Assembly (NCBI GenBank): GCA_028023455.1
Contig: JAQFVV010000001.1
Location: 1,302,001 to 1,366,000, forward strand
Direction of reading: 5' to 3'
From: Epiperipatus broadwayi
Lineage: Eukaryota > Animalia > Onychophora
DNA: 64,000 nt
Under the pieces are notes generated by a model. The model was not told the origin of the DNA and searched no databases. It saw only the letters and a program-made list of their open reading frames with translations. Each line of letters starts with the position of its first letter. The stretch's first letter is position 1. Positions 1 to 64,000 of this stretch are shown here, piece after piece. The position numbers were made by a program, and so were the translations under genes.

Positions 1-101
1 CTGTCAACCTGAATATTCATTTCTTTTTTTAACATATATGCTAGTTTATGTTCGTAATAACAAAATAGGTGCTTGTAATAAATTATAGCCTGAACATAGC
101 A
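1..101 (+). repeat. 3' end of the 5' LTR of Gypsy element A
   Basis: Direct repeat of 5751-5851, followed by a PBS-like sequence. Confidence 0.9.
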
Positions 102-605
102 TATAAATGGCGCAGTTAACAATCGAAGGGAAGACGAAGCGGGTTAAACTTACAAGGAAATAGAAAAGGTGTTACTGGTTAGTTACAAAGGAAGATAGCT
201 ACAACACAGCTAGGTATTTGGAAATTCGATGTTAATAGTTCTTCCGAGTGGCCACTATATATAAAACATTGAATATTACTTCATTGTCAACAAAATCTAA
301 GATGACGTAACGAAAGTGGCCACACTATTACTATTCGGAGACCAGGTGTAACTGAAGTTGCAAACCAGTTATGCAGACCCAAAGAGCCGGAAGGACTACT
401 GTTCTCTGATCTATTTAGGCGGCTGAATAATCATTTTAGCCCGGAGCCACCAAAGCACTTTGCTCTCCTACACTTGTGCAACAGATGCCAAGTAAAGGGG
501 GAAAACTAGAAATTTTAATATTGCTGTAAGGAATTTGGCGTGAAAGTATGCTTATGGAGATTACCTAGAGGAAGCGTTATTCAAACATTTTTTATGGGGG
601 GGTGA

Positions 606-3600
606 GTGATGACAAACTATGTCAAGAATTGTTGCCATCCAAGATTGACATATTTCGAGGCCATCAAAAGAGGGATGACCTACGAACTAGTTCTAAGCAG
701 CTCCAAAGAATTCCAACTAGCTAACCTGGAGGCTACAAAACAAACTTCAATATGTAAAACAAGCAAAACAGGAGAGCTACCAAACTCGAAAACTGAATGA
801 TATCGTTGTGGAAAAATTGGTCACATTGCACGTGAATGCAGCTGGAAAAATGCGGGAGAGTGGGACACTTGGCGAAAGTTTGCCGTACTAAAAGCAAAAC
901 TTCTGGTAATGATAAATCTCTAGGAAACAGATATGCCAAATTGGAACTTTATACTGAAATAAATAAGACAGAGACCAAAAGCAGTCGACAAATAATGTTG
1001 GCAGTAGAGATATGTAACAAAGCTGTAGAAATGGAAATAGACAGTGAGCCGGGGTATCCATATCTCAAAGGGATTGGTCTGAGATAATTAAAACCAGCCA
1101 AAAGTAGTTAAAACAGAGCTCAAGGCAAATGGGAATCTGATTCAAATAACTGGGGTTGTAGAAGTTACGGTAGCCATTAAATCACCAGAAAAAACAGCCT
1201 ATATATTGTCAAGGGCAATATAGCATCCCTATTAGATAGGGAATAGTTTATCCCCTTAGGCATTAAAATCTGTATTGTAAACAAAATTAACACAGAAAGA
1301 GAAATAAAGCTTAAATTCCCTAAACTGTTTGCCAAAGAGCAGGGACGAATCAATATTACAGCTGTGGAAATTGAGCTTTGTGAAGGCGCAAAAGCAGTAC
1401 ACTGCAAGCCTAGAAAAAATACCTTTTGCTATGAAATCATGAGTTGAAGAAGCTTTAGAGGATATGGTAAAGAAAAGCGTATTGACTCTGGTCAAAGACT
1501 CAGAATGGGTTACTCCTATAGTTGTAACAAAAAATGGACAAATCCGAATATACGGGGACTATAGGCTGGCTGTAAACAAAAGTATGGCCAAAAGCCCATA
1601 CCCTGTACCAAATGTGAGAGATATTAGCTGGATTGGAAACCGCAAATTACTTCGCAAAGTTGAATTTAAATACTGCTTTTCATCAGATCCCGGTGACAAA
1701 GGAAACAGTGATGCTCCTTATCATAACAACACATGGGATTGTATGATTATAAATTGTCTACCTTTCGGTGTAAAAATCGCCCCGAACACTTTTCAAGCTA
1801 AAATAGATACGCTGTTAGAGGGAACAATGTCGTATTTTGATGGTATATTGGTAACAGCGGACTCTGAAGCGGCATTACAAATTAAATTAGACAAAGTTTG
1901 CGAAAGGCTAGAAAAGTTTGATGCAAAACTAAATATGCAAAAGTGTATTTGGTATGCTAAAGAGATAAAGTTTTTAGGACATTATATCAAGCACAGGAGT
2001 TAGACCCGATCTGGGTAAAATTAAAGCTATAAAGGCGCCACCCCCCACAAATGTCAAGAAACTGCAGGCTTTTTTTGGATTGGTTAATTTTTTTGAAAGT
2101 TTTCTGAAGAGAAAGACACAGCCATGCTTTTGTACGAGTTACTTTGCAAAAATCAACGATGGTGTTGGAAGGAACTGCAAGAGAATGCTTTTCAGAAAAC
2201 AAAAGCACTGCTTACGTCAAGTCCCAATTGTTAGTACATTACAAGAATAACCTCAATGTAATATTAACAATGCATGCATCCGAATACGGAAATGGGCGGT
2301 ATTCAGTCATCTGTCGCAGAATAGCGAACGCCCAATAGCATACATTTCTAGAATGTTGTCAAAAGCTGAAAAAAATTACAGCCAACTGGACAAGGAGGAT
2401 TGACCTTTATATCAGCGGTTCGAAAATTTCACCAATACATTTACGGCCGATCAATTAAAATAACACCACTGTTCTTTGTTAGGGATATTCGCCAATAAAA
2501 AAGCCACACCTGACCATCTGAGCTCGCGAATGATTCGCTGGTATAAGTTGCTGTCTTCATACGATTACGAATTAGTATATCAGAAAGGTAGTCAAATAAA
2601 GCATGCGGACACTATGTCGCATATCAGATGTAACAGAAAAAACTGACACTGAAGTAGACATTATTTAGATTATAGGAAGCCGGAAATTATAAACAGCAAC
2701 ACTATAGCCAGCTGGACTCAAGAAACAGCCGTAATCTAGATACTCATAAACTGGATTAGGAAAGGATGGCCCAGAAAACGACCCCACTATTTACATGAGT
2801 CTCTATGGAATATGCGCCAACAACTATCAACGTTAAAGGGATGCATAGTAATGCAGATAAAGTATTGGTTCCCCCCGTCGGACGTTCTAAAATATTAGAA
2901 ATGTTACACCAAGGGCATCCAGAGATTGTTTGTGCCAAAGCGCTAGCCCGCATTTATGTGTATTGGCTGGACATGGATACAGAGATAGAGATGTTCATTA
3001 AAAAATATAAATCTTGCCAATCAACCATAAACACACTTCCAAAGAAATTTATATCATGGCCCAAAACTGATAAACCTTGGAGTCGGGTCCACATAGACCA
3101 TGCTGGACAATAAATGGTAAATTAATTTTAGTATTGATAAATACTGGCTCAAAATGGACAGAATATAAGATAGCGAAAAATACTAGTTCAGCAGAACTAT
3201 TCGTATTCTAAGCGTTTCAGACTATGGAACTGCTTTTACTTCTGACGAATTCGAGTCATTTGTGGAAGAATGGAGAATAAATCACATCCATTCTTCGTAT
3301 CACCCGGAATCTAATGGGTTCACAGAAAAGGGCCGTCCAGCATTTGAAACTAGTATTAAATAAAGCCAATCTATCCGAGGTGCTAAACATTGCAATGCTG
3401 CACCAACATATTACGCCAATCATCCACTGGGAAATCACCAGTTGAAATATTGATGGGCAGAAAATTGCGTAAGAAGCTGTCCATTCTGATGCCTGATCAT
3501 GGAAAACCACCAACAATCAAGAAAAATACTTATGCTGCTGGGAATAACAAATGGGTACGCGATACACTATGCAAGACATGGACAGATGGTATAATAACTA

Positions 3601-3686
3601 GGATTATTTCAGATCAAATCATTGAAATACAAACCAAATCAGGGGCAAGCTACTGTCGACACATAAATCATGTCCAAAAAAACTGA
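606..3686 (+). pseudogene. Frameshifted gag-pol of Gypsy element A
   Basis: ORF fragments: KCGRVGHLAKVC (CCHC knuckle), SEWVTPIVV..GQIRIYGDYR and YFDGILV (RT), HASEYG (RNase H DAS-like), PWSRVHIDHAG and YHPESNG (integrase). Many stops and frameshifts. Confidence 0.9.
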
Positions 3687-3954
3687 ACCGAAGTAAACTT
3701 CAACTATAATATGGAAACTTGAGATGAAAATCCAATCGAGAATCATAACGTAGTTAATAAAGACAGCGCAGAAGGCCTCATAGAGTTAGGTGATAAAGCA
3801 GAGGGAGTTTTAAATGAAGTCATGATACAGCATCCCAGATTGAATGCGCAATCAGGAAGAAAATGGGCTTTGCCATAACTGGTTGATAATTGGTAATAAA
3901 CCATCATTAGAATGGCATTCTTAAATCTAACTTTTCAGAGTAAGCATTCAATTA

Positions 3955-5190
3955 TTTTCTTTTATAAAAGAACTGCATTTAAATTTTAACTATGTATATT
4001 TTATTATTATTAAACCGTTTGTTTAATGCCATTTGTAATAACTAAGTAACTATATATTTTTATAAAAGAACTACGCATTTGAATTTTGACTATACATATA
4101 TTTTTTTATTATTATTGATGAACCGTTTTGTCTAATGCCATTTGTAGTAACTAAGTAACAAGATATATTTTTGTAAAAGAACTACGTATTTAAGTTTTGA
4201 CTACACCTGGGTTTCATTTTATGCGGTAGATAGGTTCCTCAGAAAACGTGCACAAAAGAAATCGCACAAAAATAGACTCAACTTACCTTGAAAAATGGGG
4301 GATAGGGGTTGTAATTTTCAGAAATCGCATAAAAAGCAAAGCAAGAAGGAAAAATTACTTTAAAATTCACATTAAAAAAATAAGGAAATAAAATATGACT
4401 AATAAAAAATTTCAAATATTTGGAAAAAAATAATACAAGACAAACTTTTTTTACTTTTTTTATTAACTACAGTATTTAATTTTAGATTTTTTCATACATA
4501 TTTTAATCATTAGCGGTTATTTGGCTATTTGACAATATGCGTTCGTTTGTGAACTGTTAAGAAATCAGATTTGTCATGTGACATACAACTAGTGCCACTT
4601 GCAGTCTTGAGCTGTGTTAATGGTTTTTTGTTTCTATATTAAAAAAATGAGATCATAATCAAAACAAAAAGATTATAGATTATCATTAGGATTATTTTCA
4701 GTTTATAAAATCAATAAAATCTTCGTTATTATTTATTTTAAAAATCTAAAAAATTATTTATTTCTGTTATAATTAACAAAATACGTTTTAAAAGTTTAAA
4801 ATTTTTGAATATTTATTGCGATATTTTTATATGTAAATATAAATCTATTATTGTTATTTACTCATTAGTATAAAGTAGGTTATTTACATAGAAGCTAATA
4901 TTCTAAATACCTCTTCAGACCATATTCACGTTAGCTGCTAATATAAAGTTATATTTTTGAAAAAAAAAAGTATTTCTAGTCAAAATAAGTTATTAATAAT
5001 TTAAATTTCTTGATATCTAATAAATATAGTGAAATATGAAAGATATGAAGAAGAAACATGAATCACGTAACTTCAAAATCGCATTAAAATAATCCGCATA
5101 AAATGAGACCCAGATGTACATATATATTTTATTATTGTTGAACCATTTTGTTTAATGTCATTCATAATAACTAAGTACCAAGATATTTGC
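3955..5190. repeat. Three ~110-120 bp tandem units in the Gypsy A 3' region; the third is split by a MITE
   Basis: The unit TAAAAGAACT(AC)GCATTT...TAATGCCATTTGTAATAACTAAGTAAC recurs at ~3964, ~4062 and ~4174. The third unit resumes at 5119 after the MITE. Confidence 0.85.
4204..5116. mobile_element. TA-flanked MITE (Tc1/mariner-pogo superfamily type)
   Basis: Left end CACCTGGGTTTCATTTTATGCGG and right end CCGCATAAAATGAGACCCAGATG are inverted repeats with 2 mismatches. TA at 4202-4203 and 5117-5118. No ORF. Confidence 0.88.
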
Positions 5191-5203
5191 CACACGGGAA
5201 TTG

Positions 5204-5851
5204 TGTTGTTTATTAAAGAACATTTTGGAAAGTGAACAATAATAGTAGAATACTAAATGATACGGCAATCCAAAAATCTAATTCAATAATTACTAATAAA
5301 TGGAAAAATAGACTAATAAAAGAATATGTGGTACTGTGCTGCATGAATTAAAATACGTGTACATAAGTTTTCTATAGACTTGCTCAGATCGAGCATGATT
5401 TAAACCGAATTGAGCATGCAGCACTGCAAACCGATAAGCATAGGAATGAATATAAATGACCAATAGACTGGAATGTCCACTGGATCCTAATGCTTACAGT
5501 CTGGAAGGGGAACTAGGGCCTGGACTGGCTTTCTTACCCAGTGAATCCCCGTTAAAAGTGCAAAGGAGGGATCTAAGCAAAATTAAAGGCCATTTCGGTC
5601 TATATTGTTTGTTAATACGCCTCAGGCTATAGACAAATATATGGTAAAAATACTTGTGTAAATTTTGTATTATATTTTATTACAATAATTAATTGTAAGT
5701 AATTATTTACTGTAACCTTTTCTAATTTGTCAATAAATAGTTTAACCTGACTGTCATCCTGAGAGTTCATTTCTTTTTTTAACATATATGCTAGTTTATG
5801 TTCCTAATAACAAAATGGCTAGTTGTAATAAATTACAGCCCGAACATAGCA
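5204..5851 (+). repeat. 3' LTR of Gypsy element A (start approximate)
   Basis: The end is fixed by the match to 1-101. The start is inferred from TG after a purine-rich CGGGAA stretch. Confidence 0.7.
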
Positions 5852-6830
5852 GCAGTAAAAACTACCAATGTTCATTAATGTATTTGCTATGTACTGTTTC
5901 TAAATATTTAAGCTTGATGGGTTTTGTGCTGTTCACCACTATAATTTTCATACAAATAACACACACAGGTCTCTCCTCATAATTTACTTCAGTTCTTGTA
6001 AATCCAAAATTTAAATATTAGAATATTTTATTGATTTAATCCTTGGAACGATGCTCTTCTGTAAGTTTACTGGTATACTTCACAATCATCTGATGATCGT
6101 TTGTGCTCACTTAAAAATTTATCTGCTTTATGCTCGAAAATTGCTTATTTTTACTATGTAATTTGAGTTATTGCACCTATCCTCGACATTAGTTCTACAG
6201 AAACTATGACGATGGATAAACACAACTTATATTTATATTACTAGGAGCATATCTAGAATGTTTGCAACAGATCGGAACTTGTTGTGAAAACTTGAGAAAT
6301 ATGGTGGGGTGATAGTGTTGCCAAATGTGCTATAATTTCACTATTCATGTAAATTTTGGCCTTGTTGCCACATATCAGCAGTAAAAGAAAACTAAATATA
6401 GGAAAAAAAATATTAGGGCTCCAAAAAATCATTGGAAGGGGAGTGTACGATTGAAGCTGATATGGAAAGTTGGGCTTCTGGAATTATATTCAGTGATAAA
6501 AGAAATCTAAATAATCTAATATAGATCAATTTATACATTTTTTGCAAGAATTCAACTTTTTTTATGTATTCATTATTTCTGTCGATGGTCTCTTTCTGAA
6601 TTTGTCTCCATATTAGCCTGTTTTTTCAATGCACTGAAAAGATTTAATCTCAGATGCAAAATTTGCAATAGATCTTTGTAAATTAATCCATTGTACAGGC
6701 GTAAACATGCATTTTATATATGTAATATATGCGGGATTCGAACTCAGACTTTCACATGACCCACTACTCTCAGTGCCATCTCATATTGCTGACTCACCTG
6801 ATTGCACACATGTTGAAAAGATAAATAATC

Positions 6831-6874
6831 ACCAATATATGTATTTCATGCTAAAACAGCAATCATCAGTTGGT
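6831..6874 (-). ncRNA. Type I hammerhead ribozyme motif (HH-C), AUA cleavage triplet
   Basis: Minus strand: ACCAA CTGATGA T-TGCT gtttt AGCA-T GAAA TACATATA TTGGT. Stem I is ACCAA/TTGGT, extended by GTAATC/GATTAT after a TAG bulge. Confidence 0.8.
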
Positions 6875-7383
6875 CTAGATTACTATCCTCACACATATAT
6901 ATAATCAGTGCTCAGCTTTATATTAAGATAACCAATCTTCATACTTTAATGGACAGGCTTCAAACTATTCCAACTCACAACTTTTCAGCCTTCCATTTCA
7001 TTGAAAATCTGATGAAGGAAGTTCAAATCCCTTGTTAGTGCCAAGGGTGTCATCCTACCCATGTTGACATATTAGTCATTCTGACCTCTCATGTACAGGA
7101 GAATAATCCATTTATACATATGCGAGGGATGAGCAGACCTTATGTATGTATAAATGGATTATTCTCCTGTACATGAGAGGTCAGAATGACTAATATGTCA
7201 ACATGGGTAGGATGACACCCTTGGCACTAACAAGGGATTTGAACTTCCTTCATCAGATTTTTCAATGAAATGGAAGGCTGAAAAGTTGTGAGTTGGAATA
7301 GTTTGAAGCCTGTCCATTAAAGTATGAAGATTGGCTATCTTAATATAAAGCTGAGCACTGATTATATATATGTGTGAGGATAG

Positions 7384-7427
7384 ACCAACTGATGATTGCT
7401 GGTTTAGTATGAAATACATATATTGGT
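7384..7427 (+). ncRNA. Type I hammerhead ribozyme motif (HH-C), sense to cyclin A, distal stem I deleted
   Basis: ACCAA CTGATGA TTGCT ggttt AGTAT GAAA TACATATA TTGGT. It lacks 8 nt (GTAATCTA) that are present upstream in the mirror arm. Confidence 0.75.
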
Positions 7428-7639
7428 GATTATTTATCTTTTCAACATGTGTGTGATCAGGTGAGTCAGCAATATGAGATGGCACTGAGAGTAGTGGGTC
7501 ATGTGAAAGTCTGAATTCGAATCCCGAATAGATCTGTATATATCTTGGTATGAATTATTTGCATTTATAAAACTTTTTTTTTAATCTACCTTGATTATGT
7601 GAGTTTTCAAATTTCTATATCTTATCAATTTAATTTAAT

Positions 7640-8450
7640 TCCATGAAAGACTTTAGTCAGTGCTTGATAAATTTGGCATAGATGCTATACTTCTAATTTG
7701 ATCAAAGGCTTATACTATAGGCAATTTGCAGTTGTGTTATTAAATGAGGTACAGATTGATCTAGTTATACTAGACAGAAATTACAGACAGTTGTCCACTC
7801 ACCAAATCTCTTTATTGTATATTCAAAGAGAATGTTGGATCTGACTATTGGAAAGCAGAATATATATTGTCAAAGAATCAGTAATATACAATTTTCAAAT
7901 AATCAGTCAATCATTATAAGTTTGGCAAAATCTCTATAGGAAATGGAATCCAAAAACAGCTATGTTAAAAAAAAAATATGAAAAGAACATAATAATTACA
8001 ATGGCAAAATGTGCTCCTATTTTAAATATCAATATAGAGGACACATGTTAGAATAAAGCTGTTTCTAATTGGATCATAATATAATGAGGGATGTTTGTAG
8101 TATGAATGAAATTAGGTTTCTGATTACTATGGTAAAAGCAGCTTTTAGAGAGAAGTATAAATAATATGTATTTAAGGAGAATGATTTTAGGTTTTGGAAA
8201 AATTCTTTTCAGTTCACCTGGAAGCATTAAAAATGTTGTTTATCTAAAGATGTAATAGTTAAAATAAGAGATAGAAAATCCAATATATAAATTATGAAAG
8301 AAAATATAAAAAGTGTTGTTATAACTGTTAGAAGCAGGAGTTGGTTGGGATGCAATTTGAATTTTCTTTTACTAGGTGTTCTTGAGATCACAATGCAGGA
8401 TAAAGTAAGAAGAAGATCGAGATGTTCCTATATTGAATAATTGTGTAGAC
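7640..8450 (+). mobile_element. Highly decayed RTE-like LINE 3' remnant
   Basis: In-frame patches SPNLFIVY (~7800) and EIRFLITMVKAAF (8108-8146) resemble the RT and post-RT regions of RTE elements. Confidence 0.55.
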
Positions 8451-11328
8451 TAACATCAGTAATGTAATGTGGTTTTTTCAGAACCAGTCAGAAGACGGAA
8501 TTACTGTAATAATTTTTATTTTCTCTTACAATTAAATTCATTTGCAAGCCCTTGATTTATTGAATATGATTTTTGCACTGATTTGCTTAGATGTGAAAAT
8601 TTTACTGCCATGTTTCCCTGAAAACAAGACCCAGTCTTATATTAATTTTTCTTTCAAAAGACACTGCAGGACTATTTTTAGGGGGTGTTTTATTTTATCA
8701 TGTACAAAAAAATTACATTTCAAGAATAAAAATTACATTTATTCAAATACTTCACTTTACAGAAAGCTGTAAAATTCTTATTCTAGGAACTCCCACAATT
8801 CTTTTCTTGTACTTGCCAGAATAGCCTTTTGTTTTTGCATTCATCTTATCTAATGATCGGAATATTATTCAGTTTAAATTTACCATTAAATCAAGTGTTA
8901 ATTGAAGATTTTGAGTGGTAACAAAAATAATTACAGTTAAGAATAGTTTGACCACACAAAGTAATAAAAAAAATACAAGCGTAGAAAATGTTTTTTTTAT
9001 TTCACATGTGCACATTAAGTACGTCCATTACAACATACAATAATTCATATATGAACAACCATGTCCATTTATTATCAAGTACGCAAATTGTAAACACTTT
9101 CCAAATTACTTGTAATTACCCTGCTTGGCTATTCTTTTAAAAACTTTTCATTAGGAGAAAAGAATCTCATTTATCTTGAGCTAAAATTTGATAAATAAAT
9201 AAAAAATACTTCCGTTATTTTTAATAAAGTCTTTCAGGAGGAAAAAAAAATGTTTAAGAAATCGATCTAATTTTTTTTTATCTTGAATATTTAAAAGCTA
9301 CTGTGCTGAAATTCTAAAACTAAATCAAGCATTCTAAACCTAAATATTAAATAAAATAAGTGCCAAAAATATATAAATGAAATTATATTACCATTTAATT
9401 TTTAAAGCATTAATATCAAAGTGTTTATTTATACATTTATTACTTTATAATCCAATACGTTCATCACATGTTTCAATGGGAAAACAAAAGCCATCTATTG
9501 AGTTGCTGATTCTAACTAGGGCTTATGTTTGGAATAGGGTTTATATTGTAAGCATTCTCAAAAATCATGCTAGGGCTTCTTTTTTTACTTAGTCTTATTT
9601 TTGGGTTACATGATATTAAATTGCATTTTAAATAGATATCTTTTTTTTTATTATTATTGATTTTGTTTTTGATATAAAAAGAACAATCACTGAGATAATG
9701 ACAGATTAGTACAAGTATCCACACTTAATAGTTTATCTTGAAATATGAAGTCAGTAAAGGGTATATTTCATTTTGTGTTTGCTGCAGAGATATACCAAAT
9801 AAAACCTAATTTATTTATTTTTTTAAAAATAGTGTATGCATTTTAGAGATTTTTGAAATAATGAGAATATTTTTCTTAAATGAACTTTTTTATCAATTAG
9901 AAGAGCTAATTAAATGCATATGGTCGATTTTAAGATCACTTTATATAAAAGAAAATTCTTCTAAATAATTTTAAAGCACTGTTTCAGTAGGTTTTTTTTT
10001 TCTGTTAAAAATTAAATGGTTAGCTAAATATAAATAATGGAAAAGTAAAACTATTGATAGTTTAGAAATTTTAGCACAAGAAGTAAATTTTAACTGTAAT
10101 ATTTATCTTGAGAAAACAGTTTTTGTGAAGAGGAAAAACTGGTTGTTGCTGAAATAATAGATCAAAATTAATATAATATTTTCATTATCACTGATAACTT
10201 TTTTGTATTTTTGTAAAAGATTTATTCTTTTTGTGTATTTGGCTTCCCAACTTATACCTGCATTTCTTGTAATAGTATCTACATACTTTTTTTGTTCTCA
10301 TTTTTAATTTTGTTAAAAAAAAACCCAGACTGTATTTAAATGAGATGAATTAAAGAAATGAAATGAACAGAAAACTAAGCATCATGAATGTGGAGTAATA
10401 ATCAGGTAATTCCAATTAATAGTCAGAATGAATTCTCACACTCTGGAATTCCCTAATTGCTGACTTGGAATTATATTAACAAATCAGCAGCTTATATATA
10501 GAAAAATAGGATTATACCACTATAGGACTAAATCAGAAAATTAAATATCAAATTAAAATAAAATTAAGATGTTATAGCCACTACTTTAAATTATAATTGT
10601 TCTAGAGAAAAAATGTACTCTTATAAAGCAAGTTCTTTTGTTGGTTGAATTTAAGTAAAGAATTTGTTGCAAATGCATTTCTTGCATTACAAAGTAAAGG
10701 AATTAAAAAGAAGACACTGATATAGGCAATAAACTTAAAATATTTAAATTCATTCATTGTTTTAATTGTGAGGTTGAAAATAGTAATAATACCAAGTTGA
10801 TTAATAAAAAGTTTTAAATAGAATGGGGGAGTTTTTTTTTTTTTTAAAAAAAAAATCATTTGGTTTAAACAAAGATTGTTAAACCAGCCAACTCTGATAC
10901 TATTAATATAATAATAAATTAATACATTTCTAGCATAAAAATCTATACAAGTGGAATATGACTTGACCCACCATAAAACATACATGGCAGGATATTGAAA
11001 ATTGCTACATTATTATAACCAAAGGCTCCTGTAATTGTGTATATAATTGTTATTAAGTTAATAATCTTATTGTTAAATAGTATTTATTTAAAATTTTTCA
11101 AAACATTAAATATATATATATATATATTAGCACTTCATAGCATCTTGCCATTAAACAGATAACTAATGAATTATGGTCCTTTTTTAAAGTAATTTTTTTG
11201 TAATAAGATGTCAAAATTTCTCAAGGTTCTGACGAGTGCAAAATTATTTTTCAGCAGTTAAAATTATCACATTAACTATATATATTTAAAAAGTGATATT
11301 CTGCAAGTAATTTTTCATATATATATAG

Positions 11329-11486
11329 AAGGAATTTGAATTCAGAGTTTCAAGCTCCCTACAGCTATCCACTCCATCTTATACAACCAATAGACATGAC
11401 CACATACATGTGAAAAAGATAAATGATCCTCATTATACATATTTCATGTTGAACCAGCACTCATGACTTGATCCAGATCGTTATCT
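11329..11486 (-). mobile_element. HH-C fragment with degenerate hammerhead
   Basis: Aligns to the HH-C arms (TTTGAATTCAGA...GACCACATACATGTGAAAAAGATAAATGATC...CATATTTCATG...CCAGCACTCATGAC). The core reads GTCATGA instead of CTGATGA on the minus strand. Confidence 0.7.
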
Positions 11487-12077
11487 TTGTATTTATAATA
11501 CAGTATATTTATCAAAATCGTTCATTTTTATAAATTTCTTTTTTAATTTTGTCTCTATTTATAATCCTTACACTGACTTTTCTTTAATTCGTAGCAATTA
11601 TTGATAGTTTTTTTTTTTTTTTTCTACAAGCATAATTAAAACAATATAATCATTTTTTTTTACTTAAGATTTAGAAAAACGAACAATTTAAATTGGTTAA
11701 ATTTTTTTTTTTTTTAATGAAATAAAATTTTAATACATGCTTTTGTAACCTTTAAATCTAAATAGAATGTTTTCTCAGCCAATTCTCATTTTAATGCTTT
11801 AAATTGATTCTACTTAAAAATAGATGGATTTATTTGGCTACTTTTTGTATTCATAATGTTATTCAATAATAAAAATTAACTTTTAATTCTTTTGTCCAAA
11901 AAAGATTTTAACATTTGTATAATATTCTAATAATTCTAAGGCAATATGTAACTTACTTGTATTGAATGTTTTATATATGTAAGTAGAGGGATTTGAATTC
12001 TGTATTTTTCAGTCTATTCATCCTCCATCTCAAGCAATCGATACGCATGACCACATATGCAAAAGATATACGATCCA

Positions 12078-12119
12078 CCAATATGCATATTTCGTGCAAA
12101 ACCAGCACTCGTCAGTTGA
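12078..12119 (-). ncRNA. Type I hammerhead ribozyme motif (HH-C)
   Basis: Minus strand: TCAA CTGACGA GTGC tggtttt GCAC GAAA TATGCATA TTGG. Stem II is perfect with a G-C closing pair. Distal stem I is TGATC/GATCG. Confidence 0.8.
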
Positions 12120-12454
12120 GCCAGATCATCATCTCACACATATATACAATCAATGCTCAGTTTATATTAAGATAGCAATTGCTCAAATTTTAATGAACAG
12201 GCTTCAATCTTGTCACTTTTCCATCTATTCAACTGTCCATTTCATTGAAAATCCTGAAGCCCTTATTGGATTTGATATTGTAGTCATACCTATGTAGACA
12301 TTACGTTAATCTAACCCCTTATATTATCGGATTATAATAACAATATCAAATCCAATAAGGGCTTTGAGTGTTCCATTGTTGGGTTTTCAATGAAATGAGC
12401 AGATGAATAATTAATTGGAAGATTGAGAAGATTGAATCCTGTCCATTAAAGTTT

Positions 12455-13037
12455 AAACCACTGAACATCACATGATCACTATTTCTTATGCTTGAACATA
12501 ACTGTTAATAAAAACCGGAAAATCTCCATACAGTAGTGCCACTCAGTGCAAGCCAGAGTAATCAAGGAATGCCAAAAGGCTTGGGTTTAAAATCCCTATC
12601 TAGTGCCTATTCATCCAATATCCCCAGACTAGTCTCTAGCTTGCGGTTTAATACCAATCCTGCCTAATAGGATAGTGGTGGCTATGGTTATTAAAGAACC
12701 AAAAACACCAAAATGTATGGGTGCTGAACTGAGTTCAAATCTATATGACTATATAAGCTAATGAACTTTGAAAATATTTTGTTTTCAATTTTATTCTCAT
12801 AGTTTTGTAATTAAGCAGTGGTAAAAGATGGCTGCTGGAGGGTTGCATTAGATCTTAAGATCTAGGTGCAGTGCTTTCAGATCCAAGGCTCCGCACTGAC
12901 GAAAGCCATAAGCTAGAAACTAGTCTGGGGATATTAGATTGGTAGGCATTAGATAGGAATTTTATGCACAAGCATTCTGGCATCTATTGATTACTCTGGC
13001 TTGTATTGAGTGGCACTACTGTATGGAGAGTTTTGCC
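12455..13037. mobile_element. HH-B hammerhead repeat insertion (antisense fragment plus sense unit)
   Basis: Flanked by the direct repeat ATTAAAGTTT (12445-12454, 13038-13047). Similar to 36686-37297 and 58101-59236. Confidence 0.88.
12890..12931 (+). ncRNA. Type I hammerhead ribozyme motif (HH-B), partly degenerate stems
   Basis: TCCGCA CTGACGA A-AGC cataa GCT-A GAAAC TA GTC TGGGGA. The core is intact; there is one G.G mismatch in stem I. Confidence 0.8.
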
Positions 13038-13429
13038 ATTAAAGTTTGAGGAATTGCAATCTTAATATAAACTGAGCATTGATTGTATATATGTGTGGGA
13101 GATTATGATCTGACAGTGCTGATTTTTCATGAAATATACACATTGGGGATCATGTCTTTTTTTACATGTGTGTGTGGTTGATTAAGTGGACAAATAGACT
13201 AAAAAATCTTGAGTTCAAATATGCTAATAAGAATATACTAACAAATGTATAAGCTGATTTCAAAAAATATTGATAAGATAGGCATTTTTGCTGATGTACA
13301 TTGCATAATTAGGCCAGGAAATAGCAGAAAGAAGTCATATTTGCTTAACAGAAAAAGTTATAAAATAAAAATCAGTCTGTTGATAAGACCATGTGATATT
13401 TGAACACTAAACTAATGAATTGAACATAA

Positions 13430-14170
13430 AACTTTTCATCAGCTGAAAATCCATGAGTTGTTAACTCTTGAGTCTGCCACTCATCACCACACTAATCCAC
13501 ATGTTTCGGATTTATTGAATCTATGTGATTAGAAGTTATGATTAAAACAAGCTGCAGTGAAAAAGATTGACTTTATATTGGCAAAGGAGTTAATCAAATT
13601 TGCATATTGGTACTCTAAGCCTCAACTTTTGTGATAAATATATATGAAATAAGGCCAGATTACATAAAGACAACATTGAATTTTGGACTACTGTGTTGAA
13701 CTTATTGATATCATACTAACAGCTGAAGACAACATTTATGTGGAAACTGATGACGAAGACCTAGAGATCTTCGACAGTTTTTGCCTCCTGGGATCAGTTA
13801 ATAAATAATCAACAACTAAAACATTCACCAGATTATTTTAGATAAAAATATTTTTAAAAATGTAAATGAAAATTGATCAAGCAAGAGTGTTTCTATGATT
13901 ATGTATATGAAAGTTGGACACTGAAAAGAATAAGGAAATCATAAACAGATGAATTTTGAAACTATCAATAGTAGCAAAGAAAATGAAGTGGTTACTTGTT
14001 TAGACCTGAACTTTGAGTTGAAGTACAAATAATCAGGTTGAAATTGTTTCATTTTGTATATATAAAATTGTCTATTTTATTAGAAAAGTATGTTTGGAAA
14101 GACATGGTAAAAAAGAGATGAGGAATGAGATAGACAGACTCATCATAATAATTAGTACTTGAGCATTCTG
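13430..14170 (+). mobile_element. Decayed RTE (BovB-like) LINE remnant
   Basis: DDEDLEIFDSFCLLGS at 13749-13796 and YESWTLK at ~13905-13925 match typical RTE ORF motifs. Confidence 0.7.
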
Positions 14171-15255
14171 AAAAACAGATAGTAGATCATGTTGGAAAAA
14201 ATGTTACTTATATGATTGCTAATGTATCATTTTAAAATTATCTGATAAAAAAAAATTAGAAAAAATGACTTTCTTTATATTGTCATGAGATACTTTGTCA
14301 ACAATTTGAGCTTATCAGTTATGTCAGTACGTTCAGGTAAAAAATAAATTTTAGTATAAGACAATGTATTTAAAAAGAAAATAAAAAGCTAGATAGCCTT
14401 AAAGAAAAAAGGTTTTCTTAATGTAACAATATACATCTTAATTCTGATAAAGAATACAAATTATTTGGGGCAAATTAAATTCAAACACTTTCTAATAAAA
14501 TAAGGTAGCAAATTTTACTGATATTACATCAGTTTTCTGGGTTTTGATATGCTTTAACCATTGTAACTGAAATAAAATGTTAAAAGCATATTTGGAAAAA
14601 AAATTTCAATCTATCTTGCAGATGCTTATTAATAATAAAAATCCAAATGGAGTTCGATATTGTTATTTTCATAATTTTTTTAAAGTTTCAAAGTGGAATC
14701 TGCATATTTTTGGTAAGATTGATGCTGTTATACGTTTTTGAATCATCTGTTATGATTTACTATGATCAAGAATTTCTTAATATCAAGTTTTTATTTTTTT
14801 TTGTCTTTATTGCTTTGGCATTGGTATGATTGATTTGCAGATGATTTTTGGCATATCATAAGCATTTTCCCTCAGAAAAGAATTATTTTGGCACAGCAAC
14901 TGTTGTCTTCGCATGGGAATGTGATAATGCAAGTAGCTAATTAAATTTATTATCGCAAAACCATTTTTAATTTAATCTAATTTTTAATTATTTTGTACTT
15001 GGCATTAAAACAAGACTTTAATGCTCTGATTTGTAGCAGAAATATTAGAATTTGACCTACAAAGGTTTTTAAATTGAAGTTCAATATTTCATGAAATAAA
15101 AACTTGTTAAGAAATATGAGCTGTTGTTTTTGTGTAAACTAATTATATATATATAATTTTAAAAATATAATATAAATTGCTTTAATTATTTTTTTATACT
15201 TGCAATATTTCCATATTTTTTTAAAATGTGAATAAATGCAAAAATATAATTTCAG

Positions 15256-15479
15256 CAAAGGAACAGGCCTAAATCTGGATATATGAGAAAGCAACCTGAC
15301 ATCACTAGTAACATGAGAAGTATTTTAGTTGATTGGTTGGTAGAGGTAGCAGAAGAATATAAGCTGCAAACAGAAACACTTTATTTAACAGTATCTTATA
15401 TTGATAGATTTTTATCAGTTATGTCAGTATACCGGGGAAAATTACAGTTAGTGGGTACAGCCAGTATGTTTCTTGCATC
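15256..15479 (+). CDS. CycA: Cyclin A exon (start of cyclin box), 224 nt, phase 0 to 2
   Basis: TTCAG acceptor and GTAAGT donor. Translates [75 protein letters not shown] (MRAIL-type cyclin A motif). Confidence 0.97.
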
Positions 15480-16400
15480 GTAAGTATTATTAAAACATCT
15501 TTTTTATAGTATAAATTTAAATACATTTTATTTACTACAACTTTAAAACTGACCTTGTATAAAAGTTGGAACATGTATTTTTAATTTGGTTTATAAATAT
15601 TCTATTTTTCTTACTTTTTTTTTTTAAAGAAAAATTGGAAAATTTGAACAATTTTTTGATAAGTAAATGGACCATTCCATTTAATAAGTAATGTCAAAGT
15701 AAACATTTTTGCTATGCGTTACTTGTTAAATCCAGTCATCTTCATTAATGTTGAGAATCAGGAAATGCCAGATTTTTTTACCATATAATTGCTTGCTGTC
15801 ATTTGAAAAATGCTTTCTCTGGTAAATTAGAAATGTGGTCATTGTATTTTATATTACTAGAATTAAATTCATTTTTTCCTATTATTAGAGAATTACAGAT
15901 GATATAAGAAAATAGAGCTGGAAGAAAATAAAAACCTTAAAAATCTGAAATATTCTGATAGCGAAAGGAAATTAATTTTATTTCTACTATAAGATTATAA
16001 GTAAAGCTGATATCATATGAAAAGATGTGTTTTAAATGCAGAGGTAATACATACAATTAAATCTATGAAGAATGGAAAAGCTGGAAATGATGTTGTGTAT
16101 ATATATGTGTAATCTGATAATTAAATATTAGTAAATATGGCAATCAAAAATTTTTTTGAAAATTAACACAAAAAAAAGATGAATTGATGTCAATATGTGA
16201 AAATAGGCATTGTTTACAAGTTTATTGAAATGATTCTTCAGTAATTGATTTATGAATTATAATAACTGCTTGAGATTTGGTTGATCCATTAATAAGTTTA
16301 TGAAGTAGAAGAATGCAAAATAGTATAGGTATCTAAGAAAAGTAAAAATAAGATATAAATTACAACCATGCCAATCTTATCGATTTTCGGTACTTTGGTA

Positions 16401-16662
16401 TTAGAGCTGCAACACGAAGCGTGTATTAGACCTACTGCGCCTGTTCATATTCATATCAATCCACTGATAACTTTGTATTCTTGGGATCTGACCAAAATAA
16501 TGTGTGCATGAATCTTGTACACTACTTTTTTGGCAAAAAAAAAAGTGTGCACACGGATCTTGTAGATGATATTTTAGCAAGTTTTACAAAGTTATCGGGG
16601 GTTTGATACGAATGTGAAAAGGGCGCAGTAGGTCTAATAAATGCTCCATTTTGCAGGACTAA
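16401..16662. mobile_element. Small MITE with long imperfect terminal inverted repeats
   Basis: TATTAGACCTACTGCGCC...CTGATAACTTTGTA is inverted relative to TACAAAGTTATCGG...GGCGCAGTAGGTCTAATA. The TTA/TAA ends are compatible with a PIF/Harbinger-type site, but this is not established. Confidence 0.75.
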
Positions 16663-16771
16663 AAATAACTAAAAATAAAAACATATTTATGATTTTCAAT
16701 AAGAAACGTATGATTTTGAACTAGACAGTCAAATATGTACGACTTGGACACTAAGATCGACATTTGAAATC

Positions 16772-17085
16772 AAAAAAAAAACATGTGACTTGCAATCTTA
16801 ATGAAATGATGTCTTTACACAAAAAAATTGTTAGGTTAAAAAATATGCACTAAACAAGCCGTAAATGATTTTGGTTTTTAAATAATATTTAAAGACATTA
16901 ACAATATGTACAACTTTCACACTAACAACTTTTAAGAATGACATTTCCAATCAAAAAAAAACAAAGGTGATTTGCGATCTTAATGAAATGACGCCATTAC
17001 ACAAAAAAATTGTTAATAAACAATTAGCACTAAACAAACAGTAAATGATTTTGGTTTTTAAATAACATAAAAACACATTAAGTAT
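16772..17085. repeat. Imperfect direct duplication, period about 180 bp
   Basis: GCAATCTTAATGAAATGA...CACAAAAAAATTGTTA...GTAAATGATTTTGGTTTTTAAATAA occurs twice. Confidence 0.75.
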
Positions 17086-20000
17086 ACTTGTATGATACTT
17101 ACTGTGTAATATATAACAGAAATTGTCATCTTGAAACAAAACATTTCACATTAATATTATTACAGAAAATGGAATCTCTCTTGAAAATTTTGCTAATAAA
17201 TGTACTTTTTTTAATAAGCAAATTGAACCAAATAGAAACAAAACTGAAAATATACAAGTGTATATGAATCGGAATAGCTAATGTCAGAAAGAAATCTGGA
17301 CAATAACTGAAAATGTCCAAGTATTACACACAAAAAAAAGATCGCGTTGATAAAGAAAAACATGGTTTGTTATGTATACTCAGAGAGATTATTTCCTTTC
17401 AATTTGATGTCATTGTGACGTTACACATTTATTGTGGGTGTGAAAAGGCCTCCTGTTTCCCCTATGTTGTAGTTCTAATACTAAAGTACCCGATTTTCTA
17501 TGAAATATTGATCGAGAACATTCAGAAATCTGTTTTCCATTAAATATTAAAATCAGGCATGAAAGAAATTGTAAGCTGAATATAAAAATGATGGAGCATG
17601 TGTTACATTCTCTTTTTGAATGTTAATTGAATGTCAGTTGTATGCAATTATCAGTTGGTATTACGTTAACATTAATAATGTGCCATTACTTGTCACTCTC
17701 AGAACATAATTTATTCTAGTTTCCTAAATTTAGAATTGTCCTCATAAATTAATTAATAAAGTTGCATTGGATTCACAGATTGTAGAATATTTATCAAAAT
17801 ACAGTATCAGTGATTATTTTCCATGGTGTTATTTAGAAGATTATCATTTTAAACAATATATAGAATGGTGATTCCATTTCTTTTAAATTTTACAACAGTT
17901 TTATAGTGTTGATTAAAATAATATATACAAAAGAAATAAAAATAAACGGAGGTTATTTAAATCAATTTTTGCAAATGATATGATTGTTATGAACAATACT
18001 TAAGAGTTGTAAAGATCAAAGTAATAAAATAGAATGAATGTTGATTACTAAAAAAAACTAATGATCAGTGACTTCTAAAAAGAAATATTTGAAGATTGAT
18101 AATTAATTAAAAATTAACATCTCTATTAATACAAATATAATAGATAAGATTAATTATCAAATTTAACTTGGATGGAATAGAAATAATTTAATATCAAAAG
18201 TGAAATACATGAGTGATAGTACAAAGAAGTATGACTGATATCAAAAGAAGAGACAGATAAATTCTAAACTGGATACTAATTGATAAGTAATCTAGAAAGC
18301 AACCATGTGAGAATGGATGGATGAAGGAAAATGTGCTGAATTAATATGGAAAAGTTATTAATCAGAAAAACGAGTAATCTCAGGGATCTTCATCCTACAA
18401 TGGATTGGTAATGGCTAAAATAATGATAAAATATTGCTTTTTTTGACTTTATATATACTGTTGTCATTGAATCCAGTATGAGATCAAGCATTTTCATTTC
18501 ATCAATTTGATCTTGAATTCTAAAATTTGAATATATAGTAGTAAATATCAATTATATTCTTTAAAAGTTTTATAACAATGTTTATAGAATTATTACAATA
18601 CAAAACAATACCCACACACACACACAAAAAAAACAATTATATATTTAAGGATTGATTTTGAATATTGATATTTAATGTTTGCATTGGTTTTTTTTTTATG
18701 TTCATAATCAAACATAAAATAAAAATTTATAAACTTCATATATAATTTGTTTTCACATTGTTTTCCTCATTCTACACTATCTTTTCCAATTATCATCCTA
18801 ATTTCTTTCTCTAAGTACATACGCAATTCATTTATTTTTTCAAGAAATCCTTTTCATTTTAATTGTATCTTTCCAAAATCTCTTCAGTCTTTTCACTTTA
18901 TTGTCCAAGTCTATTTCATACAAAGATCTGTTCAAAAAAATTATAACCAATCATTTTTATTTATCTTTTTTGCAATGCTCATTTTTATTTTATTATCATA
19001 TCTTTAAACAAGGGTTAATTAACTTGCAAATATGTAAAAGAATTAATTTGTTTCATAATTTTCTGTCAAATCATCACCTTAATCCTCCAATTGTTTTTGT
19101 TGCTTTTATTTTGTTTGTATTTATGTTTATTTTTGTTTTAAACTTTCTATAAATTTTGCATTAATCCTATTTTATGGCTTAAGTTTATGCTATTAGTTGT
19201 GTGCTACATCTGCAAATATGGAATATTTAAATCTTATTCCCCCAATGCTAATTTCTTTTATCTAATCAACACTTATTTAGTAACTCGTACGTAAATATTC
19301 ATCTCTTAAGAAATTGACCATTTAATTTTAATTATGTTTATAGAAATATAGTAAATGATTTGTGACTGTTCAGTATTTTATATGTTACTGTAATCATGCG
19401 GTTTTTAATGAGTCTTAATGGAAAAAGAAATGCAAGAATTATTTTTTGATTGCTATTGTTCGTACAATTTAGGTATAATTTTTAACATCATGTTTTATGT
19501 ATATATACATATATGCCCACAATATATAAACCTGAATGCATATTTAATTGTAGGAATAATAAAAAATTTAAAATTGTAACATATAAGTTTACAAATAAAA
19601 TTTTTAATCTTAATACTTTATTATACAGCTGTTCTGAATCAATATTTGATTTTTAAATAAATAAAAAATTGAGAATTATATTGGAACTTTGTCTCTTGCC
19701 AGAAGTACAAATCGGTATTTTGGCTATATCGTGATACAGTTTAATTCATTAGAAAAGTATAATACTCATAAAGAGTCAATTAAAAAAAAAAATAGAAATG
19801 AGGTGGATGGATTCTATCATTAGTAATGAATGATTCTTTAAGGTATCTGGTAAACCAAGTAGGAAACAATTATTCGAGAGACCTACTTTTATTATCAGAA
19901 AGCCGTAACAGCATACAGCACCTAATGATAATTCTGACATTTTCAAATTTAGTACTATCATTACAACTAGGTTTAATTACTAACAATAATTAATTATTAT

Positions 20001-20087
20001 ATTTATAACAATTTATTTTATCCTGTTTTAAAGTTTTTTACATAATCTAATATTTTAAGAATTTTGTAAAATATTTAATATTTTCAG

Positions 20088-20163
20088 TAAATTTGAAGAA
20101 ATTTATCCACCTGAAGTCGGTGAATTTGTATATATTACTGATGATACATATACAAAAAAGCAA
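20088..20163 (+). CDS. CycA: Cyclin A exon, 76 nt
   Basis: TTTTCAG acceptor and GTAAGT donor. Completes the Ser codon, then [25 protein letters not shown]. Confidence 0.97.
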
Positions 20164-22211
20164 GTAAGTTGGTATTAAAATGTTGATTACTTTATAAAAT
20201 AATTATTAATTTCTTTTCAACATTCAGAATTATTTTAGTTTGCTAATTGTTTTAAAGTAATGTGTAAAACAATAGCTTTCTAATGTAAACATAATGTTAA
20301 TTATATTGCTTTTAAAGGAATATTATTATCATATGAAAATACTAGGCTTATTTTTTTCCAAGATTTTTTGTCTCCATCAGTTTATATATATATTCGCTGA
20401 AGAAAATTGCGGGGCGGGGGGGAGCCAAGTTTCAACAAAAAAAAAAGCCTGGATTACCAAACTTTAGCCAAAATTAAATTTGTGTTTCTTTTACTACTTT
20501 TTACTTTGTTTTGTTTTTTCCTTTATCTATTCATTTCTTTTAGGGGTATAAAGGAGTGGGGTACAGTTCGAAAACCGAACGCGACAAATAAGTCCAGGAT
20601 CCCAGCCGCGTTGCCCATACTTAAAGCTCCGAATAAATATTTGTCCGGTCTTTTATCGTGCTTTTTGTCAATTGATTATAAACATCTCTAAACAAATTTA
20701 TGTTTTTTAGGGATCTCAGTTGCTGAAAAAAATATCTCCCTATTTAATCTGCCCCCGCGAAAGAAGAAAGCCAGAAGAACAAAAAAACCCGAAAGCCTAT
20801 TCCTCCGCAAGGGTAATCCAGTCCCTTCTACTACTACATCAATAATCCATCCTGATCAACGCATAAATAACCTAGATTCCTCCCCTAATAATTTATACCC
20901 TCCCGCTAGTTTACTTTTTATAATTAATTTAGGAAACCAAAAATCATAATAAAACAAAAGAACAAAAAATAAATAAAGGAAAGATTTTACAAAATAAATA
21001 CATAAAATTATAACTAATTATAAAAGTATCGGCAGATAGAATAATATTGCATTTTTAAATCTGGAAAGTTTTATTTACTGTTCTAAATTTTAAGTTTTGG
21101 TTTTAATGGTTCTCTTCATATATTCTTGCGTTTGAGGTTCCAGTGGTCCTGGCTTATTTATCCTCGAGTTTTTTAGTGAGTTGGCCTCAATGTAGAAGAT
21201 CTCATTTTTTTTTTTTAGCAGAACTGAAGGGATTGAGCTTCTCTTTTTAATCCCTCAGCACTAACCCTAGTGTTACATCGTAATAATATAAAATAGTCAC
21301 TGATTAATAATTTCCAAATTTTCCTTTTATATTAATGTGAAGGATTGAATTTAATACGTCGTGCGATGTTTTCTGGTCTCCATAGGGTTTCTTCTTATTT
21401 GCTACAGTTTCTATTGTTTTTTATCTGACGGTGTTTTTCATTTAAATGAAGGCTGGTTTAATTTAACTAATTAAATATTTCCATTTCTGATTAATTAACC
21501 TGTTTTCCAAATCAAAAATATATTTAAAGATAAATTTAAAGATATAATTTCATCTCCAAATCTTTTTAAAATTTAGTTTTAAAATACTTTTTCTTTAATA
21601 AAGTTTTATTTTAATAATTTTTCATTATCTGTGCGATTTAATTAATATATAAGAGTTTAAGATGATATTTAATTTCAATTTTTAATTCTTAAAGAAAATT
21701 TAAAAAATTTTTTTTTTTTTGAATTTACTTTCATGTCTTAATAACGTCTATGCTCGTTACAGTATATTATTAGTTATATATGTACTACATTTTGTCTGTG
21801 CTTAGTCTTAACTTCCCAATTTGTAAATTTCTGTAAATATTATTATATTATATTTTTATTTTGCACAGCTATGATTATGAAGCCATAGAGCTTTGAAAGC
21901 GCTAAGCTTTAAATAAATTTAATAACATAATTTCTTTAACGAGCGTTATAAGCGCATAAGTATTAATATTATATATTTTATACAGTAGTAAAAAAATAAT
22001 GGTATTCCATTTGAACATAATCTGCCTAACTAATCAAATTTGCAATTTAGATAAATCCAATTATATTTCTTTATGTGAAGTTAATGCTGTTATGGCTAAA
22101 GTCCTGAGCATTTGTTGCGTAGAAAAAGTAATTTTTTTGGTGAACAAAAGTCGTCTGTCTGCCCCCCCCCCCCAAGAAATATAAAAGTAAAAAAGCCTGG
22201 TGAAATCCTAG

Positions 22212-24280
22212 ATGGCTCTGCTATATTTCATCACGTTTATAAAAAATGAACTGAATGAGGCAGGGAAGAAATTGAAAAGTGGAAAGGCAAGAGATTGTAG
22301 ATGGATGGACCGTGGAGATGTAAAATTAAACCTTTTATCATGTTTTAATAAGATGGCGCAGAAGAGAGATTTTCTGGGTAGTTGGAGTATTACAAGAGTA
22401 AGGCTACTATTTAAAGGAAAGGGTAAGAATCGTAGAAAGTCGAGTAATTATGGTCCGACAACGGTAACATTAGTGTTATATAAAGTTTTTGCATATATAG
22501 AGGCTGGAAGGGTCGCAAAATGGATGGAAGAAAATAGTATAATGGAAGAAATGCAAGGAGATTTTTAATAGAATGGGAATATAGGAGATAGTTTTTTTTG
22601 TAGTCACACAATTTATGGATACGAATATAAATACAGGTAGACAGTTATATATGGTTTTTATAGATATAGAGAAGGCATATGGTAGAGTAAATAGAAATAG
22701 ATTATGAGTAAGCTTAGTAAATTTGAGAATGCATGGAGCTTTAGTGGATTTTATTAAGAGATTGTATGAAAATAAATATTATACATATCATTTTGGGAAT
22801 ATAGAATCATTTAGGGATGGGACTAAGGCAAGAATGGCCTATGTCACCTATTTTGTTTTTGTTATATTTGAGAGAAATGGAGAGAGCAATAGAAAGACTA
22901 AGAAGAGGAATAGAGGTACCGTTAATAGGTAGTAAGGGAGTATATACATTATCGGGTCTTTTATTTGCGCATGATGTCTTCTTGTGCACAGAAAGAAGTT
23001 AAGATATGGAAGTTATGCTGAGGACATGTGCAAGGGTGGATAAAGAGATGGGGATTAAATTTAATGAAGGAGTATCAAAAATAACGATTAATACAAGGGA
23101 AAGAGAAGGCAAAGAATTTTTATTGGGAGATATGAAGTTAAGTGTGGTGAATAGGTATATCTATTTGGAAATCGTCTTAAATAATCAGAGAAATTGCTGG
23201 GAGAAAAAATTGATAAATGAAGCAAAGAAAAGAAAAGAGTGATAAACTAATGAAGTGTTTTCATATAATAAATATGATGTAGCTAGAATTGTATGGAAGG
23301 GAGTGGCAATAGCAGGGTTAACGTATGGTAATGATGTGTTATGTGTTAGTAAAGGGGTGTTAGATTACTTAGAAAAAGTACAAGACATGCATTAGATGCA
23401 AATGTGGGCATGGTAAAGTAGGCAATTCAAGGAGAGATGGGATGATCAAGTTTTTATATGAAAGATGCAAAAAGCAAAATGAAAATGTTTGGTAGATTGC
23501 AATTTATGGATAATAAGAGAATAGACAAAATAGTATTTAATTGGGTTATGAGTAAAGGGCAGGCACAAGATGGATGAAAAAGGTTAGTACAGTATGCAGA
23601 AGATTTGGATAAAGAATTTATGTCAGTATACTTATATAAAAGATAGGGATGATTGTGTTAGAATTGTTGAGTGTTATAGTGGCAATGGATGGGATAGAAG
23701 TATAGATGCATTAATAAAGAATAGGGAGTTGGAAAGATAGAAAACTAGTATGGAGAGTAGAAAGAGTTTAAATATATATAGAAATAAACAATATTGGGTG
23801 CGAGTTAATATGATAATAGCAAAGAAAGTAGTTTACTGTTTAAGGCTCGAACAGGATCTTTAGCAACAAGGGAATATTCACATAAATGGATGTGGCTGAT
23901 TTAGCATGCAAGTTGTGAAAGATAGGCATAGAAAATATTAGGCATCTATTAATTAAATGTAAATGCCTGCAAGCAGAAAGGGTACAAATAATGAAATTGT
24001 GGAAGAATAAATATAAACAAAGTGATTATACATAAATTGGGTTCTTGGTTTTTATGCTGGGTGTGGAAAAAGATAAGAGAGATTTAGATATAAAGGCCAT
24101 GGAGTTGACAAAGATTATGTTGTGGAAATGGGATGAGCAGGATAGAGAAGAATATGGGTAAAATTTAGGGCAGGAATGGAAAAGAAAGGTAAAGTGGTAA
24201 TAGGTTTCTCTGGGCATAGTGGCTTAGAGATTTGTAACTCCAAATAAGGAGAAATCACAATGTATTGCATCGCTTATCTG
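22212..24280 (+). mobile_element. 5'-truncated, decayed LINE (clade not assigned)
   Basis: KKLKSGKA, GLRQEWPMSPILF and LLFAHD (RT motifs), plus C-terminal Cys/His remnants. Same family as the copies at 59330-64000. Confidence 0.9.
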
Positions 24281-26479
24281 TATGAAGTTCAATAAACTTT
24301 TATCTATAACAACAACTTTAACAATACAACATATTAATTTAAGAAATTTCTTTGAAAATAACTAATTTAAAATTGAAGATCTTGGTAAATCGAGTGCTCT
24401 GTTTTTTAAATGATTTTAAATTAAGTTTATGATACACAAAATAATTATTGCAAGAAATTTTTTTTTTTTTTGAGTAATCAGAATATTTTTGCCTATAATC
24501 CATTAATTAATAAATAAATATTTTTAATATAACGCAATAGGTAGAAGAAAGTTTGATTTGATGTATATTTTTATTTAGTGGTTTTTAATCAATTATAACT
24601 GATAATTATTTCACTTGCAAAAAAAAAAAAATGATAAAGAAATTACTTTCTATTATAGGCTATGAACCAGATTTTTGGTTATTTGTGGTTGCAGGGAGTA
24701 AATGATTGAAATTAATTAATTAATAAGTATCTTAAGATCACACAAATTTTTTTAATGCATCAAAAGAAAATAATCTATTTGCAAATCATATCTATTTGAA
24801 ACTTAGTATAGTGAGGATAATAATTTAATTAGTTTATGTTGTTAAAATAATTAACTAAGAGGTGATAGTATTTCGCCAATTAAATATATGCCTATAAAAA
24901 TGCAGTGAGTTCAAATTTTGTAAGAATTTGTAATATCTTTTTACTCACATAATTTATGTTTCATATTTATGTGCCCAGAATTAGAACTGATAAGTAATAT
25001 TTATTATTAAGAAATTGATTTCATACATTTAAGATGTCTATATATTTGTTTTTATAGTTCTTTTCATATTATTACATATCTGGAGACTCTGCATTATAGT
25101 TCATCATTGTCCTGCTATAAATAACCTGATTGGTTTAGTGCAATGGAAGAAAAGCAGACTGGAACTTAAGACGTGTGGATTGTGGCTTCAATTTGATATC
25201 ACTTCTGATGCTCAAACTTATGAATTCCTGAGCAGTAAATCATTCAGCTATTTTATTTTAATGTTCTGTTTTAAAATACTAATAAAGTTTTGTGACAATA
25301 GACCATCTAAATTAAAATTAATATTTGAAGAATATTACAACAGCATCTTTTATCAATAAACTGTAATATAAAAAGTTTATCTTCTATTTCAGATTACAAG
25401 TAAAGATAATTTTTTTTTTTTAAGTAGAAAAATTAATCGTATATACTCTAAATAAATTAATCCTTCAACTTTAACTCGATACATCAATGTTTTTTTTTTT
25501 ATCTTTTATTCATATTGAATTTAGAGTTTGATTGTTAAAATATATAATCTACAAAGTTCTTATTCCAAATTCTTGTACTGTAAAGGATATAGCATTTGTG
25601 CATTATATAATAGGATGTTGCTTATTAGAAATTTGGAATGCATCAATAAAGAAATTGATCAATTAGCAATTTTCATTTAATTACCTTAGTTTTTGGGGGG
25701 ATAATTTCCAATTACTCAACCAATTATTAATTTCCATATTTTGTTTTAAATTATATGATTATTGCGTTCGTAATATGTATTTATTGTGATGAAGTACTTG
25801 AGTTCTGAGTAGGAAGCAATTGTATGAGACTACAGCGATATCTAAATCAAAATTGGATTTGTAATTAATAACAATTTAGATTTAGGAAAGTAAAAGTATT
25901 TATTTAATGTTTTGCATTGTAGATAAAATTCACAAAAATGTGATATTTTATTATTGTTTATAAAACAACTAAAATTCATATTGTCAGCCTTCATTCACAT
26001 TTCATTGAAATGGAATTCATTTAGGCTTTAGCATTATGAAAATAAAAAAATATGATTTATCTGATGAAGAATGTAAAATCTAGGGCAGACAGACATTTTG
26101 GCATAAAACCCACTTTCTATTATTTTTGTTCGTGATTATGACAGTATTTATTTTTTTTTAAAAAAAAATCTGAAAAAAAAAAAATTAATATTTTAGCTAA
26201 TCTATTATCTATTGATAATTAAACTTAGATAATAAATTATCCTATGTTTAATTTAACAATAAAACAATTAGTAATTAAGATTTTTTATTTGGATTATTTC
26301 CAATTCAGTTTTTTAAAAAAAGCTAAATTATACAGAATTCATTTAAAAGAAAATATGAGTAGCTTCAGGTACTGTTTGAAATTTTTTTTATGGTGACCCC
26401 AAAAGTAAAATTATTTCACTTAGTTTATTTGATGTTATAATGTTAATGAGATAGGAGGGGGCTAAAATTCTTAAATATA

Positions 26480-27830
26480 TGACTAATCATATTATGAAAT
26501 TCCTTTACCAAGAAGTAGCAAAAAAACTCAACAAAATCCGATATCTCAAAAAGAACTTGTTAATTGGCTGGTGTACAGAAACAAGCAATAGTATCTTCCG
26601 ATAAAGTTGGAAAATGTACTATCGAAGATAAAGTTTTGCATTATTAATGATCTTAGGGCTGAAGAAATTCATTAAATATTTAAATAATAGCTGTTGAATT
26701 GCAACTATATCTTCGGTGTTTGGTATTAAATTTTAAAAATTCTTGAAGAAATCTCACAATTGGTATACTCAAGCAGAAATATTTTACTAAAAATATTTAT
26801 AATTCGAAAAATCAAAGCCAAAAGTAATGTATTTGACTATTTAGTAAAAAAAAAAAAATTTTTTTTTAAATGTATATATGTGGCTATTGACTTCCAAATA
26901 AATTTTCAAAAACATAGAGTTGTCTTAAGATTTGTTTCTTTTAGTATCTCACACAGAATCTGGAAACAGTCAAGCAATGTTCTTGGAAGATTATATGCTG
27001 ACAGAAAATATCGTAACAAATTACTGTGTTTTTGATTTACATTTTTGCCTTATGGATACATTCTAACTTTCATTAAATGAAACCATATTTGCTACAGATT
27101 GAAGAATATTAGTAGAAATTCTAAAAAACATAGTTAATACATTGATAGAAGTACAGAATAAATTAATTCACAAAGACTATTAATACAAGATGTGACCACA
27201 TTACATGTTGGAAAAACTGAAAATGATTAAAACAACTACATGTTTTGGCTGATAATATTCATATATTTATACGAATGCAATTGGATAATAATATTCATAC
27301 ATTAAATTTATATCAGTGCAATCTTGTTGAAAAAATAATTCATCTTTTAAAAAGCATTTGAAGAAATTAGTAAGAAATCCAATAAGAGGCTTCCATCTTT
27401 TCACTGGTCATTCTCCGCAATTCAGTCTCCAGTTGATAAAAGGTATTTTTACTTAATTGGAAAACAAATTTTTGTATCTGTTTCATAGATTCAAGATGAA
27501 ATTTCAGAAATTTGTTATGAAACCAGAATACAGAAATAAGTATTAGAAGCTATGGATCATCATAAGTTTAAATTCAGAAAAGTTGTTATCATCATTCATT
27601 TCTGAAGAAAATCAAGAATTTTCAAATGCATCTAGTTTTTTAGAAATGATTGGTGAATTAATTTCTGTTCAAAGAAAATTAAATCAATAATATCAAAAGA
27701 AAGGAATACTAAAAAGGAAAAAAAAATGCTTTAATTACTCTTGTACAAAAGAAATGTTGAGTTTACCATTCCTACCAGATGAATGTTATATGATTTTATT
27801 AATCATATAAATATCTGTAAATTGCAGCAA
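26480..27830 (+). mobile_element. Decayed pogo/Tigger-like transposase remnant
   Basis: QNPISQKELVNWL (CENP-B-like HTH start, ~26532), an NET-like patch at ~27077 and a CAGTTGATAAAAGG (QPLDxG-like) patch at ~27430. Confidence 0.55.
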
Positions 27831-27945
27831 AAGCTTAAATAAGTAAGTTGATTAAATCTGTTGTCTTGGTTTTTTTAAAGCTTTGATTGTGGTGGTATGA
27901 TTTATTTATGATAACCAATTAGCTGTTGTTACTTGGTTTATTAAT

Positions 27946-28910
27946 TGTTCTATTTGGTTAAAAATATAGATTTATTAAGTTTAATAATGTGTAAGATAGG
28001 AAGCCATATTTAATCTCCAGAAAAACAAAAGAGAAGAAAACACAAAGAAAATTTAATTATAGAAATGGTATTTTAAGTAGAGAGCAACAAAAGTAGATTC
28101 CTTAAAAATAAAGTAAATGTAAATGATAATTTAATTAGAAAATGTATGTTACTTAAAATATTTGTCAAAAAGATAACATTGTATATATAAAGCAGAGCGC
28201 AAATGCGTAAAACTGATTAAATGAAACAATAAAGAAAAATTGCTTGATACAATGGAGATTGAAAGAACTAATTGTGGTAAAAGGAAAGACAGCTATGCAA
28301 ATAAAAATGTGTTGGAAATAGGGGAAAATAGATTGATCTTTATCATAGGAAATGTATGGCAGAAACAAGAAATGATAAGATTGTGATCACTAATAAAATC
28401 AGGATTACCAGATATAAAAATATGGGTATTTAGAAATAGTGAGTGGAGAAAGGAGTGAGGGACTTTTTTTGCCTGCAATGTTACTGGCACTGTTAGTGCT
28501 GTCATGTTTTATGCTATTGTAATATATTTGACTGGAGCGAAAAAGATCCAGGGGAATGCCAATAGCCAGTTAGGAAAACAAACATCGCACAGATCTTATT
28601 TTATATGTCTTTCTATGAGTGTCAATCAACTTGTGTATATTGTAATCTAGATTTAAGAATAATATTTACTGAGTTAGAATATAGTTAACATAGAACATTA
28701 GTGAGAATTGAAAATACTAATCAGCGGAAAAAGATTTTATTGATCTTGTTTATAAATACTTAAAATGTTAACTGTTCTTTATATATATGGTTTATGTTGT
28801 TTAAAGATTAATAAATGTTAATTAATTATTACTATCGTTAATTTCTCTTAACTTATTTTTTTTTTCATTTAACTTGCTGACATTCATATAAATTTATTTT
28901 AGAATATACA
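27946..28910 (+). repeat. 5' LTR of Gypsy B
   Basis: TGTTCTATTTGGTTAAAA...AGAATATACA; colinear with 32773-33771. Confidence 0.92.
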
Positions 28911-29061
28911 ACAAAACTTGGCGCAGTCGCTTATTTGAACCTAGCATAGTGAGTAAATTTGGCAATCAATTTGAAACTAACCATGTTATAGCAAAATTTA
29001 GCAGTCAGTCGTTTTCGAACTTAGAAAAAGTTAGGAAAATAAAGAACCAATAGTAGTTAAA

Positions 29062-32000
29062 ATGTCATTAGGACAGTCAGTGATATCTGAATTCAATGTT
29101 AGTAATCCTGGTGAATGGTTATTATATGCTACTCAGATAATTTTTTTTTTTTTTGCTCAATGGGATTGAGGACAATAAAAGAAAAGTAGCAGTGCTGATG
29201 TATTTATCGGGAAGAAGAGTCTTAGATATGATAAACAAATATTATGAGATACCCATAGCTAAGACAATATTATACGAAGAGATAGTTAAAAAACTAAATG
29301 TCCATTTTAGTCCAAGACTTATCGCCAGATTTATTGTCTTTAAGAAATAGAAGACAATGAAAAGATGAAACTATAAAATAGTATGTTCATTGCTTTAAAA
29401 GAATTGAAAGATTGCGATATGGAGAGTATGTAAAGGAGATATTAGACCAGTTATTTTGGGGTCTGTTAGATGATGGACTCGGACAAACCTTGCTCACAGA
29501 AATGGATTTAAATTTTGAGTCAGCTATGAGGAAGGGAGTGGCTCATGAACTAATAATAGAGCAAGTGACACTTTTTAGAAATAGAAATTAAAACGAGAAT
29601 AAAGTGACAGTTTGCAAAACCGATGAAGAGTCATGGAATAAAAACAATATTTCAAACAAAATGTAAAACAAGAATTAGTTGCTTTTGCTGCAGCAAAACT
29701 GAGCACATGAGAAGAAATTGCAAATTTTGAAAAGAAATGTGCCATGACTGTAAACAGAGAGGGCATTTGGCAAGAATGCGTAGGGAAATTGACATAAAAA
29801 TCCTGTCAGGAGAAGCAGCTAAAGTTAAAAACTAAGTCGTAACAGTTTCAGTAACACGAGCCAGTGGACAAAGCAAGTTTATCTTTGATGTGTAATAAAA
29901 AATTAGAAATGGAAATTGATTGTATATCTGGAATATTATTAATCTTTGAGAACCTATGGCAACAGCTTAGGCGAGAAAGTACAGAGAGAATTCAAAAGAC
30001 ATCTATTACGGCTGTAGATGTAAGTGATAATGAATTAGGAATGATAGATTACACAATGTTGCCTATTAAATACATGAATAAGAGTAAAATTGCCAATATA
30101 TATAGTAAAGGGAAATATCAGTCCATTAATAGGGCATTGAATGGCTTAAAGAAATAGGAATTAATGTTAATGCAGTGAATTATTTGTCAATGGGACGAGA
30201 TAGAGCATAGATTCCACAAATTATTTGCAAATGAATTAGGACTAATATTATCGAACCCAGTTCATATTGTTGTAGTGGAAAATGTGAATCCGATTATTTT
30301 TAAAGCCAGGAAAATATCATTGACTCTGAGAGAAAAATTAGAGGAAAAGATTAGATCTCAAATTAATAAAGGAGTATTAACCCAGGTGGAGTCAATGGAT
30401 TGTGCAACAGCAATAGTAGTAATTACTAAACCAAACAAAATTAGAATTTATGGGGATTTTAGGGTCATGATGAACAAATATTTGAATAAAGGAGCATATC
30501 CAGTTCCAAACATAAAGGAAGTGCTGTCCAGATTAGTAGATGCAAAGGTTCCATGTATTACCAGATCAAGGTGACTGAAAAAACGGCTCCAATTTTAACT
30601 TTTAACATTTTCTTTTGGGTTGTTCAAGTGTAACAGACTTTTGTTTAGAATATCCACGACTCCAAATCTTTTTCAGGCGAAAATTGACTATATCCTAAAC
30701 GGATTAACAGGAGTCCTACCATATTATGACCATATACTAATTACAGCAGCATCAGTGAAAAACTGAAGAGACAGGGTTTTGAGAGTTTGCGAAAGACTAA
30801 GTAGGGCAGGTGTTACGTTGAATGAAGAAAAATGTGTGTGGCAAACTTAAGAATTAGTTTTTTCGGGCCACCTTATTTCGGATAAAGGGACGCAATCTTG
30901 TCCTTAAAAAGTCAAAGCTGTAAAAAATGTAGGTGAACCCCAAAACAAAACAATTGCAAGCATTCTTAGGATTAGTAAACTTTTTTGAACCTTTTCTAAA
31001 GAACAAAGCAATGATAGCTAATTCATTATATGAGTTGCTGAGAAAAGATCAAAAATGGCAATGGACACAGTTGCAAGAGGTAGCGTTTGAGGAAATACAT
31101 ACTGTTAATGTCAGATAATTCGTTTTGATAGTGAGAAAAAACTTCAAATAACCACCGATGCATCTGAATATCGGGTAGGGGTAGTGTTATCTCACCCTAG
31201 TGATAAAGGAGAATGGCTGGTGACATATGCAAAAGCAAAGAAAAATTATAGTCAGAAAGATAAAGAAGTATTGGCTATAGTATTTGCTCTGAAAAAATTT
31301 CACTGACATGTGGCGTAGAAGTTTTGATATAGTTACAGATCATAAGTCGTTAATTAGGCATTTTTGCTCATGATAAATTAATGCCCGAGCACATAAACCT
31401 GAGGATGTTACACTGGCGAAATAATTTGGCCTTATATGGTTACCAGTTACATTTCAAAAAAGGGAAAGATATTATGCATATATGTTGTCAAGATGTCTGG
31501 ATAAATTTGAACCTATAAACACAGAAATGGAAGTGAATTATATAGATAATATAAAATCTAATATTGTAAACAGTGAAATGATTGAAAAATGGACAAACGA
31601 TAACCATGAATACCAAATATTAATGAAATGGATAAGAGAAAGTTGGCCGAAAGCAAAACTGAATTACTTGGCTCAAGGATTTTAGGTTAACAGGGAGTTA
31701 TCAAGGTGTAAAGGTTGTGTAATAATGGGGGATAAAACAGCAATACCGCCTACAGGGAGAAATCTAGTTTTAGAATTGTTGCATAGAGATTACCTAGTTG
31801 TGGTGAGAGCAAAAGCTTTGGCCTGCAGTTACGTTTGGTGACCAGAAATAAATGTAGATATCGAAAATGCCTAAAAATGTGCTTGCATGTTGAGCAAAGA
31901 TTGTACTCCTGGAAAAGAATTATACAACATAGCCGAAGACAAACACCATGGGAAAAACTTCATATAGATCACGCAGGGCGAATTGCAGGAAAAGTAATTT

Positions 32001-32700
32001 TAATAATAGTAGATGCATGTTCAAAGTGGACAAAGCGTTTTGAGCAAGTTTTTCAATAAATGAGTTACCACAAACCATAGTGTCTGATAAGGCGACAGGT
32101 TTCACTAGTTATTCTGCAGCAATATTTTACTGATAATGGAATTCAATATTAATACCCCATCATTCCATTCTGAATTGAATAGCATGGCTGATAAAGCAGT
32201 ACAACAAATTAAAAGGGATTGAAAAAAAGTAATTATGTAAATTTACAAATGTTATGGCAACATTCGATGCTGTGCACAGTAACCAGAGTTCTATCTACTG
32301 CACTGTTACTGGGAAGGAGATCAAAAACAAAATTACTGTTCATCCACCCAAAAGAAAACTGTTCACCAAAATAATTATGATAAAATAGTTTAAAGTGGGA
32401 GTGGTAGTGTGGATTCGAGATGTTTTACGTAAAACATGGATTAAAGAGACAACAAAATATTGTCTAATCATATTGTAAAAATGTCAGAGGGCATGAAATA
32501 ATAGATACAGATGATTTTGGAGGGGCAAAATCAGGAATAGAATAGAAAATGTGCAACCCAAAAGCAGACGTTCCGGAAAACCAAACAGACAAGTCCATAA
32601 TAGAAGAAATATTGAGTGAAAAAGAGATTTAAGAAGAGCAAGCAGAAGTGGATTGTTTACCGAAGATAGAAACAAAATCATCCAAATCTATTTGGGAAAA
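29062..32700 (+). pseudogene. Frameshifted gag-pol of Gypsy element B
   Basis: MDCATAIVVITKPNKIRIYGDFR, LQAFLGLVNFFEPF, TTDASEY and PWEKLHIDHAG motifs; many stops. Confidence 0.88.
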
Positions 32701-32772
32701 GCGTAGACCAAATAAATTTCCAAGATTATATATGATGATGTTTTACGGAGTTTTTTCTGGAATAGGGGGTAA

Positions 32773-33771
32773 TGTTTTATTTGGTTAAAAACATAGATTT
32801 ATTAAGTTTAATAATGTATAAGATAGGAAGCCATATTTAATGACTTCAGAAAAACGAAAGAGAGAAAACAAACAAAAGTTTAATTATAGAAATGTTATTT
32901 TAAATAGAGAGCAATGAAAGTAGATTGCTTAAAGATAAAGTAAATGTGAAATGATAATTAAATTAGCAAACGTACGTTACATTAAAATATTTGTTAAAAA
33001 AATAACATTGTATATATAAAGCAGAGAGCAAATGTTTAAAACATTAAATGAAATGATAAAGAAAAATTGTTTAATACAATGGAGATCAAAAGAACTAATT
33101 GCAGTAAGAGGAAAGAGCTGTGCAAATAAAAATGTTTTGGAAATAAACTGATCTTTATCGTAGGAAATTTATGGCAGAAACAGGAAATAAGGAAAGAAAA
33201 AGATTGCAATCAGTAATAAAATCAGGATTACCAGATATGAAAAGATAGGTATGTATAAATAGTGAGTGCAGAAAGGAGCTTTGTTTTTCTCTGCGATATT
33301 CGTGATGCTATTAGTGCTGTTGAGTTTTGTGCTGTCAATATATATGAAAAGTCGCAACGAAGAATTTGATCCCAGAGACCGAGCTTCTGTAGATGCCAAT
33401 AGCTGGTTAAGGCAACAAACATCTTATTTTATTTTCATACGCTTGATGAGCTTTATAGGATTGATCAGAAAGAGAACTGTGACTATCAACCAACTTGTGA
33501 ATATTGTGAACTAGATTTAAGAATAATATTGACAGAGTTAGAATATAGTTAATGATGAACATTAGTGAGAATTGAAAATACTAATCAGCAGAAGAGATTT
33601 TATTGATTTTGTTTGTAAATACTTAAAATATTGTCTTTTATATATATGGTTTATATTGTTGAAAGATTAAAATCAATAAATGTTAATTATTACTATTGTT
33701 AATTTCATTTGACTTATTTTTTCTTTCATTTAACTTGCTGGTATTTATATAAATTCATTTTAGAATACACA
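32773..33771 (+). repeat. 3' LTR of Gypsy B
   Basis: TGTTTTATTTGGTTAAAA...AGAATACACA, directly after the polypurine tract. Confidence 0.92.
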
Positions 33772-36006
33772 TTAGTATATATATGAAATGTATGTATTTA
33801 ACAGTAAATATTGTTATTTACAAATACATTAAAGTAAATCATTAATATGAAATTATTTCATAACTGCTATTCTTAACCTCATTGGCAAGTGATGAGCAAA
33901 TCAGCTAACTAATTAACTGAAGATGAATATTTCAACTATTGATGCAGAAAAAAAATCACCCCATACTAGCTACTACTAGCTTGCCTAGAAGTTTTTCTAA
34001 CCAGAGGTTATGTCACTTGAAAGGTAAATCAAATTTTTAGGACCTGCATTTTATTACTTACTGTCTGACTGCAAATATTTGTTAGCTTTTTAGGTAGAGT
34101 AAGAAAATTTTAATATAAATAAATTTAGTCATTTGTTAAATATTTCTATTGGACTTTTTTTACAATTATAATCATATATTTATAATATTAACAACTACCT
34201 ATTTGTAATCACGTATGCATAGTGATCACAATAAATTTCATATTTTATACGTTTACTTTGTTATATATTTTATCAAAATAAATTATATAGCCAGCACTAT
34301 CAATAATATGTCTTTTTTATTAATAATGAAAAATAAATTGACTTTAAAATATTTAAATGCTCCAGTTTCATCTTTCAAAGGTCACATATTAGATATTTAG
34401 TATGGATGGAAGTGTATTGTATAGGAGTCAGCAAGAAATAGATTACGCTCCAAATATGTTAAACATGTTATTGTAATTTAAAATTGATGGAATTTTATTC
34501 ATTAAAATGCTTTTAGGTATTTAATTTTTATATTTTATTTTGCAAGTCTTTTTTACTTATAGCACAATAGCTTAAAAGCGAGGTTTATTTCATTTTCATA
34601 CACTGAAAATTAGAATAACAGTAAACGGATTAAAACTAATGGCATCATTAATCAATTTTTTAAGGTAACTGATGTTTATCACGGCAGAGATGAACTGGAA
34701 ATAATAAAAGTGAAAATAAGCAAAAGAGCTAATTGTTTATTAATTGGACATTCCTAATTGGATGAGGTGATTTATATAAATAAACATTACTTGAGAATCA
34801 AGTTATAGGAAATAATGTGCAACTAGGGTTCAGTGTTTTGAAATATAAAGTCCAATATAATAATAAATTTAGATTTACTAATAATCAAATAGTCTATGGA
34901 TTGTGCCTCCGACTTCTGTTATCTCCAGTGCTCAAATTTTTTTTTATAAATTCTTGAATAAAATGGTAATTTAACAATGTATAAAATTCAATAGATGAAA
35001 ATATAAAATGATGATTAAGTTTATTGAGTTTTTAAATTATTAAAATAAAACTTTGTAAACATTTTATTTTAATTGAGAGTACAGCTATTGTAAATTCCAA
35101 CTTTATAAAGTGCCCAAAATACACTTTAAAATGTCAGGAGGTAAGTTTTTTACAACTGATGAATTTTTAACATCCATAATCTTTTTTTTTTTTTTTAACG
35201 ATAACACATATCAAATAACCTGTTATTGCATCTATCTTTAATACATAATTGGAAACTAAAACATTTAAGTAGCAGATTTAATATTTCATAATAATAACTT
35301 ATTTGGCTGACTGATGTTCAAATAATTGAGTTTGGCTCCTATCAAAACTAATAAATGTTTATTTTTCGAAGTATTTTATAACCAATTTTGATAATAATTC
35401 AAATATTATAAAACATGAATTATAATCTTTAAAATTTTATAATTATATAATTGATGGATTATATGTAATTTAAAAATTTATTTAAAACAAAAATGTTATT
35501 GAATTCAATAGTGGACAATGTTAGAAGTGATAGACTAGAATAATGGAGTGTGACTTGTTTGTAACACTTGGTTCTGTGTTTGTATCCAAAATTATAAATG
35601 ATCAAATAATATATAATTAAAAGGGGTAGTGGTGGATCGTTATAGTTATATGTTTCTCTGCAGGTCTATACCTTTCTATTAAATTGACCAAAATGATTTT
35701 TTTTATACTTACAGTTGGGAATCAGTAATCTATTTTCAGAGTGTTATTCATTATTGCACTAAACCGCATGGCAATGATTATGTAATGTTAAAACATAGAA
35801 TTATATTGTTAAATAGATATACAGTTATTTGAGAGTTTAATACTAATTTAGTATTAAGTAAACTTGTAATTTGCATATATTTTTTTGTGTGAGTTCTAGA
35901 AATTTTTTCATTATTATTACTACTAATTTTGGGAAATGTGACATGCTATTTATGGTATAAGTGTGTGTGTAGTCGTGATAATGAAAGTAAAACATTTCCT
36001 TTTTAG

Positions 36007-36135
36007 GTATTACGAATGGAACATTTAATTCTTAAAATTTTATCTTTTGATGTGGCTACACCTACAATATATTGCTTTTTACAACGCTACTGTAAATTGG
36101 ACAGGTTAAACAGTGAAACAGAAGCTCTTGCATTA
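36007..36135 (+). CDS. CycA: Cyclin A exon, 129 nt
   Basis: TTTTAG acceptor and GTAAGT donor. VLRMEHLILKILSFDVATPTIYCFLQRYCKLDRLNSETEALAL. Confidence 0.96.
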
Positions 36136-36685
36136 GTAAGTCAGTCCCTTTTTTGTAGTTAACTTTTATAAGCTAGAGAAATATGTAGTCTACAGTTATT
36201 TGTTTTATTTTATTAATAGATACATCTTTTAATGACATACTTTTTTGCATATAAATGATGTAAGCTTCAATTATTACTGCTCTCTTTTGTTAATATTTCC
36301 TAGCTTTTACTTGGCTGTACCATTAATATTTTATATTGCTCTATTCACTTCTCACATTTTTTCTTAATTCTTAAAGACAATATTTAATTTATTTTAAACA
36401 CTTCTTTTTTTTTCTTTCTTAATACATCGTCACTTAACTTTATCTGCATAATATTTTATTCTTTTCACTTAATGAATCCTGTCCGCCTTCTTTCTGGAAT
36501 GCTCTTTTCTTTTGTTATAGAAATCTGATTTCAAAACCATTATCTGTTTAAAATGACTAATTTTTATCAGTGATGGCTAACTTTGATACAACCTATTAGA
36601 TAAATGATTTAAGAATAGTCCTCTGTGTCATTTACTTATTTAATTTTTCTAAATTTATAGTGTGTGCACATGAATATGGTAAATA

Positions 36686-37297
36686 AAACAGGCAAAACTT
36701 TATACGTATTGCCACTCAGAGCACTGGACCTAGATCTTAGGATCTAATGCAACTCTCCAGCAGCCACCTTTTATCTCTACTTAACTACAAAACTATGCGT
36801 CTTAAATTGAAAACACCATAATATTTCCAATCCAAGCTCAATAGCTTATATAGTCATATAGGTCTGAACTCAGTTCAGTACCTTTATATTTTGGTGATTT
36901 GGCTTTTTAATAATCATAGCCACCACTATCCTATTAGGCAGAATTGTTTTTAAGTTAATAAACATCTCATGATCACCATTTCTTATGCTTGCTTATAACT
37001 GTTATTAAAACATGCAAAACTCTATGTATTGCTATTCAGTGCAAGCCAGAATAATCAATGGATGCCAGAGGGCTTATGCATAAAATCCCCATCTAGTGCC
37101 TACTCATCCAATATCCCCAGACTAGTTTCTAGCTTGTAGCCTTCGTCAGTGAGGAGCCTTGTCTGGGGATAGCCTTCTGGCATCCATTGATTACTCTAGC
37201 TTGCATTGAGTGGCAATATGTATAGAGAGTTTTGCCTGTTTTAATAACACTTATAAGCAAGCATAAGAAATGATGATCATGTGATGCTTATTGGCTT
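36686..37297. mobile_element. HH-B hammerhead repeat insertion (antisense unit plus short sense arm)
   Basis: 13-bp direct repeat AATATGGTAAATA at 36673-36685 and 37298-37310. About one ~450-nt unit in permuted order. Confidence 0.9.
37114..37155 (-). ncRNA. Type I hammerhead ribozyme motif (HH-B)
   Basis: Minus strand: TCCTCA CTGACGA A-GGC tacaa GCT-A GAAAC TA GTC TGGGGA. Confidence 0.82.
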
Positions 37298-38761
37298 AAT
37301 ATGGTAAATACATGCATAAGATTTGTGAATTTTGTATTTAACAGTTAATAAAATGTAAGTTATTTAGTTATTGTGCATGCACACACACACTTTAAAGCAT
37401 TTGAACTTAAATCTTGACATTATCAAATTTGTAATACTAAACTGGTTATGTAATCAAATTATTCAAAGTTTAAATTATATCAGCCAATAATTATTATGTA
37501 ATAAAAAAATCTTACTAATTTTGATATATCAAAATACCAATTACCTTCATGGTAATCATTTCATAATTTTGTACATGGCTCTGCAGTCATCTGAGGAATG
37601 GGGTTATAACTTAGGAAATGATTATCTTAGAACTTATTGGTTAGTATTTGGTAAGTGTTCTATGTGAGTCTTGAAAAGAGTAATTTGTATATACATATAT
37701 TCTTATACAAGTCTGTATTAAATTATTATTTTCAACAAACCAATTAAAAAATTATTATTTTTAATTAACATTGGAGCTAGACAATGCTTGATGTCTCATT
37801 GAGGATTGAGTTAATATGTGTATGCTCTTGGCATCTGTAATTGATAATGATATCTTCCTAGTAGTTACAAGACTTGATCAGGTGTAAATGGTTTAAGTTG
37901 TTGGAAATAGTGATTTTTTAAATTTTTTTATATATATTTATCAGTTTGACAAAACAGATATTACAAGCTGTTTTTGATATGCTGAGTGGGTGATGGTGAA
38001 CTTGTGAATGTTTTTTTGACAAAAATTAATTATCCAATTTTTTAAGCTAAATAGCTAATAAAATAATTTTTTTAAGTAATTGTGCAGAAATCTTTCAAAA
38101 CCACTAAAGAATGCCTAAAACTTATAGTTTAAAGTTCATTACAGGAGCTAAACAGTAATTTTGATTTATAGGTTTCTTTTATTCTGTTTCTGATTCAAAT
38201 CTGGTTAAATAATTAAACTCAATTTCAAACTTTGCTATGCAAATTGTTTTTTTTTAATGTCATCTTTCAAGAAATGATATTGTATAATAAGATTTTAAGA
38301 TTATATTTAATGTAAAGTGATATTTTAGGATTTAGTTTTTTTTTTTTAATACTATAGTTCTAAAATCTGTCATTATTAATATGAATTTTAAAAGTAAAAC
38401 ATTATACATGTTTTAAGTTAGTCACATTTTTAACCCCAGGCCTTTTAGACACAATCAGTACTATTCATAGTACTTACTATTTAAGTTTTTTTTATATCTT
38501 TATGCTTTCTAGAATGATCTATTGACGGAAAGTAATGGCTTTTGTGATTGGTTTAAATGAATTGAAAAACAATTTCATATTAATAAAAATTAGAAGTAAA
38601 GATAATAGATAATAATATATATAATCATTAAAACCCCATTTATCCTTGATCATTATTATACTTTTATATATATATATTAAAACGAAGATTTGCACGGGTT
38701 AAATATATAAAATACCTATTTTGCGGGTTCATCCGTGTTAAAAAACTTTTAATATTAATAT

Positions 38762-38801
38762 ACTGACGTTTCGACTTGGTCACACAAGTCATCCACAGAG
38801 T
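38762..38801 (-). ncRNA. Minimal hammerhead-like motif in the PLE pseudo-LTR (core variant)
   Basis: Minus strand: ACT CTGTGGA T GACTTG tgtgac CAAGTC GAAAC GTC AGT. Palindromic stem III ACGT with a GUC site. A6 is replaced by U and there is an extra U before stem II. Confidence 0.65.
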
Positions 38802-39038
38802 TATAAAAGGTAGAAAGACTGGTATTCTATCAGTGCAAAATTAGAGAAGCTATTGAGATACTTAAAAGGCCAGATTGTATCAATAAGCGAGATGATACAT
38901 GCAAACTTCCTCCTATTTGGAAAGATTTTTTTAAAAAACATTCCTAAATTTAACATTTTTGCTATTGGTGGAATTTTAACGTTTTATTCAAATCAGTGAT
39001 TGTAGCGCCTCTACACAACTGTCTTTCTACCTTTTATA

Positions 39039-39078
39039 ACTCTGTGGATGACTTGTGTGACCAAGTTGAAATGTCAGT
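39039..39078 (+). ncRNA. Minimal hammerhead-like motif in the PLE pseudo-LTR (CpG-decayed copy)
   Basis: ACT CTGTGGA T GACTTG tgtgac CAAGTT GAAAT GTC AGT. Confidence 0.55.
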
Positions 39079-42000
39079 ATATTAATATTAAAAGTTTTTT
39101 AACACGGATGAATCCGCAAAATATGTGTTTTATATATATTGTAACTTAATTTTCGATCGGAAAGATATTAAGATAAAATATTGCCATTATAAATATTTTT
39201 ACCTGAGTCCAAAGGCATCGTAGCCAAAAATATATGAAACATCAAAATGCTTATCTCAAACATATTGCCATTGTAACATAAAGTGATCAAAGAGAAATTC
39301 AATTGTATATTAAAATATCATTGGATTTGTCAAAAATCCAAATATTATTAAAATCTCAAATATTCAAATATTATATTCATTGTAACTTAATAAAGATGAT
39401 CAAACAATCCAAATGTATTAAATAATTAAGAAAAGATTCAAATATAAATATTTGGCTTAATAAACGAAAAAGAATTGTAATATATTTTTATACCAAAGAG
39501 ACCAGAATTGTAATATTCAACTTGCTGAGCATAAACTATTAAACAAAAGATCAGATTGAGTTATCAATCATATTAAGGGTCATTGGATTCAATGAAACAT
39601 ACTTCTATAATTAGATTTCTCAAGATATCACAATATCAATAATTATAAACAAATTATTAATAACTATTATAACTCGTGTATACTAGTAACTCAATAAAAT
39701 ATCTTCTCAGGTATACAGACAGTAGATTTTATCCACTTTCATTTCTTGGTTTGATGTTAAGTGCATATTTAAACAAATACCAAGTGAATATGGTCTAGCA
39801 GGGCACCACTACATTATCTGAATCTAGACACAGTCATATCTAATAACCTTTTCACATGTACCGGGTTTGAATCCCTTTGGTACCTTATTTCTTACAAAAT
39901 GTATGATTTTGATTCCAGACCCATAGCACTGTATGCACTAATATTTAAGTAAACACCTAGGTAACATAAAACATCTTTAAACTAAAGTGGAATTCATTAG
40001 ACAGAAATCATTTCTTAGATCTTAACATAACAAATGTGTTTCAATATTTTTTTTTATAAGTTTTACTAACTCAGATTACTATTAATTTAGGATGGCAATT
40101 CACTCATCCTTGCATGAAATAGATGATGGGATGGTGGTTATAATAATACTAAGAAATCACTAGACTATGAAATTAATATTTATTTATGGCCTTTAAACAG
40201 CTCATTAATTAAAACGTGATGATGATGATAATGACAATGGTTTCAACCACAGCTTTAGGGCTAAGCTTAATCATAAACCTAATTTTTATAAAGAAATTCA
40301 TAATCATTGCTTAATTTTAATATATCTAATTGGAACTTAAATAACTAATATTCACCTTGATGATGAATGATCACACTTAATAAAGACTACACTTAATGAA
40401 ATATATATGCCTCGTTTAATAATAATAAACTAATATTCATTGCTGCATTTCTAACATATACATAAAAATTTCTATATCTACATGAAAATTTATATTAACA
40501 ACAACAATAATAATCGACTGTTTTAAAATCCTAACATTAATTTTTAAATTCTTCCTTTTGTCCTGTAAATGTATTTCAAATTGGATGTCACATTGACCAT
40601 GATTTTCACACCACGAGAAAATGTCTCAAAAAAAAAAATAAACATTTTTTTCCCTCTCTCTTGTCTCTTTCGCACACATACCCTTATAAATCTAACATGT
40701 AAGTAGAATGACAAAAATAAATGTTAGTAAAATTGGAAAGAGCAAGTTTTAAACCATTTTCTCCCCCTCCCTTCTAAGCTGAAACCTATACTTTCTTAAA
40801 ACAAAATAATTTAATATTTTAATACTGCTTATTACTTCACATTCGCACACAATTATACACATGTAAAAATATTATTATGTAGGTGTGTGTTTACCCTGTA
40901 AAAACCAAAATAATAATACAAAAAATTATTTTACACATTAATATTTCATAATATACATTTAAAACCACTTATGAAGCTCAAGGTTATTATTGGTAAGAAA
41001 TTATTGGTTTTAATCGATCTGAATTGTCTTTAAAAGTTCTTTAAATAAACTATACCACTTTATTGCTAAAATTTTATTAAGACTCTGATATCATAAAGAA
41101 AATAGATATAAAAAGTCATATTACCGATCCTTTGTTTTGTGGCGAACTTCCAAGGGCTCAAACTTATCTTGTATAATGTCTATATTTCTGCAGCTACCAT
41201 TTCCGTTTTACTTTGGAACAATCTCTTTCTTGAGGTGTATTCTTATTTGATGATGATGATTCTATTGAGGTTATTTGCTTTAGTGGACAATTTGGAAATC
41301 ATTATATTAATTTTTCTTCTCTTCCTGTCAAGCATGATTCTTTTAGTGGATGAAATACAGCAGTTGTTTTCACGTTTATAAATTTTCTTGAGCTTAAAAT
41401 CAGTTACTGGAACAATTAATTGGACTTGATGATTTAATATTTATCAGTAGATTTTCCTGATCACCTTCAAATGCAGGTGGATGCTTTCTTCTTTCTATTT
41501 AAAAACATCTTATTTCTCTCGGTCAGTTGAAAGGTGTAGAATATTATTTTTCAGACAAGACATCTTTTCTTTCCTATATGATGTGCTAGTTGATGATGAG
41601 TCTGGTAGACAGACGGAACATATATTAATTTTTCTTACCCCGCGATCCTTATATTTTCAACATTCAAAACTTGATATAAAAAAAATGATTTTAAAAAAAA
41701 AGGTTATCTAGCAGAATTAAAAATGTTTGTCTGCTTTAGTTTCAATAATTTTTAAAAGATCTCTATCACAATAATAATAATAATAACCTCAACTGATTTT
41801 CCAGACTGCTTTTATATCCGATTTTTGAGTCAACTCACCCAATTAGAGTGATAGTATGATTTGCTATTTTTGACCAATTCGTTTTTAGCTAGAAAGTGCA
41901 ATCTTTTTTTTTTTTTAGGAACATTAAGTAAAAATCACACACCTGTTTTTCAGACAACTTTTGTTTTGAAGGAAAAAAATAGACTTAATCCTTTTTTTTT

Positions 42001-43439
42001 TTACACCTAGGTAACATTTCAAATTTGAGCTTCTTTCTTTTGATCTCAAGATGAGACAATTTCAAAATTAGAGTTCCCACCAAGCTTAAACTCCATAATG
42101 ACAAACAATCATTTATAAAAACAAAATTGCTACAAAAATATATATCTGATTCAACAGATTTTCTCCCTTAACACAAAATTGTAAAAAAAAAAATAATTTG
42201 ACAGATTTAACCCTTCTTCCTTTCAATATATAATAAATGTAAATTTCTGTATGTAATGTACACACATACTTTATCATTTCAAATCATTCATAAACTGACA
42301 TTAAATAATCTAATTGCTAGCTTAGTAATTATAACCCTAATATTTAAAATTAAATCCTTAGCTTTTAAATCCCAATTACAATTATAGAAAAGCAAAATAG
42401 AAGTATAGAATAAGATATTAAAATTGATCAAGCATAGGCTAGTTTTAAAGAAAGTTTAATATCTGAAATTTAAAAGTGACTAACTAAATAGCTTTTATAA
42501 CACACACTGCCTATACATATGCGTTATAACTTTGCATTTTAACAGAAAAATTAAATATTGAATAGTTTAAATGTGTGTATTACCTTTCTATCAACACAAA
42601 CAAATAAAGAATATAATTGTTGACCCACTCTTTCTGTCTAAAGCTTTTAGAACTTGATCTTGTAGGGTTTAAACTTGGATGCCCTACAGCTTCCTTTTTA
42701 GATAAAAATGTGATGATGATTTTTGTTTTACATTTTCTTACATGCACATTACTATAAATTTAGCTAATGACTAAATTGTAATGGCACAATATATATGGGT
42801 TTATAAATTATAATTAAATGCATATTCTATTAAATAATTATTTAATTAATATGTAAGAAATTACTTTGATCAAATTTTGAATTGTGAACTGATTTAAGAG
42901 AGAGAAAACTGAAAAAAGCATATTGTGTTTGTATAGAAATATTAGTTACATTTATAGACAAGTTTTCAGAGATAACATTTCAGTTATTTGTTAAGTCTAA
43001 TCAATATAATTTTAAACCATATACATGAAGTTTCCTCATGGGAACAATCATAATAAAATCTTTTATACATCAAAATGTTCAAATTAGTATATGTATGTAG
43101 ATATAATGTATTCTTATTAGAATCTTTCATTTTCTTCTTTTTTCATCACTATCAATATAATTTTTTATCTCAAATCTTTTAGGCAATCTTACATTGCGTC
43201 TTATTCCCTCTGTTTATTCAAAATAAAGTCTAAATAAAGATAAGTAACTAATATAATTTTAAATTGTTTATAATACAGTGTGTATATATATATGAAAAAC
43301 AAAAAAACACAAGTTAAAAAACTTGCTAACCCTTGTATTTATGATAACAGATGGCGTTCTACCAAAAACACCGTCAAGCGTAGTTTTCTGTTTACATAAA
43401 CGTCAGAGCGAGCATTCACTATCTCTAACTTTAATTCCA

Positions 43440-43483
43440 CTTTCAGATCATGATTTCAACCTATTTGCTATCGTCAGTGAAAG
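43440..43483 (-). ncRNA. Type I hammerhead ribozyme motif (HH-A)
   Basis: Minus strand: CTTTCA CTGACGA TAGC aaatag GTT GAAA TCATGA TC TGAAAG. Confidence 0.85.
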
Positions 43484-44166
43484 ACAGGAATAAGAAACTA
43501 GATCTAAACACAAACTCAGAGCATTTATGAAACAGTTTCTATTCAGCTTGCAAGCGTGAATCTTTTAGACACGTTAATGTCTTCAAACTCAGCATAGCAA
43601 GCCAGGTAGCTACATGGGTCTGATCTCAGTTCAGCATCACCACATAGTAGAAGCCTCTGCAATATACATCATTGCAAGAAAGACCTCAAAGGTACATTTA
43701 TGAAAAACAGAAAAACACAAGTTAAAAAACTTGCTAACGCTTGTATTTATGATAACAGATGGCGTTCTACCAAAAACACCGTCAAGCGTAGTTTTCTGTT
43801 CACATAAACGTCAGAGCGAGCATTAGATAGTGAATGCCCGCTCTGACGTTTATGTGAACAGAAAACTACGCTTGACGGTGTTTTTGGTAGAACGCCATCT
43901 GTTATCATAAATGCAAGCGTTAGCAAGTTTTTTAACTTGTGTTTTTTTGTTTTTCATAAATGTACCTTTGAGGTGCAATGATGTATATTGCAGAGGCTTC
44001 TACTATGTGGTGATGCTGAACTGAGATCAGACCCATGTAGCTATCTGGCTTGCTATGCTGAGTTTGAAGACATTAATGTGTCTAAAAGATTCACGCTTGC
44101 AAGCTGAATAGAAACTGTTTCATAAATGCTCAGAGTTTGTGTTTAGATCTAGTTTCTTATTCCTGT

Positions 44167-44210
44167 CTTTCACTGACGATAGCAAATAGGTTGAAATCAT
44201 GATCTGAAAG
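44167..44210 (+). ncRNA. Type I hammerhead ribozyme motif (HH-A copy 1), predicted cut after 44204
   Basis: CTTTCA CTGACGA T-AGC aaatag GTT GAAA TCATGA TC TGAAAG. Stem I is 6 bp plus a distal ATTCC/GGAAT. Stem III is the palindrome ATCATGAT. AUC triplet. Confidence 0.87.
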
Positions 44211-44574
44211 TGGAATTAAAGTTAGAGATAGTGAATGCTCGCTCTGACATTTACGTAAACAGAAAACTACGCTTGACGGTGTTTTTGGTAGAACGCCATC
44301 TGTTATCATAAATACAAGCATTAGCAAGTTTTTTAACTTGTGTTTTTTTGTTTTTCATAAATGTACCTTTGAGGTCTTTCTTGTAATGATGTATATTGCA
44401 GAGGCTTCTACTATGTGGTGATGCTGAACTGAGATCAGACCCATGTAGCTATCTGGCTTGCTATGCTGAGTTTGAAGACATTAACGTGTCTAAAAGATTC
44501 ACGCTTGCAAGCTGAATAGAAACTGTTTCATAAATGCTCAGAGTTTGTGTTTAGATTTAGTTTCTTATTCCTGT

Positions 44575-44618
44575 CTTTCACTGATGATAGCAAATAGCTT
44601 GAAATCATGATCTGAAAG
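44575..44618 (+). ncRNA. Type I hammerhead ribozyme motif (HH-A copy 2), predicted cut after 44612
   Basis: CTTTCA CTGATGA T-AGC aaata GCT-T GAAA TCATGA TC TGAAAG. Confidence 0.9.
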
Positions 44619-44958
44619 TGGAATTAAAGTTAGAGATAGTGAATGCTCGCTCTACGCTTGACGGTGTTTTTGGTAGAACGCCATCTGTTATCATAAATAC
44701 AAGCGTTAGCAAGTTTTTTAACTTGTGTTTTTTTGTTTTTCATAAATGTACCTTTGAGGTCTTTCTTGCAATGATGTATATTGCAGAGGCTTCTACTATG
44801 TGGTGATGCTGAACTGAGATCAGATCCATGTAGCTATCTGGCTTGCTATGCTGAGTTTGAAGACATTAACGTGTCTAAAAGATTTACGCTTGCATCTGAA
44901 TAGAAACTGTTTCATAAATGCTCAGAGTTTGTGTTTAGATCTAGTTTCTTATTCCTGT

Positions 44959-45002
44959 CTTTCACTGACGATAGCAAATGGCTTGAAATCATGATCTGAA
45001 AG
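44959..45002 (+). ncRNA. Type I hammerhead ribozyme motif (HH-A copy 3), predicted cut after 44996
   Basis: CTTTCA CTGACGA T-AGC aaatg GCT-T GAAA TCATGA TC TGAAAG. Confidence 0.9.
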
Positions 45003-45118
45003 TGGAATTAAAGTTAGAGATAGTGAAAAAAAAAAAAACTACATTGAGAAAGCCATTTTATAATGCATATTACTATTGCCTAAATTGTTATTTTAATGGT
45101 TGTATTTTATATTTTTAG

Positions 45119-45232
45119 TATCTTTGCGAATTAACATTATTAGAAGCAGATCCATATTTAAAGTATTTACCTAGTATGGTAGCTGCAGCTGCTGTGGCAT
45201 TAGCAAACTGTACACTCCATCGGCAACCCTGG
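45119..45232 (+). CDS. CycA: Cyclin A exon, 114 nt
   Basis: TTTTTAG acceptor and GTAAGT donor. YLCELTLLEADPYLKYLPSMVAAAAVALANCTLHRQPW. Confidence 0.97.
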
Positions 45233-46739
45233 GTAAGTTTAAAAATACTTAATTATAATTTGTCATTTATAAATTCAGTATATATGATAGGTAAAGATAA
45301 AATAGCCTTAGAGAAGTGTTGTAGGAGTTGGCTCATTAGACTTGTTAAATGTTGGGTGGTGGTAGTTTAAGTGACTTTTCATTCTTTTACTCTCAATATT
45401 AATTGGATGATTAATTTGATTGAATGAGAGCTAACTATCCAAAAGAAAAAAAAGTTTGATTAGAATATAAATTCAAGTTTTACTTGAACTGGGATCAAGC
45501 CCAGTCATGGTTAAAAGAAGCAGGTACACTATTTCTAAATTATGAGCTCTTTATATGTATAATCATAGTTTGAATTGTGATAAAATTTATACATCACAAA
45601 TAATAGATGTTTAGCAATGAATCACTTTATGTTTGAAACATGCATAGCAATATACACATAAGAATACATTCTACTTTTATTCTTTAAAGAGGCAAGGAAG
45701 AAGAAAAACAATACTTGACTTTGTGTTGAAAAATAAAAAGAAGTGGAGAAATAAATAGAAAATGGTTATTTTGATTGGGAAGTTTTAAAAAAATTGCATT
45801 TTTCTTCTGTGTTTATTTATTTAAAAAGAATATATAATAAATTTATTAAATTATATATTGATCTTTGGTGCTTTTAGATTACTATTTTTTAAAACTATTG
45901 TAGTTTTAAACAGGGTAATGAGACTTCTGACAAATTTCAAGATTAGATTAGATGGGCTTTGCTTATCATACTATACAGAATCAAAAAATTATATGGCGAC
46001 TCAAAGTCTTGTGAAAAATAGCTTATGCAAATTCTAACATCCAGATAAGTTAACAGCAAAAGAATAGCTGGAAGTTTTAATGCATTCGTTTACTAAGAGT
46101 TAAGATTTTTAAAAAAAGCATATCATACTAAAATATGAAATAATCTGCCTAGGTGAAACTCTTTACAATTATTTACTGAAAGTTGGGTTGCCAATTTTTT
46201 GAAATTACTATATATTTAGATACGAGAGTTTCGAAGAATGGAAAATAAAAATAAAGTTTGTAAGAAAAATATCTATGAGAATGAAATTCCCATTGACTAC
46301 AGTTAATTTGAAAATAGCATTTTGTATATTATGTATGAAAATTTATTGCTAAAAGTAATAATACTTGATTGTCATTAGAAACAATTTACCATTGCAAGCC
46401 AAATTCTTGCTAGTTTTAGCATCTCAGTTCTAAAATTGCAACAAATGTTAATGGGTTCTTATATATTTAAGATGTTTAAGATAACATAGATCTTGTGAAT
46501 CAAATAATGTGAATACAAATTGGAAGGTGTTGTTATTTATTATGTCTCATTTAAAAATCAATAGTGTGACGGATTTCTAAAGAAATAATGTTCAATTGTT
46601 TAATTATAACTAGCACAATCAAAAGAGCTACACTTTTATACATAGATATATAATGCACACATACAGTGTATAACTATAATATTTTTGCACTCAACATATA
46701 TATTTAAAAACATAAATACTCTATGGTTTGAATAAGTAT

Positions 46740-46941
46740 CAAATCTATTAAGTGTAAACAGATAATATTGTAATAACGTGAAAGCTCAAACCTTCAACAG
46801 ATACGCCTTGAATATGCTTACGTAACAGCCAATAAGATGGAATAATGATATCACATGGACCTCTCAATTCTCAAACACAAGTCAGAACTATAAGAAAAAG
46901 ATGGGACCCATCTTTTTCTTATAGTTCTGACTTGTGTTTGA
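46740..46941. repeat. Short insertion ending in a perfect 35-bp-arm palindrome
   Basis: 46871-46905 is the exact reverse complement of 46907-46941. The direct repeat GTTTGAATAAGTAT lies at 46726-46739 and 46936-46949. Confidence 0.8.
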
Positions 46942-48609
46942 ATAAGTATGAAAGTTAATTTTATGTAAAAAGTAATAAAGTTGCATGATCTTTTAGAAAT
47001 ATAAAAACAGGAAACTTTTTTTTGAGAAACTTAGTTTTCATTTTATTTTATCATGATAAAAAAATCATTTGGAGATATGATTGGTCTTAGAAAATATTAA
47101 TGTCATACTCAAATTAGAAAATGCACTACATACAATAACTGTAATAATACTTGATATTGTATTTTTAAGTCAGCTTTTTTTTTTCTTTTTTGAGCTTGTA
47201 TATTATGGAAGAGTTTTATTTTTGTGATCTGGTTCTTGAAAGTTCCCTTTTATGAAGAAGCAAAACTTTTTATTATGTTGTGTAATCCAATTGGGATCGT
47301 ATGAAACTAATGAAAATCTGCTGATAATAATATACAGAATCATGAGTATGAATTGATTAACACGTACTTTTTGATTGATTCTTTCTGTAAAATGAAAATA
47401 TTAAATAGCGTAATATTAAGCTCTTATTGAGTTTTGTTGATTTATTTTAATGTTCTAAATTTTTTCCTTATTTGTATATATATTTGGATATAATTTTTGC
47501 CCACTGAAAATTATAATCTATTTAGTTATTATATTTTGCATATTATTTATTTCAATAGATTAATGAAAGTGAATCAAAAATGTATAAAAAGAAAATCTAT
47601 ATTAAAGATGAGATTATTGGGAAAAGTTATCCTAAGTTTTCATTTATTTTCATTGTTAATATTGTTTAATAATACTCATATACGAAACAAAGATATATTC
47701 TTATGATTTATACAAAATAAATTATATTTTGTTACTGTCATGAAAGTTAACAGCAGTTTGTTTTTTGCTATATCTATATTTAGTTTATTTTGTTAGCCAT
47801 TTCTACCACCAGATAAAGGTGGATAAATATGAGATAAAATGAATTTTTAATAATGTAAAAAAAAAAAAAAACTATCATAGATGAGTGACTTGTCTCAGCA
47901 TTTTATATATAGATATTATTATATATGTTAAAACCTCTAGAAAAATAGATAAGATTCAAAATGGAAAACTTAGATGTGAGGAGTAGAGACAGGAGTATAA
48001 AATTAGTTATGTTTCATAAAACTAAAGGGATGGTAACAAATATATAGATTTAGGCAAAGTGTCTACAATAAAGTAGACTAAACTACGGTAATATAAATTT
48101 GATTTTAAAAAATGATAGAGTAATTCTGGATGGCCATCTAACATTCAGAAAAAATATTAGGGAATTTAGCAGTTTGAGTGAACAATTAGTGAAAAACATG
48201 AAAATAATAGCATTAGAGGTTTGTAATGATTATAAGAAGTTAGTTTAGGATCAAAGAAATGGTATGTAGGAGGTGGTGTAATATTTGCAAAAACTAGGGG
48301 AAATTAATGAAATAATTAAAAAGAATTATAATAATCAGAACAAAAGTAAGATAGGAGAAATAATGAAGAGCTAAATTAAAAGGACAGATGAATTGAACAA
48401 ATAAGTATAGGAGTTAAAAAAGTGGCCAAAAATTAGAGATTCTTTCAAATCCTTTGAAAAAAATAGAACAAAATCAGGCTCTGCTTGTTGAATTATAGTT
48501 TATTTTGGAAAAACAATATAAATTAAAATTAAAACAAATATTAATAAAGTAAGTTTGGCAATTTTTAAATTTATTTTCAATTGCTATACTTTTATATCAC
48601 AGATATATA

Positions 48610-48708
48610 TAAACAAAGTAGTTTTTGAGTTAAACCATGTGTTATTTTGTCGAAATGGCGGATAGTAAGCAAAAATAACATGGTTCAACCCAAAAACTAC
48701 TTTGTTTA
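48610..48708. repeat. Imperfect inverted repeat, ~40-bp arms, 20-nt spacer
   Basis: AAACAAAGTAGTTTTTGAGTTAAACCATGTGTTATTTTG vs CAAAAATAACATGGTTCAACCCAAAAACTACTTTGTTT. Confidence 0.8.
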
Positions 48709-51399
48709 CATCATACGACCGTGAAAACGTTTAATATCTATATTGTAACGGGATATATAGATGCATTACATCTAAATTCTAATACTTAATGTTTTGTAAA
48801 TATCTAATACTGAATTAAAAACAAACGTTCAAAATGCACAAATAACTAATTATTAATTTATTAATATGCTTGATTTAAATATTAAAATAAGGTGAGCTTT
48901 AAAAAAATTGTAGAATTGAAACAAAGATTCTAATCTTTAAATAAAATATAATAAAAAACCTTTTAATTTTAAAAATAACTAAGAGTTTTAATCTTAAAAA
49001 TAAAAATTACAAACAGATCCTTGGGGCAAAATGATCAGTGAAAAGAGATTACGAAAGAGATAAGAGTCGAGAAATAGAAACAAAAGACTCGCTTTTCCCG
49101 CCCAAAGATAGAGACACAGACCTCAGTGGAAAACCTAAAATCTACCCAGCCACAAACTCAAAATCTACTTGGATAAACCTAATGAACCAATGAAAAATAG
49201 ATATGAAATATGAGAGATGGATTCGTGCATTCGAGAGATAAGGTACCTGAGGACTATAAAAAGAAAATCCAAAGGAAATAGTTAGCTGGAGAATTAGAAA
49301 ATTAATGTTTTAAATTCAACTGTCTTTGCTGAAAGTAGAAAAAATTTTAAAAAGCTATTGTTGCCGTCATAAAGAATGTAATCAGCTTCACCGTGCTTCC
49401 TTCGGTTTGGCCGGCCGAAAGCAGCTTTCATCTCCACGGATCCCGTCTTCAGAAACCAGCATAAATGCTTCATACATCGTCATCGTCCGCAAGAAATGGC
49501 CCTTGCGGAACTTAGATCTTCATCGCGAAGGAACGAACACAAAAAAGGGAGATATAGATTTATAAATGATAAAATGAAATATAAACTCTTAAATTTAAAA
49601 TCTTCGAACTTTATCTGTCTTTAAAATGAATAATAGACTTTCTCTCTCAAGCAAGCCTGAACTTTATTTTTATAAACTATGAAATTTTAAAAGTCTTAGC
49701 TAAAGTTTTAAACGTAATCTCTTAAAATATGTATTGTTTTTCTTTTATTTATTCATGCTTAATATCTGTTTGTAATAAGGTGGGGTTTGCGATTGCAAAC
49801 TTAAATTTAAAAGTAAAAACACATCGTTATTTGTGCATTATTGAATTTAAAAGAAAAGTAGGTTAAAAATATTTGTAGTAAAAAAAAAAAGTTAAATATA
49901 ATGTGTTATCGTAAAATAATTTTAAAACCTTAAACTAAAGATTTTTTTTTTAGAATTAAATTAAGAAAATGATTTAAATGTTAGTTGAGTGTAAGTTTTA
50001 AAGGGGTTTTGATTTCGGACTATTTGTTTCGTAGTTGTGGCAATACTGTTGGAGAGATATATGGACGTTTTCATCAATGTAATGTGAAGTGTGTTAGCAC
50101 TTAGGGCGACGAGTCCAACTGAATGCATGACCCCAAAGAGGCAGTCATATTGTTGAAATGGACGCAGACGTATTTCCTGCGCCATTGACCCATTCCAGTT
50201 CTATGGATTGAGAAGATAAGTCGGCAAGATAAGACCGCTCTCCCATCCATACGAAGCGTTATTTTTATTATATTACATGCATGATTCCTTCACCAGACAG
50301 ATGTCCATTTCCTGTACTGGATGAAGAACATGTTTTCTCCAATAATATCACGCTTTTCAGATGCACATTCCTGTCGGTGTGATTCTATGCTAACATGTTC
50401 ACATTGCATTGGTTGCTGATATATATCTGGAAGCGAGCGTTGGTGTGGTTGCGGACTTTTAGCCTGGAATCAAATGTTTGAAAGTCTTTTAAGTGCGTTG
50501 TCTGGGTAGCCCATCTATACTCAGCATTTCTAAGATTAAAAATTAAAGTTTAAAAGAAGATAATAATAATGAAACAAAACATAATTTTTTTTCTATAATA
50601 ATTTTTTTTTTAAGTTTGTGTATTGTTACCTATATATACGTCAATAAAATCTTTTTGTGTGTTATTAATACTGACAGTGATCTAGTGATTGTTTTTATTA
50701 TTATTTATTATTAAAAATACAGTATATTTTAATAAATATATTAAGTTTCTGCGTCTACTTGAGCTAGTGGCAAGGGCAAGCGATCAATAAAATAAAAGTT
50801 GGATCTTTAACAGCGCGTATCTGCCTACTCTATAAATTTTCTAGGTTCAAATGGCCTAGTGGGCTCTGTAGCGGCAGATACGGTAAGACTGAAAATCTTC
50901 AGATCCTCCATGACCGTTATAATATATAGAGAGAGCTTATTAATTCACAGACTAAATATTTTTTAAATTGGTATCACTAAAAATTGTTTGATTAAAATCT
51001 ATTACTTGTTAAACTTATTATAATTACAGATGTTAGATTGATCATTCTAATTTTATTTTGCTCTGTGAATTTGTAAATATGCCGGTCAATTGATCTGCTG
51101 ATTAGTCTGCTCCAAAACATGCTGATACTTTATCAGAAGTATGTTTAAAAAATTAATTTCTTAAATGTAATATTCCTTTAAACATTTTTTTTCCTTAATT
51201 ACAGGTTCACTAATGGACAATGCAGTCGCTCATTATTTTTGCTGAATAAATTGTTTTTGGCCTAATTCTAGCTTAGTGATTTTGTCATCTATTTGCTACT
51301 TCCCTGCGAGGAAATTTTTTTTTTTTACCAATTCTACATTTCTTTTGAATTTATTTCACTTTAGAATTTCCATGTGTTTGCAAAGTCAATGTTAAATTT

Positions 51400-52950
51400 A
51401 TATAAGTATTAATTTGTTATATTAATTTTGAATAACTTTTCCAGTATGATATATCTTCATTCCAGTAAGTGACATCACTTGTTATTTTTATATTTAATAC
51501 TAGATTTTCCATTTTGACAATTTTATTGATTGCTAATATACCATTTGTACAATTGCAACAATAATTGATCCAGCTGTTTTTGAAAATATACTCAAGTTGT
51601 TTATTTTTCATTTCTCAGGAAATTTTTAATCCCGGTAAAAGGAGCCAGTTTCAAACCATTCAGAGTTTTGTTTAGTTTAGCATGGTATTTGAAACTTCAT
51701 ATTTATTTCTCTATCTCATTAAATAAAAGTGCAGTTTTAATATTCACAGAATAATATTTTTATGCTCTTAATGGAATTAATATGTAACTGAAATAGGATT
51801 AAATATCACTGTAATCAAAGATATTTGTCTGAATATCCATTTAACTCATGAAAATTTGTTAATTGTTTCATAAATTTATCTATTTTCTTCTTAAATGACA
51901 ATTTTTTTTCATTAATTGCTATAATTCATATTTTTTGGTTTTCTATTATTTTTTCATAAATTATTTCATATTTTTTAATATTTGAAACTTTTGATCCACA
52001 ACTTATTATTATTACTTAGAATTCTTCATCTTTACTTTTGTTTTTGTCACTCTCAGCAACTGTTTTAGTTTCTCTATTCTCAGTATTTTGAAAGTCAACT
52101 TTTTGTTTTACCGATGTTATATTGATGAAATCTGAATTTGCTTTTTGATTGTTTCCACAATTCATAACAATTTAAATCATGTCATTCAAAAATAACTATT
52201 TTTTAATTCATTTTTTTATAGGTCCCAGAAATGATTGATTTTACTAATTATCTACAATCTATACTATTTAGTTTCACATGATTTAATCCATTTTAGTTTT
52301 AAGAATACATACTTTTCCAAGCTTTGCCATGTAATTGTGGAGTGTAAGGAAGATCCAAAATAATCATTTGTCATCATGCTTTCAATTTATTTTTCTGAAA
52401 ATTTTTTATCACTATCACAACTTACTATATGACTTTTTGAACTCCACTTAATTTTTACTTTTGCAATATAATGTATAAAATGACCAACCTCTTTTTAATT
52501 TCAATAAATCGCTATTGCAGAATGCGTAAAGTCAAACTATAAGGTAATTAGACCACAACAGTTTCTATGAAAACTACAATGTCTGCATGTACAATTTTCA
52601 CTGACCCTGACATATTTGGATTCTATTCATATAAATGCTTTGACTGTTTTTAGATATAAATCATTTAACTTTTTAATTTTTATTCCATAACATGTTTCCT
52701 ATCTCTTTAAATGAACCTAGTTTTATCTGTGAATACTCTGCTTTGTTTTCATCTTTTCTCTTTATTATCTCAATTTTTTTAAAAAAAAAATTTTTTTAAT
52801 TTTAATATAAATAATAAAAACACCATTATTTGCAGCTATTATTTTAATAGACAAATTATGATATATAAAAAACTTTTCAGTATTGTTTGATTTCTGAAAT
52901 TCTAAATTTCTTTTGCTTTTTGGAATGATTGTTTGATACTAATATTTCGG
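51400..52950 (-). mobile_element. Possible very old CR1/L2-like LINE 5' remnant (ORF1 end / endonuclease start)
   Basis: Minus-strand patches IILDLPY and NGLNHVKL (SGNH-esterase-like ORF1) and KMENLVLNIKITSDV (APE-like). The resemblance is weak and judged by eye. Confidence 0.3.
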
Positions 52951-53750
52951 CTTAAATCTGGCAGATGCCTACAAACAACAATCATTTATCATAGATGAAT
53001 AACTAAATTAATTTTGTTATATGGTATTACTTCTAATATAAGACACACTTTTTTTCCAAATTTTGAACCTGTAAAAGAGGGCTGAATCTTAACCTTTTCA
53101 CTTTCAAGCAGCCATATTGAATATTTAAAAAATTATGCTAAGCCATAAATTTTATCATAACTTTAAGTTTTATTAATAAAAAATGACATAATAAATATTG
53201 TTTTAAAGATTAAACACCAAAGAATATAATTAAACTGGAAAAAATATAGTCATTGATATTCAAAGTAATAAAAAAAAGAATAAAAGTTAATATTTCTAAT
53301 AATTATTTTCATATTATTTCATAAATCCTAAATTATCATACATACAACTTAAAATTATATTTTTGTTATTAGGTTAGTTGGATTCATAAAATTTTTAAAA
53401 AATTAATATATAATAACACTTACCTAAGGTAATCCATCACTTGAAAACTTAATAGAATAAAGACATTAGTACCTTTCAATTTTCTCAATAGTCCTTCAAA
53501 GTGTATTTCCATACAGGGGTTTGCAGTGTATAAGTCATTCCTAGTAACATCCCTTATAACAAGTAGTTAATACTGATTAATAATTAGTATAATTTGAATA
53601 TTATAATAAAGAACTTCAATACAGTTTGTAATTTATTAAAAAGTACTACTAAAATAGTCACTGTATACAAAATAAAATAAAAAGTGAATGAAATACTAAA
53701 TTCATTATAGAATTAAGCTTGAGGTACATAAGTTTGTAGTTTATATATAT

Positions 53751-54970
53751 ACTGTCAAAATCGTTACTTTTAGCATTTGCATATTTTTTACTATTATTAA
53801 CCAAAAGACTGTTTTTGACGAGGCTCCTCGTCGACATCTGAAATCACTCTAACTCAGTTCGTTTTCATACGAAAAAATTCGTTAAATACGTATTGAATTC
53901 GTTTTTAAAAGTTCTGTACGATGGTGACATCTTCCGATTTATTTTAGAAGTAAAAAATAGAGAAAAAACGCATTTAAACCTAAACAAAGAAGGAACATTA
54001 TTTGTGATTGGTTCTTAGCATGCTCTCAGCCGAAAAAGACATTCTGATTGGCTGGAAAGAACAAAGAAACTGCCTGATCAAAGAAAATAAAAGAAAACGC
54101 TGAGGATTTACGATACGATTTAAATTATTATTAAATAATATTTATGGAAATTTAACATAATTTTCAGAGAGAATAATAAAAAAAAAAATTATTTTTCGAA
54201 AAATATTGAAGATTTTAGTACAAATATTGAAGTTGTAATAAAAAGAAATATTTACTTTTCTATAACGTAAAAGTCGATCTTTTTGTTTACATTATAACTT
54301 TTATGTTGCCGATATTGATTATCTTAGAATAAATAAATAGCAATTTATTTTTGAAAGAACTTTCGTTGTCTTCACAACCTTAAAAATTAATTATATACTT
54401 TTTATAAATGTATCTGAGTTGAATTTAATATTATAGGCGAATATGTTTTAACAATAGGCTTTGTCTTCAGTTTGTGAGTTGGCCAATTAAAAGATTTGAT
54501 TTTTATCTGATACAACCAATGATAAAATTAGCGGTTTAAGGGTTAAAATGCAGACAAATTATAAAAAAATATAAATCAGGTCATTATATTTCCAAAATAT
54601 GTTCATCTTTGTCTCATATCAATTAATTCACATCATATCAAAAAATGCAGATAACTCATGATATAAATGTACACAATCACCAGCTTTTTTTTAATGTTAG
54701 TTTTAATAGTAATTTTTTCGGATTTTTATCAAATATATATATATGAATAAAATAATAATTAAAAAATATGCAGTTTTGAAATTTATATTGCAATAGTCTA
54801 TAATCGGCCTAAGTTTAGTACTGTCAAAATCATTACTTTTAGCATTTGCTTATTTTTACTATTATTAAAATGCAGACAAAAAATTATAGAAAAATCTAAA
54901 TCAGGTCATTATATTTCCAAAATATATTTATTTTTGTCTCATATCAATTAATTCAAATACTCCACTCCAG
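53751..54970. repeat. Dispersed direct repeats
   Basis: ACTGTCAAAATC(G/A)TTACTTTTAGCATTTGC...ACTATTATTAA at 53751 and 54820. AAAATGCAGACAAA...AATCAGGTCATTATATTTCCAAAATAT...CATATCAATTAATTCA at ~54545 and ~54867. Confidence 0.75.
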
Positions 54971-55429
54971 CTCACATTATAGAAAAAATGTAATCACGAT
55001 CTTTTTTTTTTTATGTTAGTTTCAATAGTAATTTTTTTTTTTTTTATCAAATATATATAAAAAAAAAAACTAATTAAAAAATATATAATAAAATAATGAT
55101 TAAAAAACATAATAATAATTAAAAAAATATAGAAAAATAAAAATACTTATCATTAGGCCCCCATAACGTTGTCTTTAAAATACAAAGGAAAACTTTTTAC
55201 CGATATATTTTTCATGCTGAAATGTTCTCCAGTAACTATCAAAAAAATGAGAGAAAGACAAAAAAATTCAATCTACTTAATCACAAAAATTATAAAATTT
55301 TTATTTTTTATCGTAAAAAAATAAAATTTACCTTTCTGGAAAGTAGAGAAAAAGATGGAAATGAAGGTGTAAAAAGCGCATGCGTAGGCTGCGTAGATTT
55401 CCGCTAATCTTAACCTCAACTTAGATGTT

Positions 55430-56554
55430 TATAATTTGAAAATCATTGCCCGCATTGTGTGGGTATAAACATGAAGAGGTTAAAATGGGAACAAAAAATT
55501 TTAGCGTATTGTTTCTGCAGATCTTTGTTTTACATTATATATGCACTTAATATTATGATCATTACCTGGGTAGAATAGCGTGTTAAGTCTTTTTTAATCA
55601 AAAGAAAAGATTTGACATTAAATATCAATATTTTTGGGATTAATTTTAATGAGAAAACTACTGAATAATCTTTAGAATCTTTTTACAACTAATAAATCAT
55701 TACGAGATAAGAACTTGCCTTCACTCTGGTTGTTACTTGTTCTCTGCACAAGAGAAGTGCCTGTCAACAATTTTTGATTTCAAAGTGAAAACAAAAATTT
55801 TAAAATCTTTTTTTTTTTACACATTTATAATTTTTTTCAGAAAATACCTATTTGTAAAAATATAAATTATTTTAGAAGAATGATTCAGGTTTTAATAGAA
55901 AAATTTACTTTTACACGAAAGCAAATTGAGAAAGAAATTAATGAGATGTTGACCACTATAGATTAGTTTTGGCAATTATAAAGAGAAATTTATTTTTAAA
56001 AAACTTTTCTTTACTTTAATAATTGAACAAATTATTAATTTGCATTTTAGAAAATGTTTTTAATCAAAAGAACCGAAAAAAGATTTATCAGTAACATTAA
56101 ATGTCAATACTATATTTAAACATTTTTTTTTTATTTGAAGAAAAAAATGTTACGATATTTACATTAACAAAAAAAGACTAATGCAAACAATATACATATA
56201 ATCTTGAGTAGGTTTGGACAAATATACCTGAAATTATATAGAAAAAATATTTCTTAAAATGTGGCATTGCTAATAATTTAAATAGCCTGCAGATGTAGCA
56301 TGGTGGAAGAATAGTGAAGAATGAGAATTCAAGTTCTGAAAGTGAAGATATAGAAAATGAAAACATATCTGAAGAAGATTCACAATAAATTAGGTGAGCT
56401 TATTGTGTTTATATTAGTCCCCCCAGTTTTCCGAAATAAAAATGTTTCTTATTTTTGAATAAAGTCCCCCCCCCCCCAGTTTTCCGAGCTTAAAATCCTA
56501 TTACATCTTAAATTCGGGGGGAGGGGTATGTCTTATATTTGAAGAAATACAGTA
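55430..56554 (+). mobile_element. Decayed pogo-like DNA transposon 3' part with right TIR
   Basis: FTLVVTCS patch (~55718), KKYFLKCGIANNLNS (~56243) and an acidic tail SESEDIENENISEEDSQ*. TIR-like GTCTTATATTTGAAGAAATACAGTA at 56530-56554. Confidence 0.55.
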
Positions 56555-57172
56555 TATTCTAATTATAATCTAGCCAGATTAACTTTTGGTATTAGCAAAG
56601 AGACCCTGTCCAATTTTTTTATTTTATAAAAATAACAAATCTTTATATTGTTTTAATTCTGGGATAGATTTTTATCTTGTGATAGAATGGGTTTTTTTTT
56701 TTTCATTTTTTTTGAAGCTTAATTTTCCTTTACAACTAGTAAAAATAAAATAGTTATATCTGCAGATATTGAATTGAAAGTAAGACAAAATGATTAAGAA
56801 CTGAAATAATCTATTAATTTTTATTATAAATTACTTTGTTGTGATAATTAAGAAAGTTTATATTTGAAATGAAATAGATTTTCCAATAAAGCAAAGAACT
56901 GGAGTTGTATGTTAACCAAACTGAACATTGTAAATGAAATTGCTTGAATAGAAAGGATATTGAATACTTGAATAATATATGATATACTGAAATTAAAATT
57001 CTTTTTTCAAAATTATTTTTACTTCTCAATTTGTATATATATACTTGTAATGTATAAAATTAAAAGTGTTTTTCTTGGCAAGATGTTAAATCTTAGATAA
57101 TTAAAAATTCAATGATTTTGGGTTAAATTTTATTTCATAATTTTAATTAATTGTTGTTTTTTATTTCTCTAG

Positions 57173-57306
57173 TCTGAACATTTAAGAAACTTTACTGGCT
57201 ATTCAACGGCATACTTCTCTGAATGTTTACATGATTTATATAGAACTTTTTGCAATGCACCAAATTACCCCCAGCAAGCTGTAAGAGAAAAATACAAATC
57301 ACCCAA
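57173..57306 (+). CDS. CycA: Cyclin A exon, 134 nt (penultimate coding exon expected)
   Basis: TTTCTCTAG acceptor and GTAAGT donor. SEHLRNFTGYSTAYFSECLHDLYRTFCNAPNYPQQAVREKYKSP(K). Confidence 0.95.
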
Positions 57307-58257
57307 GTAAGTAATATTTTAAAATTTGTAGTATCTGTTCAGTATCTTAATTTTATATACTTGTGCATGATTATGGAATACTATTGAATAATTATCAAAG
57401 ATTCAGTATTATATACTATAAAAATTAACAGATTATTAAATATAATATTTGTAATAGTTTTTTTTAATTGATTGCTTTAACAAATTCTTTTATAATATAA
57501 ATTAAACAAAAGATTTTAATATTATAAATAAATGTAACACCATATAGCTGGCTTGAAAGGCCATCATTTTAGTAATAGTTTTTTTAATTGGTTGGTTTAA
57601 CAAATTTTTTTTAGTTCGTGAATAAAATCCTCGCAATCAAATTAAGCCTCTAAATTAAAATTTTAAATACACCTGTTATATTTGATATGTGAATTTGACA
57701 GTATTCCGGACAACTATTAATGGTGTAATTACTTCCTTCACATAAAATATTCCTAGCGTAATAGTTTTTTTTTTAATTGGTTGTGAATTTGACATGTGAC
57801 AGCCTTGTGGAGAAACATTCACATGGATTTTATATATGAGATTAAGAACAATTATATTTCTAATTTTTGTATTTTTATATATATATTATGAGCTCCCCAT
57901 TAAGTTCATTACAGTAATGAGGATTCAGTTTTTGACCACATTTCCTGAGTAATTGTGAAAATTTTTTAAAACTATCGTACAATATACTTAGTATTTGACA
58001 CTATCAGAATTAATTGCTGATCTCAAATAATTAGAATAGGATATTATTATAATTAATACATGCATGTAGCTACACTACAAGCACATACAAACAATATATA
58101 AACCACTAAACATCACATGATCACCATCTCTTATACGAGCACATAATTGTTGTAAACAAAGGCAAAACTCTAGTGCCACCCTGTGCCAACCAGAGCAATC
58201 AATGGATGCCAGAAGGCTTGTGCACAAAATCCCTATCTAGTGCCTACTCATTCAATA

Positions 58258-58299
58258 TCCCCAGACTAGTTTCTGGCTTCTGGCCATCATCAGTGAGGA
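58258..58299 (-). ncRNA. Type I hammerhead ribozyme motif (HH-B)
   Basis: Minus strand: TCCTCA CTGATGA TGGC cagaa GCCA GAAAC TA GTC TGGGGA. Confidence 0.9.
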
Positions 58300-59070
58300 G
58301 CCTTGGATCTGAGAGCACTGCACCTAGATCTTAGGATCCAATGCAACCCTCCAGCAGCCACCTTTTAACTCTACTGTACTACAAAACTATGAGAATGAAA
58401 TTGGAAAACACAATAATATTTTCAATCTAAACTCAATAGTCTATATAGTCATATGGGTCTGAACTCAATTCATCATCCATATATTTTGGTGTTTTTGGTT
58501 CTTAAACAACCACAGCCATCTAGTTTTGCCTTTGTTTACAACAATTATGTGTTGGTATAGGAGATGGTGATCATGTGATGTTTAGTGGTTTAACACCAAT
58601 CCTGCCTAATGGGATAGTGGTGGCTGTGGTTGTTTAAGAGCCAAAGACACCAAAATGTATGGGTGCTGAATTGAGTTCAGACCCATATGACTATATAGGC
58701 TATTGAGCTTAGATTGAAACTATTATTGTGTTTTTAATTTCATTCTCATAGTTTTGTAGTACAATAGAGTTAAAAGGTGGCTGCTGGAGGGTTGCATTGG
58801 AGAGTTTTGCCTTTTTTTACAACAATTGTGTGCTGGTATAGGAGATGGTGATCATGTGATGTTTAGTGATGGCTGTGGTTGTTTAAGAGCCAAAGACACC
58901 AAAATGTATGAGTGCTGAATTGAGTTCAGACCCATATGACTATAGGTTATTGAGCTTAGATTGAAAATATTATTGTGTTTTCATTCTCATAGTTTTGTAG
59001 TACAGTAAAGTTAAAAGGTAGCTGCTGGAGGGTTGCATTGGATCCTAAGATCTAGGTGCAGTGCTCTCAG

Positions 59071-59129
59071 ATCCAAGGCTCCTCACTGATGATGGCCACA
59101 AGCCAGAAACTAGTCTGGGGATATTGGAT
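59071..59129 (+). ncRNA. Type I hammerhead ribozyme motif (HH-B), best-formed copy, predicted cut after 59115
   Basis: ATCCAA GGC TCCTCA CTGATGA TGGC cacaa GCCA GAAAC TA GTC TGGGGA TA TTGGAT. Complete core, perfect stem II, palindromic stem III ACTAGT, GUC triplet, and stem I with an internal loop. Confidence 0.93.
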
Positions 59130-59329
59130 GAGTAGGCATTCGATAGGGATTTTGTGCACAAGCCTTCTAGCATCCATTGATTGCTCTAGTTAGCACAGGG
59201 TGGCACTACTGTATGGAGAGTTTTGCCTTTATTTACAACAATATATATATATATATTTATAAGTTATTTTAATTATAATAGTTTTTTTAATTTATGGATA
59301 AAATATGAATGCTGCAGGAATATAATGTT

Positions 59330-61080
59330 TGATGTGATGGCAATACACTATGGCTTCTCCTTTATCGAAGTCGGTAATCTTTCAGCCACTATGCCTAGAG
59401 AAATCTGTTTACCCACCTTCTCATTTTCCAGCCTAAGTTTTTGCCACATTCTTGTCTATCCTGCTCCATCCCGTTTCCACATCATCTTTGTCAACTCTAT
59501 GGCTTTATATCTAGAACTCCTTATCTTTTTCCAAACCCAGCATAAAAACCAAGAACCCACTTTCTATATAACATTTTATTTATATTTATTCTCCCACAAC
59601 TTTATTATTTGTACCCTTTCTACTTGTAAGTATTTACATTAAGTTAGCAGATACCTAATATTTTCTATTTATTCATTACATAATTTGCAGTCTAAATCAC
59701 TCACATTTTTTAATTTATGTGTATATCCCTTATTGCTAACTATCCTGTTTGAGCCTTAAACAGTAAACTAAACTCCTTGCTATTATTGTAAATTAACTCA
59801 CACCCAATATTCTGTTTATTTCTATATATATTTAAACTCTTTTTGCTCTCCATACTAGTTCTCCAACTCCCTATTTTTTATTAATGAATATATTGTTCTA
59901 TCCCATTCTTTCCATTATAACACTCAACAATTTTTCTAACACAATCATCCCACTTTTTGTACAAGTATACTGACATAAAGTCTTTATTCAAATCTTCTAC
60001 ATACTATAACTACCTTTCTTACTCATTTTATTGCCTATCCTTTACTCATAACCCAATTAAATACTATTTTGGCTATTTTCTTACTATCCATAAATTGCAA
60101 TCTTATCAAACATTTTCATTTTTGTTTTTTTGCATCTCATAAAAACTTGACCATTCCATTTCTCCTTGAATTGGCTCCTTTGCCATCCACATAACTGCAT
60201 CTAATGCATGTCTTCATACTTTTTGTATTTTTTCTAAGTAACCTAACACGCCTTTACTAACACGTAACACATCATTACCATAGGTTAATCTGTTACGGCC
60301 ACTCCCATATAATTCTTGCTGTATCATATTTATTATACGAAAACACTGCTAATTTCTTTATCAGTACCTTTTCTTCGTTTCATTTATCAAGCCCCCCCTC
60401 CCCATTCCTTCAAGCAAATCCTCTGATTACTTAGACAATTCTCAAATAATTGTACCTATTTACCACATTTAACTTTATATCCCCCAATAAAAAAATCTTT
60501 CTTTTCTCATTCCCCAGCATTTATCGTTATTACTTTTGATTTTTCTTCACTAAATTTAATCCCCATCTCTTTACCCATCCTTGCGCACATCTTCAGCATA
60601 ATTTCCATATCTTCCCTATTCTCTGTGCACAAGAAGATATCAGCAAATAAAAGACCTGATAATATATACACTCCCTTTCCATCTATTAATGGTATCTCTA
60701 CCCCTCTTCCTAGATTTTCTATTGCTCTCTCCATTTCTCTCAAATATAACAAAAACCAAAAAGGTGACGTAAGGCATCCTTATCTTAATCCTGCCCCTTT
60801 TTTAATTCTTAACTGATTCTATATTTTCTAATTGATACATATAGTTATTATTTTTATACATCTCTTAATAAGATCCACTAAAGCTCCATTCATTCCCAAA
60901 TTTATAAAAGTTACCCGTAATCTATTTCCATTTAGTCTTATCATACCTTCTCTGTCTATAAAGACCATATATAACTGTCTACCTGTATTCCTATTTATAT
61001 CTATAAGTTGTCTGACTATAAATATATATCATATATGACTATCCGATATAAAATCTTGCATTTTTCCCATTGTATTATTT
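59330..61080 (-). mobile_element. 5'-truncated decayed LINE (same family as 22212-24280)
   Basis: Minus ORF MLYLREMERAIENLGRGVEIPLIDGKGVYILSGLLFADIFL. The 3' end AAGGAGAAGCC...CCATCACATCA lies near 59330-59362. Confidence 0.9.
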
Positions 61081-61184
61081 GAATTTTTGCAAATAGGGAA
61101 ATTCCCTCTGAATTTCTATAAATAGTGAAACTCCCTCTGTAGGCACAGTCAATATACAATACCAGAGGGCACAACTAGACTTAT

Positions 61185-62536
61185 AGTAATAGGTAGTAAG
61201 GGAGTATATATTTTGTCAGGTCTTTTTTTTGCGGATGATATATTTTTGTGTGCAGAAAAAAGAGAAGATATGGAAGTTATGCTGAGGACTTGTGCAAGGG
61301 TGGGTAAAGAGATGGGGATTAAATTTAGTGAAGAAAAATCAAATATAATGATGGTTAATTCTGGGGAAAGAGAAGATGTAGAATTTTTATTGGAAGATAT
61401 TAAGTGTGGTGAATAGATATAGTTATTTGGGAATTATTTTAAGCAATCAGAAAAATTATTTGGATGAATGGGAGAAAAAATTGATAAATGAAGCAAAGAA
61501 AAGAAAGGGATTGATAAAGAAATTAACAGTGTTTTCATATAATAAATATGATGTAGCTAGAATTGTATGGAAGAGAGTTGCAGTAGCAGGGTTAATATAT
61601 GGCAATGATGCTTTAGATGTTAGTAAAGAGGTATTAGATTACTTAGAAAAAGTACAAAGGGAAGTAGGAAGATATGCATTAAATGCAGATGTGTGGATAG
61701 CAAAGGAGGCAATTCAAGGAGAAATGGGATGGTCAAGTTTTTATATGAGAGATGCAAAAAGTAAATTGAAAATATTCGGTAGATTGCAGTTTACGGATAA
61801 TAAAAGAATATCCAAAATAATGTTTACTTGGGTTACGAGTAAAGGGCAGGCAGGGGAGAATGGTAATGCGGTATGCAAAAGATTTGGATAAAGAATTTAT
61901 ATCGGTATATTTGTACAAAAGATGGGATGATTGTGTTAAGAGGATTGTTGAGTGTTATAGTAGTAAGGAATGGGATAAAAGAATAGATTTATTAATAAAG
62001 AATAGGGAGTTAGAAAGATCCAGAAATAGTATGGAGAGTAAAAAGAGTTTAAATATATATAGAAATAAATAGAATATTAGATGTGAGTTAATATATGATA
62101 ATAGTAAGAAAAGTAGGCTCGAACGGGATCTTTAACTACAAGAGAATATACATGTAAATGGAAAAATATGGGTGATTTATTTTGTAAATTATGTAAGGAA
62201 GGAATAGAAAATATTAGACATTTGTTAATTGAATGTAAATGCTTGAAAACAGAAAGGGTACATATAATGAATTTATTGATGAATAAATATGAAAAAAGTG
62301 ATTATATAGAAAGTGAATTATTGGTTTTTATGCTGGGTTTGGGAAAAGATAAAGGGGATTTAGATATAAAGGTTATAGAGTTGTCAGATTATGTTGTGGA
62401 AATGGGATGGAGCAGAATATGGGAAAATTTAGAATGGGGAATGAAAAATAAAGTGGCTAACGGGTTTATTTGGGCATAATTGCCGAGATAATTCTTGACT
62501 TCGTTTAAGGAGAAGCCACAATACATCACATCACAT
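61185..62536 (+). mobile_element. 5'-truncated LINE, same family, (CATCA)n tail
   Basis: SGLFFADD, YSYLGIILS, VWKRVAVAGLIYG and the C-terminal CKLCKEGIENIRHLLIEC. Tail ACATCACATCACATCA at ~62521-62536. Confidence 0.92.
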
Positions 62537-64000
62537 CAAGGAGAAATGGGATGGTCAAGTGTTTATATAAGAGATGCAAAAAGTAAAATGGAAATGTTTG
62601 GTGGGTTGTAGTTTATGGATAATAAAAGAATAGCCAAATTAGTATTTAATTGTGTTACGAATAAAGGGCAGGTAACAAGATGGATGAAAAAGGTAAATGC
62701 GGTATGCAGGAGATTTGGATAAAGAATTTTATATCAATATACTTGTACAAAAGGTGGGATGTTTGTGTTAGGAGGATTGTTGAGTGTTATAGTGGTAAGA
62801 AATGGGATAAAAGAATAGATGCATTAATAAAGAACAGGAAGTTGGAGAGATGGAGAACTAGTATGGAGAGTAAAAAGAGTTTAAATATACACCTGAGTCT
62901 CATTTTACGCGATAGATAGGTTCCTCAGAAAACACGTGCAAACGAAATCGCGCAAAAATAGATGTAACTTACATTGAAAAAGGGGGGGTGCAGTCTGTGA
63001 TTTTTCAAAATTCGCGTAAAAGCAAAGCACCAACGTAAAATTACTTTAAAATTCACGCAAAAAAAAAAATAAGGAAATAAAATATGACTAATAAAAAATT
63101 TCAAATTTGAAAAAAATTGATACAAGAGAAATAACTATAATATTTAATTTTATTCAAAATAATATATTTTTATGCATAATTTACATTTTTTTTATACACG
63201 TTTTAATTATCGATATTTGCTGAAAAACACATTTGTTTGCAAACTGAGGAAATACAACTAGCGCTAACTTCACACTCATGTTGGGTCAATGGATTTCTGG
63301 TGACAATGTAATTAATCTTTGAGACGATGATTTTATTAATTGTTTATGAACTTAGACTTACGATAATAAAAAGACGTTTATTCACCACTGCTGGTGGGAA
63401 AAATTTAATTAAAACTAACAACTAAAAATTAAATTCTTATTTTTGTCTTTAATTTTTTAATTCCGTTTAAAAATCAAATTTCGTTTCACTGCTATTACTC
63501 ACCTTTTAAAAATAAACTTGCGGACACTAAATGATTAATAATTGATTACGATCTTTTTTAAAAAGCAAAAACAGAATGTGATTTAAAATGCAAAATTAAC
63601 ACACACAATGTTTGAACAAATTTACATTATAATCTTGTAAAATTTAATGTGTGTATATATAAAACGTGGAAATCATGATTTTAATTTCATTATTGCATAA
63701 AATCTTACTATTATAAAGCACTGAAAATATTGAAATTACTAAGATGAAAGTCGAATTCCAATAATGTGCTATTACTTTCAATATAACGTAAGTGCGCGAA
63801 ATTTATTATTTAAAGTCATAGCGCATTATCGGACTTCGTGTTAAATAAGTCCGCATAAAAACAGATCCAGGTGTATATAGAAGTAAACGGAACATTGGGT
63901 GCGAGTTAATTTATGATAATAGCAAGGAAAGTTTATTGTTTAAGGCTCGAACGGGATCTTTAGCAACAAGGGAAAGACACGTAATGGAAAAATATAGATG
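62537..64000 (+). mobile_element. Further LINE fragment of the same family, split by a MITE and running off the window
   Basis: Colinear with 61717-62160. The sequence before 62889 continues after 63874. Confidence 0.88.
62890..63873. mobile_element. TA-flanked MITE related to 4204-5116
   Basis: Left end CACCTGAGTCTCATTTTACGCG, right end CCGCATAAAAACAGATCCAGGTG, TA on both sides. The first ~250 bp align to the 4204 copy. Confidence 0.88.

Follow-up and report, generated by a model that had tools for sequence, protein, structure and literature searches.

The stretch of DNA analysed here (the window; 64,000 nucleotides of the Epiperipatus broadwayi contig JAQFVV010000001.1) contains a tandem array of hammerhead-bearing units that is preceded by an inverted arm. 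This locus very probably represents one insertion of a retroelement that is young, non-coding and very abundant and has units of approximately 408 nt, i.e., a non-LTR retrozyme that spreads as a non-autonomous passenger of Penelope-like elements (PLEs). This reading follows from the hallmarks of PLE insertion that surround the units, together with the GIY-YIG candidates and the intact PLE open reading frames found in the same genome. Hammerhead-bearing tandem repeats of animals are already known as non-LTR retrozymes, and the family in the window is an unusually clean example of how such repeats are inserted. The first-pass annotation, which had described the array as retrozyme-like, was right in kind: the array belongs to a high-copy tandem family in which helix I covaries and the hammerhead core varies freely only at N7.

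The array occupies 43825-45027 (period 408, 3.0 copies, 93% matches in Tandem Repeats Finder), and the features of the locus are collected in Table 1. An inverted arm of approximately 1.3 units had been noticed ahead of the array, and the repeat finder bears this out: 540 nt lying immediately to the left of the tandem units pair with 43833-44365 at 97-98% complementarity, and an 8-nt spacer separates the arms, so that the inverted arm is mirrored by sense unit 1 plus the first 161 nt of unit 2. The arm is no incidental feature; it is the stereotyped head-to-head structure of a Penelope-type insertion. Of the three head-to-tail units of 401, 408 and 384 nt proposed earlier, the latter two stand as described, whereas the first copy is 5'-truncated from the palindrome centre and measures approximately 380 nt. 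Similarly, the proposed A13 tail is present (45026-45038), but it is not a feature of the family, as its junction pattern occurs only once in the whole genome; at this right end, the window copy has neither the position-110 terminus nor (TA)n. Poly(A) retroposition of the SINE/LINE type was considered as a source of the A13 run and was rejected, given that the junction is unique and that the ends of the family are flanked by (TA)n. The unit has a GC content of 35.5%, and its longest stop-free stretch is 68 aa. ARAGORN and a scan for bacterial promoters and terminators returned nothing relevant, bar one conserved hairpin. Compensatory changes in the hairpin at 44278-44297 are visible in an alignment with the sister subfamilies; it is a candidate recognition or initiation element for reverse transcriptase (RT).

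Table 1. Features of the hammerhead-bearing insertion and of the surrounding cyclin A gene (positions in the window)
Feature	Position	Strand	Basis or remark
Upstream cyclin A exons, same strand	about 15250-15480, 20059-20175, 36007-36159	+	
(TA)5 left flank, target microsatellite	43283-43292	.	read in sequence; family insertions share (TA)n flanks
Inverted 5'-truncated arm, ~1.3 units, antisense to gene	43285-43824	-	inverted repeats I1, I2, I4; BLAST layout L001
Outer end of inverted arm = unit position 161 ("tail" end)	strict terminus TGAAAAAC from 43293	-	E161 junction
Hammerhead of inverted arm	43434-43491	-	carries helix II mismatch C43460
Palindrome centre, 8 nt, arm-arm join	43825-43832	.	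inverted repeat I4
Sense unit 1, 5' truncation at approximately unit position 22-30	43833-44204	+	repeat finder, BLAST layout
Hammerhead 1, predicted cut after 44204, within 540-bp palindrome	44159-44216	+	G44190 instead of family C
Sense unit 2, 408 nt	44205-44612	+	97-99% identity to genomic copies
8-bp hairpin directly 5' of position-110 terminus, in every unit	44278-44297	+	promoter/terminator scan
Hammerhead 2, predicted cut after 44612	44567-44624	+	matches family consensus
Sense unit 3, 384 nt; lacks 24 internal nt near 44653	44613-44996	+	sequence, BLAST layout
Hammerhead 3, predicted cut after 44996	44951-45008	+	one loop II change, A to G; helices intact
Atypical right end: unit positions 1-31, then A13	44997-45038	+	sequence; junction once in genome
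Cyclin A exon, Cyclin_C domain, downstream of array	45119-45232	+	Cyclin_C match E = 2e-11

The full hammerhead motif (CUGA-N-GA, 13 nt, GAAA, UCAUGA, UC, UGAAAG) is matched at 44173, 44581 and 44965 on the + strand and at 43477 on the - strand, i.e., four matches in the window compared with 0.00 expected from 100 shuffles, and the predicted cuts of the sense copies are spaced 408 and 384 nt apart. All four copies share the core CUGA(C/U)GA, GAAA, a closing A..U pair and C17. Helix I, which comprises 6 bp, an internal loop and a 5-bp distal stem, is open-ended and is built from the 5' and 3' flanks. In type I hammerheads, helix II is closed by the 10.1-11.1 pair, which is usually G-C. Positions 10.1/11.1 form a U-U mismatch in this family, and helix II is thus reduced to 3 bp and an unpaired closing pair; the three pairs (A-U, G-C and C-G) are invariant, and two sister subfamilies have A-U or G-U at 10.1-11.1. 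For PLE hammerheads, helix II has been reported to have an unpaired base at its 5' end (PMC4209133). Helix III is a perfect palindrome both in this family (AUCAUGAU, 8 nt) and in the sister subfamilies (AUCAGCUGAU, 10 nt). The helix of this family would be stable only once two hammerheads pair as a dimer. Published work describes a palindromic helix III as the usual form in dimer-acting type I hammerheads of metazoans (PMC4209133, PMC7229834). A complete type I hammerhead had been claimed for each sense unit. The claim holds with one correction: in unit 1, G44190 breaks the middle pair of the 3-bp helix II. The same change is present in the inverted arm (C43460), whereas every repeat-bearing contig of four public runs has C/G at these positions. 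The hammerhead of the inverted arm would be sense only in an antisense transcript.

The hammerhead motif is real and selected. The genome-wide check of copy number suggested by the first-pass annotation disclosed a high-copy family: the exact hammerhead pattern has 23,500 matches in the 5.6-Gb genome (reversed-pattern control, 0), the pattern of the sister subfamilies with the 10-nt helix III has a further 17,016 (control, 0), and the unit shows 97-99% identity over at least 835 candidate places. Within the core, N7 alone varies among 41 units (26/41), and the core is also invariant across subfamilies. Within the 6-bp stem of helix I, pairing holds in 98.3% of cells, compared with 26-48% in slid controls, in which the partner was moved by 1-3 columns; at three pairs, both partners have changed between subfamilies (CG/UA/UG). 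The distal stem of helix I varies among subfamilies yet stays compatible, and helix III remains palindromic after the GC insertion that distinguishes the sister subfamilies. Core and stems are also more conserved than the rest of the unit, as the original reading implied: variation affects 0.7% of sites in the hammerhead (minus N7) vs. 1.8% of non-CpG sites elsewhere in the unit.

Scoring against the Rfam hammerhead models, which had been proposed as a check on the array, was negative. No hammerhead model was matched in the whole window at the gathering score or in stretches of 1.9 kb and 111 nt at E <= 10. This result counts for little because Rfam also misses the family B motif at 58245-58293, another proposed hammerhead of the same window. 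The miss is likely due to a helix III that is not a hairpin and to a short, AU-rich helix II; compared by hand with Rfam Hammerhead_1 (RF00163), the array motif has the same core and the same helix I-open topology. Matches to microRNA families in the 1.9-kb scan were set aside as a mere reflection of the long hairpin. With respect to folding, unit RNA is more stable than its shuffled versions (z = -3.7). The monomer hammerhead fold reaches -8.0 kcal/mol vs. a minimum free energy (MFE) of -14.6 kcal/mol, and the double hammerhead, which is 10 kcal/mol better than two monomer hammerhead folds, reaches -26.0 kcal/mol vs. a dimer MFE of -32.9 kcal/mol. The active fold is therefore not the one that the model favours thermodynamically; this is not decisive, as the model includes neither tertiary contacts nor help from proteins.

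Insertion structure was examined at 30+30 loci (L001-L060). A partial tandem joined to an inverted, 5'-truncated copy was found in the window and at nearly all of these loci. At every insertion examined, the - arm precedes the + arm (19/19 of the two-arm loci counted) and the inner junction is variable, whereas the outer ends are fixed: in all 23 insertions with both ends readable, one end lies at unit position 110 and the other at 161, so that just one end bears a 51-nt "tail". The family insertions are flanked by (TA)n on both sides. Genome-wide, the position-110 junction has 702 matches (control, 0) and the position-161 junction 9,294 (control, 11); the window copy has kept the 161 end and lost the 110 end. 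Published PLE insertions have the same set of properties, i.e., partial tandems, an inverted 5'-truncated copy, a one-end tail and (TA)n targets (PMC8557442), and PLE reverse transcription has been found to use two adjacent internal start sites, with both strands cut and extended (PMC11167929). The family thus inserts with the signature of a PLE. These observations also bear on the idea that the locus is a foldback or MITE-like DNA transposon, or a palindromic satellite made locally, with a hammerhead resemblance that arose by chance. Such an origin would be in keeping with the long inverted arms, with the resemblance among the short termini (TGAWAAC...) that adjoin TA-rich DNA, and with the blank Rfam scans. 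However, chance resemblance does not account for helix I covariation, an invariant core and free variation at N7, and a cut-and-paste element with terminal inverted repeats would not give two different fixed arm ends, always one of each, around a variable and asymmetric inner junction, a pattern that agrees with published PLE insertions (PMC8557442, PMC11167929). We regard this idea as extremely improbable.

Mobilisation by PLEs would require a source of protein, and the genome encodes potentially active PLE RT/GIY-YIG proteins. A genome search with PF01541 (GIY-YIG) gave 10,241 candidates, of which the 150 that were scored all lie above the cut-off. The open frames among them reach 901 aa, and PLE frames of 800-901 aa carry YVDD and GIY-YIG motifs, both of which are readable, for example, at locus L074; (TA)n adjoins one PLE 3' end. 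A Pfam hmmscan of the intact PLE ORFs returned nothing, probably owing to their extreme composition, and the assignment of these ORFs therefore rests on the PF01541 search and the visible motifs. The units showed no blastn similarity to 24 PLE loci, a small sample of more than 10,000 candidates.

The insertion structure suggests how the array could have been formed. A PLE RT/GIY-YIG protein would bind multimeric or circular unit RNA in trans, and its endonuclease would cleave a (TA)n site on both strands. From each resulting DNA end, cDNA synthesis would then be primed at a fixed internal start site, unit position 110 or 161, and the two cDNAs would converge through one or more units and become linked wherever they happened to meet. 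This would produce tandem units in head-to-head arms, just one of which would end in the 51-nt tail. The units of the window copy are no more alike than units of different loci, and a single monomeric circle as the template is therefore weakly disfavoured. The finding that one end starts at 110 and the other at 161 in 23/23 insertions suggests an RT/endonuclease dimer by which the two strands are given different start sites. It is a tentative proposal, and perhaps one chance in three would be a just estimate of it, that the family records a coordinated, two-ended Penelope-type integration in which one end is begun from 110 and the other from 161 at every (TA)n break. If this is true, more than 40,000 hammerhead units would provide direct structural evidence that PLEs mobilise animal retrozymes. 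Strand-specific start sites go beyond the in vitro report, in which no strand difference in start-site use was seen.

The array lies in sense orientation within a cyclin A intron of approximately 9 kb. The exon at 45119-45232 has cyclin A2 as all of its best solved-structure matches, and the splice acceptor AG is at 45117-45118; the last predicted cut (44996) indeed falls 122 nt upstream of the acceptor of this Cyclin_C exon, as noted in the first reading. Given the orientation of the array, hammerheads 2 and 3 would be present in cyclin A pre-mRNA, where their pairing could free a 384-nt RNA; in the same transcript, the inverted arm and unit 1 would fold into a 540-bp hairpin. Monomers of 408 and 384 nt had been predicted. 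The 384-nt RNA could still be produced, as it needs only hammerheads 2 and 3, whereas the 408-nt RNA is a less likely product because it requires hammerhead 1, with its helix II mismatch and its position inside the 540-bp palindrome. In the contigs of four public runs (of uncertain kind), the repeat is present as family-consensus variants and sister-subfamily sequences, and these contigs offered no usable ends or joints; none of the runs in which the repeat was found is recorded as RNA. Depth was uneven in run X1, but this was disregarded, as depth in contigs does not lend itself to interpretation.

It is nearly an even chance, albeit on the lower side, that this particular copy has decayed and is inert, so that neither self-cleaved nor circular RNA comes from it and the hammerheads count only in the source copies of the family. 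The change that breaks helix II in hammerhead 1 and in the inverted-arm copy, the 24-nt deletion in unit 3 and the missing right terminus all point in this direction, as does the difference between the active fold and the predicted MFE. In addition, PLE-type hammerheads are reported to be poor cleavers in vitro and may depend on protein (PMC4209133, PMC11167929), and 8/9 Xenopus retrozyme dimers did not cleave (bioRxiv 10.64898/2026.07.22.740005). Nonetheless, hammerheads 2 and 3 match the consensus, lie only 384 nt apart and are sense in a transcribed gene; therefore, every round of cyclin A transcription should supply a substrate for dimeric cleavage. A role for the host, in which intronic hammerheads cut cyclin A pre-mRNA and so adjust its expression, or a small-RNA or RNA-editing pathway draws on the 540-bp hairpin, is very unlikely. 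The sense orientation, the proximity of the last predicted cut to the acceptor and the transcription expected of a near-perfect 540-bp inverted repeat could be taken to favour it. However, the copy is one among thousands of near-identical young insertions across the genome and bears no mark of conservation or special status, and the spliced product need not be affected by intronic cleavage. As far as cyclin A is concerned, the intron most likely carries the insertion as neutral cargo.

Within the context of known systems, the family resembles the classical hammerhead satellites, namely newt satellite 2, Schistosoma Sm-alpha and cave-cricket pDo500, in having tandem units of 300-500 nt, a type I hammerhead and a short or palindromic helix III. 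The classical satellites cleave as double hammerheads, and the same is predicted for the window family. However, they have been described mainly as long arrays, whereas this family consists of thousands of dispersed insertions of 1-10 units with defined ends. Non-LTR retrozymes are recognised as tandem repeats of 150-450 bp with a type I hammerhead and low GC that lack LTRs, PBS, PPT and ORFs; the array has a period of 408, 35.5% GC and a hammerhead in every unit. The family also shares with the animal non-LTR retrozymes (Cervera and de la Pena 2020, PMC7229834) a GC content below 50%, one type I hammerhead per unit, the absence of LTRs and coding capacity, a very high copy number and, as in axolotl, hammerheads of the dimer type. 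Animal retrozymes are known to accumulate as unit-length linear and circular RNA; for the window family, such RNA is a prediction. Furthermore, the text of PMC7229834 does not contain the word "inverted" and mentions target site duplications only briefly, whereas the present family is strictly head-to-head and has defined termini.

Retrozymes have been proposed to be non-autonomous PLEs (bioRxiv 10.64898/2026.07.22.740005). This link is recent and was drawn in vertebrates, from co-occurrence and phylogeny; thousands of young insertions, with the full PLE integration signature around a covariation-supported hammerhead, add a different line of evidence. The family could thus be useful for studying both the start of PLE reverse transcription and the formation of retrozyme arrays. 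It differs from PLEs in several respects: PLEs bear ORFs, whereas the units have none; the PLE tail is reported as 30-40 nt vs. 51 nt here; the units have no sequence similarity to the PLEs of this genome at 24 sampled loci; and (TA)n targeting has been reported for Naiads, which are PLEs without canonical hammerheads, whereas this family has hammerheads. Nonetheless, it shares with PLEs and their non-autonomous derivatives (Craig et al. 2021, PMC8557442; Frangieh et al. 2024, PMC11167929; Li et al. 2026 preprint) partial tandems with an inverted 5'-truncated copy, a tail at one end, targets that are (TA)n or otherwise AT-rich, a hammerhead close to the terminal region and two adjacent internal RT start sites.

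The repeat forms one tandem array (Tandem Repeats Finder), and the repeat finder placed an inverted arm directly beside it, so that approximately 1.3 antisense units stand head-to-head with approximately 3 sense units, as the first-pass annotation had described from the sequence alone. Its placement of the array, in sense orientation upstream of a cyclin A exon, is borne out by the Cyclin_C match of that exon, whose top solved-structure matches are all cyclin A2. Because cyclin exons lie on both sides and on the same strand, the array sits in sense orientation within an intron of approximately 9 kb.

Features of the window, by position
Feature	Position (strand)	Detail
Cyclin_C segment exon	45119-45232	E = 2e-11
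Upstream cyclin-box exons	~15250-15480, 20059-20175, 36007-36159	same strand
Tandem array	43825-45027	period 408, 3.0 copies, 93% matches
Inverted arm	43285-43824	reverse complement of 43833-44365, 97-98%; arms 8 nt apart
Hammerhead pattern	44173(+), 44581(+), 44965(+), 43477(-)	
Predicted cuts	after 44204, 44612, 44996	intervals of 408 and 384 nt
8-bp hairpin 5' of site 110	44278-44297	
Same hairpin, other copies	43877-43896, 44663-44682, 43761-43780(-), 43353-43372(-)	
A13 run	45026-45038	right end of array
Family B, hammerhead-like	12896(+), 37149(-), 58293(-), 59086(+)	
Family C, hammerhead-like	6869(-), 7389(+), 12115(-)	within near-perfect palindrome
Retroelement remnant	1464-2003(+)	179-aa ORF; RVT_1, E = 8e-12

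The hammerhead pattern (CUGA-N-GA, 13 nt, GAAA, UCAUGA, UC, UGAAAG) has four matches in the window, compared with 0.00 expected in shuffles. Read by hand, each copy comprises helix I (CUUUCA/UGAAAG), beyond which an internal loop (UGU/U) leads to a distal stem (AUUCC/GGAAU); the core CUGA(C/U)GA; a helix II of 3 bp (AGC/GCU), with U facing U as a mismatch at 10.1/11.1; and GAAA, followed by the palindrome AUCAUGAU and the C17 cleavage site. A full type I hammerhead had been claimed for every sense unit. The motif is indeed found in all three, but in unit 1 the middle pair of helix II is broken, since G44190 here, with C43460 in the inverted arm, replaces the C/G of the family. In a transcript, the mirrored segment 43285-44365 would form a duplex of approximately 540 bp in which hammerhead 1 would be buried. 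Hammerheads 2 and 3 agree with the family consensus. Were any RNA released from the cyclin A pre-mRNA, the 384-nt species (44613-44996) would be more likely than the 408-nt one.

Genome-wide, the unit occurs at no fewer than 835 candidate places (at least 835, 97-99% identity). The exact family hammerhead pattern has 23,500 matches vs 0 for the reversed control, and a sister pattern with helix III AUCAGCUGAU, still a perfect palindrome, has 17,016 vs 0. The sister subfamilies are homologous across the whole unit at roughly 80% identity by eye, a divergence sufficient for testing structure. In an alignment of 20 representative hammerheads used for the pairing test, pairing holds in 98.3% of helix I cells, three of its six pairs vary on both sides, alternating among C-G, U-A and U-G, and the core is invariant; when the helix I partner was slid by 1-3 columns as a control, pairing fell to 26-48%. 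Helix II is invariant and thus offers no covariation test. In the family and sister subfamilies, U11.1 is faced by U, G or A at position 10.1. Within the family, the core varies at N7 alone; this position, unlike every other in the core, has no sequence requirement, and it differs from the query in 26 of 41 full units. It had been proposed that the reading would fail if core and stems were no better conserved than the rest of the unit; across the 41 units, site variation is 0.7% in the hammerhead minus N7 vs 1.8% at non-CpG sites in the remainder, so the hammerhead stands. Read from this variation among copies, selection on the family hammerhead is evident.

In thermodynamic folding helix I reappears, but a different inner pairing is favoured: in the monomer the hammerhead scores -8.0 kcal/mol vs an MFE of -14.6, and in the dimer the double hammerhead scores -26.0 vs an MFE of -32.9 kcal/mol. 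The unfavoured active fold is consistent with the literature, in which hammerheads of this type show weak cleavage on their own, activity as dimers or a requirement for protein (PMC4209133, PMC7229834, PMC11167929).

Two other hammerhead-like families occur in the window. Family B has CUGA(C/U)GA, GAAA, the palindrome ACUAGU, helix I CCUCA/UGGGG and a varying 4-bp helix II (AGC/GCU, GGC/GCU, GGC/GCC). In family C, helix II reads GUGC/GCAC or UUGC/GCAU, and helix III is an AU-rich palindrome. Scoring against Rfam, which the first-pass annotation had suggested, gave no hammerhead match for the array at any threshold; this says little, because Rfam also misses the family B motif.

Insertion layout was compared over 30 family and 30 sister-subfamily loci. 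In both sets, antisense units on the left meet sense units on the right, head-to-head, at an asymmetric unit position that is different for each insertion, and (TA)n follows each outer end. The outer ends lie at two fixed unit positions, 110 (...CUGUUAUCA) and 161 (...GUUUUUCA), and all 23 insertions with both ends readable have one of each. The order is - then + in all 19 readable two-arm loci of the genome-wide pattern match list. The position-110/(TA)n junction occurs 702 times in the genome (control 0), and the position-161 junction, common to the sister subfamilies, 9,294 times (control 11). The one-end tail of the family is 51 nt. The hairpin directly 5' of site 110 keeps its pairs in the sister subfamilies through compensatory changes (U-G to C-G and G-C to A-U) and is a candidate recognition element.

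At its left end the window copy is canonical, with (TA)5 in front of position 161; at its right end the last unit breaks off after position 31 and A13 follows. The A13 run had been noted correctly, but it is not a family feature: its reading as a family-typical retroposition tail was rejected, since the unit-position-31/A13 junction occurs once in the genome and is therefore either a truncation private to this copy or the product of an aberrant event. In the public contig run X1, depth over 43250-45100 is very uneven (approximately 51,000 near 43373) vs X3 and X4; contig depth is not interpretable here, and the RNA or DNA kind of the runs was guessed.

The genome is rich in Penelope-like elements (PLEs), with 10,241 first-look PF01541 candidates; 150 of these were scored, every one above the cut-off and several within open reading frames of 800-901 aa. 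One frame (locus L074) has readable YVDD and GIY-YIG motifs, and one PLE 3' end adjoins (TA)n. The unit has no blastn match to 24 sampled PLE loci. In the intact ORFs (L074:601-3303 and L075-L078), C is extremely scarce on the coding strand (117 of 2,703 nt), and Pfam hmmscan of them gave no match, despite a 39-bit GIY-YIG in the genome search and the readable motifs. A 3' UTR motif (L074:3600-3660; L078, approximately 310 nt after the stop) consists of UUGAAAA, a 6-bp stem and GAAACGUU; this might be a hammerhead with a variant core, in which the change at positions 3 and 8 is compensating. The L078 copy ends approximately 20 nt short of a (TA)n run.

Published PLE insertions consist of partial tandems beside a 5'-truncated, inverted copy, carry a short one-end tail and favour (TA)n microsatellites (PMC8557442). 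These hallmarks (tandems, inverted arm, one-end tail, (TA)n) are also found in the hammerhead family, whose insertion signature is thus of the PLE type. Biochemically, PLEs cut and extend both DNA strands, two neighbouring internal sites on the RNA serve as starts for reverse transcription, and the tail is the interval between them (PMC11167929). It is reasonable to propose that unit RNA, as multimers or as circles cleaved and ligated by the hammerhead, would serve a PLE protein in trans; both strands of a (TA)n site would be cut by the endonuclease, sites 110 and 161 would each be primed by one of the two DNA ends, and the two cDNAs would be joined where they meet. By the features tested, the element is an animal non-LTR retrozyme, i.e., a non-autonomous PLE with dimer-type type I hammerheads. 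Animal retrozymes have been argued to be non-autonomous PLE derivatives from vertebrate co-occurrence and phylogeny (10.64898/2026.07.22.740005, a 2026 preprint), an idea that the insertion structure of the family supports. Although unsurprising to a specialist, the family is useful as mechanistic evidence. Its strict one-tail rule and universal head-to-head order, which may inform on PLE integration, are cleaner than the descriptions found in the literature.
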